64,000 nt of DNA from Lama glama (lineage: Eukaryota), in contig CM052816.1 of assembly GCA_028534125.1 (NCBI GenBank), forward strand, positions 15,254,001 to 15,318,000, written 5' to 3'. Below, one piece after another: positions 1-64,000 of this stretch. Both the position numbers and the translations under genes were made by a program. The notes beneath the pieces are model-generated. The model did no database searches, was not told the DNA's origin, and saw only the letters and a list, made by a program, of their open reading frames with translations. Position 1 is the first letter of the stretch. The number at the start of each line of letters is the position of its first letter.

Positions 1-1470
1 CTAGAGGTGGTAGGAATTGGATGGATATGGGATATGTTATGGAGAAAGTCAATAGGAATGAGTAGATGTAGTAGGTGAGGTGAAAGAAGCAACACTGTAA
101 CTTGTATTTTTGGCTTGAGGAACTGGATGTAGTGTTCAGTGATATGGAATGACTAGGTTTTGAGGGGAGGGGAAAAGCAAGGTTTCTGTTTTGGCCATGT
201 TAAATTTGGGCTGCTAAATAGGGGAGAGATCTAGGCTAGAATTACAGAAATGTGTCACCATCACTATCACATGGATGATATTTGATTTTATGGGCTTAAA
301 TAAGGAGAGTATGTGGGTAGAGGCCTAAAGAGGATCCAAGCCAGAGCCCTAAGGCTCTTTAGCATTTCAAGGTTGAACAGAAAAGGAATTAGCAAAGGAC
401 ACTGAGAAGTGGCCAAAGAAGTAAGAAGAAAAGTAAAATTCACTCTGGGAGAGGGTAACATCTTGACTGAACCCTGATGAATGCTGCTGAAAGGTCAAGT
501 CAGAGGAGAAAAGGGACCACTTGATTTGACAAACATAGTGATCATTGGTGACGCTAACAAAAGCAGTTGGGAGTGATGAGAGCAGAAACCTGTCAGGAAT
601 GGGCTGAGGAGAAAATATGAAAAGAAGTAGAGAGAGTAACTAGTTAGCTCACAGAAGAAATTCTGCTGTGAAGCAGAGATGAAAAATGAGGCAGTGTCTG
701 GGGATGATTGTGAGGTAAGGGAGGGTTTAGTATGCTGATGAGATAATATGGTAGAGAAGGAGAACTGATGGTGTAGGAGAAAAGGGATAACTGCAGGATG
801 GAAGCCCAGAGAAAGCAAGAGAGTCAGGGATGCAGAGTTCAGCTGGGGAGATAGCCTCTGATAGAGCAGGAACCTTCATTTATTAGAGGAGGAATGAAAG
901 CAGCCAGATGCAGGTGGGTTAGTAGAACTGGTGGTGAGAAGGTTGGGGGTGTTCCTATTTGTGACCTCTTATTTTCTCAGTGAAATATGAGGCATGGTCA
1001 AAAGGACAGAGACTGCAGGAAAAGAAAGGAAGAAGGTAGAAAAGTTTAGGAGATGGGAAAACAGCTGTTCTGAAGAGTGGGAAAATGAGGCAAAGTACAG
1101 GATTTCCAGGCAATGTTGGATGCCTTTTAAAATCTGTAGCTATGAATTTAAAGTGTGACTCATCAGCATGGTTGTTTTCCTCCCAACAATTGCAGGCAAG
1201 TTGGGTTTACCAGGTAAGTGAGACAATGGGAGGGGATAAGTGAGATAAGAGCATTAAAGGAGTGATTTTAATGCACCTCAAAAATCTGAGTAGCTGAGCT
1301 GGAAGGGTAGGAGAGGTGGTCAGATTTTGGAAGTGGCACAGTGTTGTTGAGAATAAGGCAGCCAGGGGTGAGAGGCTGAAGTAGGGTGGAAAAAAAATGA
1401 TCATTGGAGGTGAGGTCAAATTGAGAGACCAAATCAGATGAGTTAATCATCCATGTGGATGTTGATACCT
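1..1470. mobile_element. Old L2 LINE fragments (purine-rich on the plus strand)
   Basis: Degenerate L2-like motifs (ttttggccatgttaaattt, atgctgctgaaaggtcaagt, ttgatttgacaaac); boundaries approximate. Confidence 0.55.
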
Positions 1471-1479
1471 AGAAGTAAC

Positions 1480-2535
1480 TTTTGACTTTTCTCCTCCAGT
1501 ATTCTCATTTTCCATAGTGATTCCACCATCCCATTATTAAAGTCAGAGACCAAGAGTTGTCCTTGGCTCCTCTCTCCTTCACCCCGTTCCATCAAGTCCT
1601 CTTCTACCTTCTTCTAAATAAATCTGAGACCACTCTGTTTCCCCTCATTTACTCTTTAACTCTAGTTCATGCTAGTATTCTCTTTCCTGAACTACTGTTA
1701 ACCTCTCAACTGGTGTCCCTCCCCTTCTTGACCTATTCTCACCAACTTCTCACAGGCCATACAGAGTGAATGAATGTCATAAAAAACAAGTCTATTGACA
1801 TCACCCTTTGTTTTTATAAACCTGCAGTGGCTGTCCGTCATCATTAGGCTCAAGACCAAACTCCTCCAAAGTCCTGTAGGGGCCTGGATCCCTGCTTACT
1901 TCTCCAGAGAAAGCTCATACTACTTTTTTCAGTGTTAATAATTTCCAGCCACACAGGCCTTGTTTCTGTTCCTTGAACAAGTCAGGACTTTTCCCACCTC
2001 TTGGGCACTGCCCTTACCTTTACCTAGTATACTGTTCCTTCAGTTCTTTATGGCTGCATTTATCTCATCCATTAGTTCTTAACTTTGTGAGCACATTTTT
2101 GCTACACACTAGCAGCTGTACCTGTGTTCTTACTTAATAATCACTGCAACCCTGTGAAATAAGTGCTAGTACTATAATATCACCATTTTATGGAAGTGGA
2201 AGTGGCACCCAAACTTGGAGGTTAAAGGTAACTTGCCACATGTCACATTAGATGTGAGCTGAGATAAATTTAAATGTCATCTTAGAGGCCTTCCTTGAAC
2301 AGTCAGTCTGGATAGGTCCCTCTAATATTCCTCTTTATCACATCATGTTTTATTTCTTTACCACACAACATAACTTGGTAATTTTCTTTCTTTTTTCCCA
2401 TCTTCCTCTAGAATTTAAGGTCTCTGTAGTCAGGAACCTAATCTGTCTGGTTTACTACTCTATTTCTGGCACCTTGCACATTGTCTGGTGCATCGCAGGG
2501 ACTTTATAAACACATATATTTCTAATGAATGTGTT
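1480..2535. mobile_element. L2 fragments in the opposite orientation with a nested MIR (~2090-2270)
   Basis: Pyrimidine-rich L2-like 3' region ending in ctggcaccttgcacattgtctggtg...aatgaatg; MIR-like core accattttatggaagtggaag...ggttaaaggtaacttgcc. Confidence 0.55.
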
Positions 2536-2629
2536 GTTGCAGAGTAACCCTCCTTAGAAGGGATGAAGTTAGAATTGAACTTCTTACCTATTTAAGCCAT
2601 GTTTGCTTTATCTTGCTTTACCTTTTCAG

Positions 2630-2832
2630 TCCCCACCTCTGAGACTTCTCCTGGAGCTCCCCCAGTGGGACCTCCACCTCCTTCAAATAAGGCTTCCAGG
2701 CCACCACTTGTGGGGAGTTCTCTCTCCAGCACACAGCCCACAAATTTCCCAGTTGTTGAGTCTGAGACTCTGCTGGAGGATGTGCTGACACCTTTGGAAC
2801 AGGCATTGGAGGATTGCCGTGGCCACACAAAG
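2630..2832 (+). CDS. SRA1: SRA1 (steroid receptor RNA activator protein, SRAP) internal coding exon
   Basis: ttttcag acceptor and AAG|gtaagt donor. Encodes (V)[25 protein letters not shown]...[19 protein letters not shown], recognisable as the SRAP proline-rich region. Confidence 0.93.
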
Positions 2833-3507
2833 GTAAGTGGGAAAGCTCTGATGACCACCAGGTGCAGGTATGGCTCCCAAAAGTACACTTTCTGACCCTA
2901 TGGGCAATGGCTCTTAACCCTTTCTGAGTTAGGGACCCCTTCAGAATCTAAGGACTTCCTAGAAAAATGAACACATGGTTTGGCAGGGTTCACAGTCTTC
3001 AGTAGAAGAGGCTTGTAGGAACAAGAGTTGAATTTAACTCCCATTAGCAATAACTTCCTCGTTTTTGTACCCTCTAGGTCATTTAGAGCAAATCTTGCTG
3101 ATTTTATGTTCAGGGAGGGAGAGGGAGACTCCCTTTTTCTATCTATAATGTTTCCTAAGTTCTCTTGAGGCAAGGGATCTGAGGAGTCTTAAAGGACAGT
3201 AACAGAGTGATCTTCACCTCTTTGGTCCTTAGTTTACTTATTTGTAAAGTAGCACTTTAGAATGAATTTCTGAGCATCTGAGAAACTAGAAATTTTAAAA
3301 TTCTAGCCACATGTGCATTTTTCTTGGAAGGAGATCCATAGATTTCATCAGCGTCTCAGTGGGGCCTCTAATCTTTGAAGAACCATAACTCTAAGACTGA
3401 GTGTAAAGTTCTTGGGCCAGAGAAAGCAGGTGCTTCCTATGTGGCACTGCCTTCCCTGCCTCTGTTAGGCTGGCAGCATTGACTTGGAGGGGGCTTCTGT
3501 CTCTCAG

Positions 3508-3616
3508 AAGCAGGTATGTGATGACATCAGCCGACGCCTGGCTCTGCTGCAGGAACAGTGGGCTGGAGGGAAGCTGTCAATGCCTGTAAAGAAGAGGATG
3601 GCTCTGCTTGTACAAG
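3508..3616 (+). CDS. SRA1: SRA1 penultimate coding exon
   Basis: ctctcag acceptor and G|gtgtgg donor. Encodes [36 protein letters not shown]; phase 0 in, phase 1 out, consistent with the neighbouring exons. Confidence 0.93.
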
Positions 3617-3765
3617 GTGTGGCTGGGTCCCTTTGTATAGCCTAAGTCCCTCATCTTGCTGTGGCTGGCCAAGCTGAAATAGGTGCTGAGATTTTTGACT
3701 GGGAGGGGAGGAGTAGCAGCTACGTCTTGCTTCAGGCTGCTTGCTCAGCCCCTCTCTCTCCTCAG

Positions 3766-3977
3766 AGCTTTCAAGCCACCAGTGGGATGCAGCAGATGAC
3801 ATCCACCGCTCACTCATGGTTGACCATGTTACTGAGGTCAGTCAATGGATGGTGGGAGTTAAAAGATTAATTGCAGAAAAGAGGATTCTGTCTTCAGAGG
3901 AGGAGGCCAATGAAGAGAAATCTACAGCCACAGCTGAGCAGAACCAGACTGTACCAGGCATCCAGCAGGCTCCATAA
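3766..3977 (+). CDS. SRA1: SRA1 last coding exon
   Basis: ctcctcag acceptor. Encodes (E)[39 protein letters not shown]...GIQQAP; stop TAA at 3975-3977. Confidence 0.95.
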
Positions 3978-4162
3978 TCCTTTGGTTTCCCCAGACTGAT
4001 TTCACATTGTCTCCTATGCCTTGGTATGGGAGGTCTTCTCTCACTTGGCTCCTTTTTACCACTTCAGAGACTGTCTGCCCCTTTTGGGTGCTTAGCCTGG
4101 CCCACCTCTAGGGGAAGAGGTCCCACAGAGGGGTCACTTGTTACCCATACCGTATGCATTTC

Positions 4163-4168
4163 AATAAA
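4163..4168 (+). terminator. Polyadenylation signal of SRA1
   Basis: AATAAA about 185 nt after the SRA1 stop codon, followed by TG-rich sequence. Confidence 0.7.
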
Positions 4169-5145
4169 TACATCTCATTGTGGGCCCTGGGTAGGAGAGA
4201 TGAGCCCTTCCTATGCCATACTGGTTCCCTTTGGTGTCCTTGACTGCTGTGCTCCCTGTGTACCATACAGACCTCTGTTCATCCTCTACTCATGAATGGC
4301 CTTGCTATGCATGACCAGATTACTGCCTGCCACTTTCTCTCAAATTAGACAGAAACGCACATCCCTTGCTGGGCTGAGTAACCCTATGTTTTTGGAGGGA
4401 TGACTTTGTTTCAGCATGAGAAAAGAGGCTTAAAAAGCATGAGGAAATTTTTCCCTCAAGAAAAGGAGACTGCCCTATTTGTACTGCATCATCCTTGAGG
4501 AATGCAAATATTACTAAGGTTAGCTGTATAAATTGAAGGAGAAAAAGACCAGATTGCTGAGCTATAGGATCATTTTTCCCCCCCTGGGGGTGGGGGTCAG
4601 GGATAGTAAGATCTTGACTCTTTATCTGATTCACCAAATAAGCTGCTGCCTTTGGGTCCTAAGGTCTGGAGGACAACAGAACCAGGTGGAAGGGCCTAGA
4701 GAGGTTCATACTGTGCTGTGAGAAGGCAGAGGACAGGTTTTCAGTGTTGTAATAAAGTTGGTACTTACAGGTGGGAGGCAGAAAAGGCACAGGGAGAGAC
4801 CAAAGAAAGCTGGGTATAGACTGGGGCAGTGCTTTTTTCCTGCTTTGGAATAACTAGCGAGGGACTGCTGGAGAGGCCTGATTCCAGAAAGGCCACTTCC
4901 TGGAAAGGCTAGGAACAGTCCTTGGCAGGGGTCAGGCTATTGCTGTTTATGGTTTGGTGGCTCCTATGGCCGGCCCCCAAAGCCTGCCTCAGGCTCTAAT
5001 TGCTGCTGGAAGTAGGCCAGTGGGACCTGGAAAGGGACCTGGGACCTCTGATCCTAACCAGGTTTGCTGGGGCCCTCAGCTTTATGGCTGAGATGAGAAG
5101 ATCAGCATTGAGGACAGCACTGGAGCCAAGGCATTTCTTTCAATG

Positions 5146-5151
5146 TTTACT
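5146..5151 (-). terminator. Candidate variant poly(A) signal (AGTAAA) of EIF4EBP3 and the read-through transcript
   Basis: AGTAAA on the minus strand about 310 nt after the EIF4EBP3 stop; I saw no canonical AATAAA in this 3' UTR. Confidence 0.4.
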
Positions 5152-5457
5152 AAAGTAGTCAGAAAGTGACATTCTCCGTTCCCTAGCCCTAGTCCCAAAC
5201 TCAGCCTGAGCCAAGGGCCAGGGGTTGGGAGCAGTGCCTACAGACCTAAGAGAAAGTAGAGCTAAGGGCTTGGCACTTTGCCCACTCCTGTCCCTGGTCT
5301 AGCTGCCTTGGAACTAAGGGAGGCCCCATACCAACAAGTCACCGCCTTCTGGATTAGATGAGGCCAGCTGGCCTTTGGATATCCCAGAAAAAGGAGGTAG
5401 CAGCAGCAGCATCACAGGGATTCCTTTAACTCCACACACAGGGTCATCTGCACTGGA

Positions 5458-5486
5458 TTAGATGTCCATTTCAAATTGTGCATCAT
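5458..5486 (-). CDS. EIF4EBP3: EIF4EBP3 exon 3 (coding part)
   Basis: ttttttctctccag acceptor. Encodes (D)DAQFEMDI-TAA, which ends in the TOS motif FEMDI. Confidence 0.95.
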
Positions 5487-5636
5487 CTGGAGAGAAAAAA
5501 GGCAGAAGGACTGGTTGCTGGGTTGGGGGTCTGCAGGCTCAGTCTCAGTGCAGAAGCCTCTCAGAACTGAATCCCCACTCTACTTAGGCATTTGGACTCA
5601 AAGCCATTTCATAATTTTAGGGCCTGCTTTCCTTAC

Positions 5637-5810
5637 CGGGTATCTCTTCCGCTGTCTCCTTTTGCTCCTTCAGCTCCTCCAGCTTGGAAGGTGGGGCTGT
5701 TGGAGGAGTTGTGACCCCGGGAATCTGAGGGAGGCAGCAGGGGGGTGTCCGGGCAATGGGTGAGTTCTTGCACTCCAGCAGGAACTTTCGGTCGTAGATG
5801 ATCCTGGTGC
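5637..5810 (-). CDS. EIF4EBP3: EIF4EBP3 exon 2 (dual-coding; also read in a second frame in ANKHD1-EIF4EBP3)
   Basis: cttgacag acceptor and G|gtaagg donor; 174 nt. Encodes (G)[36 protein letters not shown]...EEIP with the eIF4E-binding motif YDRKFLL. Confidence 0.96.
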
Positions 5811-6859
5811 CTGTCAAGGGGTAAGGGCTATGTAAGAGGCAGGAGCTTGTGTCTCCAGACACAGGTTTTTTAGGGACCAAGAGGTCACATTTTCTCGTGC
5901 TTTAAAGGGCTACTGCTGTACAGCCCAGCCAGAATCTCAGCTGACTAGCCTTCACAGCAGACTTCTGGGCCTAACCGAGAGGCGTCTAAGTGTCAAAAGT
6001 AGCATCCCAGCTGGTCTAGGCAGGGGCTTTTGGGTGAGGGGAGCTTCAGGTTTTGGCTCTAGGAAGAGCAGTGGACTTGGATCTCAGGTACTTCAGGATG
6101 CTCTTGTCCTGCTCTGCTGGCTCTGGAACTTCATTGCTTTGGTTCACAGGGTGGGGCTTAGCCCTCCAGCCTCAGTTGGATGAGGAAGCCAAAAAGCAGA
6201 TGTGAAGGCTAGTCCTGCCACCTGGGCTCTGATGGCCTGCTGGGAGGAGCTGTGTTCCTCCTGTGGAACACAGGGACATACTGTTCTTTTCCTGACCCCT
6301 CCTAAGTCCTAACAGGCTCAGCCCAGCCTCGAAGAACTTGGCCCGAATTGTCCTCAAATGACCCTACCCTATTCTCACCCCACCACTTCCCCTCCACTTG
6401 GCAGGAATCCCTGGGTAGGCACGATCCCAGGCTGTTCGACCAATCAGCCACTAGCAAGCCACGCAGCACAGATACCTGAAACCCTTGGTTCCCAACTGCC
6501 ATAGTCCTGCTCTGGCAGCTTTGCAGGACCTCGTTGCTTCCTGCTGAGACCACACTCAGTTGAGGCCTTGACCTACCTCCCAGGCGGCAAAATCAGGAGT
6601 AGGGGGTGAGCAAGGTGCCCAGAAGCCAGGCCACAGTGAGAATTTATGTACAGTGTCACCAGAAAGTAGGCTCAAGACCGTCTTGCATCACTTCGAGGTT
6701 TTATGGAACTGGGCTTTAGCTCCAAGCCCCCACCTTACTCAAAGCTGCAATCTGCTGAGGGGCCTGCAGACTAGTCCAGGTCCGCACCTGCCTACCCAAG
6801 TCCCGCGACAGACACGCTGGCCTGCCTGCCGCCAGTTGACCCCAGCCCAGCCCGCTGAC

Positions 6860-6962
6860 CTCCCGGGGTAGTGGCGTATAGCGTGCCCCCCGGCGTGATG
6901 CTGTAGCAGTCGGGCAGCTGGTCCCTGCCCCCGGGAATCGGGCAGCTCGTGGATGTGGACAT
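6860..6962 (-). CDS. EIF4EBP3: EIF4EBP3 exon 1 (coding part)
   Basis: ATG at 6962-6960. Encodes [34 protein letters not shown]; donor G|gtcagc. The three exons sum to 306 nt (101 aa plus stop). Confidence 0.95.
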
Positions 6963-7029
6963 AGCGAACAGGAGAAGCAGAAGACAAGAGGTTGGTGCTG
7001 GTGCTGAGGACGCGGAAAGCAGCCGACCG

Positions 7030-7240
7030 ACTCAGTCGACCACGTGCGGCAGCAGCAACACAAGGACTACGTCACGCCCGGGGCGGGCCAGCTGTCACTC
7101 AACCAGATGATCCCGCCCTATCCGCGCTAGAGCAAGCACGGAGCTCTGCGAAAAGTTGGAAGGAGTCCCAGGACCTGCACCGACCTCCTGTTTCCTGGCC
7201 CAACATTGGCCAGCCTGCCTGTGAGCGCTGCAGCCGCTCA
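7030..7240 (-). promoter_or_regulatory. CpG-rich EIF4EBP3 promoter
   Basis: Locally high CpG density. E-box CACGTG at 7041-7046, CRE-like TGACGTA (minus) at 7068-7074, GC box GGGCGG near 7081, CCAAT (minus) at 7205-7209. Confidence 0.7.
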
Positions 7241-7289
7241 GCTGTTTACTATTTACTGTTTACAGGGGGCGCTGGGTCAGGTGAGGTAT

Positions 7290-7490
7290 GGCACACATTA
7301 CTGTCATGTATTAATTCACCCATTCCTCTCAACAGTTTCGGACAGTTAAGCACTATTAAGCCACATTTTACAGGCGAGGACACCAAAGCCCAGAGAGGTT
7401 AACACGATTCAACGTCATGCACTTGTAGAAGGGGGAATTTGAGTGTATCTGATTGCAGAGCCTGTGTCCTTAAGCACAGATGTGTACTGC
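7290..7490 (-). mobile_element. MIR SINE
   Basis: cattttacaggcgaggacaccaaagcccagagaggttaa resembles the MIR core. Confidence 0.6.
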
Positions 7491-8039
7491 CTCCCATTAA
7501 TCAATTACAGTACAGGGTGAAAAATGCCTTGATGCACAGCACCAAGGGGAAGATGAGAGGGAGGGTGGGCTTTCCGGAAGAAGTGATACCTGGACTGATT
7601 AAAGGATGAATAAAGACTGGGGAGCAGGAGATGCCTGATCTCTTTGCCATAGCTAACTAATCCCAGGAAACTTAAGGAAAAGCTGGCTGGGGGCTGATGA
7701 GGAGGGCTTGGTCTTTAGCCTTCTGGAAAGAGAGAGTACGAGGTCAGAGAGAGTATGGCCTTTAAAAGAAGATTTTTTGATGTAGGCACACTAATGTGAA
7801 AGGAGGCAGGAGAGAGGTGATGGTAAGTATCAAGTCTAGTACCTATATACACTAAAAATCTCAACTTGATCCAGTTGTCCGATGTTTTTAGCTTCCTCAA
7901 AATCAGTATACCCCTACCAAAACCCCATCCTGCAAATTAATTATAGACCACCTGACCGTGCATTTATCAGTGTTACTTCTGGCTTCATCAAATTTTCTGA
8001 TTTTTTCACTCATTAAAAGATACTGTATTTTACAAGTAA

Positions 8040-8205
8040 AAGCGCTTCTCAAACTTTAATGTGCACATAAGTCACCTGGAGACCTTGTTAAAATGAGGAT
8101 TCTAATACAGTAGGTGGGACTTGAGATTCCGGGTTTTTAATAAAATCCCACGTGATGCAGACCCTTAGGTCTGCAGGTCCTTAGAATCACACTTCAAATA
8201 GCAAG
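8040..8205. mobile_element. MER5-like hAT-Charlie DNA transposon relic
   Basis: cttctcaaactttaatgtgcacataagtcacctggagaccttgttaaaatgaggattct...cacacttcaaatagca. Confidence 0.65.
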
Positions 8206-9898
8206 GATATGTATATTTTATTGTTCCAAAAAGGCTTCTGAGCTACTTACAAAGCAGTGTAAGCCCAAGGATCAGATTGTGAGGAACCATTTATACTCAA
8301 CTTTTAAGCAGGGTGAGTAAGCAGTCTAGTGAGGGGAGTTGGGGATGGGATGGACAACAGTGAGACTGAAGGTGAAGACTCTAGCCTAGTGAAATGGGGT
8401 GGGCAAAAAGTGGCTGTGAGGATGAAGAGAAGTGAAGGGGATCTAGATACACAGAGAAGGAAGGATAAGGTGACTGATTAAGGGTGGGGTGAGAGAGGAG
8501 ATAAGCTAGGATAATTCCTGATCTTCTGAGTTGACAGTCTTGGTAGCTAGGAGTCCCGTGTGATATAACAGAGAAAACAAGAGGTGGGGTATATCTTATA
8601 TTGGGGGATGTATCATGTGTGTGGAACGCTCAGATGGAGAAGCATTGTAAGGAATCAGATATACAGGTCTGAAACTACAAAGGAAGAACTCTGAGCTTGA
8701 TTCAGATTTGTGGAGTGAAATCCAAGAGCGTGGGATGAGATCATGGCGGGAGAAGATACACCAAAAGAAGAGACCTGGAAACATCAACATTTATTTAAGG
8801 GGTTGCAGAGGAAGAGGATTTCACCAAAAGAGACTGAGAAAGAAGAGCCAGAGTAGAACTAGGAGAGAAGTGTCAGATGTTTTCAAGAAGGATCAGTTTG
8901 GAAGTGAGATCTCCCTTTTATTAATCTCTACTGTAAAACAGCAGCAGCAGTTACTACTACTAAAAGACTACTACTAGAAGCTTACTTTTCTTGAGATGCT
9001 GTGTGCTATACGGGCTGGGGAACTAGAGAACAGGTAGTTGGCTTTAGGGAGAAAGCCAGATTCATCATCTATTCAACCTGGATGAAGGACCAAGAGTTTA
9101 AATCTGAGGGTCGCTCAACACTGATTGCCCATTAGAGATTAGAGTATGAGAGCTTTAAAAATAAATTCTTATGCCCAGGTCTCAACCCCAGAGATTTGAT
9201 TAGACTTATAGGGGAATACCAGGTCTCTGCTACTAGGCAAATTACTTTGAACTCACAACAATACCATCAAGATAGAACAGGAGGAGGTGAAAAGTAATCA
9301 CAAAATAGGTTTGCAATCTGACCATTAGATTCATGACTTTGTTTTCCAAATTAGGTCAAGCCCAGGCTCCTGCCTTTTATTGGAGGTGGTCTTAACACAC
9401 TGTAAGTTTTGGATATTTAAAACCACCTTTCTCTCACCCATTTCCTACAAGAGAGCGTGAAACTAAAGTAACCTGTCAAATAACATTGACAAATGGTGAC
9501 AAATCTTTGAGGGTGAATAGAAAATGCAGTGTTATCAGAGCCCCTCACCCTAGGACAGTGTCAACAGTAAGATGTCATGACCAGCCACACTTCTTGGTAG
9601 AAGAGCTCTACGGCTAAAGAACAAGATGTTCAGAATCTGTTTTCCTACAGGCTTGTTTGTCTCTTCCTGGGTTTACAATGTGGTACAAAGGTTTTAATCA
9701 GTAGGACAGAACCATGTATACTAAGTACTCCTCTCTCTTTGGCTTGAAACTCTAATATGATCAGCCTTTCCTCTTCTAAAAGCTACGTCAAACCAAGGAT
9801 GGTCCCCTCATTTACTAATTTTGAGGTTGGGAAGAGGATTTGGTCAGAATCTGTAAGAACAAATGGAAGCTATAGTTCTAAGTCCTGAGATTTCTTAC

Positions 9899-10008
9899 CT
9901 CTGGTTAGGAGAGGCCACCATTGGCTGTCCAACTCTCTTCTTTGGTCTGGTTAGCTGAGGTGATGAGATTTCCCCTTTGAGAGCAGGGACTGAAGGAAGC
10001 AGACTGGC
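9899..10008 (-). CDS. ANKHD1-EIF4EBP3: Intergenic bridging exon of the ANKHD1-EIF4EBP3 (MASK-BP3) read-through transcript
   Basis: cccttttatag acceptor and AG|gtaaga donor; 110 nt. Open in ANKHD1 phase 0: ASLLPSVPALKGEISSPQLTRPKKRVGQPMVASPNQ(R), matching the recalled human MASK-BP3 tail. Confidence 0.9.
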
Positions 10009-12300
10009 CTATAAAAGGGCAAGTCAGCACACTGTAGCCACAACAGGTTTAAAGGGTCTTAAACATCAATAATTTTGTTGTTGGTGGAAATTTTACACTG
10101 AACACTGCTTGAAATAAGTAGGTCCAGAAACCTTGATGATAGTTTTATTCCTTGAAAGAGCTGTTATTCTCATGAGGTTTGATCTATGCCTAAGCAAGGT
10201 GTTTCTTAATGACTTGAGGACTCACTATGGGTGTGCAAGATTTTCTTCTGCCTCCACTAAAATCCCAAAATCAATAATGGCTCTCACAACAGGCCTTTGA
10301 TTCCATGTGAGAACAAACGGTAGTTCTCAAACCTCAGCAACATGAACCATTCTGTTGGCTTCTAGCATTCCCGTACCATATATACTCCCATATATTCATG
10401 GGACAAAAAAGAAAATCTGTATTAGAACGCTTTTGAGTTCATTTACATTCAATTTCATTTTCAGATGAGGAAAGTGAAGCCCAGAGATGAGAAAATGATT
10501 TGCCTAATGTCATATGGCTTCAAGTGGCAGAAATGAAAATAGAATTTTGCCTTGACTCTTGTTCTGCTGTACCCGTGAGGCCTCCCCCCAAATCCCTTGT
10601 ATGTTTTGAAAGTAATTAAGTTCTTACCTGAGCTAGGTTTAATCCAAGGTTCAGGTTGGTAAAATAGCAGTAAAGTAATGCCAGGAAGAGTCAAGACAGA
10701 GGAAGAAGAGATTATAGCAGGCAAAATGGAATGGGGAATAGGCTACTGGGATCCAAACAGAAAGAAAAGAAAGCATTGCTGCTAAGAGGCCAAGAAGGAG
10801 GGTATCCTAAGTAATTGCTACAAACTGCACAGCTCCTGTTTCCTCCTAATCATCCTTTGAGTTTCTCATAATTGCCTCCTCTCCTTAGAGTTCTAGTTCC
10901 TGACTTGAGATAGAATTTCTCATTCTGTTGTCCTCACGGTGTAGAAGATAGGGTTAAGAACTCCTTCAATAATTCAAATGTATTGTAGATAGTTAAAACA
11001 CAACAGAACTCACCTTTTTGTCCCACTGAATAACTTACTTAATATTATCTCTCACTAGTGAATGTTTCATCAAGAATAGTTTCATTCATTTCACTAATAC
11101 TAGGTGATTTTTTTGTTATTTTTGTTGTTAGTTGTAAGTGGAAACAGCAAGATATGTAGGTGATCCAAGGGGTCTTTTATCCCCCTCAAGGCAAGGGGGT
11201 CTCTTGAGAGTACTTGATGTGGTTATCAAGCACTACAATGGCAATAGTTTCAATACCAGTGATACTTTTCAAATCCACTTAAAATTGAAAATAAATGAGG
11301 TTACAAAAGCACTCTCATATTTAAGATGATATGGAAGACAAACAAACCAGGTATGTCTAACACAGAACAAATATGGTGTTCCTCATTTAGTGTTGGCTCT
11401 AGAAGCCAGGAAGAGAAGACTAAGAACTGTTGGTATGAAAGTAAAAAAGAATGCTTCTAGTATGACTCTGCCTCCAGTTAATATTTTTCTATTCATCTTT
11501 CTTTGACTTGATACATGTTTTGGCTTCTCTATCAGCCTCAAACATTTTGTTTTATTTTTTAGATTGCCTATATCTAAGACCAACCATATTAAAATATGTG
11601 TAAGTTGATGACTGTTCTTTTCAATGGGATAGTTTTTCCTTCTGTAGTGCATCAGATTCTTGGCATAGCCTATAGTTTGGACAAAGCAATCCATTCAGTG
11701 TTCCAGAGTTTAGCCTATTGACCATACCAGCTCTTCATGGAACTAAGCCCAGAATTAGTCATATATTTATAAACATTATTCAGTTGATTCAACAATACAA
11801 CAGAATTACAGGAGTCACTCCCTCCCCCTCATATGTCCCCACCCAAATAAAACTTAAAACACCTATAACCAAAATAAATCTTTAGATAAAGAAAATCAGA
11901 AACACAAAAGGAATCTGACGGATGATCTGGGTATCCTTAAGTTTGTTTGGTGTCATCTGACTGAAATTCTGTTATTCTTATTGACAAGCTTACGATCCAC
12001 AAAGAGCTAAACCTATCAGTGGCCTGTCTGCTAAAGTCAGATAAGACACACTGCAGGGGCTTGAAACTCTCTCACTTATAAAATGATATGGAAGAGAACA
12101 AGGAATGTTTAACACAGAGTAAGTGTACAACTAGTTTTAAAAGTGCTTTTCAAGGCAGTCTAAGAATGGACTCTAAAGTGTAAAATGTGAGAAGTCTATT
12201 ACAAATATAGTATTAACCTGGTTCAATATGATTGTGGATTGGGTAATACCTGTATGACCACTGAAAGGATCACACCCCACTTCTAAACACTGTTCATCTT

Positions 12301-12306
12301 TTTATT
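12301..12306 (-). terminator. Polyadenylation signal of full-length ANKHD1
   Basis: AATAAA on the minus strand about 400 nt after the ANKHD1 stop. Confidence 0.7.
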
Positions 12307-12705
12307 GAATATTCTGGTAAATATTTCACATTAATACAGGCTACATTAAGTAGAGCCACTATATGACAAGAAATTTACTCAACTTTTTCCTTTTAAGTAT
12401 GTAAACAATTGTACATGTATTTACCACCCTAAAAGGTTGAAACATGTAATCATCTAATTCTCTTCTGCATACAAGTAGCATTCTGTATGTTTAGCCCAAA
12501 GCACTAAATTCAAAATGGCTAAACTAACCAGAGAACATAATCAGGTGGATAGGAAATCACTTTGTTCTTATACAATGGGCAATCAAATTTCCATTGTTAA
12601 AGCCTCAGAGAAAATTCCTTAGGCAGATTAAAAAAAAAAAATTCCCCAGGGTTCTTCCAAGGTCAAAGGTTTCTCAAACAAGGCTAAAGAGTAAGACCTT
12701 CTAAC

Positions 12706-12765
12706 TTAGTTGACATATTTGAGATGCATGTTTCCAATATGAGGTGCCCACGTGCCAGGCCAAAT
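12706..12765 (-). CDS. ANKHD1: ANKHD1 terminal coding exon
   Basis: cctcccccttttcag acceptor. Encodes IWPGTWAPHIGNMHLKYVN-TAA. Confidence 0.95.
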   Translation of the reverse strand: MWPGTWAPHIGNMHLKYVN

Positions 12766-13042
12766 CTGAAAAGGGGGAGGAAAAATTGGAATTTCTAATT
12801 AGGAATCTTTAGACATTTATAAAACGAATATATAAATGCAATGGCAATTCACTGTTTCTGCCTAGGAAAAATACACATACATGAAATTAAATGTTAAGTA
12901 GCATCATCTTGATATTGACAAACTTAATTCAGATCAAAGTGGTGAGATGTCATGACTTCTGATATTCAGAACTTGTACTACCCAAAGAATTAAAAGAATG
13001 ACACAATAAATCTGAAAAATAACAGCATTAAGTCCATTTTAC

Positions 13043-13207
13043 CTGCTGAGCATCAGTGCATTCAGTTGAATTTTGAATAACTTTTATCATAGGGTTCCAA
13101 GCAGGATCTGGGTTGTGGAGTCCATTAAACAGAGGGCCTCCCGGAACATCAGCAAGTTGGGGATGGGAGGGTATTATGGTGCCTCCATACATGGAAATTG
13201 GCAGACC
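13043..13207 (-). CDS. ANKHD1: ANKHD1 penultimate exon
   Basis: 165 nt, phase 0-0. Encodes GLPISMYGGTIIPSHPQLADVPGGPLFNGLHNPDPAWNPMIKVIQNSTECTDAQQ; donor gtaaaa. Confidence 0.95.
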
Positions 13208-13877
13208 CTAAAACGGCGGAAAGGTTTACTCATGAAGTGATTATAAATGATGAGTCCATAATACCAGCATAGATCTCTCTAACTGCCTTTCATTCAAAGG
13301 ACTCCAGAGGATCCTAATAAATACGGCATCGTAAAGAACTAAAAAACCAGAGGTGGTTATCTGTATCAGCAACACTTTTCAATGAGAAGAGGGAAAAAAC
13401 AACTAAATCCAATATCAAATCAAAAGGAAATTTCTAATATTTGATGAACACCTATAATATCCTCAACTTTCCACATTTTAGATTTACTAATAAGCTTGTG
13501 CTAAGAAAACAGAACTCTACACAATTGCTTGCAGCCACAATCTGGCTTTATGGCAGCCAGGGAGCTCTCAAGCTGACAAGAGGACAGTGGGGAGCTCACA
13601 GCCAGCTTTTTAGAAGGGCAGCCAAATGCAAAGTAGCAAAACTCAAATCTCTCAGGTTTTGGGGGGAAGCTGGGGGCATCTTCAGGATTAGTTTGAGGAC
13701 AAACTAATATAGACCACATAACCCACTCTTAAAATTGGGTAAAAGATCTGGCAAAGACATGGAAACAGACTAGTTAAACTAGAAGGGAGAATTATTTCAG
13801 TACAAATTACTCCTTAACACGTGACTACATTGGCTGGCAAATTGTTAAACAGGTTACAACGAGACTTGTCAACTTAC

Positions 13878-14053
13878 TTTAGAAAAATCCACAAAACTGT
13901 TTGCCATTGGCTGATGAAAAATGTTAGAGGGGGCTACCATTCCAGAATCATCTCTCTCCATTGGCTGATGCTGAGAGAATGTGCTTGGGTCTGATAATTG
14001 TTGATGCATTGGATGGTTCCCTATCACAGACTGTGACCAACCTGATAAGCCTT
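13878..14053 (-). CDS. ANKHD1: ANKHD1 exon
   Basis: 176 nt. Encodes (E)GLSGWSQSVIGNHPMHQQLSDPSTFSQHQPMERDDSGMVAPSNIFHQPMANSFVDFSK; tttgtag and gtaagt splice sites. Confidence 0.93.
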
Positions 14054-14610
14054 CTACAAAGAAGAATTGAGAAAAGGGTTAGATATTTATTTGGATTAAA
14101 TAACAAAATATTACCATTTGATCATTTTTTCTCACACTAAATTTAATCAAGATCATGCCTTTGACAAGCTCAGGACACATTCATGACAATTTCTGCAAAC
14201 TGAAAAGACACGAGTTTCTAGAAAATTAGGTAGAGTTCTCTGAATGCCCCAGTCTACCTGTACTTCAAAAGATTAACTGCTCTCTGAAGGAAATCAAATG
14301 ATTGTCCCATTTTACAATGAAAAGCTTAAGAGAGGGGAAAAGAAGTATACTTTGAATCTTTTACTTCTATTCAATTCTATTTATTATTTTATATATGTTA
14401 TTTATTATCATACACATTACATATATTATTATGTGTAACCCAAACTAACATTCCAGATTTTGAGACAAGATTGAACTCAAAGGTTTAAACAACCCTAACT
14501 GATTAAGTGTAAGAACTAAGCTTTTTTTTTTTTAAGGAACTATATTTTAATGGCAAAATCCCACAACTTACTTGAGATATCCCTTCAGATAGATGGCAAC
14601 GTAACTGTAC

Positions 14611-14862
14611 CTGACATGGCATTGACGCCGAATGACCAGATTCCACTGTGTCCAACAGGAGCGACAAAACTGGTCCCCACAGGGGCTTGTGTTACAGACC
14701 CTCCTTGTCGAATCCGGGCTAGTCTCTCTGTTCCAATAGGGGGAGGTATCTTTCGATCCTGACTGGCACTACCTCCTTTTGGTTGGCCCAAAGTTGGGGG
14801 GGCAGAAGTGGCTGAAAGAGGTGAAGATGATCCCGAAGAAACAGATGGAATAGGAGAGTCAC
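14611..14862 (-). CDS. ANKHD1: ANKHD1 exon (alternative in-frame acceptor at 14811)
   Basis: 252 nt (or 201 nt). Encodes (C)DSPIPSVSSGSSSPLSATSAPPTLGQPK...KIPPPIGTERLARIRQ...VNAMS; donor gtacag. Confidence 0.9.
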
Positions 14863-15217
14863 CTGGTGGCAAAATATTTCTCTATTGTTTTATTACATAT
14901 AAAAACTAATTATAAGAATATGAGAAACCTTGTTGGAAAGATCTATTCCATAACACAGGTACTGTAAAGAAAATTTTCATTTTACAAGAGCATTCAAATG
15001 AAAATATCTAAGTTCTTAAACATTACCCTATACTACTTCTGCCTGTAGTAAGTATAAACAGTCTGAAAAATAGCTAAGTATAAAAATAGAAGAAATTAAA
15101 AAAAGAAAAAATAGTAAATATAAACAAATACTCAAAAGCTTTTTCAAATTGAACTGAACAAGGCTAGAAAGGAAGGCCATATTTATTCTTACTCTAGTTC
15201 TAAAAAAATATTCTTAA

Positions 15218-15368
15218 GGGAGGAGGGTATAGCTCAGTGGTAGAGTGCATGTTTAGCATGCACAAGGTCCTGAGTTCAATCCCCAGTACCTCCATTGAAA
15301 AAAAAAAAAAAAGCTAAATAATCTAATTACCTCCCCTAGCAAAATACCTAAATAGTAACAAAAAAAGT
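15218..15368 (+). mobile_element. tRNA-derived SINE (camelid Vic-1-like)
   Basis: gggtatagctcagtggtagag (A box) ... gagttcaatcccc (B box), A-tract, ctaattacctcccc 3' module. Confidence 0.85.
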
Positions 15369-16164
15369 TTTTTTTAATCGTCTCACAATATATATTGTCA
15401 CATTTTAAATTAGCTTAAAATGTGGCAGTGTTTGGATGGTACCTAGCATACTGTCTGGAAAACAATATAATACATTTATTAGCTATATACTTACTAGCTT
15501 TTTTCTTTTTTCTCTCTCTATACTCCTTTTTTCCCCCACAAGGAAGAAAGGTTAAATGTTGTCAAAGCATCGTAGGATTCAATTCACGGCTTTGTTTCCT
15601 AGTGGGACTCTCAGGTAATATGGGTAGTTTTCCATGTCAAAGGGCTACCACTTACTGACTACCTCATAATGCTCATTTAAAAAAATCAAATCCTATTCAA
15701 GTCCTGTTCTAACTTCATCTGTTCTAAATACTGAAATAACTAAGCCAGAACAGAGGAATATTTTTACTTATAAATGGCAACAATACAATTTCCTAAAATG
15801 TAAAAATAAATAAGGAATCATACCAAACTGACCAGATACTTAAGTTCAACTTAAATTCAACTTCTTTTCAGACTTAAGAAATTATTTCACAATACTGCCT
15901 CCAAAGAGTCCTTTTATAAAACTACTTGTACCTCTTTTCTTGATCCAAAACTCAATATAAACAAATCTGGCTTGGAAGAATAGCTTGACCCTTAAAGTTT
16001 TCTCTCCTACAAATGATTGATAAATTTTTGACATGACTGCAATACAAACCTTGGGTACCTGCATACCATTTAGATTACTAAAGTTATAATACAGGGTTCC
16101 CTGAAACAAATGGTTTAATAACTTATTCAAAACTTTTAGGTAAGAGTTCCTCCAGGATTCCTAC

Positions 16165-16341
16165 ATGAGTTTGAGGCGCTTGTCCAAGGGTGGGGAGAAA
16201 AATGTTGTCTGTTGAAACTAGGAGTCCCAACAGGAGCTGGCCCTTGCAGGAAAACCCGTGTTCCTGGTATGCTGGAAAAACTTGTCAGAGGAGCAGAAGA
16301 GGAAGATGGGGAGCTGCCTGATGGGTCAATGGACGGTAAAC
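16165..16341 (-). CDS. ANKHD1: ANKHD1 exon
   Basis: 177 nt, phase 1-1. Encodes (G)LPSIDPSGSSPSSSSAPLTSFSSIPGTRVFLQGPAPVGTPSFNRQHFSPHPWTSASNS. Confidence 0.9.
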
Positions 16342-17074
16342 CTGAAATAAAACAGGTCCAAGACATCTAATTAGCCAAAGCTTTAAAACTGAAAGTCCAA
16401 GGTTTACTTAATTCTTCTTTTAAAAAGAAGAAAGCATGTAGTTTATTTTGTGGATCACAGTAACAGGAATCCATTTATATTGTACTGTATGTCCCAAATC
16501 CATTTTTCACTTGCAGTCCAGAAGAATATCAAACAGCACTAGATATAGAAAAGTGAGCCCAGTGTTTAAGAACGGCAGTCACCTGAAGTATGTTCTAGAT
16601 AAATCTCAAAGTTTTCATTGGAGGGGACATGGGATAAGAGCATGTTATGAATACGGGTACCCATCAATAATTTCTGCTTTCCCTTTTGTGGGAAATCTCA
16701 AAGTACAGCTGTTCAGCTATATAGCTACAGTCATTTTCCCTGGAAGATGAATACCAAACCTACCAATGTTTCCTTCCTAACAAGGAGGAAAAGCATACTA
16801 TTAAACTAAAGATAATTTCAGTACTCCATCTGATTAAAAAAAAAATCTACAGTTGCAAACTACATCAAAGTTTCTATCCAGTTGACATAAATCTGAATTT
16901 AGCAGTCTTCTCAAACTCCACTCCTTTTTCTAGAAAACGTATTAGGGAAAGGGGACATGGGTCCAGAAAAGGATTACAGGTACTCATTTCAGGAAAAAGT
17001 AGTTAATATCAACATAAAATATTCAACACTTCTCAAGCAGGTCTTATTCATCTATTTTTAAAGTAGACAATTCA

Positions 17075-17745
17075 AAGTCTTTCAGTATAGTCCCAGGATT
17101 GTGGAACAATCACCACAATCAATTTTAGAACATTTGTGTCTACTCTAAAGAAACCCCTGTATGCATTACCTGTCGCTCTCCATCCTCCTTTACCCCTTAT
17201 CTGAACCTCTAAGCAACCACTAATATACTTTCTGTCTCTCTAGATTTGCCTATTCTGGAAACTTCATATAAATAGAATTATACAATAAATGATCTTTTGT
17301 GACTGGCTTCTGTCACTTAGCAAAATGTTTTCCAAGTTTATCCATGATGCAGCACAAATAAGTACTTCATTTCTTTCATTACATCTCATAATATAGAATA
17401 TAAATATAAAAATAGATACTATAATTAGAACGATATCTCATGATACAGATATATCACATTTTGTTTTTCCATTCATCAGTTGCTGGACTTTGGGTTGTTG
17501 CCACTATTTGCTATTATGAATGGTGCTGCTATGAACATTTGTGTACTAGTTTTTGTGTAAATATGTTTTCTCTTGGGTATACCTAGGAGCAGAATTACTG
17601 GATCACATGGTAACTCTTTTTAACCCTTTGAGGAGCTGTCAAACTGTTTTTCCAAAGTACCATTTAAAATTTCTACCAGCAGCATTTGAGGGTTCCAATT
17701 TCTCCACATCCTTTCCCATCTTCATAAGTATTACTATTTCTTACC
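17075..17745 (-). mobile_element. L1 (L1M-type) 3' fragment
   Basis: tttgcctattctggaaacttcatataaatagaattatac...gactggcttctgtcacttagc...gctgctatgaacatttgtgtac...aactgttttt, typical of an antisense L1M 3' end. Confidence 0.75.
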
Positions 17746-19308
17746 TGTAAACTAGGAGTGTAAACTATATCCATCAAAGAGCATCAACAAAAGAAATCAT
17801 ACACGCAGTTAAGATATGAGACCAGGCTTAGTCAATCCTGGACCCCAGAAGGAAGGTCAAAGTTTAATGCTTGCTATTTCAAAAAATTATTTTTTAATTA
17901 GAAGTGAATAATTTTGATGTTATAGATTTGAATAATTAAGGTCCCAAAATGTTGTCTTCTACCAAACTAGATGGATGATTTCCTTAACTTTCTTTTTTCC
18001 AGCCATTTATAATCTGCACATCTTGTTAGGATGCAGTATGTGGTGTGTAAAGTGCTCAAACACTGGAATATGAGAGATTTGAAGTTTATCTCTAGCTAAG
18101 GCACTCTAAATTCACATATTAGTGCCAGCCAAGTCAAGGATTAATGCTTTCTACCACAGCCTGAGCACTGGCAATGTGCTCTTCTTTCATCCTGGGGTGT
18201 TTGAAAACCTTTATAAGTTTGCCCAAAACAAAAAGTTAATAAAATAGATACCTATTTATAGAAAAGAAGAAAAAAAAAATCCTAGAGAGTATTTTGGATC
18301 ATACAGTCTTGCATAAGCTGTATTTCTTTTTGAAAGATGATATAACACTATGTTATCCTGAAAAGACAAGTAAACGGAAACATATCTGATATAAAAGCTA
18401 AGACTATACCGTATCCATAGTCTCACAACTTTTGAACAACTTAGATCAGTTATAATTAGCAAAAAGGAAGGATGGGCTATGGGACCGCTATCTAACTGGA
18501 AGAAAAATGCTAAGTGCCAATAGTTCTTCTTATCCCCATTCCAGGTCAGCTACAATTTCTAATTTGTTTTTTATAACAGTGCAGATTGGAATAAAATTTG
18601 GCCTTTAGACTCTGGAAAATAGACTCTGATTTGCCAAATATCTCCAAGCCACCACTAGCCTCTTATCTTTCTAAATATTTTTTATACTGCCTCAGCAGCT
18701 GGTTTCTGATTTCAAGGAACAAACAGCTAAATCTTAGTCGGTTTTTTAAAAATAAGAGCCCACATATGACTTGGTCTCTTACAAAAGCTCCATCTAATGT
18801 AAATAATATAGTTACTATTAAACTACATCATTTAATATTCATTCCAAGCACCCAACACTGAAAACAAAGAATGTAGATTATGGATTGGGGCCTAAATACC
18901 TTCATAACTCAAACATTTACAATCTAAGAAATGCAAACAATCACTATGATTTTAAAAATGTCTGTAATTTTGGATCCTTGAAGCATACTATGACTCCTTT
19001 TTTATTAACATCATCTTACATCAATTCTAAGAAAATGGACTGACACAAAGTATAACTTCCTTGATATGAGAGATGAAGAGATCATAAAGGACAATATAAA
19101 GCAGCTCACATGTGAGTGATTTACCTAGGGCTACTTTTTTCTCCACTCAATCAGCAGTCATTAAAGGGTCTTTACTATTTATGACATACTCTTCGTTTCT
19201 TTAAGATCATGCAAGATTATGTACAAAATAAATGCTTTATTATCTTGGAAGACAGATTATGCTCTTAGAGCCCCAAACTGTACTGTAGCAATAGTTATAA
19301 TAACTTAC

Positions 19309-20921
19309 CAACTGGACTAGTAGAAACTCGCTGGGAAGTTGGTCTGAAGCCAGGTGCCTTGGAGTTGTCAGGGTGCACGTTTTCCAGGTGTCCAAGTACA
19401 GAGTTACCCAGGAATGCTGACTGAACAGTGAAAGAGGCATCTGCAGCAACTCGTGAGGACAGTGGACCATCTCCCCAACCTTGGTTAGCTGGCACCTGGC
19501 TGCTATCAAAAAGACTACTGAAGTGATTGAAAAGCGTGGCTGGGCCAAATGTAGGTGGCAAAGATTTATTCGCTGGGTTAATGTGCATCTGAGAACCATT
19601 CATAATGTTCATGGCTGAAGAAAGCTGCACTGCAGCTGGTGGGCCTTGCGGTGGTGTTAAAGGAACTGGATTTGTAACAAAAATAGACTGGGGATCCTGG
19701 TGTATAGTTGCATTTGGTACCACCGAGTAAAATGAACCTCTGGGCTGCATTCGATGAGAAACTCGAGGTGCTGGTACAGCTAACTGAGGTAAATTATTGG
19801 TATCCTGATTATCAGCAGCAACCATTCTGGGTGATGCCAAAGTCAGTGGAGCAGGTTCTGAATTAGATGCAAAAGGCATTGACACAGGACTTAAATCAGA
19901 CAAACCAGGTGGCTGTGCTTCCTCCTGTGTATTATTGGAGGGAGGAGTGGGACTACCAGATGGGTGAGTTTCTGGAGCTCCTGCGGTGTTGCTGGCAGAG
20001 CTACTGCAGCTATTTGCAGTTGAAGAAGAGGTACACAGGTTTGCCATGGACTGGTCCTGTGTTGACACTTTCTCTTTGTGGGGCGGCATGGCAGAGAAAG
20101 ACTCCATCTTTTGTGAAGAAAGCTGTCCTTGAGGAGTACTTGCGGGCAGAAACGCGGTGGGAACTTGCCCACTATTGATAGGTGCAGAGGAGACAGAAGG
20201 CAGGGAACTACAAGTGCTTGTCACAGAAGAAATCACCGTTGCTGGAGGACTTGTCTTGGGCACACAGGCAAACAACTGCTTTCTGACTGATGAAGGAGTC
20301 CGGGTATTAGTCACACACAGTTGCTGACTGGCAGTAACTACAGAAGAGACAGTGACAGGACAACTGGCAGTAGCTAGTCCAGCAGATTCGGAGGGTAGAA
20401 CAGTCCCGTTCTGGTTAGGAAGACGGCCTGTATTATTATGCTTTGGAGAGCTATTTGTGTTGCCAGGATTCACAGGTCTCACTGGGAATGGTCCCCAAGT
20501 GTTAGGAGAGGGTGAAAAGGTTCCTCCAAACTGGGCCATGGGTAAGCGAGGATGCCGAATCTGTTGCATAGTTTGAGCAGCCAGCAGGGCAAAATGAGGG
20601 TGGGGATAAGCTAAGGGGAGAGAAACTGGGAAAGAAGAACGTACATTTGTTGGAACGTTCTTACTAAGTTTATTAGTGGGCTGGAACGTAGATAATGTTG
20701 TTGCCTGTGAAGTTACAAGACTTGGAGCACCCAAGGGAAATGCATTTTTACTGGAAGCTGTTGTGGTGCCTACTCCAGGTGAGAAGTTTGCATGAATGGA
20801 TTTGGTGCTGGCAGGTGTTCTGATATGGTTTTTAGGAATCAAGTCTTCCAGTTCCTTAGCAGGATCTTGAATAAGTGCATTAATAAGCTGAACTGCATAT
20901 CTTGTTGATTCTGTACCACCC
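19309..20921 (-). CDS. ANKHD1: ANKHD1 large exon (end of KH domain plus S/T/P-rich low-complexity region)
   Basis: 1613 nt inside the 571-aa ORF. Runs GGTESTRYAVQLINALIQDP...QRVSTSPV; ctctccag and gtaagt splice sites. Confidence 0.96.
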
Positions 20922-21080
20922 CTGGAGAGAAAACAAACAAAAAACAAGATCAAAACCATAAAAAAAACTAGGTAATCTTTACCATGAAATAAAATTCTTG
21001 ATTGTACCATGCCAACAAAAATATGCTTCTCATAAAATTTAATTTCCTCACAAAACTAACAATATATATTTCACAATTAC

Positions 21081-21230
21081 CTTATTGTGATCATTCTCTC
21101 GCCATTCTTATCTTTTTGTTTATCCACATCAATATGGGCACCGGTAACATCCTGTATTGCAGTGATATTACATCCCCCTCTTCCCATTATCCTGGAAACC
21201 ACGGAGGCTGGAACAGACAATTTCTTTGAC
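21081..21230 (-). CDS. ANKHD1: ANKHD1 KH-domain exon
   Basis: 150 nt. Encodes SKKLSVPASVVSRIMGRGGCNITAIQDVTGAHIDVDKQKDKNGERMITI(R) with the KH GxxG loop (GRGG). Confidence 0.96.
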
Positions 21231-22365
21231 CTATAAAAAAGACCATAGATGAGCTTATGAAACCAAATGACTTTATTAAAAAGATGTCTCAGTAAGTATG
21301 TTCATGGACATTTGCAGAATACTATTTCTCAAACCTAAAAGAGAAAATTATTGGAAGTTTTTATTTTAGAAACTGACCACATCATATTTAACTTAGTAAA
21401 GGTAAAAATTACATTGCCATTAAAAAAATATATATATATGTATATATATATATTAAATCAATCACAATCTAAGCATTCAAATCTGCCCAACTATTATGTT
21501 AGTGATAAACTGCAATGGTCATATGTATCGAGACTTTCTAAATTAAAATAATGCATACCATTTTGTTAAATTCCATACTGGATATGAATAATAAAGGCTA
21601 GCTTATCAGTATCAACAACTTTATTTAGCAATAAAAAAATAAAGCCTCAGATTTGAATTATATAAAAAGCAACTCACAAGTGGAGCCTGGGACTTCTACC
21701 TGTGTGTGAGGCGAGTGGAACTAGAGAAAAGACCAGAGGCCGATCTTGGATCTGATAAGATGGCCTGGGTGTCCCACAGGATTATCAAGGAAACCCAGTG
21801 TTTGCTGGCCAAACCAAATGAGAGCAACACCCATTATTTTCATGTGGTCATTGATGGCTGCCTCCTATGAGGGATGGACCCTCAAACTTTGAACTATAGC
21901 ATCCAGAAGAATACCTAATGGTAGCCTCTGAAATACATTTCTTGATCAAAATTTATCATCTTAATGTAAAAGGATTGGGAACAATATATTTAAGATATTT
22001 TGAAAGCTAGAGCATCAATTAGGCTGTATGCCATGAATAATACGTAAAATCAATCTGATCATCAGGTATGCATCACTTCTCCTGTTCTGCCAAGACTTCT
22101 TCCTTTTTTATTTGTTTTTAATAGACACAAAGTCTTAGAAACATTACAGAAAAAAAAGCCCTGATATCTTAGTCCTTTGGTAATTAAATGCACATTAACA
22201 AATCTATGTCTTGTCCTGATTCCCTGTTGTAAAGCATGAGCAGAGACTAGAAATATCTTCTGGATTGTTGTGAAACATTTAAAAGCACTAGCCCCTCTCT
22301 GCTTTTATTATAAAGCAGTGTGAATGAAGGAAGTTGTCAAAGTTAGCTACAGGGGTGTGGGTGTT

Positions 22366-22367
22366 TT

Positions 22368-22441
<74 letters not shown>
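22366..22441 (+). repeat. (TTTC)19 microsatellite
   Basis: Perfect tetranucleotide array read directly. Confidence 0.95.
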
Positions 22442-22443
<2 letters not shown>

Positions 22444-22731
22444 TTTTTGAGGGGGAAGGTAGTTTTAATTTTATGGGCTTCTTTCTCCCCTCTTATGGTG
22501 ATCTAACTGCATTGGTTAAAAGGAGATAACCAGTTCTTCAGAATAGTTCTTTTCTAGCCAGGTCTAACTTTATTTAAATGCTGTAGATGGACAAGCTTGT
22601 CTGAATTAAAATGGGACCATTAAACAACATGACAGTCCTCACTAATAAGATTGTGACTTTGTTGTCAAGTGAAACTTGATCTTTTTGTATGGTTTGTCTG
22701 TAAAATGTAATCTTATGTGTTTTTTAAAATC

Positions 22732-22854
22732 TTTTTTTGGGGGGGAGACGGGGGTAATTAGATTTATTTATTTTTAATGGAGGTACTGGGGAATGAACCC
22801 AGGACTTCATGCATGCTAAGCATGCACTCTAACACTGAGCTATACCCTCTTCCC
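22732..22854 (-). mobile_element. tRNA-derived SINE inserted in the UBE2N retrocopy 3' UTR
   Basis: Reverse complement of the same SINE head and 3' module; imperfect flanking repeat aatctt(at)gtg. Confidence 0.85.
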
Positions 22855-23095
22855 AATCTTGTGCTTTAATGAAGTACTTTTTCATTATTCTAAAGCCAAC
22901 ATTTGTTGTATCATATAAAATATGTATGCAAAATTTACATACTGTTTCTAATTTTGCTTTAATCTACTCTGGATATAGTATGGCAACTGCATTTGAAAAT
23001 AATAGCCACATTCAAATCATTCATTAACTGGGTAACTATCTCACAAGAGGAAAACCTGTTATTAAAGATAAAAAGATGAGACTAATTCTATTTAC

Positions 23096-23242
23096 CTTCG
23101 GACAACTTCTTTCCACCCTTCTTCTCTTTTTTGCCCCCTTTTAGGGCTAGTCAGATTCAGCTTTATGTTTGAAGAGCTTAATGGCAATGATACTGACTTA
23201 TAGCTTGTTGATAAAGAATTAGGATTTACTTCGCCTTCAAGT
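23096..23242 (-). CDS. ANKHD1: ANKHD1 exon
   Basis: 147 nt. Encodes LEGEVNPNSLSTSYKSVSLPLSSSNIKLNLTSPKRGQKREEGWKEVVR(R). Confidence 0.93.
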
Positions 23243-23716
23243 CTGAGAAAAGAAATATCAAGTCCAATAAAAGATACATTTTAAGATAGGAACTCAAGAG
23301 ATTAGTCCTTTATACACAAGGTATACTGAAATATTTGAGTTAAAATTTGGCACATGAGATTATTAACAATTTAGAAAAACAAAATCAGGTCAGAGTCCAT
23401 CATTTATTTTAGTATTAAAATGGATTCAGAAGCCAAAAGGACTATAATTAGTAAAAATGACATAGTTAAAATAAAATCAATGTATGCTAATATTTCCAAA
23501 TTTAAATTTTAATCTTAAAAGTTCTAATAATCTCATTTCATAACTAGAACATGATTAGGAAGACATTGGTGAATTTGTTTTGAACATTCAAGACAGATAA
23601 TGTGATAAACTTAAATCGTTTAACGCAACTTGGGCTTGAAGAACATACTTCAAGTTCTTCTGCCAGGCGTTAAAAAGAAAAAGTAGGTGAAGAATTAACA
23701 AGTTAGAAAATTTTAC

Positions 23717-24173
23717 CGTGTCTGAGTTTTGGAAGCGGCAGTACTTGTCTTTTCTTCTTGGGAATGGAGTAGCAGTGAGGGGTATCTCCTATCACTAGAG
23801 GAATTCACATCCATAGTGAAATTTAACTCTTGGCTTTTACCACCACTACTACTCTCACTGTTGCAATCTGTGCTGTCCAAGTTATCTGAGTCACTATTCC
23901 CACCTGCACCACCACCTCTGGGCTCTCCATTTATTTTATTCTTATCTGCCTTTTGCTGTGCTAAGGATATATGTTGTTCTGGTAATATTAAATGTGCAGT
24001 GGGAGGGGTCTCCTTTGTTTTGTTCTTCTTATTTTTCCGATTGGTGCTGGGAGTTGTCACAACGTTAGCCCTTTTTTTCCCAAACACGTTTGTGAATGTT
24101 GCAGATGTTGCAGAGATTCCAATTGTGGTGGTGGTGGTCGCACTGGGAGGTTCTATGGGAACTTCTTGTTCCA
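23717..24173 (-). CDS. ANKHD1: ANKHD1 exon
   Basis: 457 nt. Encodes (V)EQEVPIEPPSATTTTTIGISATS...SKTQT(R); atttcag and gtaaaa splice sites. Confidence 0.95.
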
Positions 24174-24955
24174 CTGAAATTATGAAAAAGGATAAAAATC
24201 ACACTGAGAGACACAGATCTCAAAACAAATTGTGACAGAATATACCTTATAATTCGTAATAGTTCAGACTCTTAGGTCATATTTTCCTTTTACCAGTATT
24301 CACTAGTAAGTAAAGAAATCTTTACTACTAGAACAAATGCAAATACACTGTATCATATTTTGATGTCTAACTTGGTATAAAACATACAATTAACATTCTT
24401 AAGATCTGAAATGCTAGTCTCATGAATTAACCAAAAATCTCAATATAGTTTGAATTTAGGAAAATTTTCAAATTGTATTTAAGAAGTATAATTCAAATAG
24501 AACAAAATTATTTGCTTATTACAAGCACTGCCAGACTGTACAATAAAAAAACTCTTTGAGAGTGATGGACACCAGCCCTATGTAGCTACGAGCAACTTAT
24601 GGAAGAACTGGATCTCTCCCCAGTTAGAAACTGGGGAAGGAGAAGGTAGGGAAGAACCTGAAGAGGAGCTGGCAAACCTCTTGCTGTATCACTTCTAGAA
24701 CATATACAATATTTTACAGGGGAACTTAAATTACAACTGAGTATCTTCAAATTATGTGCTTGCCTTCTCCCTTGTTTCTCTGTATCACTTTACAATATAA
24801 AATATTTTAAAATATTTACTACAGAAGTCAATAGTCAATTTCAGATTAAAGCAATTGAATATTTATTTAACTAGAATTAGAACAAAAAGCACTCAGAATG
24901 AAGTTAACAAACGCAGGAGAATTTTTATCACTATTTCAGATGGGTCATTTCTCAC

Positions 24956-25130
24956 CATCTTCATCATTCTCCTCTTCATCTTCATCCTCTGGTAGTTCTG
25001 AATTCTCCTTAGGTTTGTTTTCCTCATCTTCCTCTTGCTTCCTTTTCTGTTCCTCTTTTTTCTTTTTTCTCTTTTCTTTTCTTTTCTCTCTTTTAGCTGC
25101 AAGAGCCTGCTTTCTGCTCTCCTCTCTTGA
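24956..25130 (-). CDS. ANKHD1: ANKHD1 exon (basic coiled-coil / NLS-like then acidic tract)
   Basis: 175 nt. Encodes SREESRKQALAAKREKRKEKRKKKKEEQKRKQEEDEENK...EENDED. Confidence 0.95.
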
Positions 25131-25244
25131 CTGCAGATAAAGTATGTATATCATCTCATCAATAATGAAATAATTTAAAATAAAGAATGAAATAATATTT
25201 TTGTTTATGATACATGGGGATTTCCATGGATGTCAGTCTTAAAC

Positions 25245-26400
25245 ACATTTTTTAAAGCAACAAAGGGAGAAATAGATAAACTGGACATCATCAACATTAA
25301 GTTCTTGTGTTTCAGAGGAACCACCAAGAAGGAGACAAGACAACCCATAAAATGGCGGAAAAAATTTGCAAATCTTACATCTGGTAAGGGCCTTTATCAA
25401 AAATTTATAAAGAACTTTCACAACTCTATAATGAAAAGACAAATAACTCAATTAAAAAATGGGCAAAGGATCTGAAAAGACATTTCTCCAAACAACATAT
25501 ATAAATGGTCAATAAACACATGAAGAGATAGATGCTCAATATCACAAGCCATCAGGGAAAAGCAAAGCAAATCACAATGAGATACCCACTTCACAATCAC
25601 TAGGATGGCTATAATAAATAAAACAAATCATGGTGAGGATGTGAAGAAATTCCAGCCTTCATATACTGCTGTTAGGATCATAAAATGGTGTAGCTACCTT
25701 GGAAAACAATCTGGCAGTTCTTCAAATGGTTAGAGATTACCATATGATCTAGATTGCTAGATATATATACCCTAGAGAAATGAAAACATACTTGTACAAA
25801 AACTTGTACATCAGGCTCACTTCAGCAGCACATATACTGAAAAACTGAAATAATACAAAGAATATTAGCATGGCTCCTACACAAGGATGACATGCAAATT
25901 CATGAAACATTCCACGCTAAAACAAAGCAAACAAAAAACTTGCAACCTATGAAGTGGAAACAACCTAAATTCCCATCAACTAATAAATGGATACACAAAA
26001 TGTAGTATATCTATATAATGGGATATTATTCAGCAATAAAAAGAAATGAAATCTTGATACATGCTACAAGATGGATGAACCTTGAAAACATTATGAAGCA
26101 AAAGAAGCCTGTCATAGAGGACCAAATACTATGTGATTCCATTTATATGAAATGTCCAGAGTATGCAAAAGTACAGAGACATAAAGTAGATTAGTGGGTT
26201 GTAGGATGAAGGGATTGAAGGGATGGTGGATGATACCTAAGGGATGTAGGGTTTCTTTCTGGGATGATGAAAATGTCCTAAAATTGATTGTGGTGATGAA
26301 GGCACCTCTCTGAATATACTAAAAGCCACTGAACTGTATACTTTGAATGGGCAAATTGTATGGTATGTGAATTAAACCTTAGTAAAGCTGTTAAAAAATA
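25245..26400 (+). mobile_element. L1 (L1M-type) ORF2 end and 3' UTR, interrupted by the U6 copy
   Basis: aatagataaactggacatcatcaacattaa...aaaaatgggcaaaggatctgaaaagacatttctcc...atggatgaaccttgaaaacattatg...taaagctgttaaaaaa. Confidence 0.8.
25814..25914 (+). pseudogene. U6 snRNA retropseudogene
   Basis: gctcacttcagcagcacatatact...ttagcatggctcctacacaaggatgacatgcaaattcatgaaacattcca aligns to U6 with CpG decay. A-rich tail and flanking repeat aaaaacttg. Confidence 0.92.
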
Positions 26401-26786
26401 CATTTATATGGCATCTGTTTGACTAAAATGCAGCTATTATGATCTTCATAAGATATTAACAAATTTCACTATGAAAATATCGATGAGAGGCCATTATAGA
26501 AAAAATTTTTTCTTACTTTATAGAGTTTTACTTTGGTTAGTACTAGAAAATACCTTTTTTTTTTTTTTTCAGAAAAGGGAACATGTAATAGTTGCCTAGC
26601 ATCATAATGAAAGTCTGAAGCAAACAGAAGCACATCAAGTTACTCATATTTCTATGGAAATTATCCAAAAAAGTCTCACCATAAAAATTTGCCAATGAAG
26701 TCCAGTTTTCCTGGTCATAAAGTAAAGCATTTTCCTCATCCTGAGTCATAAATTGGTTACTCTTTGAAATTCTTATTTGTCTAAAT

Positions 26787-27114
26787 CAGGCGTCGGCAAA
26801 CTGTATATATGGCCTAAATGCCAAATCCAGTCTGCTGTCTGTGTTTCTATGGCCTGAAAGCTAGACTCACTTTTACATTTTAAATGGTTGAAAAAAAAAT
26901 ACAAAGAATATTCTGTGACATGTGAAAATTATATGAAATCAAAATTTTGGTGTTCATAAATAAAGTTCTATTGGAACATTCATTTAGCCACTGTCTATGG
27001 GCATTTTCGTGCTACAATAGTAGAATCAAGGAGTTATGCCAGAGATCATGTGGCCTACAAAGCCTAAAATATTTACACTTTGTTATTTTATAGAAAAAGT
27101 TTGTCAATCCCCTA
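26787..27114. mobile_element. MER58-like hAT-Charlie relic
   Basis: Termini caggcgtcggcaaact ... agtttgtcaatcccct, and the internal motif gcctacaaagcctaaaatattta. Confidence 0.7.
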
Positions 27115-28516
27115 TATAAATGAGAAAGGGGCTGAAGACTGAAAGAAGAGACTGTATATTCAGCTAACAATTATTTTATCACTCTGTTGGCATTAGAGCA
27201 AATTGGCTGTTTAAGGAATTGCTGACCATATCCCTGGTAGTTACACAAAAAATAAACATTTTAGACATGGGAGGGACTTGGTAGTCATCTAACTTCAAAC
27301 TTCACTTTATTTAAAAATGAATATAACATTTTTTCCCCTTCTGATTTTAACTGTAATCAAGTTCATCATGGAGGTACTAAAATTTATTTAATTCCATAAT
27401 GATAAAACTTTTAAGGATAACACTTTTCCCCATTCATTATAAGCAACGTAACAGTGACTGTCCTTACACAATCACATCTTTGAGCATTTGTCTAATTACA
27501 TACCTCAGGCTAAATTTCTATAACAGGAACGGGTAGAGTAAGAACCCTTTTAAATAAGTCGCTTGTCAAATCATCTCCATCAACAGTTATACTAATTTAC
27601 ACCACGCATCAAAAATCATACTAGAGTGCTAATTTCTCTACAGCTTTGCTATCAATAGCTATTACCAAATCTTCAAATTTTAAGTTTTGCTAATCTGGTA
27701 AAAAATTTTAAATCACTCTGTTACTGTGCATTTCTCTGTTTATTCATGAAGTTGAGCATTCTCCATCTACTTATTGAATTTATATATTTCTTTTTCTGTG
27801 AATTGCCCATTCATATGGTCATTTTTTATTCTGGGAAAATTATCTTTTTCTCATTGATTTGTAAGCAATCTGTTCTTCTGTTCTTAACAAGTTTTTTTTT
27901 TTTAAACGAAGAATTGGTGTCAAAATTTTCAAATCTCTCAAAATGATTCTATTTTTTTCTTCCTTTAATCATAAACAAAATATATTAATGTTAAGCTATC
28001 TCCTGCATTCCTGTAATAACTATTTGATCATGGTGCTCATTTTTTAATACAACTTCTGGGTTCACTAACAATACTTTCATTTTCTAGATAAGCAGACTGG
28101 GCCTCAGAAAAGTGATCTTCAAAAAAAAAATTTTTTTTTCCATTATATTACCACACATCCTAGGATATTTAGATACTTACTCTTTAATTTAGGATCTAAT
28201 GAACCACTTATATCCCAGATCTTACACTAAACAAAAGATTTCCAATGTTTTAATAAATTTCTCACACTAACGTTAAAGCCACATAGATATTAATGTCATC
28301 TGAAAAACTGTGATCTGCTCAAAAATTAATTCCAAAAATGGTTCAAAAATTTTTTTTGATAAATAATAGATCAGAATTTTAAAAATCAGTGGTGGTTTGA
28401 TAATCTATCAATCATTTTTTAAAGTGATTTTGTTAAGATTATTGGCCATGTAGGTGGCAAATTTATTCTAGTAGATTATCAACAATTTCTATAAGGAAAA
28501 TTATTTTTCCACTCAC

Positions 28517-28633
28517 CTTTTCCAGATCAAGTTCCTTTAAAAGAATACTTGCATTCTTATTTGCTTCTGCAGCCTGCTGGTCTTTAGCCTTCACAATTGT
28601 CTCAACACACTGGTGACATTTTTTCAACAGTTC
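28517..28633 (-). CDS. ANKHD1: ANKHD1 exon
   Basis: 117 nt. Encodes ELLKKCHQCVETIVKAKDQQAAEANKNASILLKELDLEK; donor gtgagt. Confidence 0.95.
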
Positions 28634-29104
28634 CTATATTGGAAAATGGAACTATATAAATATAGGAACACATAACATAAACAAGCCAAATAAAACTTGA
28701 GCTTATGAGTATTCCACAGTCCAGGGCCTAAAGCTCAAATTGCTGAATATTAACTAAACCAAATTAAGCTATCCTTTGAATCATGTATTAATCTTTTATC
28801 AAAATAAGGTATCATTTCCTAAAAAGTTTGTACATTCTTAGAAAAATTTCTAATCAGTCTAATAGTCTGGTAATAAACTTTAGCTGCAATCACTGAATTA
28901 TGATCCATAATTAGAAGAAAATCTCAAAATAATTTATGAAAAATATGCCCATTATTCATTTCGCAAATGGAGAAACTAAAACATAGAAAGATGAGTTTAT
29001 CAGTCTCATAGAGGACAAAAAGAACAGGTTGCTAACTATACACTTTGGCATATAATTCCACAAAGAACAAAAATGTGTTTCAACAAACAGTATATTGAAC
29101 CTAC

Positions 29105-29200
29105 CTTATCTGTAATTGTTGCTATGTATCTCATGCATTCTATATCAGAAGGGAACTGATTTACTTCCTTCACCAAATACTGAACAACTTTTACATGACC
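29105..29200 (-). CDS. ANKHD1: ANKHD1 exon (end of second ankyrin cluster)
   Basis: 96 nt. Encodes GHVKVVQYLVKEVNQFPSDIECMRYIATITDK. Confidence 0.95.
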
Positions 29201-29421
29201 CTGTAAGAAGTACAACAAAATATACAAAAATGATCCCTTGAAATTGGCCCACACACTTAAAACTTAAGGGTAAAAGAAAGGTACAATAACACTTGGGAGT
29301 TTACTAAACTTAAAACTGAAATTATGAGAATAAAAACAGTGTTGAGTTTATAAACAGAAAAAGAGAAGTACAACATGCTCAGGAATACATGATGGACCAA
29401 AAGACATTTCTCCTGAATTTA

Positions 29422-29521
29422 CTGTTTCTTTTTTTTTTTTTTTAATAGATGTACTGGGGATTAAACCTAGGACCTCATGCATGCTAAGCATGCTCTATAC
29501 CACTGAGCTATACCCTCCCCC
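29422..29521 (-). mobile_element. tRNA-derived SINE, short form
   Basis: tRNA-like head plus poly(A) only. Perfect 14-bp target-site duplication ttctcctgaattta at 29408-29421 and 29522-29535. Confidence 0.9.
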
Positions 29522-30989
29522 TTCTCCTGAATTTAATCTGCCCTTTTCTCACTGAAAATAGAAAAACTTTTGTAGAAAAACATTATCTCTTGGAATAAAT
29601 CTATTAGTAAAACAAAAATTCGTGGTATGAAATGAGTCAAAATATAAAAGGGAGATTAGTCCTAAAACAAAGAGGATGTTCTAGATTTCAAAGCATTATT
29701 TTGGCCCTCTCTTAACCAACTAAACAAGGTGGACTGTTACATTTATCTGATTCCTATGTCTTGAATCTAGGTAAAATACTTTCTAAATGTTATTATTAGG
29801 GGCTGGATGATCTGCAATCAATTATAAGTGTATCTATTTTAATACAGCCAAACTTGCATATTTTCTCCTACTAAGGTTCTCAAACTTCTTCAAGCATTAG
29901 TCTGATGGTGACAAAAATCAGAAAACTGGTTGCCTCCGGGGCAGGAAATTAATTGAGAATGAGCATGATGGAACTTTCGAGGATTATGTTAAGTACTTTA
30001 TATCTTTATGGAAAATGGGTTACATGAGTGTATGCCTTAATCAAAACTCATTCAACTATGTACCTTAGATTTGTGTGTTTCACTATATATATAAATTATA
30101 CCTTAATTAAAAGGAAAGAAAAAAATTTTTAATGAAAATATTTAAGATTTTCATTAAAGACACAAAACTTACACTCATTCAATAGTTATTTAGTGACCAC
30201 CTATTAAATGTATGGCTCTGTGCTAAATAACTGGGTATAAACAGAAGTGAAAAAGACAGTCATGAATCTTGGCCTCCATGGATCTTCCAGTCTGACTGGG
30301 GAGATGAGCATTAAAAAGTAAATACATATTTGAATGTATAAATACAAAATGAGATAAGAAAAATAATAGTGTACTATAAAAGAGAACAAGAGAAACTTTT
30401 CAGATTAGGAGTTAGAATTCTCTGAGAAGTGACATTTAAGGACAGTTAGACATTAAAGAATGAGTAGAAGTAAGTCCAGTGAAGAGCGAGGGAAAGAACA
30501 TTTCAGGAAAAGAAAACCAGTGAGCAAAGGGGAAGGGTAGTAGAAATGACTGGTCTGAGGCTGGCATGAGCCATATCATGCAGAGTTTGTAAGCCATGAT
30601 AAGTAGTTTATAGTTTATGATAATTGTAATGGGGATAATTATAACACATGAGCCTTAATATACATAAGAGGTATAATATATTTTTATGAGAGCCCACTTG
30701 TTTTTGGTCCTCCCTAGGTAGAAAAAACATCCATCTGCATATAATATCTGTCCTTAAATCTCATGTTTTATGTACTAGTCAAGACACCAGATGATTAACC
30801 AACAAAGTTGCTTTTAGGTAACTGCATGTAGCTCTTAGATTTGGGATCAAAGATAGTGGAAAAATAGCAGCAGTCTGTGTATAGAAATAGAGTCAATTCT
30901 TCAAGACCAATTTTCTTTCTTTCTCACATGATTTCAACTTAAAACTTAATAATTTTAAACAAATTCTACCTTTCCCCCCTACAAGTTAC

Positions 30990-31152
30990 CTTGCGAAATG
31001 CTGACATAAGAGGTGTGATCTTCCGGTTATCTGCTGCATCCACATCAGCACCTGCTTGCACTAGCAACTGTACCACATCAAAATGACCACCATTGGATGC
31101 CAACCAAAGTGGCGTGTTTCCTTTCTTGTTACGAACGTCAATATGGGCTCCC
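30990..31152 (-). CDS. ANKHD1: ANKHD1 ankyrin-repeat exon
   Basis: 163 nt. Encodes GAHIDVRNKKGNTPLWLASNGGHFDVVQLLVQAGADVDAADNRKITPLMSAFRK. Confidence 0.95.
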
Positions 31153-31369
31153 CTATAAAATGAAAGAATGTTACTATAGCTTCTTTCCTGTGAGAAGAGG
31201 CTCATTTTTTCTATTTTTCTCTAATTTGTCTTTTAGTCTTTTAAAAATAGCAAACAAATAATCTTTCTTTAAAATGTCAATAAAGTAAAACAATTTTATT
31301 AACTGTAAAGGCTCTGAAAAGTGAAAGGGATCATAGGAAATTCTATAAATAAATGTAAAATTTACACAC

Positions 31370-31545
31370 CTATTAATCAGGAGCTCACAAAATTTGTAGT
31401 GACCTTTGTCAGCTGCTATTGTTAAAGCAGTATCTCTTGAGGAAGGCACAGGGGGAGCATTGACATCTGCTCCTTTATCTAGGAGAACTCTTCCAACCTC
31501 TGCATATCCTCCAGAAGCAGCTTCCATCAAGGGAGTAAGACCAGT
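31370..31545 (-). CDS. ANKHD1: ANKHD1 ankyrin-repeat exon
   Basis: 176 nt. Encodes TGLTPLMEAASGGYAEVGRVLLDKGADVNAPPVPSSRDTALTIAADKGHYKFCELLIN(R). Confidence 0.95.
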
Positions 31546-32915
31546 CTGTTTAAACCAAAAAATTATCTGAGTAAGTTATGTTAATTTATTTAAAGGACTT
31601 AAACAATTGACATATAAGTGGATTCTACTTCTGATTTTCTCTCACAAGAGGGCTAGGCAATATTCATTTTTGAACTTTACTAAATAGCAAGTGAAAACTT
31701 ATATTCAGTTAGAAATGCTAGAATGAATTCACTTATATTACTTTATGCTAAAAAAATAAACAATTTCATAACTTCTTTACTGTTATAAATTTACATGATA
31801 CAATAATTTCTCTACACAATGAATAGAGATATTAAAAATGAATAAAATGAAAATTAATATGGCACAATGTTCAATGGGAAAACTTTGTTTAGAATATATT
31901 CTGAGAATGCAGTTTGCTAAATAACCCAGGATAAATTCCTTAAATCTTACTCAAACTTGGGTAAAACAGATTAAAATATCATTTCATAAATTTTATGCAT
32001 GTGTCTTTTCCTCATTAGTCTCCAACATTTGCCAAAAGACATTTCTGACTGGTATCATTTCCAAAATAATAATGGATTTCTCTAGTACTTCTAATGGATA
32101 AATGGGCCACAGTGAATACTTGTACAAAAGATAAAACTGGATAGCAAGAAAGGCTCATTTCTCTTTGTACAATGGAAAGTCTGAGGGAAAAGTACACTTC
32201 CTCATTTCTTAGATTAAAAGAAAGTAAATTTTGCATTAAATTTTAAGAAATACAAATAACAAAGATCAGGGGAAAATATTTTCATTCAAACCTTTCCAAT
32301 TTGAAATGACTACCAGATTGGTCACTGTCTGATTATAAAGAATTGTCCAAAAGCTACATATTTCTAGGGCCCTATGCACCTAATAGTTCTAAGGAAAGAA
32401 ATTCAAAACACTGCCATACTAACTCCTACTTTCTAAATGCCAAATAGTCATGAAATTGTCAGAATTTATCATGGTCAGATTAGATTTTAGTTGTCTCGGT
32501 TTTACAATTTATGCAGTAATTTTTTGATTGGGGTTTTTACCAATAGTAGGCACATGCCTCATGAAAGTATCTAATTAAAGCTCTCTACAAAATTATCTTA
32601 CTACAAAAATATATCACTATAAAATAATTTTACTACATTCAGAAGTTGCAAACTAGATAATTAATAGAGAGCCACTCAAGGCCGAAGATGAAAAAAATAC
32701 TGATTCTATTTTTCTTCACTGTACTTAATAAAAGTCATGAATGGTGATAGTGTGTCACTGACCATTGTATAGTATAATTTTCTAATCCTGCCTTGGGGCA
32801 TCAGTTTTAACTTATGACAATTTAAAATAGTACATTCAATTTGAGTTCAGATGCCATACATGCTTTTTCCACTAGAAATATATCTGAAGTAGTTGACAAA
32901 TTATAAAATGCTTAC

Positions 32916-33129
32916 CTTTGCTCTATGTTCAACATTGGCTTTTCGGTCCAGAAGCAAACTCACGACTTCTGCTCGGCCTTGGAAACAGGCCAAGGTGAGA
33001 GCCGTGTTCCGATTGGTCTCTATTTGGGCATTAATGTCTGAACCCATATCAAGCAGCAGTTTCACTGCAGGAACATGTCCATTCATCGCAGCCAACATCA
33101 GGGGAGAAATACCCAGTTTACTCCCAGTC
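32916..33129 (-). CDS. ANKHD1: ANKHD1 ankyrin-repeat exon
   Basis: 214 nt. Encodes TGSKLGISPLMLAAMNGHVPAVKLLLDMGSDINAQIETNRNTALTLACFQGRAEVVSLLLDRKANVEHRAK. Confidence 0.95.
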
Positions 33130-33561
33130 CTAAGGGGGGAAATGTGCTTAGAAAATTAAAATAATATGTTGCCTATTGTTTTTTAAAAAGCATAGACAAC
33201 ATAAAAGATGAAAAAGTTTTAGTAAAAAGAAAGGTTTCTAATGCCAATGAATAATTTTGTTTAGACTAATAATTAAGAATAGGAAAATCTCACAATTTAA
33301 AACATAATCCCTATTTACAGCTATCAATTTTCAACTATGTATAACAAAGTATTTTCTGAAATAAGACCTCTTTAAAAACAGCCACGTTAGCTGAAGCAAG
33401 CTTGGATTACTTATAAGCACATTATAGGAATTAATTGTTGGCCTTGCAACTTTAGTGCTATCTTAATTAAAAATGGTACCTGTCCATTTAGGAGAAAAAC
33501 ATTTAACTCCAAGGCAGTAATTTACTAATCATGAGTAATAAAATGAAAAGGTGATAGATAC

Positions 33562-33704
33562 CTTGAATTAATTTCTGCCCCAGCATTAAGCAGAATCTTA
33601 ATGATATTAACATATCCTCCAGATGCTGCTAGACTCAGTGGTGTATAATCAGAAACATTTCTATGTTCTTTATTTGCACCTCGAGCCAGTAGCAAGTCTA
33701 CCAC
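33562..33704 (-). CDS. ANKHD1: ANKHD1 ankyrin-repeat exon
   Basis: 143 nt. Encodes VVDLLLARGANKEHRNVSDYTPLSLAASGGYVNIIKILLNAGAEINS(R). Confidence 0.95.
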
Positions 33705-34205
33705 CTACAAAGCAAAATAGAACAGAGAAGTCAAGTTTACACCAAGGGTTCACCTTATAGTGAAGGAAGCAGAAAGAAATGGAACCTATAACTTCCTTGT
33801 CTAAATATCAGACATTTTAATTAGATCCTAAACATTCAAATATTGGCACTAGAGAAATGAATTCAATTCCATATTGAGGAATCAGAGCTATGATATCCCA
33901 ATTATATTGAAATAATAAGATGTTAGTCTTTCTATTCATCAATTTTTAAGTGATGAATTTGCTTTTCATATGTGTTAGGATTGTGCTTCATTCAGTCCCA
34001 ATAAATGTTAGAATAAAGGAAATTTTTATTTTGCCAAAAAGGCAACAGATTCCTTAAAAGAGCATTTACTAGTCTCATTATAAACTTAGTATATAGAACA
34101 CGTCAAAGCACATGCAAGTTTTATTCATGTAGCTAAATTACTAAACATATGCATATTTAAAATACAAGTAAACTATTTATAAAATGAAAATTAACATTAA
34201 TATAC

Positions 34206-34351
34206 CTCTTGCCGTCCACCAGAACATGCCAATGAAAGTGGAGTATCCTTAGTTCGTTCAGATTGTGCTTCTATATCTCCACCTTTATCCAAAAGGATTT
34301 CAACAACTCCAACATGCCCTGCTGTTGCTGCCAGGATCAGTGGTGTGAAAC
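34206..34351 (-). CDS. ANKHD1: ANKHD1 ankyrin-repeat exon
   Basis: 146 nt. Encodes (G)FTPLILAATAGHVGVVEILLDKGGDIEAQSERTKDTPLSLACSGGRQE. Confidence 0.95.
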
Positions 34352-34708
34352 CTAAATCAGAAAATAAAAATCTCAGACAAATTTGTGGTTTTTACTTGTT
34401 AAGTCACTGCTTTTAATTCTCTACTGTTTTAGTAGGAAAAGGTCTTTAGGGCAGATACTTATTGATACCTCTGCATGCTCTATTTTTAGATTAAGAAGAA
34501 AGGCAACCACAACTTCCTGTACCTGCTTGAAAGTACTGAATTTCTGAAGGATAATTTGGCTCTGTAGATAAACAAATCTGGAGATTCCTATCGAAATATG
34601 CTAACCTATCTTTTTACTGAGATAGTCTAGGAACTACTTATCGATAGTGAAAAAACAAATAGTTCTCTGATGTAATTACACTCAGACTTTATTTCTAACA
34701 TTTCTTAC

Positions 34709-34820
34709 CCTTTTTGTCTCTGTGTTCAATTTTAGCATCTCGTGCAATGAGTACAGATACAAGTTCTTCATGACCACCTGCACAAGCTAACGTTAATGCT
34801 GTGTCATGATTGCTCTCAGT
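34709..34820 (-). CDS. ANKHD1: ANKHD1 ankyrin-repeat exon
   Basis: 112 nt. Encodes TESNHDTALTLACAGGHEELVSVLIARDAKIEHRDKK. Confidence 0.95.
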
Positions 34821-34987
34821 CTAGGAGAAGGAAAAAAAAAGTTAGTTTTCTTCCTGTTTACTACGGGATTATCAGTTGAAGAGCAAATAACATTTATTTT
34901 CACAATTAATGTACAATGATTATTTTCCTTTCCAAACAAAGAAAATTAGAATGTGCAAAATAAGTTTAAATAAAGCAGTCTACTCAC

Positions 34988-35133
34988 GTGTGCATCAATG
35001 TCAACTGAAGGGTACACAGGGGGCATAGACTGGGAAGCCACATTGCTTGGAGACTGCGAACAGGGATCAGGTGTAAGACATTCTGTGGTCTGAGAGGAAC
35101 TGCTTGAACCAGCGGGAATTCTGCTACTCACAG
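34988..35133 (-). CDS. ANKHD1: ANKHD1 exon
   Basis: 146 nt. Encodes (A)VSSRIPAGSSSSSQTTECLTPDPCSQSPSNVASQSMPPVYPSVDIDAH; donor gtgagt. Confidence 0.93.
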
Positions 35134-35224
35134 CTGAAAAACAATATTCATATTGCTGAATTCTACTTAAAAAAGTAAAGTCATTTATGTACAGAAAAAT
35201 ACAGAAAATAGAAAATTCCATAGC

Positions 35225-35480
35225 AGTAGTATAATGTAGTAGCAGTTAAATCACAAGCTTTGGAGTCAGATGGACATATGTTTGAATCCCAGTTCCACCA
35301 ATAAACTTTCTGACTGTAGTCAAGTAATTTAACCTCTCTGAACCTCAATTTCCTTTTATCTAAAATGGGGATGATAATTATAGTACTCCCCTTGTAAGGC
35401 TGTTGGAAAGACCACTTGAGATAATAAAGTAAAATGCTGAGCATGGTACCTGATGATTAGTACATATACAACAAATGGTA
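35225..35480 (+). mobile_element. MIR SINE
   Basis: ctttggagtcaga...tttgaatcccagttccacc...aagtaatttaacctctctgaacctcaatttccttttatctaaaatggggatgataat. Confidence 0.75.
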
Positions 35481-38400
35481 GTCTTTTACATTGTCAATAG
35501 GGAGAAAATAGTTTCTAAAAAAATTAAAGGAATTTTATATTTTAATTTGTAAAAGGCAATTAGATTAAAAAAATCTTGAGGACAATGCAAAAAAAAAAGA
35601 GAGAAAAAACAAGAAGGAGAAGGAGGAATGGAAGAACAAGTTAGAATATTTCTCTCATAAACAGCAGAGAAGATGTAAAATTACTCTGAAAATCTGCTAA
35701 AATGAATCAATGGCTGAAAATCAAGCTATTTTAAAAATGAACATTGGAACTTTTATTAGGGACCTCAAAATCTGGTGTTTGAAACGGAGTTAAATGAAAT
35801 TACACCTTAAAGTCTCTGTATATTTTTTTATTTCATAAGAAATGAAGTTTGCCCCATAAAGGAGGAAATAAGATCCATCTCAGAGGGATGTTGTTAGCAG
35901 CCCGTGAGATACTGTATAAAAAGCATTTAACACTGTGCTTGCTATATGGTAAGTGTCCAATACGTGTAATTATCAGATATTTTATAGGACTTTCAGTTCT
36001 ATTATTCACCATATGGAAAAATAAAAATATTACAACTCAAGAAAGAAAAACATATAATCATTACTAATATAGAAAAAGACAACAAAGCTTCAGTGGTGGC
36101 AATGACTTCCTCTTACACACAATAAAATTCAATCGAAAACACTAAGTCTTAAAGGAAAAATGTAAGCATTTCAAGGGTTGAAGAACGTTTTCTCTCTAGA
36201 ATATGACTGGATCCCAATCGAGGATACCGATCACAGTGTGTGAATAACTAAGTGCAGTATGCTACTTCTTTAAATAATTTAGCAAATTTTAAGATGTTCA
36301 GGTAGGTTTCTACATGAGCTGTCCCTTCCCTCTCCCCACCAATGTATTTAAAATCATCTTGACAATAAGAATTTCTGCAGCTTCTGTCACCAAGTAAATA
36401 TACGTAATTTAACCATCTGGTTACAAATAGCAATTATTATTTTAGTTCTTTTTTTTGCTTATAAGAACATGCACAATGAAAACAAAGCTTTAAATATTTT
36501 TGTCACTGAATGAATTAAAAGTGGATAGTATTTTGTTATACCTCTGCAAAACAGCTGTTATGTTTGGAAAACAGCTCCAGAAAACAAAACACTAAACATT
36601 GATATATAGCATCTTTACAATAGTAAGATTTTAATAGTGGTTTCATGATTATTAACATATATCTTACTAATTATTTTTCCATCATTATTAAATTTCTTTA
36701 TTCATGTCATTTTTTGGTTATCATAAAAAATAGATATTAAAATTTTTTAAATAGTTGATGACAGTGCTATGTGAGAATGTGATGTTATAAAAGACTTCTC
36801 CACAGTTGGTTTTTAAAAAATACTGTTGTGCATTTAACAGCTCTACTATCAAAAATGTATTGTTACATGGATTGTACATTTTTTAACAGTATCCTAGAAA
36901 CATTTTTTCTCCTTGCAATCATGACAATCAGAAACATTCCACAGAAGTGACTTAATAGGATTAATTACAAACAAAAAGTTATAAAGATAAAACTAGAAAA
37001 TAGCAAAGATTTTAAAAGTGCATATGGAATAATGGTTTTATTAAGACAAAATTATACCAGGACTACAATATTTTCATAAATCCTAAAATGTTTCCTATGT
37101 CCAAACAAAATGTCTCTCTGAAAATGACCAAAACAGATTACTACCACAAAAGTCATAATTCAGTTAAATGTATATACTATCCTGAAATGGGGTAATAGAA
37201 GAACTAAGTGCAATTTTTACTTAATTCTTTATGAAATTTAAAAGTTTTGCAGGTAATATGAAAGATAATAATAAACCTTAATATATAAAAAAAATCTCAG
37301 ATACTAGGTGTACACAAGCTATGTTGTGAGGGCTTAAGAAATTACATCATTATTATCTGTTTTATATAATAGTAACTTTACTAAATACTTCCATATAAAT
37401 AATAATCTATAATAAAATATTAACATCTATTGAAGATATTATTTAAAGACATTTTATTAAAAATTCCCTCAAAAACAAGAGGATTTCCTAATTTTTTATT
37501 CTTAAGACTACACTGACAACCATAGGGTTACTTAAAGCAAGATATTTTTGAATTGGAATTTGTTCTTAGAGATTCTATTAAAAGATCAACAATAGGAACA
37601 ATGTTCTAAAGTCACAAGACTATATTAAACCTTACATGCACATCAAATCTTAATATAAAAATAAAAGGAACTGTTATTTAGTAGAATTTAGAACTCTAAG
37701 GAAATAATATCTTTAATACAAACTCAGAACTTCAAGTTGATTCAGATGCATGTATTTTACATCTAAGGTTCTTAAACCTGGCTGAACTGAGTTCGAATTT
37801 TTAACACTTACTAGCTACTTAATTTCCATAAGCCTTACTTTTCAACAGAAAAACAGAGATAGGAAATGGACCTATTTTGTAGTATTTCTATAAACAGTTC
37901 ATGAGATAATGTATATAACAGCATTTAGCACAGAGCTTGGTGCATGGTAAGTGCTTAAGAAATGTAAATAAATTTATATTAATTGATTTTTAACCAAGCT
38001 TCTTTATACATTAATAATGAAAATTTTACTAATGTTTCTAGAACTGCTCAATGGTCAAAGCTATTTTGAATTTCTTTTAATTGCTTTTAATTTTCAGACC
38101 TGAGTTTTAGACACTTGAATTGAGAATCACGTGCTTTTACAATAGCTTCTAAAAGCCCAACACTTATATTCAGAAGAAAAGGACCTGAAAAAGTATGCTC
38201 CCAATCAAGAGTTTACATATATTCTGTCTGGGACTATATCAAGTATGATACATATAAGACTATATACTAAAGAGCTGTCAGTCAGCGAATCAAGTTATGA
38301 CATAAATAAATTGTGTACCTAACCAACTCATTATCATGACAAATATTTTGAGAGTATAACAGCAATAAATAAAAAAATACTCCTATACTTAAAGAGTGAA

Positions 38401-38999
38401 ATTTATTGCTATTAAATATGAGTATTAGCTAAAATAAAATTATAAGATGTACAGTATTCTCTCTCCTATTAACTATGAGGAATAAGAACAAGACTTAGCT
38501 TAATTAGCTAAAATTAATTATATCTTTGGCCTGATCTATAATTCTACTGATATATTAACAAATCATATAATTATAGAAATAAGTATTTGCCTAATTCATC
38601 CTTGTTTCTCTCACCTTCAGTTAAGAAATTAAGAGAAATTTGTACATAACAAAACAACATTTCAAAACTTTGAGATAAGACATTATTTTTGAACAAAGAA
38701 AATCTAATTATTGCTGTATATTCCAAAAGCTTCAAAAATGAAAAAAAAGAAGATAATTTTTAATGTATTGACCAATTTATTTACATTAAAGCTTATTAAT
38801 AAAAGAATATTATGCAATATGGTGGGCCATCTATCACTAGAAATTAATGTCTAACCCAGAAATTATATTTTATTAGTTTATATTAAAACTAAATGTAAAA
38901 ACACCTAAATATAATTAAAAGACGTTTTCTAAACCAAGTTTTTGAAGTTTCATGTGAACTTTCTAAAAGGCCATTTCAATTTAAGAAATACTTCGGTGA

Positions 39000-39138
39000 G
39001 GGGAGAGGGTATATAGCTCAGGGTATAGCATGCATGAGGTCCTGGATTCAATCCCCAGTACCCCCATTAAAAAGTAAATAAAAATAAATAAGCCTGATTA
39101 CCTTCCCCCCAAAATAAATAAAAATAAAGTTAAAAAAA
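39000..39138 (+). mobile_element. tRNA-derived SINE with internal deletion
   Basis: Same family; target-site duplication aagaaatacttc(g/a)gtga on both sides. Confidence 0.85.
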
Positions 39139-40836
39139 AAGAAATACTTCAGTGAAATAAAAAGAATTTGACCTCCTTACAAGAAATATTCATAAATACT
39201 ACAATAAAGTTAACACCTACAAGTTCCCTTTAGAGCTGTTTCTACATTCTTAAAAAAAAAAGACAGGTTCCAACAAACTAGACTAGTAATGGGTTTCATT
39301 AACTGCAAAATGAGTACCTAATTAGGAACATAATAATGGTATTTATAGAAGCCTATGTCTTAAAAATGGTACTCCCAGATCATCAGTTTCATCATCATTA
39401 TTATTCATAATCATACTTCACACTTTAATATCTGCTTTTACCCAGATTAGAAACTAGAACTATAAATGAACCATAAGAGTTCATTCAAAATTTATAACAA
39501 CTCTCAATGCTTATGGCACAAAGTTAATTTGAGTTAAGTGGCTGTGGGCTGAAGATACGAAAATATAAATTAAAGAATAAAGAATCTAACTCCTTAAAAC
39601 ATTTCCCAACATTTTAATTTTCTTTAGGGAAACTAAGACGTTCCTCCTCTGCACGGTGATACCTACTATGTATCAGAGGAGCCTCGAAGGCAGTATTACA
39701 ATTCTATAACCATTGGAAGTCATACACATGCCCAATAAAATTCCTGAATTAAGGTTCTTATTCCACATTTTTAAAGATTCAGTAAAGATTAGGAAGACTA
39801 AAGGCTCACAAAAGAAGAAAGGAAACTGGGATAGCATAATTGGGATGGGAGGAGGGGAGGAGAATATGACAAGAAACAGACAACAGTAAGGAAAAAAAAT
39901 GTTGCAATCAAGAGACAGAGGACTGGCCTGCCTTTGAATATCACTCCAGCTACATCTTAGTTCTTGGTCTTCATCCACTGTCAACAGCCATTCTGGCTGC
40001 ATTTCTGAACTGGGCTCTCATGGAGGTGATACATTCACCAGCCATCTTTAGGAAGGTAAATGATTAATTGCACTGTTTTCCCACTGCTGCAAGGACAATG
40101 AAAGGGAAAGTAAACTTGTGCACCTCATTTCATACCTAGTTGTAATTTTCCACACAACAATAAACAGAAACATATACTTTAAGTTTATCAGGCCTGTCTC
40201 TTTTTTGCTTTGTGTATGTGTGTGGTGTGTCTGTCTCTGTGCTTCCATCAAGACAGTTAATACAAAAATCCCAATCTCCAAATCATTATCAAGTTGACAA
40301 TAATTTCAACGTACTTTAGATCTTCTAACCACAAATAGTGTTAACAACATGGAATACTTAGAGTTTTCTCGGAACATCCCTTTTAATTAGAAATATTTAA
40401 ATTCATCTAATAAATGTATAAATAAAGAAAAAGCAATGTGACTTCGAATTCTGATTTCCAAACATGAAAATCACCAGCAGGAAATTTTAATGTATAATCT
40501 TATATGAATATCTCTAAAGCCTACAAAGAAATTTAACTTTGAGATCTCCTACCTACGACACAATACAGAGCGGTTTTGATACCAAAGGCCTAAAATAAAG
40601 GATCACGGCAACTTTCTTTGTCTTTGCAAATAACAAAAAAGAAGAGGGGAAAACATGCTTTTGGGTGTTAGTGCTGTTGAGCTTAAATTCACTTCTAAAA
40701 CACCTCAAGAAATGAATAATTTACGAAGATAGTTTTAAAATGGAAACGTACAAAGTCAGTGTTTTTGGAGGGTTGTGTAAAGAAGGTGAACACACAAATT
40801 AAAGAGAAATTATTACAGACATATTTCTTAACCCAC

Positions 40837-41595
40837 CTGCTATCAGGTCATCAAGAGTGTCGGTAAGCGTCTGGGCTGGAGTTGCAACCATTAGTCCATC
40901 TGGTTCTTGAACTAACAGCCCCTGATCATGTCCAGTAATAGCAATCTGAGGCTGTCCTATAATCTGATGATTACCTGATACCTTCTGAAGTTCAAGAGAA
41001 TTTGTCCCATTAGAACCTAATTCACTGGAAAAGTTACACTGTGGAGATGATAAAGGCTGGACTGGGACAAAATCAATTTGTTCTGCCGATGGTGGAGACT
41101 GTTGCTCATCATCAACATCATTATCTTTAAATAAGATTGTGTCAACCTGAGGTAACTCTGGAAAGTGATCCTCTGGGAGACTACCATCTCCTTCCCCTTC
41201 TGGGAAGACTCCTCTATGAGAGCACTGCTGGTGTAGAGATACTGTGTCTTTCTGACCTTTGGTTTCCAAGTATTCTTTGGTAAATTGCTGCTGTGTTTTC
41301 ATCTGCAACTGCCTTTCCACTTTCTGCAGTTCTTTCAGTATTTTCTTCTTCTTCTGGACTTGCTCTTCTCTGTTCTTTTTAAGTTCTTCTATCTTATCTT
41401 TGTTCAGAGGTTCACCTTGGATTAACTCCAATGACTTAAGCTGTGCTTTTTCAATAGCACTAATTCTTTGTCCCAGTTCATTCAGTTTGCCTTCAGTCTC
41501 CTCTACTATGCACTCCAAAGGCTGGTATGGGTGAAAAGGTGGCAGTACGTCCTGATCTGCTACCTGCAGGGAACTGGACTTCTGCTTGGATGTAC
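40837..41595 (-). CDS. ANKHD1: ANKHD1 linker / coiled-coil exon between the ankyrin clusters
   Basis: 759 nt, phase 1-1, inside the 303-aa ORF. Runs (G)TSKQKSSSLQVADQD...AQTLTDTLDDLIA. Confidence 0.95.
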
Positions 41596-42549
41596 CTAAG
41601 CACATGAAAAATGTTTGAAAATGTGCCATGCTAAAAAAAACAAAAACAAAACAAAAAAAACAAAAACAACCCAGTCTCCCCTCTCCCACACACACACATC
41701 TCCCTCCCAAAACCCTTATAATTAATGCTGTAGAAGGAAATGGTCAAAGATTCACACCAGTGGTAGGTAGATTAAAGAGCAGACTCATCTATTTTACACC
41801 ACACAAACAGGGATGTTTTCAATTCAAAAATTGTGACTTTTTAAATTTAAAAATACCAAATATTTAGGATTGGAGAATTCTGGAAAATAAGATGGGGTAG
41901 GAGTAAAAGGAAATCAAAGAGGAAAGAATCCTAAAATTCTCCTTATTAAATTGAAATTTTTAAAGGACATCACATCTAAAGCAGTACTAAAATAGTGTTG
42001 AGGATACCATTAATGTTAGCTTCACGGCCCAACTGTTCCTTTTACAATATTAACTATACAAGTTACTGCAAGAAACTATAACTTGTAGATCAAAATGGGG
42101 AAGAGTGTCTTTCAAGTTGCCAAAATGTTTCTTTCATTATATTAAAATATAATGTGAAATCAGTTTTTTCAAGACATATCTTTCTAAAATGTTTCATTAC
42201 TTAAGTCTTAAATACTTCTGTACCTGAACACTGTATCAAACTTGTATTACAAAGGACAATTATTCTCAGTTTAAATAAACTTTTTAAGTAAAAGTATATG
42301 AGAGAAACAATGAATGTTACCTAAGAGCAAAATCAGACTTCCTATATAGGATTACTCATATTGATGATGTATGTGAAAAATGAAGTAATTGTGTACTAAT
42401 TTAAGGTATTCAATCACACAAATTAACTTACTCCCTTCAAGGCAAAATAATTATCAACATTAACAATCCTAACATCTGGACATAAAATGGAAGAAATATA
42501 CAACTACTTTGAGGCAAATTCAAGGCTTAATCTTCTTGTTTAGGAAGAA

Positions 42550-42920
42550 CTGTGACTATTCAGCAATAGAAAGGAACAAACTACTGATAAATCCTACAAC
42601 ATGGGTGAACCTTAAACAAAATGAAAGAACCCAGACACAAAAGACCACATATTATGCAATTTCATTTGTATCAAATCTATAGAGACAAAGTAAATCTATA
42701 GACAGAAAGGAAAGTAGTAGTTGCCTGGGTTACAGTGGTGAGAATGAGGTCTGATCACAAACAGGCATGTGAAATCTTCTATGAGTGGTGGAAATGTTCC
42801 AAAACCAGATGGTGGTGATGGTTACACAATTCTGTAAATTTACTAAAAGTCACTGTATTGTACAATTAAAATGAGTGAATTTTATTGTATGTATATTAAA
42901 CAATAATAAAACTTTTTAAA
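42550..42920 (+). mobile_element. L1ME/L1MC-type 3' end
   Basis: tattcagcaatagaaaggaacaaactactgata...atgggtgaacctt...ggtgatggttacacaattctgtaaattt. Confidence 0.65.
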
Positions 42921-45062
42921 AAATGGGTAAAAAATAGTTGTTTACTGTTTAGGATTGTAGTCAATATGTTTAAATAACATAGGTAACTTAAGAATTTTAA
43001 AAATAAGCTCATCCAGTGCATTTAAAATGATTCTCAGGTCCAAAGGAAAAAAGTAACCCATTAGATATTGAAATGCTCTGAATTGCAAGAGAATGACAAA
43101 ACCATTAAAGAAAAAAAAATCAGAGATCTAACTGCTTTTTTGCTGCAATAAGAGATCTCAAACTGCAAGTAGCTCAAAAATTTGCAACATGTTATTACCA
43201 AAAAAGTCAACAGTTTTTCCCTGAGGTATTGTCTTTAACAAGGTCAGATGACCACAGTTTAAAAAATCACTTTAAGAGACTTACTCTTTGAAGGCAAAAT
43301 TCAGCAAAATGTACTGTCTATATTCAGTTTTACATTTCTATCTGAGCAAAGTGGTGGGGAAAGACTTTATCCTTTCAGAACAAAAGCTGTTAGTTTGTGA
43401 GATAACTATTTCCATAGACCATATAGGAATCCTTGGTGTGATTTACAGGTTCAAAGTACCTAATGACAATCGATGGTAAGAAAAGAGAATTTAACTGCCA
43501 CAGAGTAATGTATAAATCTGGCAGCCCAGCTTGGAAATTTTCAGTCATGTAATATATTCATTGACATTGGCAGAATAAATTCAGAAGTTCTACAAAGACT
43601 GAAGGCTCCCTTAACATTAATTTCAAAATACTCATGTATAATTCCTATGTAATTTGCATTTAAGATTAAGAAAACTAGGCAAGAGTTCAACACTAACCAG
43701 AATAGTAATTAATTATATGATCATATTGGACATTCACAGATTTAAAATCTTATAAACAGTAAGATGACCCAAAATAAGACTAGAATTTTAAGGACAGTAA
43801 TAGACAAGAAAGTCCCTATCTCTTTAACAAATAAAATTCAAGAAGCTTAGAGCACAAGATTACTAAGAGCAACTTATTTAATTGAACACAGAGACAAAAA
43901 AGCCCAAAATATATGTGGCAGGTAAAACAGAGGATGGTGAGCGTAATACACAAAAAGCAGTTCTTCCCCAAATAACCAATGGCTGAGTATCTGTAACCAT
44001 GGAGTTTGTGGGATTGCGCTGATAACACATCAAAGCACTAATACAAGCTATAGCATCATCAATAGACTAAGCTGGTGAAAAACAAATGCCACCTAATTAT
44101 TTTTAGAAGCTGAAACAACACCTTCAATTTTGGAGAAAAGTAGTAAATGCTAACAAGTGTCTTTTTAGCAGCAAAAGTTTCAGAAGGTAGGAAGGTAGTA
44201 ATATAAGATGCCAGAAAGTAAGAATTCTATTTCCCTCAAACATCTCCCACTGTCAGAAACAAATAAATCAATCTATTCATTGGTAGCCTTGAGTGGTATC
44301 ATAAAGTACTATTTAGGAACATGAGTAGAGTTACCATCTCATCTCTTTGGTTTGGTTTCTATCCTACTTCCTCAACTTTCAGTTTTCTTCCATTAATTAG
44401 AAAAAGTTTGTAATAGGAAATCAAAATAGATTAGAATATGGATGTTATTTTTTGAAGGGCAGAGAGTAAATGAGGTGAACATATTTAGTTTACTATCAAA
44501 ATAAGTTTAACTCTCTGATTAATGAGTTAATCAATCATTTTTGTCTAAAATTATTAGTCCACTGTGCAATAGAAAAATAATGGCCAAAGGAAAAAACTGC
44601 ATGACATACAGGTGGCTCTAGATTTGGTTTTATCAAGACATAGCAAATTTCATCTCTCAGGAATTTTAAACAACATTCCCAACTAGATCTAAAGTAGGAA
44701 AAAAAAAGCTGATGATGTAGAATTGAAAATAACACAGAAATCAAATGTACTAATGGAATCTGCGTTTGGATAAATAGATGCACGTTGTGTGCTGGTTTCA
44801 ATACAAATACTTCTTGTTGTGATCATAGTCAGAAATGAAAGCCATTGCCTAGAATTGATTCGTTTTTCCTTTATGTCTAAATATGTTTCAAAATTTCCCA
44901 AAGTAACAGGGGATGCTATACATCTTTAACACAGTAAGATTAAGCAAGAGTGTCCAAAAATAGAGCATCTGTGTTACATGTTAACAGTTTAATTCAATCT
45001 TCTACCTTTTTATTATAAGCAGTTATATGTTTAAAGACCTGATTAAATTTAGGCATACGTTA

Positions 45063-45228
45063 GGGGAGAGGGTATAGCTCAGTGGTAGAGCACATGCTAA
45101 GCATGCATGAGGTCCTGGGTTCAATCCCCAGTACCTCCATTAAAAACAAAAAAAATTAAATAAATAAAGAAACCTCATTACCTCCCCCCAAAATAGATAA
45201 ATAAAAATAAATTATACAAAAATTTTAA
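45063..45228 (+). mobile_element. tRNA-derived SINE
   Basis: Intact A and B boxes (tagctcagtgg; gggttcaatcccc); flanking repeat ttaggcata(c/t)gt. Confidence 0.88.
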
Positions 45229-48200
45229 AAATTAGGCATATGTAAATCCATGTAAGCACGATTACATAATGGACATCTACTAAAGTAGGGAATATTAGTA
45301 AAATTTCCGGAGGAACACTCAACTTCATTCACTGTATATAAAATTTTCTATATAATTTTAATGATTTGATAATGAGAACTTTTCATGTTACCTATTCCAA
45401 TAAGCGACTCTGGGATAGAAAGCTGCATGTTAACTTAATTCTTCCTTTACACTTACTTTTTTGTTTTTGATCTTTTCCCCATCACTCTAGAATACTACTT
45501 CTTGATTAAGTTTTTAAACATCTTCTCTAATCACAATGTCTCTCTTCTTAAAAATTCTTAATAATTTTCTTTTGTCTTCAGAATAATCTATATTCTTAGC
45601 CTGGCATTCATTAATTTATTCAACAAATATTTAACATCTAGTACAAGCAAGGCATAGTGGGCCATACAAAGATGAGCAGCAGAAATCCTGCCCTTGAGGA
45701 GCTTACATTCTAAGAGGAAAGATAGAGATGTACAAATCCAAGTAAGAGGATAAAGGCAATCTTTGGTTGGTATGGAAACGAGGTGAGGGTATATAATATA
45801 GTAACACTTACACATTGCTGGTGGGACTATAAACTGTTGTAGCCATTCTAGAGAGTGAATTTGTAGTATTTTGTCAGATAAACATTATGCATTCCTATGA
45901 CAGGTAATTTTGCTCCTGAGTTTACCCCAAAGAAATTCTCATATAGATCCATAAGGGGACTGTGTCAGAATTTTCATCACAGCATTGTCCGTGGTGGTGG
46001 GGAATGAAAGGCAATTTGGGTACCCATTACTGGGAGAAAGGACAAGTAAAAAATACAAGATTTACACAGTGAAACACTATGCTACAGACAGAAACAATAT
46101 AGAGGTAGACTTATGAATAGATCTTAAAAATAGTATTAAGTGAAAAAAGTAAAAAACAAAACAGGGTCTAGAGCATAATACCATTAATGTAAATTAAAAA
46201 TATATACAAAGTAGAAAACATTTTATAAGAAGTTGTAAGAACAAAAGAATCTGCACATCAAATACATTAGAATGACTGCCTAAGGGGAAGTATGGGTAAG
46301 GAAAGAAGAATAAAAGGGAATTAAGTAAAACAAGAGAAGAGCTATGATGACTAAGCAGCAGGAATTGAGCGTGATTAACTCAACCTTCCACACTTGAAGT
46401 CCAAGGGGGAGATGAAGGTGCAGGAGTGACCAGAGCCAGAAGGAATATCCAATAAAGTGCTATAGGAGTTCAGAGAAAAGAAATGATTCCTCAAGAGGGC
46501 TTGAGGAACACACAAAAGATATGTATTGTTTATACTGACATCATTTTAATGTTCTGCAATAGACTAATTCTAAGCTGTACAACTGCAGAGAATTATCATG
46601 AATCTTTCTCTTTTAAGATCTCTGTAGAACCAGTTACTGCAAATAATTCAGATGCAATGAGTGGCTTCAATCAACAAATTCACTCACAAAATCGAATTTG
46701 GAAAGGCAAAGGTTTAATATTACTTTCCCATTTGAATATTCATTAACTATCGATAATAAAACTAAATAATGCTACAAAACTGAGTACATCACTCTTACCT
46801 AGCTTCACATTTTGTTTACAGAGGTGATTCTGAAGCCTTGGTCAGATGCTACCTAGAATCTTGAATCCTTGAAAACTAACAATGGAAAAGTGAGATTAGT
46901 TGCCTAAATCAGGAAAATATGAGTCAAGATGGATAGAGCCTGGACAAATGGTGCACATGGGTTAAGAAAGTAAAGAATATCTGAGAAGGATACACACACA
47001 CACACATATATGAAACACCTGGGTAAGATTTAAGAGCATGAGTGTATTTTAAAAGGATGCAGATATGAATAAAATACTTTAGATAAGAGTAAAATGTTAT
47101 ACACTTGAAAAGATGATTGCTAGAAGAGGAAAAGGAGGGAGTCTTAGAGAATAATGCTTCCTCCAATTTTAGCCACATATGCAACACAGATACAATCTAT
47201 GGACTTAGAAGAAACAAAAATGAAAGGGTCAAACAACAATTTCATCATTCAAAGGAACTTTTCTAGAGACATAAATGAGAAATTTTAAGAAAACTTCACT
47301 TTATGGAGAAAATAGTATGTCTTTAATAATTAAAGGTAGGTTTTTCTACCTATCTAGGTGTTCAGTGTACTTTTACATAATCAACTGATTTTTCCTAATT
47401 TATAGTGATATAATATTCTATGATGCACATGATTTATACCAACACGATATCTTAACACAATGCATTATCACAGCTTGATCCTGCATAAATAAATGTTGGG
47501 TTGGCAATGCCACTTGGCAGCTGGCAATATCAAGTGCCCAAGTGTCTCGATACAAGTGTTTATTTTTTCCTTCCCAAATAGTTTGGTAAAATGAAAGAGT
47601 CCTTAAAAGGTTAGTTCATATTTTGATACTACTTAAAGTACAGAATAAAACATCAAAGTGAAGAAAATAAATAGATGCTCAGTAATAAGAAGGTATTTCA
47701 GTAAGTAAAAATGATGATTACTCACTTGAGTATCAACTTAAAAAACCACTACCCAAACATTTCAGTTGACTTATATATTAAATCTAAATTTAAAATGTTT
47801 TACTTCCTTTCTGTACATATTCTATATCCTCCCTAGCTTATTTCTTGGTTTTTCTGTGGCTCTGTGTCAATAAACATATTTTTTAAATGCTTTCTTATTT
47901 AGTACTGAATTTCCTGAGCCAAAGTTACTACAGTCCTTATAGGGTATATAGCCAAATAAAAAACAACAAGAACAGAACCAGTTAGGTTTAAATATTTTAT
48001 TAAAGGCTGTCAGATGGTTAGGATGCTCAGATTCCTTAACAAGCACACGCTTAATTTGCTTTTTATTTGTTAAGATTAAAAAATAGCAGTCTTCATTTTC
48101 TGAAAAAGTTTGAATCTATGTATTCAGTGGAAAACTGCTGGAACTAGCTTAAAGTCAGAGAGACTACAGGTATTTGATCTCTGAAATTAGTAGTTTAGAA

Positions 48201-49120
48201 ATGAAGTAATCCTTGGTAAAGGTCCACAATACTTTAAATTACTAACACTGACATTAATTTGAAAGAAGCTTCTGCTTTCCTGCTATAACAGCCACCCCTT
48301 ACCAACCAACTTTAAAGTTGTATTAAAGATACTAATACATACTTACACACTTCTGTGTGTTGAAAAATCTAGGACTTGATAATCATATAATGAATGAAAT
48401 ATGCTCATAAATTTCTCTGACATATAAGTTTTTAATACCTTACATATTACCAACTTTATTTCAGAGAAAGAACTCAGATATGATTATACATGATTATCAT
48501 ACATGATTATCAAGTGAAGGTACTTTATATCCACAAATGAAAAGACAGCAGAAAAAAACAGAACTTATAAATTTGAGCCCTTGAAACAGTGTATACTCCT
48601 TAATATTCACTTGGATATTATTCATATACTTTTTTATAGTTATTTGTCTGTGCTCACATATTGACAGATGTTAGTTAACTCACTATATGAAGAATTATAT
48701 AAAAGAAACTAAATATAATTCTTCAACTTCTCACTCAGTGAATTGAATCAATGCTACTAAGACTTAACTAGACAGCAAAAAAAGATTTTCACTTCTCATA
48801 TTATACTATTGTTTTTGCTAAAGAACTGTGATATGAAAAATGAATGCCTGATCAAGTTTTGCTACTTAAATATAATGAAGAACTTGATATACTTAATTAT
48901 TTTCATCTATGCCAGATGAAAACTACACCTAGAAGTATGTTAACATTTTAAGAAATCATTTCTCCTAGCACTTATGCCTATTTTAAATAGTACGTAAGAC
49001 CATTAGCTTTTGTCAGAATTACCTACCTCAATTCTGGGTACACAGCAACCATTACACTTTATGAATTCATATATTAGGTGATAAGATACCCATTTTAAGG
49101 AAAATAATTCAATAACTAAC

Positions 49121-49223
49121 CTTTCTGTACTCCTAAAAGGGCAGGAGAGTTCTCCTGTGAAGTTCTGTCAGGTTCCTGAGGAGGTACAACCATGGCGAGT
49201 GTATGCACTGGTACACGTGGAAC
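49121..49223 (-). CDS. ANKHD1: ANKHD1 exon
   Basis: 103 nt. Encodes VPRVPVHTLAMVVPPQEPDRTSQENSPALLGVQK; donor gttagt. Confidence 0.93.
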
Positions 49224-50127
49224 CTAAAAAGTCAACTCAGAAGGAAACAATCTCAGACCAAAGACTAAAACAAAGGTCCCTGTTTTAGATTGTCTTCATA
49301 TACTACCAAATTCACTTTTTGTTTCTTTAAAAAGAAAAAAAAAGAAGCTTTCACCAAGGAATAATTTCTCAGAATACCGATTGGACAAATTCAGGCAATC
49401 TACAAGTAGTCAATGATTTAAGTTTAAATGGAATTAATATTACTCTCTTGTTAAGGAGAAGTCTTGCTAGCTTCAAATTTAGCTAAGCATACAAGTTACA
49501 TATTCAAATGGTAAATTTACCATTGTTCAAATTCTATATGGGTCAGAAGAAAAGAAAAAAATCCAGTATTTTTCTGAATTGTTGTATTTTAGCAGTTCTC
49601 CAGATAACTTTGAGGGAAAGAACTTAAGATTTTACTGAACTTTGTAAACTTAGTATACTCTCTATATTCTCTCCATATTTTTAGGTAGGTTTAAAAATTA
49701 CTTTAATGAATTTTTGGTGCTTATACCCTGGTTCCCTATACTTGCCAGATGACAAAATTAACTATCTTTAGGATAATTAATACTGTCTTGGGAGGTTTTA
49801 AAGGAAAAGCTTTCTCCTGGTTAAAGATTATGCTTACTGTAGTCATTAAAAAACAGACAACCCTGAAGACCTAGTTGTAACAAGAGGACAACCTGGAATA
49901 TCTATTTTATACTTAGTATTAAGTGTATTTTTTTTAAAAATACTGTTTTCAGTAAATAAGACAATAAAAAAAATTTCCATGTACTTTTGAAGAAAATCTT
50001 GAATTTAGGACCACATTTATCTCAATACGTAAGAGAAATAAGCTCGTTTTGCTTAAGACTAACTTTAAACAAAAACTCCCAATTTGAAGAACATTTATTT
50101 TCATAAATAAGCTCTGTCTTACGTTAC

Positions 50128-50271
50128 CTGAGATTGATCTTGAGAAGGTGGGGTAAGCTGAGAAACATCTGTGGTAGGAACTGACAGAACATTGTTTGGA
50201 TAATCCAATAGATAAGAAACAACATTAGTATGACCACCTTTTGCAGCTTCAATGAGCATTGTTGAGCCATC
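50128..50271 (-). CDS. ANKHD1: ANKHD1 ankyrin-repeat exon (end of first cluster)
   Basis: 144 nt. Encodes DGSTMLIEAAKGGHTNVVSYLLDYPNNVLSVPTTDVSQLTPPSQDQSQ. Confidence 0.95.
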
Positions 50272-50476
50272 CTGAGAAAAATTGACACCATAATTAATTA
50301 CTTGTAAATTTTGTTTAATATGATTACTATACACATTTAGTTTCTTAGCAGCTAATATAAATTCAAAACTCACTTAAATAGTAATAAATGTTAATAATAA
50401 ATGCTAAGCACTAAAACATTTGAAATCTATTTTAATAATAATGTACATATTATTTACTTATTTTGAAGAAGAATAC

Positions 50477-50604
50477 CTTAAGTCGATGAGTAGGGTCAGC
50501 CCCATGGGCCAAAAGTAGCTCAACAACTGCCAGGTGACCTCCTGCACATGCCAGCGACACCACTGTATGATCATTATTGGCTGTAGCCCTATTCACATTG
50601 GCAC
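50477..50604 (-). CDS. ANKHD1: ANKHD1 ankyrin-repeat exon
   Basis: 128 nt. Encodes (G)ANVNRATANNDHTVVSLACAGGHLAVVELLLAHGADPTHRLK. Confidence 0.95.
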
Positions 50605-50659
50605 CTGCAAAGAAAAATAATCAGCAGTCTTAGCAAAGCCAGTTCAGACAACATGATTT

Positions 50660-51000
50660 TAAAACCTTTTCTGAAGTACAACACAGACACAAAAAGAGGA
50701 CACAAATCATAAGTATACAGTTTGAAAATTTTTCACAAAGTGAACACATCTGTGTAATCAGCACCCAGATCAAGAAAGAGAGCATTATCCACATGCCAGA
50801 AGCCTCACCTTGTGCACTGTTTCAGTCACTATCCACCCCTTCGATGGTAACTACTACCCTGACTTTCAAACTGGTTTTAGTTTTTGAACTTTATATGAAT
50901 GAAATCATACAATGTACTCTTTTGTGCCTGGATTCTTTTGCTCAATATAATATTTGTGAGATTCATCCACATTATTGTGCATGGTTGTAGTTCGTTCATT
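50660..51000 (-). mobile_element. L1ME-type 3' end
   Basis: cacaaatcataagtatacag...cacccagatcaagaaa...tttgaactttatatgaatgaaatcatac...tgagattcatccacatt. Confidence 0.65.
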
Positions 51001-52177
51001 CAATATCACTTCTAAAATGAAAACTCTAGATTAATAAATATATACAGATTAGTGTGAGCATCAAATAATACCACTGTGTGTAACCACTTGTACGTACTAC
51101 AAAAATATATAACTTTTCAAAGGCATCTGATCTACTTCTAGAATGTGGTGGAAGTATTGCCAGTTCTTAAAGTAGAGAAAACAGATTTTTTTAAACAATA
51201 TTTAAGGGAATTATAATTCCTCATATTGTGTATTTTGAGAGTTAGAGGGATCTGGATATGAAGAAAAGACATAAGATTATTCTCATGTTATCTGAAAGGT
51301 GGTTTAGTAAGTTGTTCAACAGCATTGTACAACATGACCTAAAGAAAGTGTAAATGCAAAATATTTTCTTAGCCTATGTAAATTAACTTTGACCCCTTGG
51401 GAGGGGGTGGAATTCGTTTTTAGTTCAACTACCTTTTACAATCCCAAAAGGACTCAACTAGATAGTTAAGATTAGCAATATTCATTCTTCTTTCTTCTTT
51501 AGTTTCAGACTTACTTTATGAAGGGAAAAATAAACCTCTGAGTAAAACTACTATTAATTTACCTTTCAAAAATACCTGCTTGAACTTAATCCTAACTTGT
51601 ACTGAAGTACCTTTTAGGAAAGGCAAAGTATACCAGTAAGCGTCCTTACATAAGTAATATGAGCTTATTTTTAAAGTTGTTAATAAATTTAGATGGTGGG
51701 ATTGTTTAGCAGTTACTACAGCCTAGAAAGGCTATAATCAATGTGATCTTATTCCTCACACTCCTGATTATATGCTGAGCAGGGTAGTTGTTAGGTATGA
51801 TTAGGTAACCTCTTTAGTAAAGGAGCATAAGAGAACTCCAAAGGTTAACCATCTGTTTATTACTTCTGCATGGTTAAGGTAAACATCTTTTTACAGACTA
51901 TGTTATAACATTATGTAAGATATGCCTTACTTGGTAGAAAAATGTGATATGAAGAAAATAAACCTAGTTTTAGTCAATTAAAGAAGAAAGTATATTTAAA
52001 ATGATAAACTCTTACACCACATCCTTAATGGTACAAAATGTCAGACTTCTATTGGAACATTGGTATAAAATTTTTATTTTAATAATACAACACATGCGTG
52101 GACCTTCCTTACAGTTTAACATCCTATCCTAGGATTTTTTATCAGATCCCAGAGTACCTCTAATACTTCACACAGAG

Positions 52178-52252
52178 TTAGGTTGAACCAAATGAAATTG
52201 CTGATTATTGTTATTTTTCACATATACAATAATTCTATACAGTTCAACCTAA
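52178..52252. mobile_element. MADE2-like mariner miniature element
   Basis: About 75 nt with terminal inverted repeats ttaggttgaac ... gttcaacctaa. Confidence 0.7.
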
Positions 52253-52754
52253 CATTGGTTCAGCAGCATTTCACTTTTCTATAGGAAACAGTCTTTAACT
52301 ACCTTTTCATCCATCATTTGAACTTCTTTGCCTAAATATATTCTAACAATAGAATCCCTAGAGGAATATGAATAATAGATAACGCCCTTGTACGTGGTTA
52401 ATTCAACTGTACCATAAACAACAGGAGTAGGCTTTCTCCCCACACCCTTCTCCATTTCCAGCAGAATTGCCTTATCATTAGGTGCTAAACAATACTCTAT
52501 CTACCAAATATAGTTGGACATTTTACATGTGGCATTTTCAACTTTATGCTGTTTGGTTGATGAAGACTTTAAACTCAAAACTAATAAAGAAAGATCCCAG
52601 CAAGCACCTTATGAACTCTTAACAAAATACAGCAACAAAAGACTAAAATATAGTACTTACATTGTATGTAAAATAGCTTTAACATAAATTGCAACAGTTT
52701 AGGAAATTTTTTTTAGATATTGTAGCCTCTTAGAAATGCTCACTTCTACTTTAC

Positions 52755-52842
52755 CTTTGCTAATCAGAAACTGCACGGTGCACAAATGACCAGCTCTTGC
52801 GGCTTTCATCAAAGGTGTTCTTCCACCTTCAGATTCATGTTC
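52755..52842 (-). CDS. ANKHD1: ANKHD1 ankyrin-repeat exon
   Basis: 88 nt. Encodes EHESEGGRTPLMKAARAGHLCTVQFLISK. Confidence 0.95.
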
Positions 52843-55195
52843 CTAGCAAAGAAACACAAAATAATCCATCACTGCCAATTAATTACCCATCTATTTTAAA
52901 CACTTAGTACTAGTGACATAAGAAATTATGAAGATTTAATACTTACTCAGTGTAGTCACTTATGTTACCTACCTCAATTCCTCCAAAATGTTGGATTGAT
53001 TTCAGTTCACATTAGATGGTGTAACTTTCTAAGAGCAAGTTCAGTTTTGCATACCAAATAATAATGGTTAAAGGCTTATGTTTAGTTTGATTCCCAAAGA
53101 GAAGTAACTGCATTTTTCTAATGCTAAGATTAAATAGATTTTTCCCTAACTCTTCACCTGAACTAAGAAAAAGGAACTTTAGTTTTGTAAAGTGGTTATG
53201 AGGACCTTGATCTCACCATATCAGAAGCCAATAAAAACTCTATCAAAGGATAGTAAAAAAAAAAATCCCTGAAGAAAAACACTATGGTATTTCAGGAGTA
53301 AAGGGAAAAGGAAAAGGAAAAACGTATCAATGAACAGATAATTTTCAGAGTAGAAATTGAGTGCTTGAATAGCCAAAGGCAAAAGAAGCAGTCTTAACAA
53401 TAGCAGAAAGAACGTTATTTTTCCTAGGAAGTTTGCCGGCAAGAGAATAAATGATAAAACAGCTTCCAACCATCCTAATAAACCACTTAAAGCATCTTGC
53501 TTGTATGGTAAATAGCACTGTCTGTTGGGAGACCTGTGAACTCTTACTACATGCATCTAAGTATTAAAATGTAGCTAACAGATGACTTCTATGAAAAGTT
53601 TTCTCATCTATCTCCTCTTTCACTATGTATGCAAACAATAATTTCTGTTGTTCTGGTCCTCTTCTGTTACTAAGAAAAATTTGACAAAGAATGCTGATTT
53701 CTCCTAATTAACTCAGAGAATCCCTTAGCCACCACACAGTTAACCAGTCTATATACAAAACTATATATGATCTACAACTTAGGCAAACTAACAGTAAGAA
53801 ATAGAATAGATTGGCAACCCAATAGAAACTTTAAACTGGACTGCAGTGACAGGAATCTTACTCTAAAAATTTTTTTCTTTTGTCTTGATAGTATAGACTC
53901 TCTCAACCTCCCATAAACATTAGTTTATGCTTTGACTTTTTGTTATGCATATTGATTAGACAACGATCTTTATTAAATCTAAGTTATGAAGAATGAATAA
54001 CTATAGATAACGCCAAAATAAACTGGCTTCAGAATTTTGAACTTAGGTAAATCTAAAATTCTGGCAATTTATTTCAAACAAAACGGAATATAAAATATGA
54101 AGGTCTTACTCAGAAAGACCTAGAAAGTAGTGTCAACTACACACTGGAAAAAAAATGCTCCTTTAGCAATTGTTATTTCCCCTCCTGCCTCAGGGCCTTT
54201 TTGCTTAAGCTGCTCTCTCTTCCCTGTAGCACTTCTTATTAGCTCCTTTTCATCCTTCATGTCTCAAGTGAAGTGTTATTTCTTCAAGGAAGACCTCCTT
54301 GAACTTTCTGGCTAGATCAATTTTCCTATTATTGACTTATACCTCTATGAACCGTTCCTTCATAAGTTCCAATCATGTATTAGTTTAACTATTTGGCTAA
54401 CGTCCACCACTCAACTGTAAGTTTCATGAGAACGGCAACCATTTACATTTTTGCTTACTGTTATATAGCTAATGTCCAAAGCAATGAAGTGCCTGAATAC
54501 TGTTTACCAAGAAGGAACCTAAACACGATTGACCTCTCAAATCTTTCCTCTCATAAAACTAAAGTTTGAAGTTTTAATTTTCTATTAGGTAAATAAGAGA
54601 AAGAAAAGTTAATTTAACAAGAAATTAAGAGTAGTAGTTACACATAATAAGACATTCATTATCTGCATTTGATAATATATTATTACTAGAACATGGGTGG
54701 GCAATACTAATGTCACTTTCCCTTTTTTTCCCTTTCTTAGCTTAAGCCTGGCAGTGAAACCCATCAACATAACTAGATCCTATGAGTAACGGCAAAGACA
54801 AGATTCTGAAAGCTTTGCTTTAGAATAAACTTTTAAAGTAACTGTTAAGTTCTCTATATTTAAAACATTCCCATAGCTGTTAAAAATAAGAAATCAGAAA
54901 GTACTATTCCAAGATCCTCACCCCAAGTGAAGCTTCAAAATTCAAAATAATAAAATTTCAGAAATAAAAGGTGTAAAAAGCTGCTTATTATGTTTCCTTA
55001 TAAATACAGTTATTCCTTTGGTTTTGAACAATATGTTTGAGAAAACAGTTGGTAAAACAATGCTACAACTTTATAAAGTATTTATACTATTTTATGTCCT
55101 CAAATTAATAATGTGTATCAGACAATATGTAATCATTTCCCCAAATGTCTGACCACTATACCCTTCTTTTAAAATAGGAATTAAATTTATTTATA

Positions 55196-55397
55196 CAGTT
55201 AACCCTTGAAAATTGTGGGTTTGAACTGCCTGAGTCACTTACACATTGGTATCTTAAGTACTATGCTACAGGATACGTGGTTGTTTGAACACATGGATGC
55301 AGAACCTTGGATACCAAGGGCGGACTGTAAAGGTACACTTGGATTTTCCACTGTACATGTCAGCGCCCTAATCCCCACGTTAGTGAAGGGTCAACTG
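55196..55397. mobile_element. Tigger2-like TcMar non-autonomous element
   Basis: Terminal inverted repeats cagttaaccctt ... aagggtcaactg, with TA on the left flank. Confidence 0.75.
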
Positions 55398-55599
55398 TGC
55401 TGCTTACTAATCAATGTTGGATTTATTATTTCAGCCAGTATTTGTTCAAGATTAATACAATTTTAGGATATAAATTATTATTTTTTCCCTTCATAAACAC
55501 AAAATTATTTTTGAAGGCTATAAACTTAGATATTGTGCAATTTAACATTTTTTCTTTCTCTTTTTTGGGGAAAAGCTAGAATAATATAGGGATTATCAA

Positions 55600-58550
55600 C
55601 TGCTTGAACATTTAGTAACACATATAATTCCATCTAGGCCTCTTATCTTCAATGGATAGATGATTTAAAACTACTGATTCAGCCTGTATTATGGCTATTG
55701 TTCTATTGAGGGTTCCTTGAATCAATTTTGATAATTTATATATTTTGAGGAAAAAATAGTATTCATTTCATCTAAGTATTCAACTTTATTGATTGTTCAT
55801 ATGATTGCCTTATAAATTTTAAAGTTCTTTACTGTATCATATAGTTATAACTCCCCTTAAGTTTCTATCATTTACCTGTCTTTTTCCCTTTTGAAAAAAG
55901 GTGGGCTTATTTTATGTATTTCAGACTATTTTAAAAATCAGTTTTAATTTTTGCTTTTTAATCCCTATTTTTGTTGTCTTCTATTCTATTAACTTTTAAT
56001 GTCCTTCCTTCTTTGTGCTGTTGTTCCTTTCTTAGCTTCATTTCCACACACACACACACACACACACCCTCTCTCTCTCTCTCTCTCTGCATATAATTTT
56101 CCTACTAAGGACAACTTTAGCTGCACCCTCTCACCCAAGTTTTGAAGTGTAGTTTTTGGGATAATATCTATTTTGTAAATTTTACTGTGATTGCCTTTTA
56201 AACTCATGAATTATCTAAAAGTATTTTTCTTCATTTTCTAGTTGTATGGGATATTTTTAAAAAAGGTTTTATTATTGATTTGTAATTTTAAAACAACAGA
56301 GATCAGAGAGTGTAGTTCATATGATTAAAAAGTTCATTTTACAGACTTTTTAGTGGCCTAAAACATGGACAAATTTTATGCATATTACACGTATTAGAAA
56401 ATAACATATACCATATTTATTGGAAATAAAATGTTAGCTGTCTATAAGAACAAACTTGATTTTTCTGTTAACACTTGTTTGATCTATTTGATCTATCATA
56501 GTGAAGTGTGTGAAAAAAATCCTATTACTACAAATGTAAAACTAATTTTCTTGTAATTTTGTAATTTTCTCTTATCTGGAGGATGGATGTGAGTGATTGT
56601 TACACCAGTTGGGGGAGCATTTATCTCTAAAAATGATTTTGGCTTAAAATTCCATTTTGTCTGATATTAATATTGCCTTACATAACTTTTTTCATTACTT
56701 TGTCAACCTTTCCCTGTCATTTTCCTTTAGGTTTTTCTCCTGAAAACAGAATTTTACTAGATTTTGGTTTTGAATCAAATTCAAAAGACTGCCCTTATAA
56801 ATAGGCTTATATTTGTTCTGATTCATAATATATTTTTCTAAAAAAGAGTCTTTAAAGTTATTCAGTACCTGATTATCCTCTCCTGAACAACACAAAGATT
56901 CTAGCATGGTTTTAACTTTCTAACATATTCTTCTGAATTTCTGTCATACTACTGCTGTCTAGAGTTTTAGTACTACTTTGGTTTTAAGCATAACAATTTC
57001 GGCTTTATACTCACAAATTTATATTTATATTTTACCAATCTCTTTGCTTACCGTAGCTTTTTGCATCCCACGCCTTCCTCCAGGGCTCATTTTTCTCCTG
57101 ATTGATGTACATATCTTTTAGTAGTTCTTTTGGCAAGGGTCTGAAATGGTAAATTCTTTTATTCTTTGTAGATCTGAAAATATGCTTATTTTTCCTTCTT
57201 TGGAATGCTAGTGGAGTACAAAGTTCTATACTGTGCTATTTTCTTCTGGCATTTTGAGGACATTACTCTCCATTGTTTTCTGTGATTATTACTCTTGATA
57301 AGAATCTGTCAACAATTTGATTGTTGTTTCTTTGTAGATAATGAATTTCTCTGCCAGTACCTTTTAAGATTTTTCTTTATCCGGAAAATTCTGATGTTTC
57401 ATGTGTTCTCCTTGGTGATTGATTTTTCTATAAAGGATTCACATCAGGTTTCAATTCTAGAAAATTCTCCATCTTTATCTCTTCAAGTATTGCCTCTGTT
57501 TTCTGTTTCCACCCTCTCCTGCAGGAACTTCAAATGTATGGTAGAGCCTCTTAATCTATCCCCTTTCTCTCAATTTCTCTCTCATATTTTTCATCTCTTT
57601 ATCTTTCTGCTACATTGTGTTACTTCTTATTTTATCATCTTATTCATTCTTTATTCATTGTCCAATACACTGTTTATCCTATATACTGAATTTTTATTTC
57701 CACAAGTTTTTCCCCTGAAAGTTTAAATGTTTTATTACAAATTTAGCTGTTCTTAACTCATAATCATAAGCTTTTGTTTCATTGCCTCACATTGTTTTAG
57801 GGCTATTGTTCATAGTTTAAAATAATCATGTTTAAAACCTGTAAGTTTAAGTCTTTTATTTCAGTTTCCTTGGGCTCTTCTTCTGTGTTGCTGCTTTTTG
57901 TTTGCTTTCATTTTGACTATCTCTCTTGTGTAGACTTGCTCTTTAGCTTTATGCATTTTTTTACTTGAAAAAGCTCATTTTGTATTGGAGTTGCTTTTTC
58001 TTTTATTTCCATCCACAAACTTATTGTTTTCTCATCAGATGGTTTGAAAGTTGCCTCAGTCTGGTCCATTCTAGAAGTAGATCTTTCCTTGGCAACTTAA
58101 GCTTCTGATTCCATGAAGTTATTTCTGTTCTGCTCACTACATCAAATAATGTTGTCCTCCAAGTTCTTAGTTACACTGTTGTCTTTGCAGCTTCCCTCTA
58201 TGAAAAACAATTAGATAATTTCTAACTGCAATCCTGGGCAGTTGCTTGGAGACTTTTCTCCAACTTGCTTCACAGGTGGGGCAATAACGTACGAGTTCCG
58301 TGCTTCAGTCAAGTAGACTATAGATCTATTGGCCTGTTTCATGTAAGATGCATTCCATCCCTATTCCTTTTTAGAAGATGAAATCCCAGCCCCCAGTGCC
58401 CATTTCTTTTAGGTTTAATTCTCTTTGGGCCTATAGCTTCAGCTGTGGATCCATGCTCCATTTCTAGCCCACAGAGTTCTTTAATCCTGTTTCTGAGTAT
58501 AGCTACATATTTTTAATTTACTTTGTTTTTCTCTCGTTATTTTATTTAAT
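55600..58550 (-). mobile_element. Very old, degenerate L1-like sequence
   Basis: Long T-rich tract with antisense L1-like motifs (ttttgtctgatattaatattgc, tagttcttttggcaagggtctg); boundaries uncertain. Confidence 0.45.
56045..56088 (+). repeat. Compound (CA)n(CT)n microsatellite
   Basis: About 11 CA units followed by about 10 CT units. Confidence 0.9.
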
Positions 58551-60525
58551 ATATTTATGTACTTGAAATGATAGGGAGCAGAAAGACTTCAAATGTACTA
58601 ACACTGACTTTACCTTCTTGACTGTAAGTCACTTGTTACTTATATCTAAACAACCTTGAGATAGCAGAAAAGGACTCACTTAACATATAATAACCTAGAA
58701 AAAAAGAACTTGGCCTTTAAAAAAAATGTATTAGGAGTTTTGTGGATTTCACAGACAGTTTTAGGGATAAAGAAAAAATTGATTAAAGTTTTCCAGCTTT
58801 AAGTAGTGAAATTTAAATATATATATATTATTCCTTAATAAAGAGTTATTTTAAAAGTGGGAGATCATATTTAATTTATTAAGGTAAGCTAATTACTAAC
58901 AGTTGAAGAAAAGTGGATAATCTGAGCTTATAAGCCCTCCTAATATCTTATCCATGAAAAGTGTTCTGGTTCTGATGAATAACCACTATAAGAAAAAAGG
59001 TGCATTTTTTTTTTCTACTTGGCTTTGGATAACAAAATTTAATTTTACAGTAAGGTTTTCTTTTTTTTTTTTTAAAGTTGATTTCCTTTAAAATCACAGT
59101 CATGGATACCCAGGGTATTCATGAATATATCTAAGATTGTAACTACCACAGAGGAAGTGTTCCTTGGAGTTGAAAAAAGGACATTGTCTAGGGTGAAAGA
59201 ACAGAATCAGAGGAGAGGAAAGGGAGACTGTTTTATACTATATATGTACTAGAGGATTCTTATACTCTCCCCCAGGGTATATTCTTCCAACTCACAACTG
59301 TATATTAATCATCACCTTGGTGATCTGTTACTGCTCAGATTCATATCGCTCAACAGAAATGAGATGGGAAAAGATTAAGAGGCACTGCTCTAGGGTTTGT
59401 GTTAAGCTCAGTTCCTAAAAACCACAAGTAACAAAGAGAAAAACCAAGCTTATTTCAGTTTGGATGGAGTAAGAATGATAATAAAGCAAAGATGGAAAAA
59501 GAACAGAACTCAACAATAATGCAGAATAACCTAGAGACTCTAGCAATGTCTCAAAGTGCGGAATATGGAGGACTTATCAGAATCTCCTGGGATATCATTT
59601 AACATGCAGACTTCCCACTCCAGATCTACTGAATCTGAACCTCTAAAAGTGGTGCTGGAAATCTCAATTTTAAAAAGTATCCCAAGTTTTGAGACTTACA
59701 GCTACAGAGACAGATTTATATTCACATTTCCTTTAACAAATCCAGAGAGAAAGAAATACTTTAGCTGCAATAACACTCAGCTTTATATTCCTGATAGGAG
59801 CCAGAGCAATTATGTAAACTGAGTAAAAGTTTACATTTTCACATAATATTTTGTGAGAGAAATTTATTTACTTTCTTCAAAATAGAATGAACATAACATC
59901 TCATTCAACAAAGTAAAAATGACGATACTTAATAAGCATTATGATTAAAAGTGGTTTAATACTGAAAAATGTATTTTAGATAGATGCAATCACACCACCC
60001 CCAATTTAAAAATTAAGCACTGCTCCTGAGTTTAAAGAAATCTCTCTGGATTATAATGGATATTAAATTTGCCTGACTTTTAAAACCATCAGGCACAAAT
60101 TCCATACATTTTTTCAAAAGAAAAGAAGTATTTGCTTATGAACAAGTAAATCACTTTCTTAAAAACCAATTTCAGAATAAGATTACAGGAGATGATTTTA
60201 AGAAAATTTAATTTTATAGAAATTAGGGCATGAACAATACAGGAAATGTTTCACTAAACTACTGGTGGGGGTAGTATTTGAGGATTATATTTTAAAAATC
60301 CAATATATCATCCTAAATCTGAGTTTCAGATTTTAGATGAACAAAGCTGAATACAAAGGATTTTAAAACTGAAGACTTTTTCTCTGGGGTATCTAAACTC
60401 TCCTAGTAAGGGAGAATAAAAAGGCACTACCTGAATAAAAAAACTACTTTCACCTAGGTTATTTTTTAGGAATACCACATAAAAGGAATACTAAGGAAGT
60501 AAACTACTAGTAATATAAATCTCTT

Positions 60526-60531
60526 TTTATT
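60526..60531 (-). terminator. Intronic poly(A) signal for the short ANKHD1 isoform
   Basis: AATAAA about 107 nt after the TGA of the composite exon. Confidence 0.7.
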
Positions 60532-60637
60532 GGAACTTCATAATCTTTTTCAATCGAAGAGGATTTCCTTTGTCACCCAGCAAGGTCCTGGAACTTCTTG
60601 GCTGGAATTCAGATATCCAGAGTTCTGGTTACCTACA

Positions 60638-60742
60638 TCATCTATCTTTATGTAGTAGCTTACAAGCATCAAAGGCCACCCTCACCTGATGCTTGGCCGG
60701 ATCTATGCCCTCCAAAATAGTCTTCATGTCCTCCTGCTTGTC
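60638..60742 (-). CDS. ANKHD1: ANKHD1 composite exon: terminal exon of the short (VBARP-type) isoform, or 57-nt cassette (60742-60686)
   Basis: cttttttcctttcacag-type pyrimidine-rich acceptor. Encodes DKQEDMKTILEGIDPAKHQ|VRVAFDACKLLHKDR-TGA; internal donor CAG|gtgagg; AATAAA at 60531-60526. Confidence 0.85.
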   Translation of the reverse strand, partial: DKQEDMKTILEGIDPAKHQVRVAFDACKLLHKDR

Positions 60743-61599
60743 CTGTGAAAGGAAAAAGAAGAACTCACGGATCTTATTCCAAAAATGAAAATCACAGTTG
60801 GCCATGAAGACCTTGTGAGTGGTACTTCAGTTGCTGGGCTTTGTTAAGTCAGGATCTTCAACTAAAAAGATTCCCCATCTGTAGAGACCATAATCTCCTA
60901 AACAAAGCATAATTTTTAAGGGTATGATAATGTGGTTCTCTACCAATATAACTTCAATATAAACCTTAGATATGCATATATAATTCTGCTAAATTATTTG
61001 AACTCATGCCTTGCTTTTGCCTCCAAATACAACTAAAGCTATAGAATCAAGAGCACTATCTTAATATCTAGTCAAGGAAATAATTAAATCAGAAGATTCG
61101 GGAATATCAAAAGTTGGGAGAAAAAGTAGGGAAAATACTGCAAGATGATTAAACAGTTATGTAATACCCCTTTCATTATAAACACAGTTAGTGCTCACAC
61201 TTTTCAACTAAAATGGGAGACTTCAAAGACCTTGAGAGATGGAATATCTATATTTTCTCTAGATCTAGACTCCTATTAGAAAGAAAGTACTTGGAGGTAA
61301 GACAGGGAGACAACTGAAGAAACAGTAATAAGCTTTGCAGTCACTGACCAGGGTCAACTAAGTCTCCAAATACGAAATGTGGCCTAGAGAAGGTTTCACT
61401 CCAAGTCACTCCTACCTTCTACCCTGGGTGATATGCTTACCCTAAGGGGATGTGTGCTCCTATGGTAGAGGTTTGGTGAGAAAGTATTACGAGACAACTA
61501 CATGATTTGAAGAAGCTATTAAAGCTCACTTTCTCTCCCTTCCTCATTCCCATATGATTTCCAGCAAATACAAGCCCTAGTCAAATATGAATAAATAAG

Positions 61600-62650
61600 C
61601 ACAAAGTATCCAACACAGAGCCTATTAAGAAGTTCCTGTGAAACGGAAACAAAACTTTAGTCAAATACTTCCCTGTACTTTCAAATAAAGAGAGCATGAA
61701 TGCTTTAAATAGTTGAACAAAGTGATATAACAGCAAGAGGAAATTTAAAAGTGAGTTGGAAGAGCAGAAGAAACGAAGTAATAATGAAACCATGAAAACC
61801 ACACTAGAAGCAGCAACAAGCATACAGAAAAAATAGTGACCTGGTAGAAGGGCTTAAGAAAGAAACAATGAAGAGGAAAAGGACAATGAAATGAAAAGAA
61901 TCAGACATAAAGATAAAACAAATAGAGAATATCCAATATATGGATAATAAATATCCCAGAAGAAAACAGAACAGAAAAAGAAGTATTCAAGGTTGTAGTA
62001 GAAGAAAATTGGAAGATGAGAAGGAAAAAGAAAAGGAGAAGGGGAAAAGGATGAATTAAAATCTTCAGATAGAAAGTACTCAGTGTTTTCCACGAAAAAT
62101 TATTACAGAATAACAAACACCAAGGCACATCCTGGTGAAATCACAGAGGTCTAAGGATAATAAAAGAATCTTATGATATTCCAGGCGGAAAAAAGAAAGT
62201 CACTTACTTATAATGTGGAATATTCTACCAGGCTCTGGCCTGGTACCAGAAGGCAGCAGAACAGAGAGCTTAGAATTTTGAGGGGAAAAAAACAAGTGAT
62301 TCAATAATTTTATGTTCGGCTACACTCATGTACAAATACAACACACAGTAGTCTCAAAAATGCAAGCAACTGTGAATTCCTTTTTTTAGCTGGGAAGAGG
62401 AAATTCAAATCAAAATACCAGTATCAGTCACCAAAAAGGTGAGTCAAATTCAGGAAAACAGAAATTAAGAGGCTATATAATTTGAAAGACTAGTGAGGTA
62501 GATACTGAATCTACCTAAATATATAGTTAAACAACTTCAAGAAATAGGGCCATAAAACAGAATGTAAATGTTACAAAATCATGACAGTGTAATAATAAAA
62601 TAACTCATGAAAAGTCCTATGGTGGAAGACACATTAATCTCATCTTCAGA
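61600..62650 (+). mobile_element. Old L1-like ORF1-type fragment
   Basis: A-rich sequence with cacaccaaggcacatcctggtgaaat and cagaagaaaacagaacagaaaaagaagtattcaa, resembling L1 ORF1 relics. Confidence 0.45.
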
Positions 62651-64000
62651 ATGAAATCAGTAAATATGGTCTGATATTTAGTTTTTTTAAATCAGTTTCT
62701 TTTTTAAACAAAATATTTCAAAAATTGCATTTGCAAATTGTCTGAATAGCCTTCCAGAAAGTAACTTAATACCTGTGTTTTACACAGTTCACCAAAGTTT
62801 GGGGAGCAATTAGTGAGCAGCTCATAGGTCTATTTGGAACACAGAGGTTCTTTTTAGATAAAATGAAAAAGGAGACTCTGATCCGAGATTAGAAAATTAA
62901 ATCATTTTTTTAGAAAAAGGAAGAAAGGAAGGAAAGAGTTAAAGAAGAAATCCAACTCATGTTAATGAGAATGTGGTGAATCAAAACACCTCAGTTGTTA
63001 ACAGAAGTGTAGTCTGGTTCAGCATTTTTGAACAATTTGGCAGCAGCTTTCAAAATTTTAGACTTGGACCCTCTGATAACCAGCAATTTCAATTCCAGGA
63101 ATTTATCCCTATAGATATATTCATAAAAATAGCAAATATATGTAAATATGTATAACAATATTTAATGTAACACCATTTGTAATATTTAAAACCTGTAATA
63201 ACCCAGATATTTATGAGTAAATAAATGGTTAATAAATTATATAGAACACTGGGTACCTGTGAAAAAGAATGAGAAATCTATAGGAATTGACAGAAAAATA
63301 TTACAGAGAAAAAAAGTTTCAGAACAGTATATGTGATAACAAATCCATTCACATAAAGACATATAGCCCACATGCATAGAATATATATATGCTTAGGTGT
63401 ATAGAAATGTCAAGGACATACAACATACTGCTTAAATTTTTTTTTAATCTTATGAAAGAAGATCTAGTCTACATTTCTATTTCATAAGATTTAATATACA
63501 TAACAAACTGGTCCTTTAAAATATGTTTATTTTAAGGGAAGTCCCCATCAAATCTCATCTCAAAGGAAATAAATTCCAGGAATAAAAAACAAAGGATGCT
63601 CATGTATCCATGTTCAAATCACCCAGTTTCCATTAGCTCAACTATTCTAGGAAAATGCCCACAAAAGCTCATTTGGCTGGGAGAAAAGCAACAAGGGTCA
63701 GAGAACTTACTTTATGGTTAGGGATGAAAATCAGTGCTAGACCAGTATGACATACTCATAGGATTCAGTTTACTCAGTACAAAAGTGCTTCAATTTTTAT
63801 TCTAAAGTTAAAAATAATAAACCTGTAAAACCTATGATCAAATCTACAGAGAAAATTAGTGTAGAAAAAATAAAAACTCTTTCAGTAAGGTATTACACAA
63901 AGAATCAAATATTGATTATATGTGTTTCTTTCAATATGTGACTTTTTGTCATACATACATAAAATGTCCCTTGAAGGATACTAAAAAAATGAGCAACACT

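Follow-up and report, generated by a model that had tools for sequence, protein, structure and literature searches.

The 64,000-nt window of Lama glama DNA analysed here (the window being this whole stretch) carries what we regard, with a probability of about 0.9, as the orthologue of the ANKHD1–EIF4EBP3 (MASK-BP3 ARF) read-through gene, in which one exon of EIF4EBP3 is open in two overlapping frames. It is a camel-family copy, intact and not new, of a fusion known in mammals since 2003; the human and mouse read-through was reportedly described in that year by Poulin, Brueschke and Sonenberg in J Biol Chem. The 3' two-thirds of ANKHD1 is followed head-to-tail on the minus strand by EIF4EBP3, beyond which SRA1 lies in convergent orientation (PF07304; 2596–3977, plus strand). 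By tblastn, the ANKHD1 exons from 60742 to 13043 correspond to residues ~590–2560 of Camelus isoform X1. An apparent insertion of 53 residues within the large exon of ANKHD1, considered as a possible break, is a 159-nt intron spanned by the tblastn alignment. The features on which the fusion depends are the following.

13207–13043, minus strand: ANKHD1 penultimate coding exon, 165 nt, ending in phase 0; donor CAGCAG/gtaaaa.
12765–12706, minus strand: coding segment of the normal last exon of ANKHD1, 19 codons and then TAA at 12708–12706.
10008–9899, minus strand: intergenic bridging exon, exactly 110 nt, with good splice sites; acceptor ttttatag/GCCAGT, donor CCAGAG/gtaaga.
6962–6860, minus strand: EIF4EBP3 exon 1, with ATG at 6962–6960 and donor G/gtcagc after 6860; skipped by the fusion transcript.
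5810–5637, minus strand: EIF4EBP3 exon 2, dual-coding, 174 nt; acceptor ttgacag/GCACCA, donor TACCCG/gtaagg.
5486–5458, minus strand: coding segment of EIF4EBP3 exon 3, ending with the TAA of the 4E-BP3 frame.
5485–5483, minus strand: fusion-frame stop TGA, immediately after the first nucleotide of EIF4EBP3 exon 3.

The penultimate exon of ANKHD1, in which frame 0 is the sole open frame, is matched by residues 2503–2560 of Camelus dromedarius isoform X1 (P0046; tblastn) and is the orthologue of human ANKHD1 exon 33. The normal terminal exon is the downstream alternative to the fusion route and is skipped by the fusion transcript; signals of the ANKHD1 3' UTR are found at 12306 (AATAAA), 11556 (AATAAA), 10643 (ATTAAA) and 10149 (AATAAA). 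The bridging exon is entered in phase 0 and left in phase 2 (36 codons plus 2 nt) and is open in the incoming frame only, each of the other two frames containing one stop. Since 110 is not divisible by three, EIF4EBP3 exon 2 is reached in a shifted frame, one base upstream of the 4E-BP frame, which runs for 59 residues with no stop; phase-2 entry into this exon reproduced exactly the 59-residue string given in a preliminary description made from the sequence. The 4E-BP frame of the same exon carries the eIF4E-binding region (Pfam PF05456, E = 2.5e-18), and the remaining, third frame has a stop. No Pfam family match was found for the bridging-exon peptide or for the second-frame part of exon 2. 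The fusion TGA overlaps the split GAT codon of 4E-BP3 and the GAT codon that follows it. The tail thus comprises 36 + 59 = 95 amino acids, is low-complexity and proline/serine-rich, and replaces the normal 19-amino acid end of ANKHD1. All coordinates and frames proposed in the preliminary description (penultimate exon, 110-nt exon, exon 2, TGA, and a tail of 95 versus 19 amino acids) held on the minus strand. The EIF4EBP3 3' UTR contains the variant signal AGTAAA at 5151–5146, a candidate poly(A) signal. As the fusion stop lies in EIF4EBP3 exon 3, the last exon, escape from nonsense-mediated decay is expected, in agreement with the earlier proposal and with the account of the human transcript in PMC6862657.

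The identification of the locus with the human MASK-BP3 fusion, also proposed previously, agrees with published junctions. Table 1 of PMC6862657, a review that cites Poulin 2003, gives the hexamers CAGCAG-GCCAGT and CCAGAG-GCACCA, together with a 110-bp intergenic exon, for human NM_020690/MASK-BP3; all four junction hexamers in the Lama glama window are identical to the human ones, and the exon is of the same length. Elsewhere, ANKHD1–EIF4EBP3 is named among known human overlaps for which both protein products have been characterised (a passage in PMC1186735), is depicted as joined "via an intermediate exon" (in PMC2329644), and is listed as a human variant of 36 exons encoding a 2617-amino acid protein (a passage in PMC7473474). 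The bridging exon had been called hidden, which is correct insofar as it is absent from the ORF track, but an isoform with a tail identical at 94 of 95 residues is annotated by NCBI in camels and alpaca.

Searches with the tail returned 245 proteins at E ≤ 0.01 from 384 candidates, and a search with the second-frame part returned 11 at the same threshold from 20 candidates. Among the 120 listed of the 245 tail matches, all those named are placental, with Afrotheria included, and none is from a marsupial, a monotreme or a non-mammal. The tail directly follows the end of the penultimate exon in 123 of 127 proteins, which together contain 40 distinct tails with 75–100% identity to the window per segment; these proteins come only from species with a pipeline-annotated tail, so that a finding of no stops anywhere is partly circular, and many of the records are computer-generated gene models, possibly patterned on the human one. 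In 17 camel and alpaca proteins (Camelus, Vicugna), one of 95 residues differs from the window. Across the 40 distinct tails, from other mammals, 31–36 of the 36 bridge residues (86–100%) and 44–58 of the 59 second-frame residues are identical to those of the window. The bridge, with 17 of 37 alignment columns invariant, is better conserved than the part of the tail that overlaps exon 2, and its length and phase are kept across placental orders, Loxodonta having one extra codon in frame. It contains a conserved basic patch, RPKKRVG, of which the R, both K residues and the G are invariant in 41 aligned sequences (the window and the 40 distinct tails). Because 43 of 60 alignment columns vary in the second-frame part, constraint on its residues, if any, is moderate. 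Five Logan-derived sequences (P0001, P0003, P0004, P0009 and P0010), on contigs of 1.0–5.4 kb, contain the penultimate exon, the bridge and the second-frame tail; these contigs are too short for the genomic span of >7 kb and are accordingly taken to be spliced transcripts of other animals. Three weak matches (P0130–P0132, 42–50% identity) contain second-frame-like stretches that are not joined to ANKHD1, and they give no reliable indication of how old the overlap is.

How unusual the open second frame appears in a single genome depends on the codon model applied. A run of 36 open codons has a probability of ~0.18 in random sequence (by arithmetic). Given the 4E-BP3 protein, the second frame of exon 2 was open in 0.6% of 20,000 simulations with ANKHD1 codon usage, in 3.3% of 20,000 with uniform synonymous codons and in 27% of 20,000 with the local GC-rich wobble composition; permutation of synonymous codons within the exon left it open in 95% of trials. 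With P ranging from 0.006 to 0.27 by codon model, single-genome openness was dropped as an argument for significance. Openness alone is insufficient, and it is by identity to the human junctions and by the cross-species data that the feature is real.

The figures of 27% and 95% are in keeping with the fusion being a by-product of leaky ANKHD1 termination, with the junctions used and the tail functionless; the openness of exon 2 would then be incidental, since two bases in each triplet are dictated by 4E-BP3 and T is avoided at wobble positions under the local GC-rich codon usage. The variation in 43 of 60 second-frame columns, the lack of a Pfam match for either piece of the tail, and a review in which the function of the fusion is called unknown (PMC10454556) are also in keeping with this explanation. 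However, the bridge overlaps no other coding frame, yet its residues (31–36 of 36), length and phase are kept across placental orders. In the Lama glama genome, the equivalent second frame is interrupted by 2 stops in exon 2 of EIF4EBP1, although this exon is also GC-rich, and by 3 in exon 2 of EIF4EBP2, against 0 in EIF4EBP3. Wobble differences in 4E-BP3 between placental orders came to 0–0.19 of sites, with the bases deduced from amino acids rather than read from DNA and with L, R and S counted as ambiguous: 0 of 58 between the tail common to Colobus and macaques and that of Equus, and 4 of 54 with 5 further ambiguous sites between the window and Rattus. These values would lie below a neutral baseline of about 0.25–0.35 differences at fourfold sites between placental orders. 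A functionless by-product is considered improbable. The paralogue control and the wobble comparison argue that the second frame is likely to be maintained rather than accidental, and selection on it is supported because the paralogue frames are closed, the inferred wobble divergence is low and the tail has been annotated in different placental orders. The earlier suggestion that the fusion is maintained by selection gains from these three points, but the "full conservation here" on which it was based represents one more placental genome and is not independent proof.

A non-coding cause for the conservation of the 110-nt element, such as service as an upstream exon of EIF4EBP3 transcripts or in their regulation, with its ANKHD1-joined coding role secondary, is very unlikely. 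In its favour, the element and the EIF4EBP3 ATG downstream of it are about 2.9 kb apart, and a predicted 109-amino acid dog "4E-BP3 isoform X1" (P0006), which starts about 120–165 nt before the element (window ~10173), includes it by splicing but lacks ANKHD1. Against it, the element comes in frame directly after the penultimate exon of ANKHD1 in 123 of 127 proteins, its 86–100% amino acid identity and in-frame length variation fit coding constraint, and published accounts describe it as the intermediate exon between ANKHD1 and EIF4EBP3 (parts of PMC6862657 and PMC2329644). A search with the dog protein returned only 7 matches, the three weak ones (P0130–P0132) among them.

Under the preferred reading, that of a conserved ANKHD1–EIF4EBP3 read-through gene, part of the ANKHD1 transcripts would escape cleavage at the ANKHD1 poly(A) sites. 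The donor at 13043 would then bypass the last exon (12765) and join the 110-nt exon at 10008–9899, the donor of which would in turn bypass EIF4EBP3 exon 1 and join exon 2 at 5810. In exon 2 the reading frame would be set one base upstream of that of 4E-BP3 and would end at the TGA in the last exon, and the predicted product is ANKHD1 with its 19-amino acid end replaced by a 95-amino acid proline/serine-rich tail lacking a Pfam match. Production of 4E-BP3 proper would require the separate EIF4EBP3 promoter and exon 1. We infer that these junctions are probably used in Lama glama and that the tail is probably kept by selection. A further proposal, which we consider possible but doubtful, is that the tail is a functional module, in which RPKKRVG could redirect a fraction of the ANKHD1 scaffold (through nuclear import or docking); selection for an open and similar downstream frame would then have left synonymous positions in exon 2 of 4E-BP3 almost frozen among placentals. 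By consensus rules, we take RPKKRVG to be a candidate nuclear localisation signal. This basic patch of the bridging exon is the most testable part of the tail, the function of the fusion still being called unknown in a review (PMC10454556).

As a discovery the locus carries little weight, the fusion, the 110-nt bridge and the overlapping frames having been in print since 2003; the fusion already has a human gene symbol and is annotated in camels and alpaca. The preliminary description did, however, correctly rebuild a multi-exon read-through from raw sequence, and the paralogue control and the wobble-position comparison are what is added here.

The window agrees with the human and mouse MASK-BP3 ARF in exon route, alternate frame, last-exon stop and the presence of SRA1 downstream; the tail has 95 amino acids in the window, whereas those of catarrhines and Aotus have 94, with one codon fewer in exon 2. 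Two other mammalian systems are named beside ANKHD1–EIF4EBP3, INK4a/ARF in passages of PMC2329644 and PMC1186735 and GNAS XL-alpha-s/ALEX in a passage of PMC1186735. As at CDKN2A (INK4a/ARF), one shared exon encodes unrelated polypeptides in two frames, the frame being set by the upstream exon spliced to it; CDKN2A, however, uses two first exons and promoters within one locus, whereas ANKHD1–EIF4EBP3 depends on read-through from a separate upstream gene and on a bridging exon. GNAS XL-alpha-s/ALEX is likewise a dual-coding region of mammals whose two products have been characterised, but there alternative initiation on a single mRNA gives access to both frames, and neither gene fusion nor a frame shift through splicing is involved.

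Every exon, splice site, frame and stop of the ANKHD1-EIF4EBP3 read-through was re-read on the minus strand, and all of the coordinates in the preliminary description were found to be correct. The exons are listed here, with a slash at each splice site.

Exons of the ANKHD1-EIF4EBP3 fusion and its neighbours in the window
13207-13043, minus strand, 165 nt: ANKHD1 penultimate coding exon; frame 0 is the sole open frame, with a complete codon at the donor CAGCAG/gtaaaa
12765, minus strand: strong acceptor of the usual ANKHD1 terminal exon, which codes for 19 residues before a TAA stop at 12708-12706
10008-9899, minus strand, 110 nt: bridging exon; acceptor ttttatag/GCCAGT, donor CCAGAG/gtaaga
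6962-6860, minus strand: EIF4EBP3 exon 1, from its ATG at 6962
5810-5637, minus strand, 174 nt: EIF4EBP3 exon 2
5486, minus strand: start of EIF4EBP3 exon 3

The incoming frame is the only one open across the bridging exon, and two bases are left over at its exit. Exon 2, entered with these two carried bases, is read one base upstream of the 4E-BP3 frame, and this second frame runs to a TGA at 5485-5483, one base into exon 3, giving a fusion tail of 95 aa in the window; the 59-residue second-frame string described earlier was reproduced exactly.

The window is C1:15254001-15318000 in an assembly of 2.35 Gb in 1.07 million contigs. By tblastn, residues ~590-2560 of the Camelus dromedarius ANKHD1 isoform X1 (P0046, 2652 aa) map to exons from 60742 to 13043, mostly with 94-100% identity, and its last 90 residues map to the bridging exon and EIF4EBP3 exon 2. 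An apparent 53-residue insertion in this alignment is actually a 159-nt intron that the alignment bridged. In the 4E-BP frame, EIF4EBP3 exon 2 hits Pfam PF05456 with an E value of 2.5e-18; no Pfam family was matched by the bridge or by the second frame of exon 2. Three open stretches at 2596-3977 on the plus strand match PF07304 (E 2e-12 to 3e-29), which places SRA1 tail-to-tail with EIF4EBP3, as in human 5q31.3. An E-box (CACGTG, 7046-7041) and a CRE-like TGACGTA (7074-7068) lie on the minus strand, ~80-110 nt ahead of the start codon of EIF4EBP3. A CACGTG-binding factor is presumably behind the induction of 4E-BP3 on mTORC1 inhibition. That induction is transcriptional, according to PMC4915159. 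No AATAAA or ATTAAA was found 3' of the EIF4EBP3 stop (minus strand, 8060-4000 scanned), and the sole candidate poly(A) signal is an AGTAAA variant at 5151-5146 (minus strand), ~310 nt past the 4E-BP3 TAA.

The open frames of a single llama genome are hardly beyond chance. By simple arithmetic, ~18% of random sequences would contain 36 open codons. When the 4E-BP3 protein was held fixed and synonymous codons were redrawn (20,000 draws per model), the second frame was open in 0.6% of draws under the AT-rich codon usage of ANKHD1, in 3.3% under uniform synonymous usage and in 27% when wobble bases followed the local GC-rich composition; T at the wobble position would turn 9 dicodons of exon 2 into stops. 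More telling is the paralogue control within the same genome, in which the equivalent exon-2 frame contains 2 stops in EIF4EBP1 (L003), 3 in EIF4EBP2 (L004) and 0 in EIF4EBP3. Two EIF4EBP2 exon-2 loci (L004, G000:C55592:298155-301286; L005, 1149818-1152949) are exact reverse complements over 3.1 kb, ~0.85 Mb apart on a single contig, which points to an inverted duplication of recent date or, alternatively, an error of assembly.

Protein searches carried the comparison to other mammals. Compared with 20 candidate proteins of 101-2000 aa, the second-frame translation of exon 2 matched 11 at E <= 0.01; at the same threshold, the last 95 residues of a naked mole-rat protein matched 245 among 384 candidates of 1047-3332 aa. 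The 120 matches listed of these 245 include rodents, lagomorphs, primates, carnivores, horse, camelids, hippo, whales, bat, dugong and elephant, with no marsupial, monotreme or non-mammal among them. The tail directly follows the end of the penultimate exon in 123 of the 127 collected proteins (all but P0002, P0007, P0006 and P0114), with 40 distinct tails from the matches listed. Among these, identity to the window is 31-36/36 in the bridge and 44-58/59 in the second-frame part; 5 of the 40 end one residue earlier, and 1, from Loxodonta, has an extra bridge codon. The tail common to 17 Camelus and Vicugna proteins among the matches listed is one residue off the window, which marks the window as camel-family DNA, and the fusion isoform is already annotated in both genera. 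The difference is Ser in the window for Arg, at tail codon AGC (5655-5653, minus strand), and may reflect divergence between species or a polymorphism; since this codon spans the 4E-BP3 codons ACA GCG, 4E-BP3 may change too. In five Logan-derived proteins the penultimate exon is joined to the bridge and the tail; their contigs measure 1.0-5.4 kb and must be spliced transcripts, because the genomic span in the window exceeds 7 kb. Use of the same junctions in Lama glama is predicted by homology.

The fusion in the window has probably been kept by selection. Across the window and the 40 distinct tails from the matches listed, 17/37 columns are invariant in the bridge versus 17/60 in the overlapped half; the bridge is thus the better-conserved half even though it overlaps no other coding frame. 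Within exon 2, each tail codon starts on the wobble base of a 4E-BP3 codon, and this base can mostly be deduced from the tail residue. Inferred wobble differences between orders were 0-0.19: 0/58 for Equus against the tail common to Colobus and macaques, 3/57 between Loxodonta and the Colobus/macaque tail, and 4/54, plus 5 ambiguous, between the window and Rattus. Fourfold sites differ by roughly 0.25-0.35 between placental orders. At an assumed neutral value of 0.25, 0/58 would have P ~6e-8, in a comparison that uses protein-derived bases and species with an annotated tail. This low divergence fits the reduced synonymous change proposed earlier for exon 2.

The tail frame might also be reached from other starts, as P0002, P0007 and P0006 are short predicted proteins ("4E-BP3 isoform X1") that enter the second-frame tail with no ANKHD1 part. 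Those of marmot and squirrel (P0002/P0007) lead out of EIF4EBP3 exon 1 by way of an extended donor, and dog P0006 begins ~120-165 nt 5' of the bridging exon (window ~10173-10130, minus strand). Queried against the whole protein-representative library, the 109-aa dog protein gave 7 matches, 3 of them weak (P0130, P0131 and P0132; 114-194 aa). Parts of these proteins, set in unrelated sequence and unjoined to ANKHD1, share 42-50% identity with the second-frame tail; the proteins may be spurious ORF calls over 4E-BP exon 2 of more distant animals.

Fusion function is still called unknown in reviews (PMC10454556). The only forward-looking lead is an invariant basic patch in the bridging exon, RPKKRVG, which could be a localisation or docking signal.

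The primary paper on MASK-BP3 is reportedly that of Poulin et al. from 2003. In a 2019 review (PMC6862657), the human fusion joins exon 33, an extra 110-bp intergenic exon and EIF4EBP3 exon 2 read in an alternative frame, without a premature stop that would expose the transcript to NMD; its Table 1 gives the junctions of MASK-BP3/ANKHD1-EIF4EBP3 (NM_020690) as CAGCAG-GCCAGT_CCAGAG-GCACCA. Elsewhere in the literature the case serves as a textbook example of overlapping frames. Other papers describe a human variant of 36 exons and 2617 aa (PMC7473474) and count ANKHD1-EIF4EBP3 as one of 3 further mammalian overlaps with both products biochemically characterised (PMC1186735); the overlap is also named in PMC5074479. 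All four junction hexamers and the 110-nt bridge length are identical in the window, which bears out the preliminary identification as the human MASK-BP3 fusion. The feature is thus the known ANKHD1-EIF4EBP3 read-through, intact and not new, in one further placental genome.
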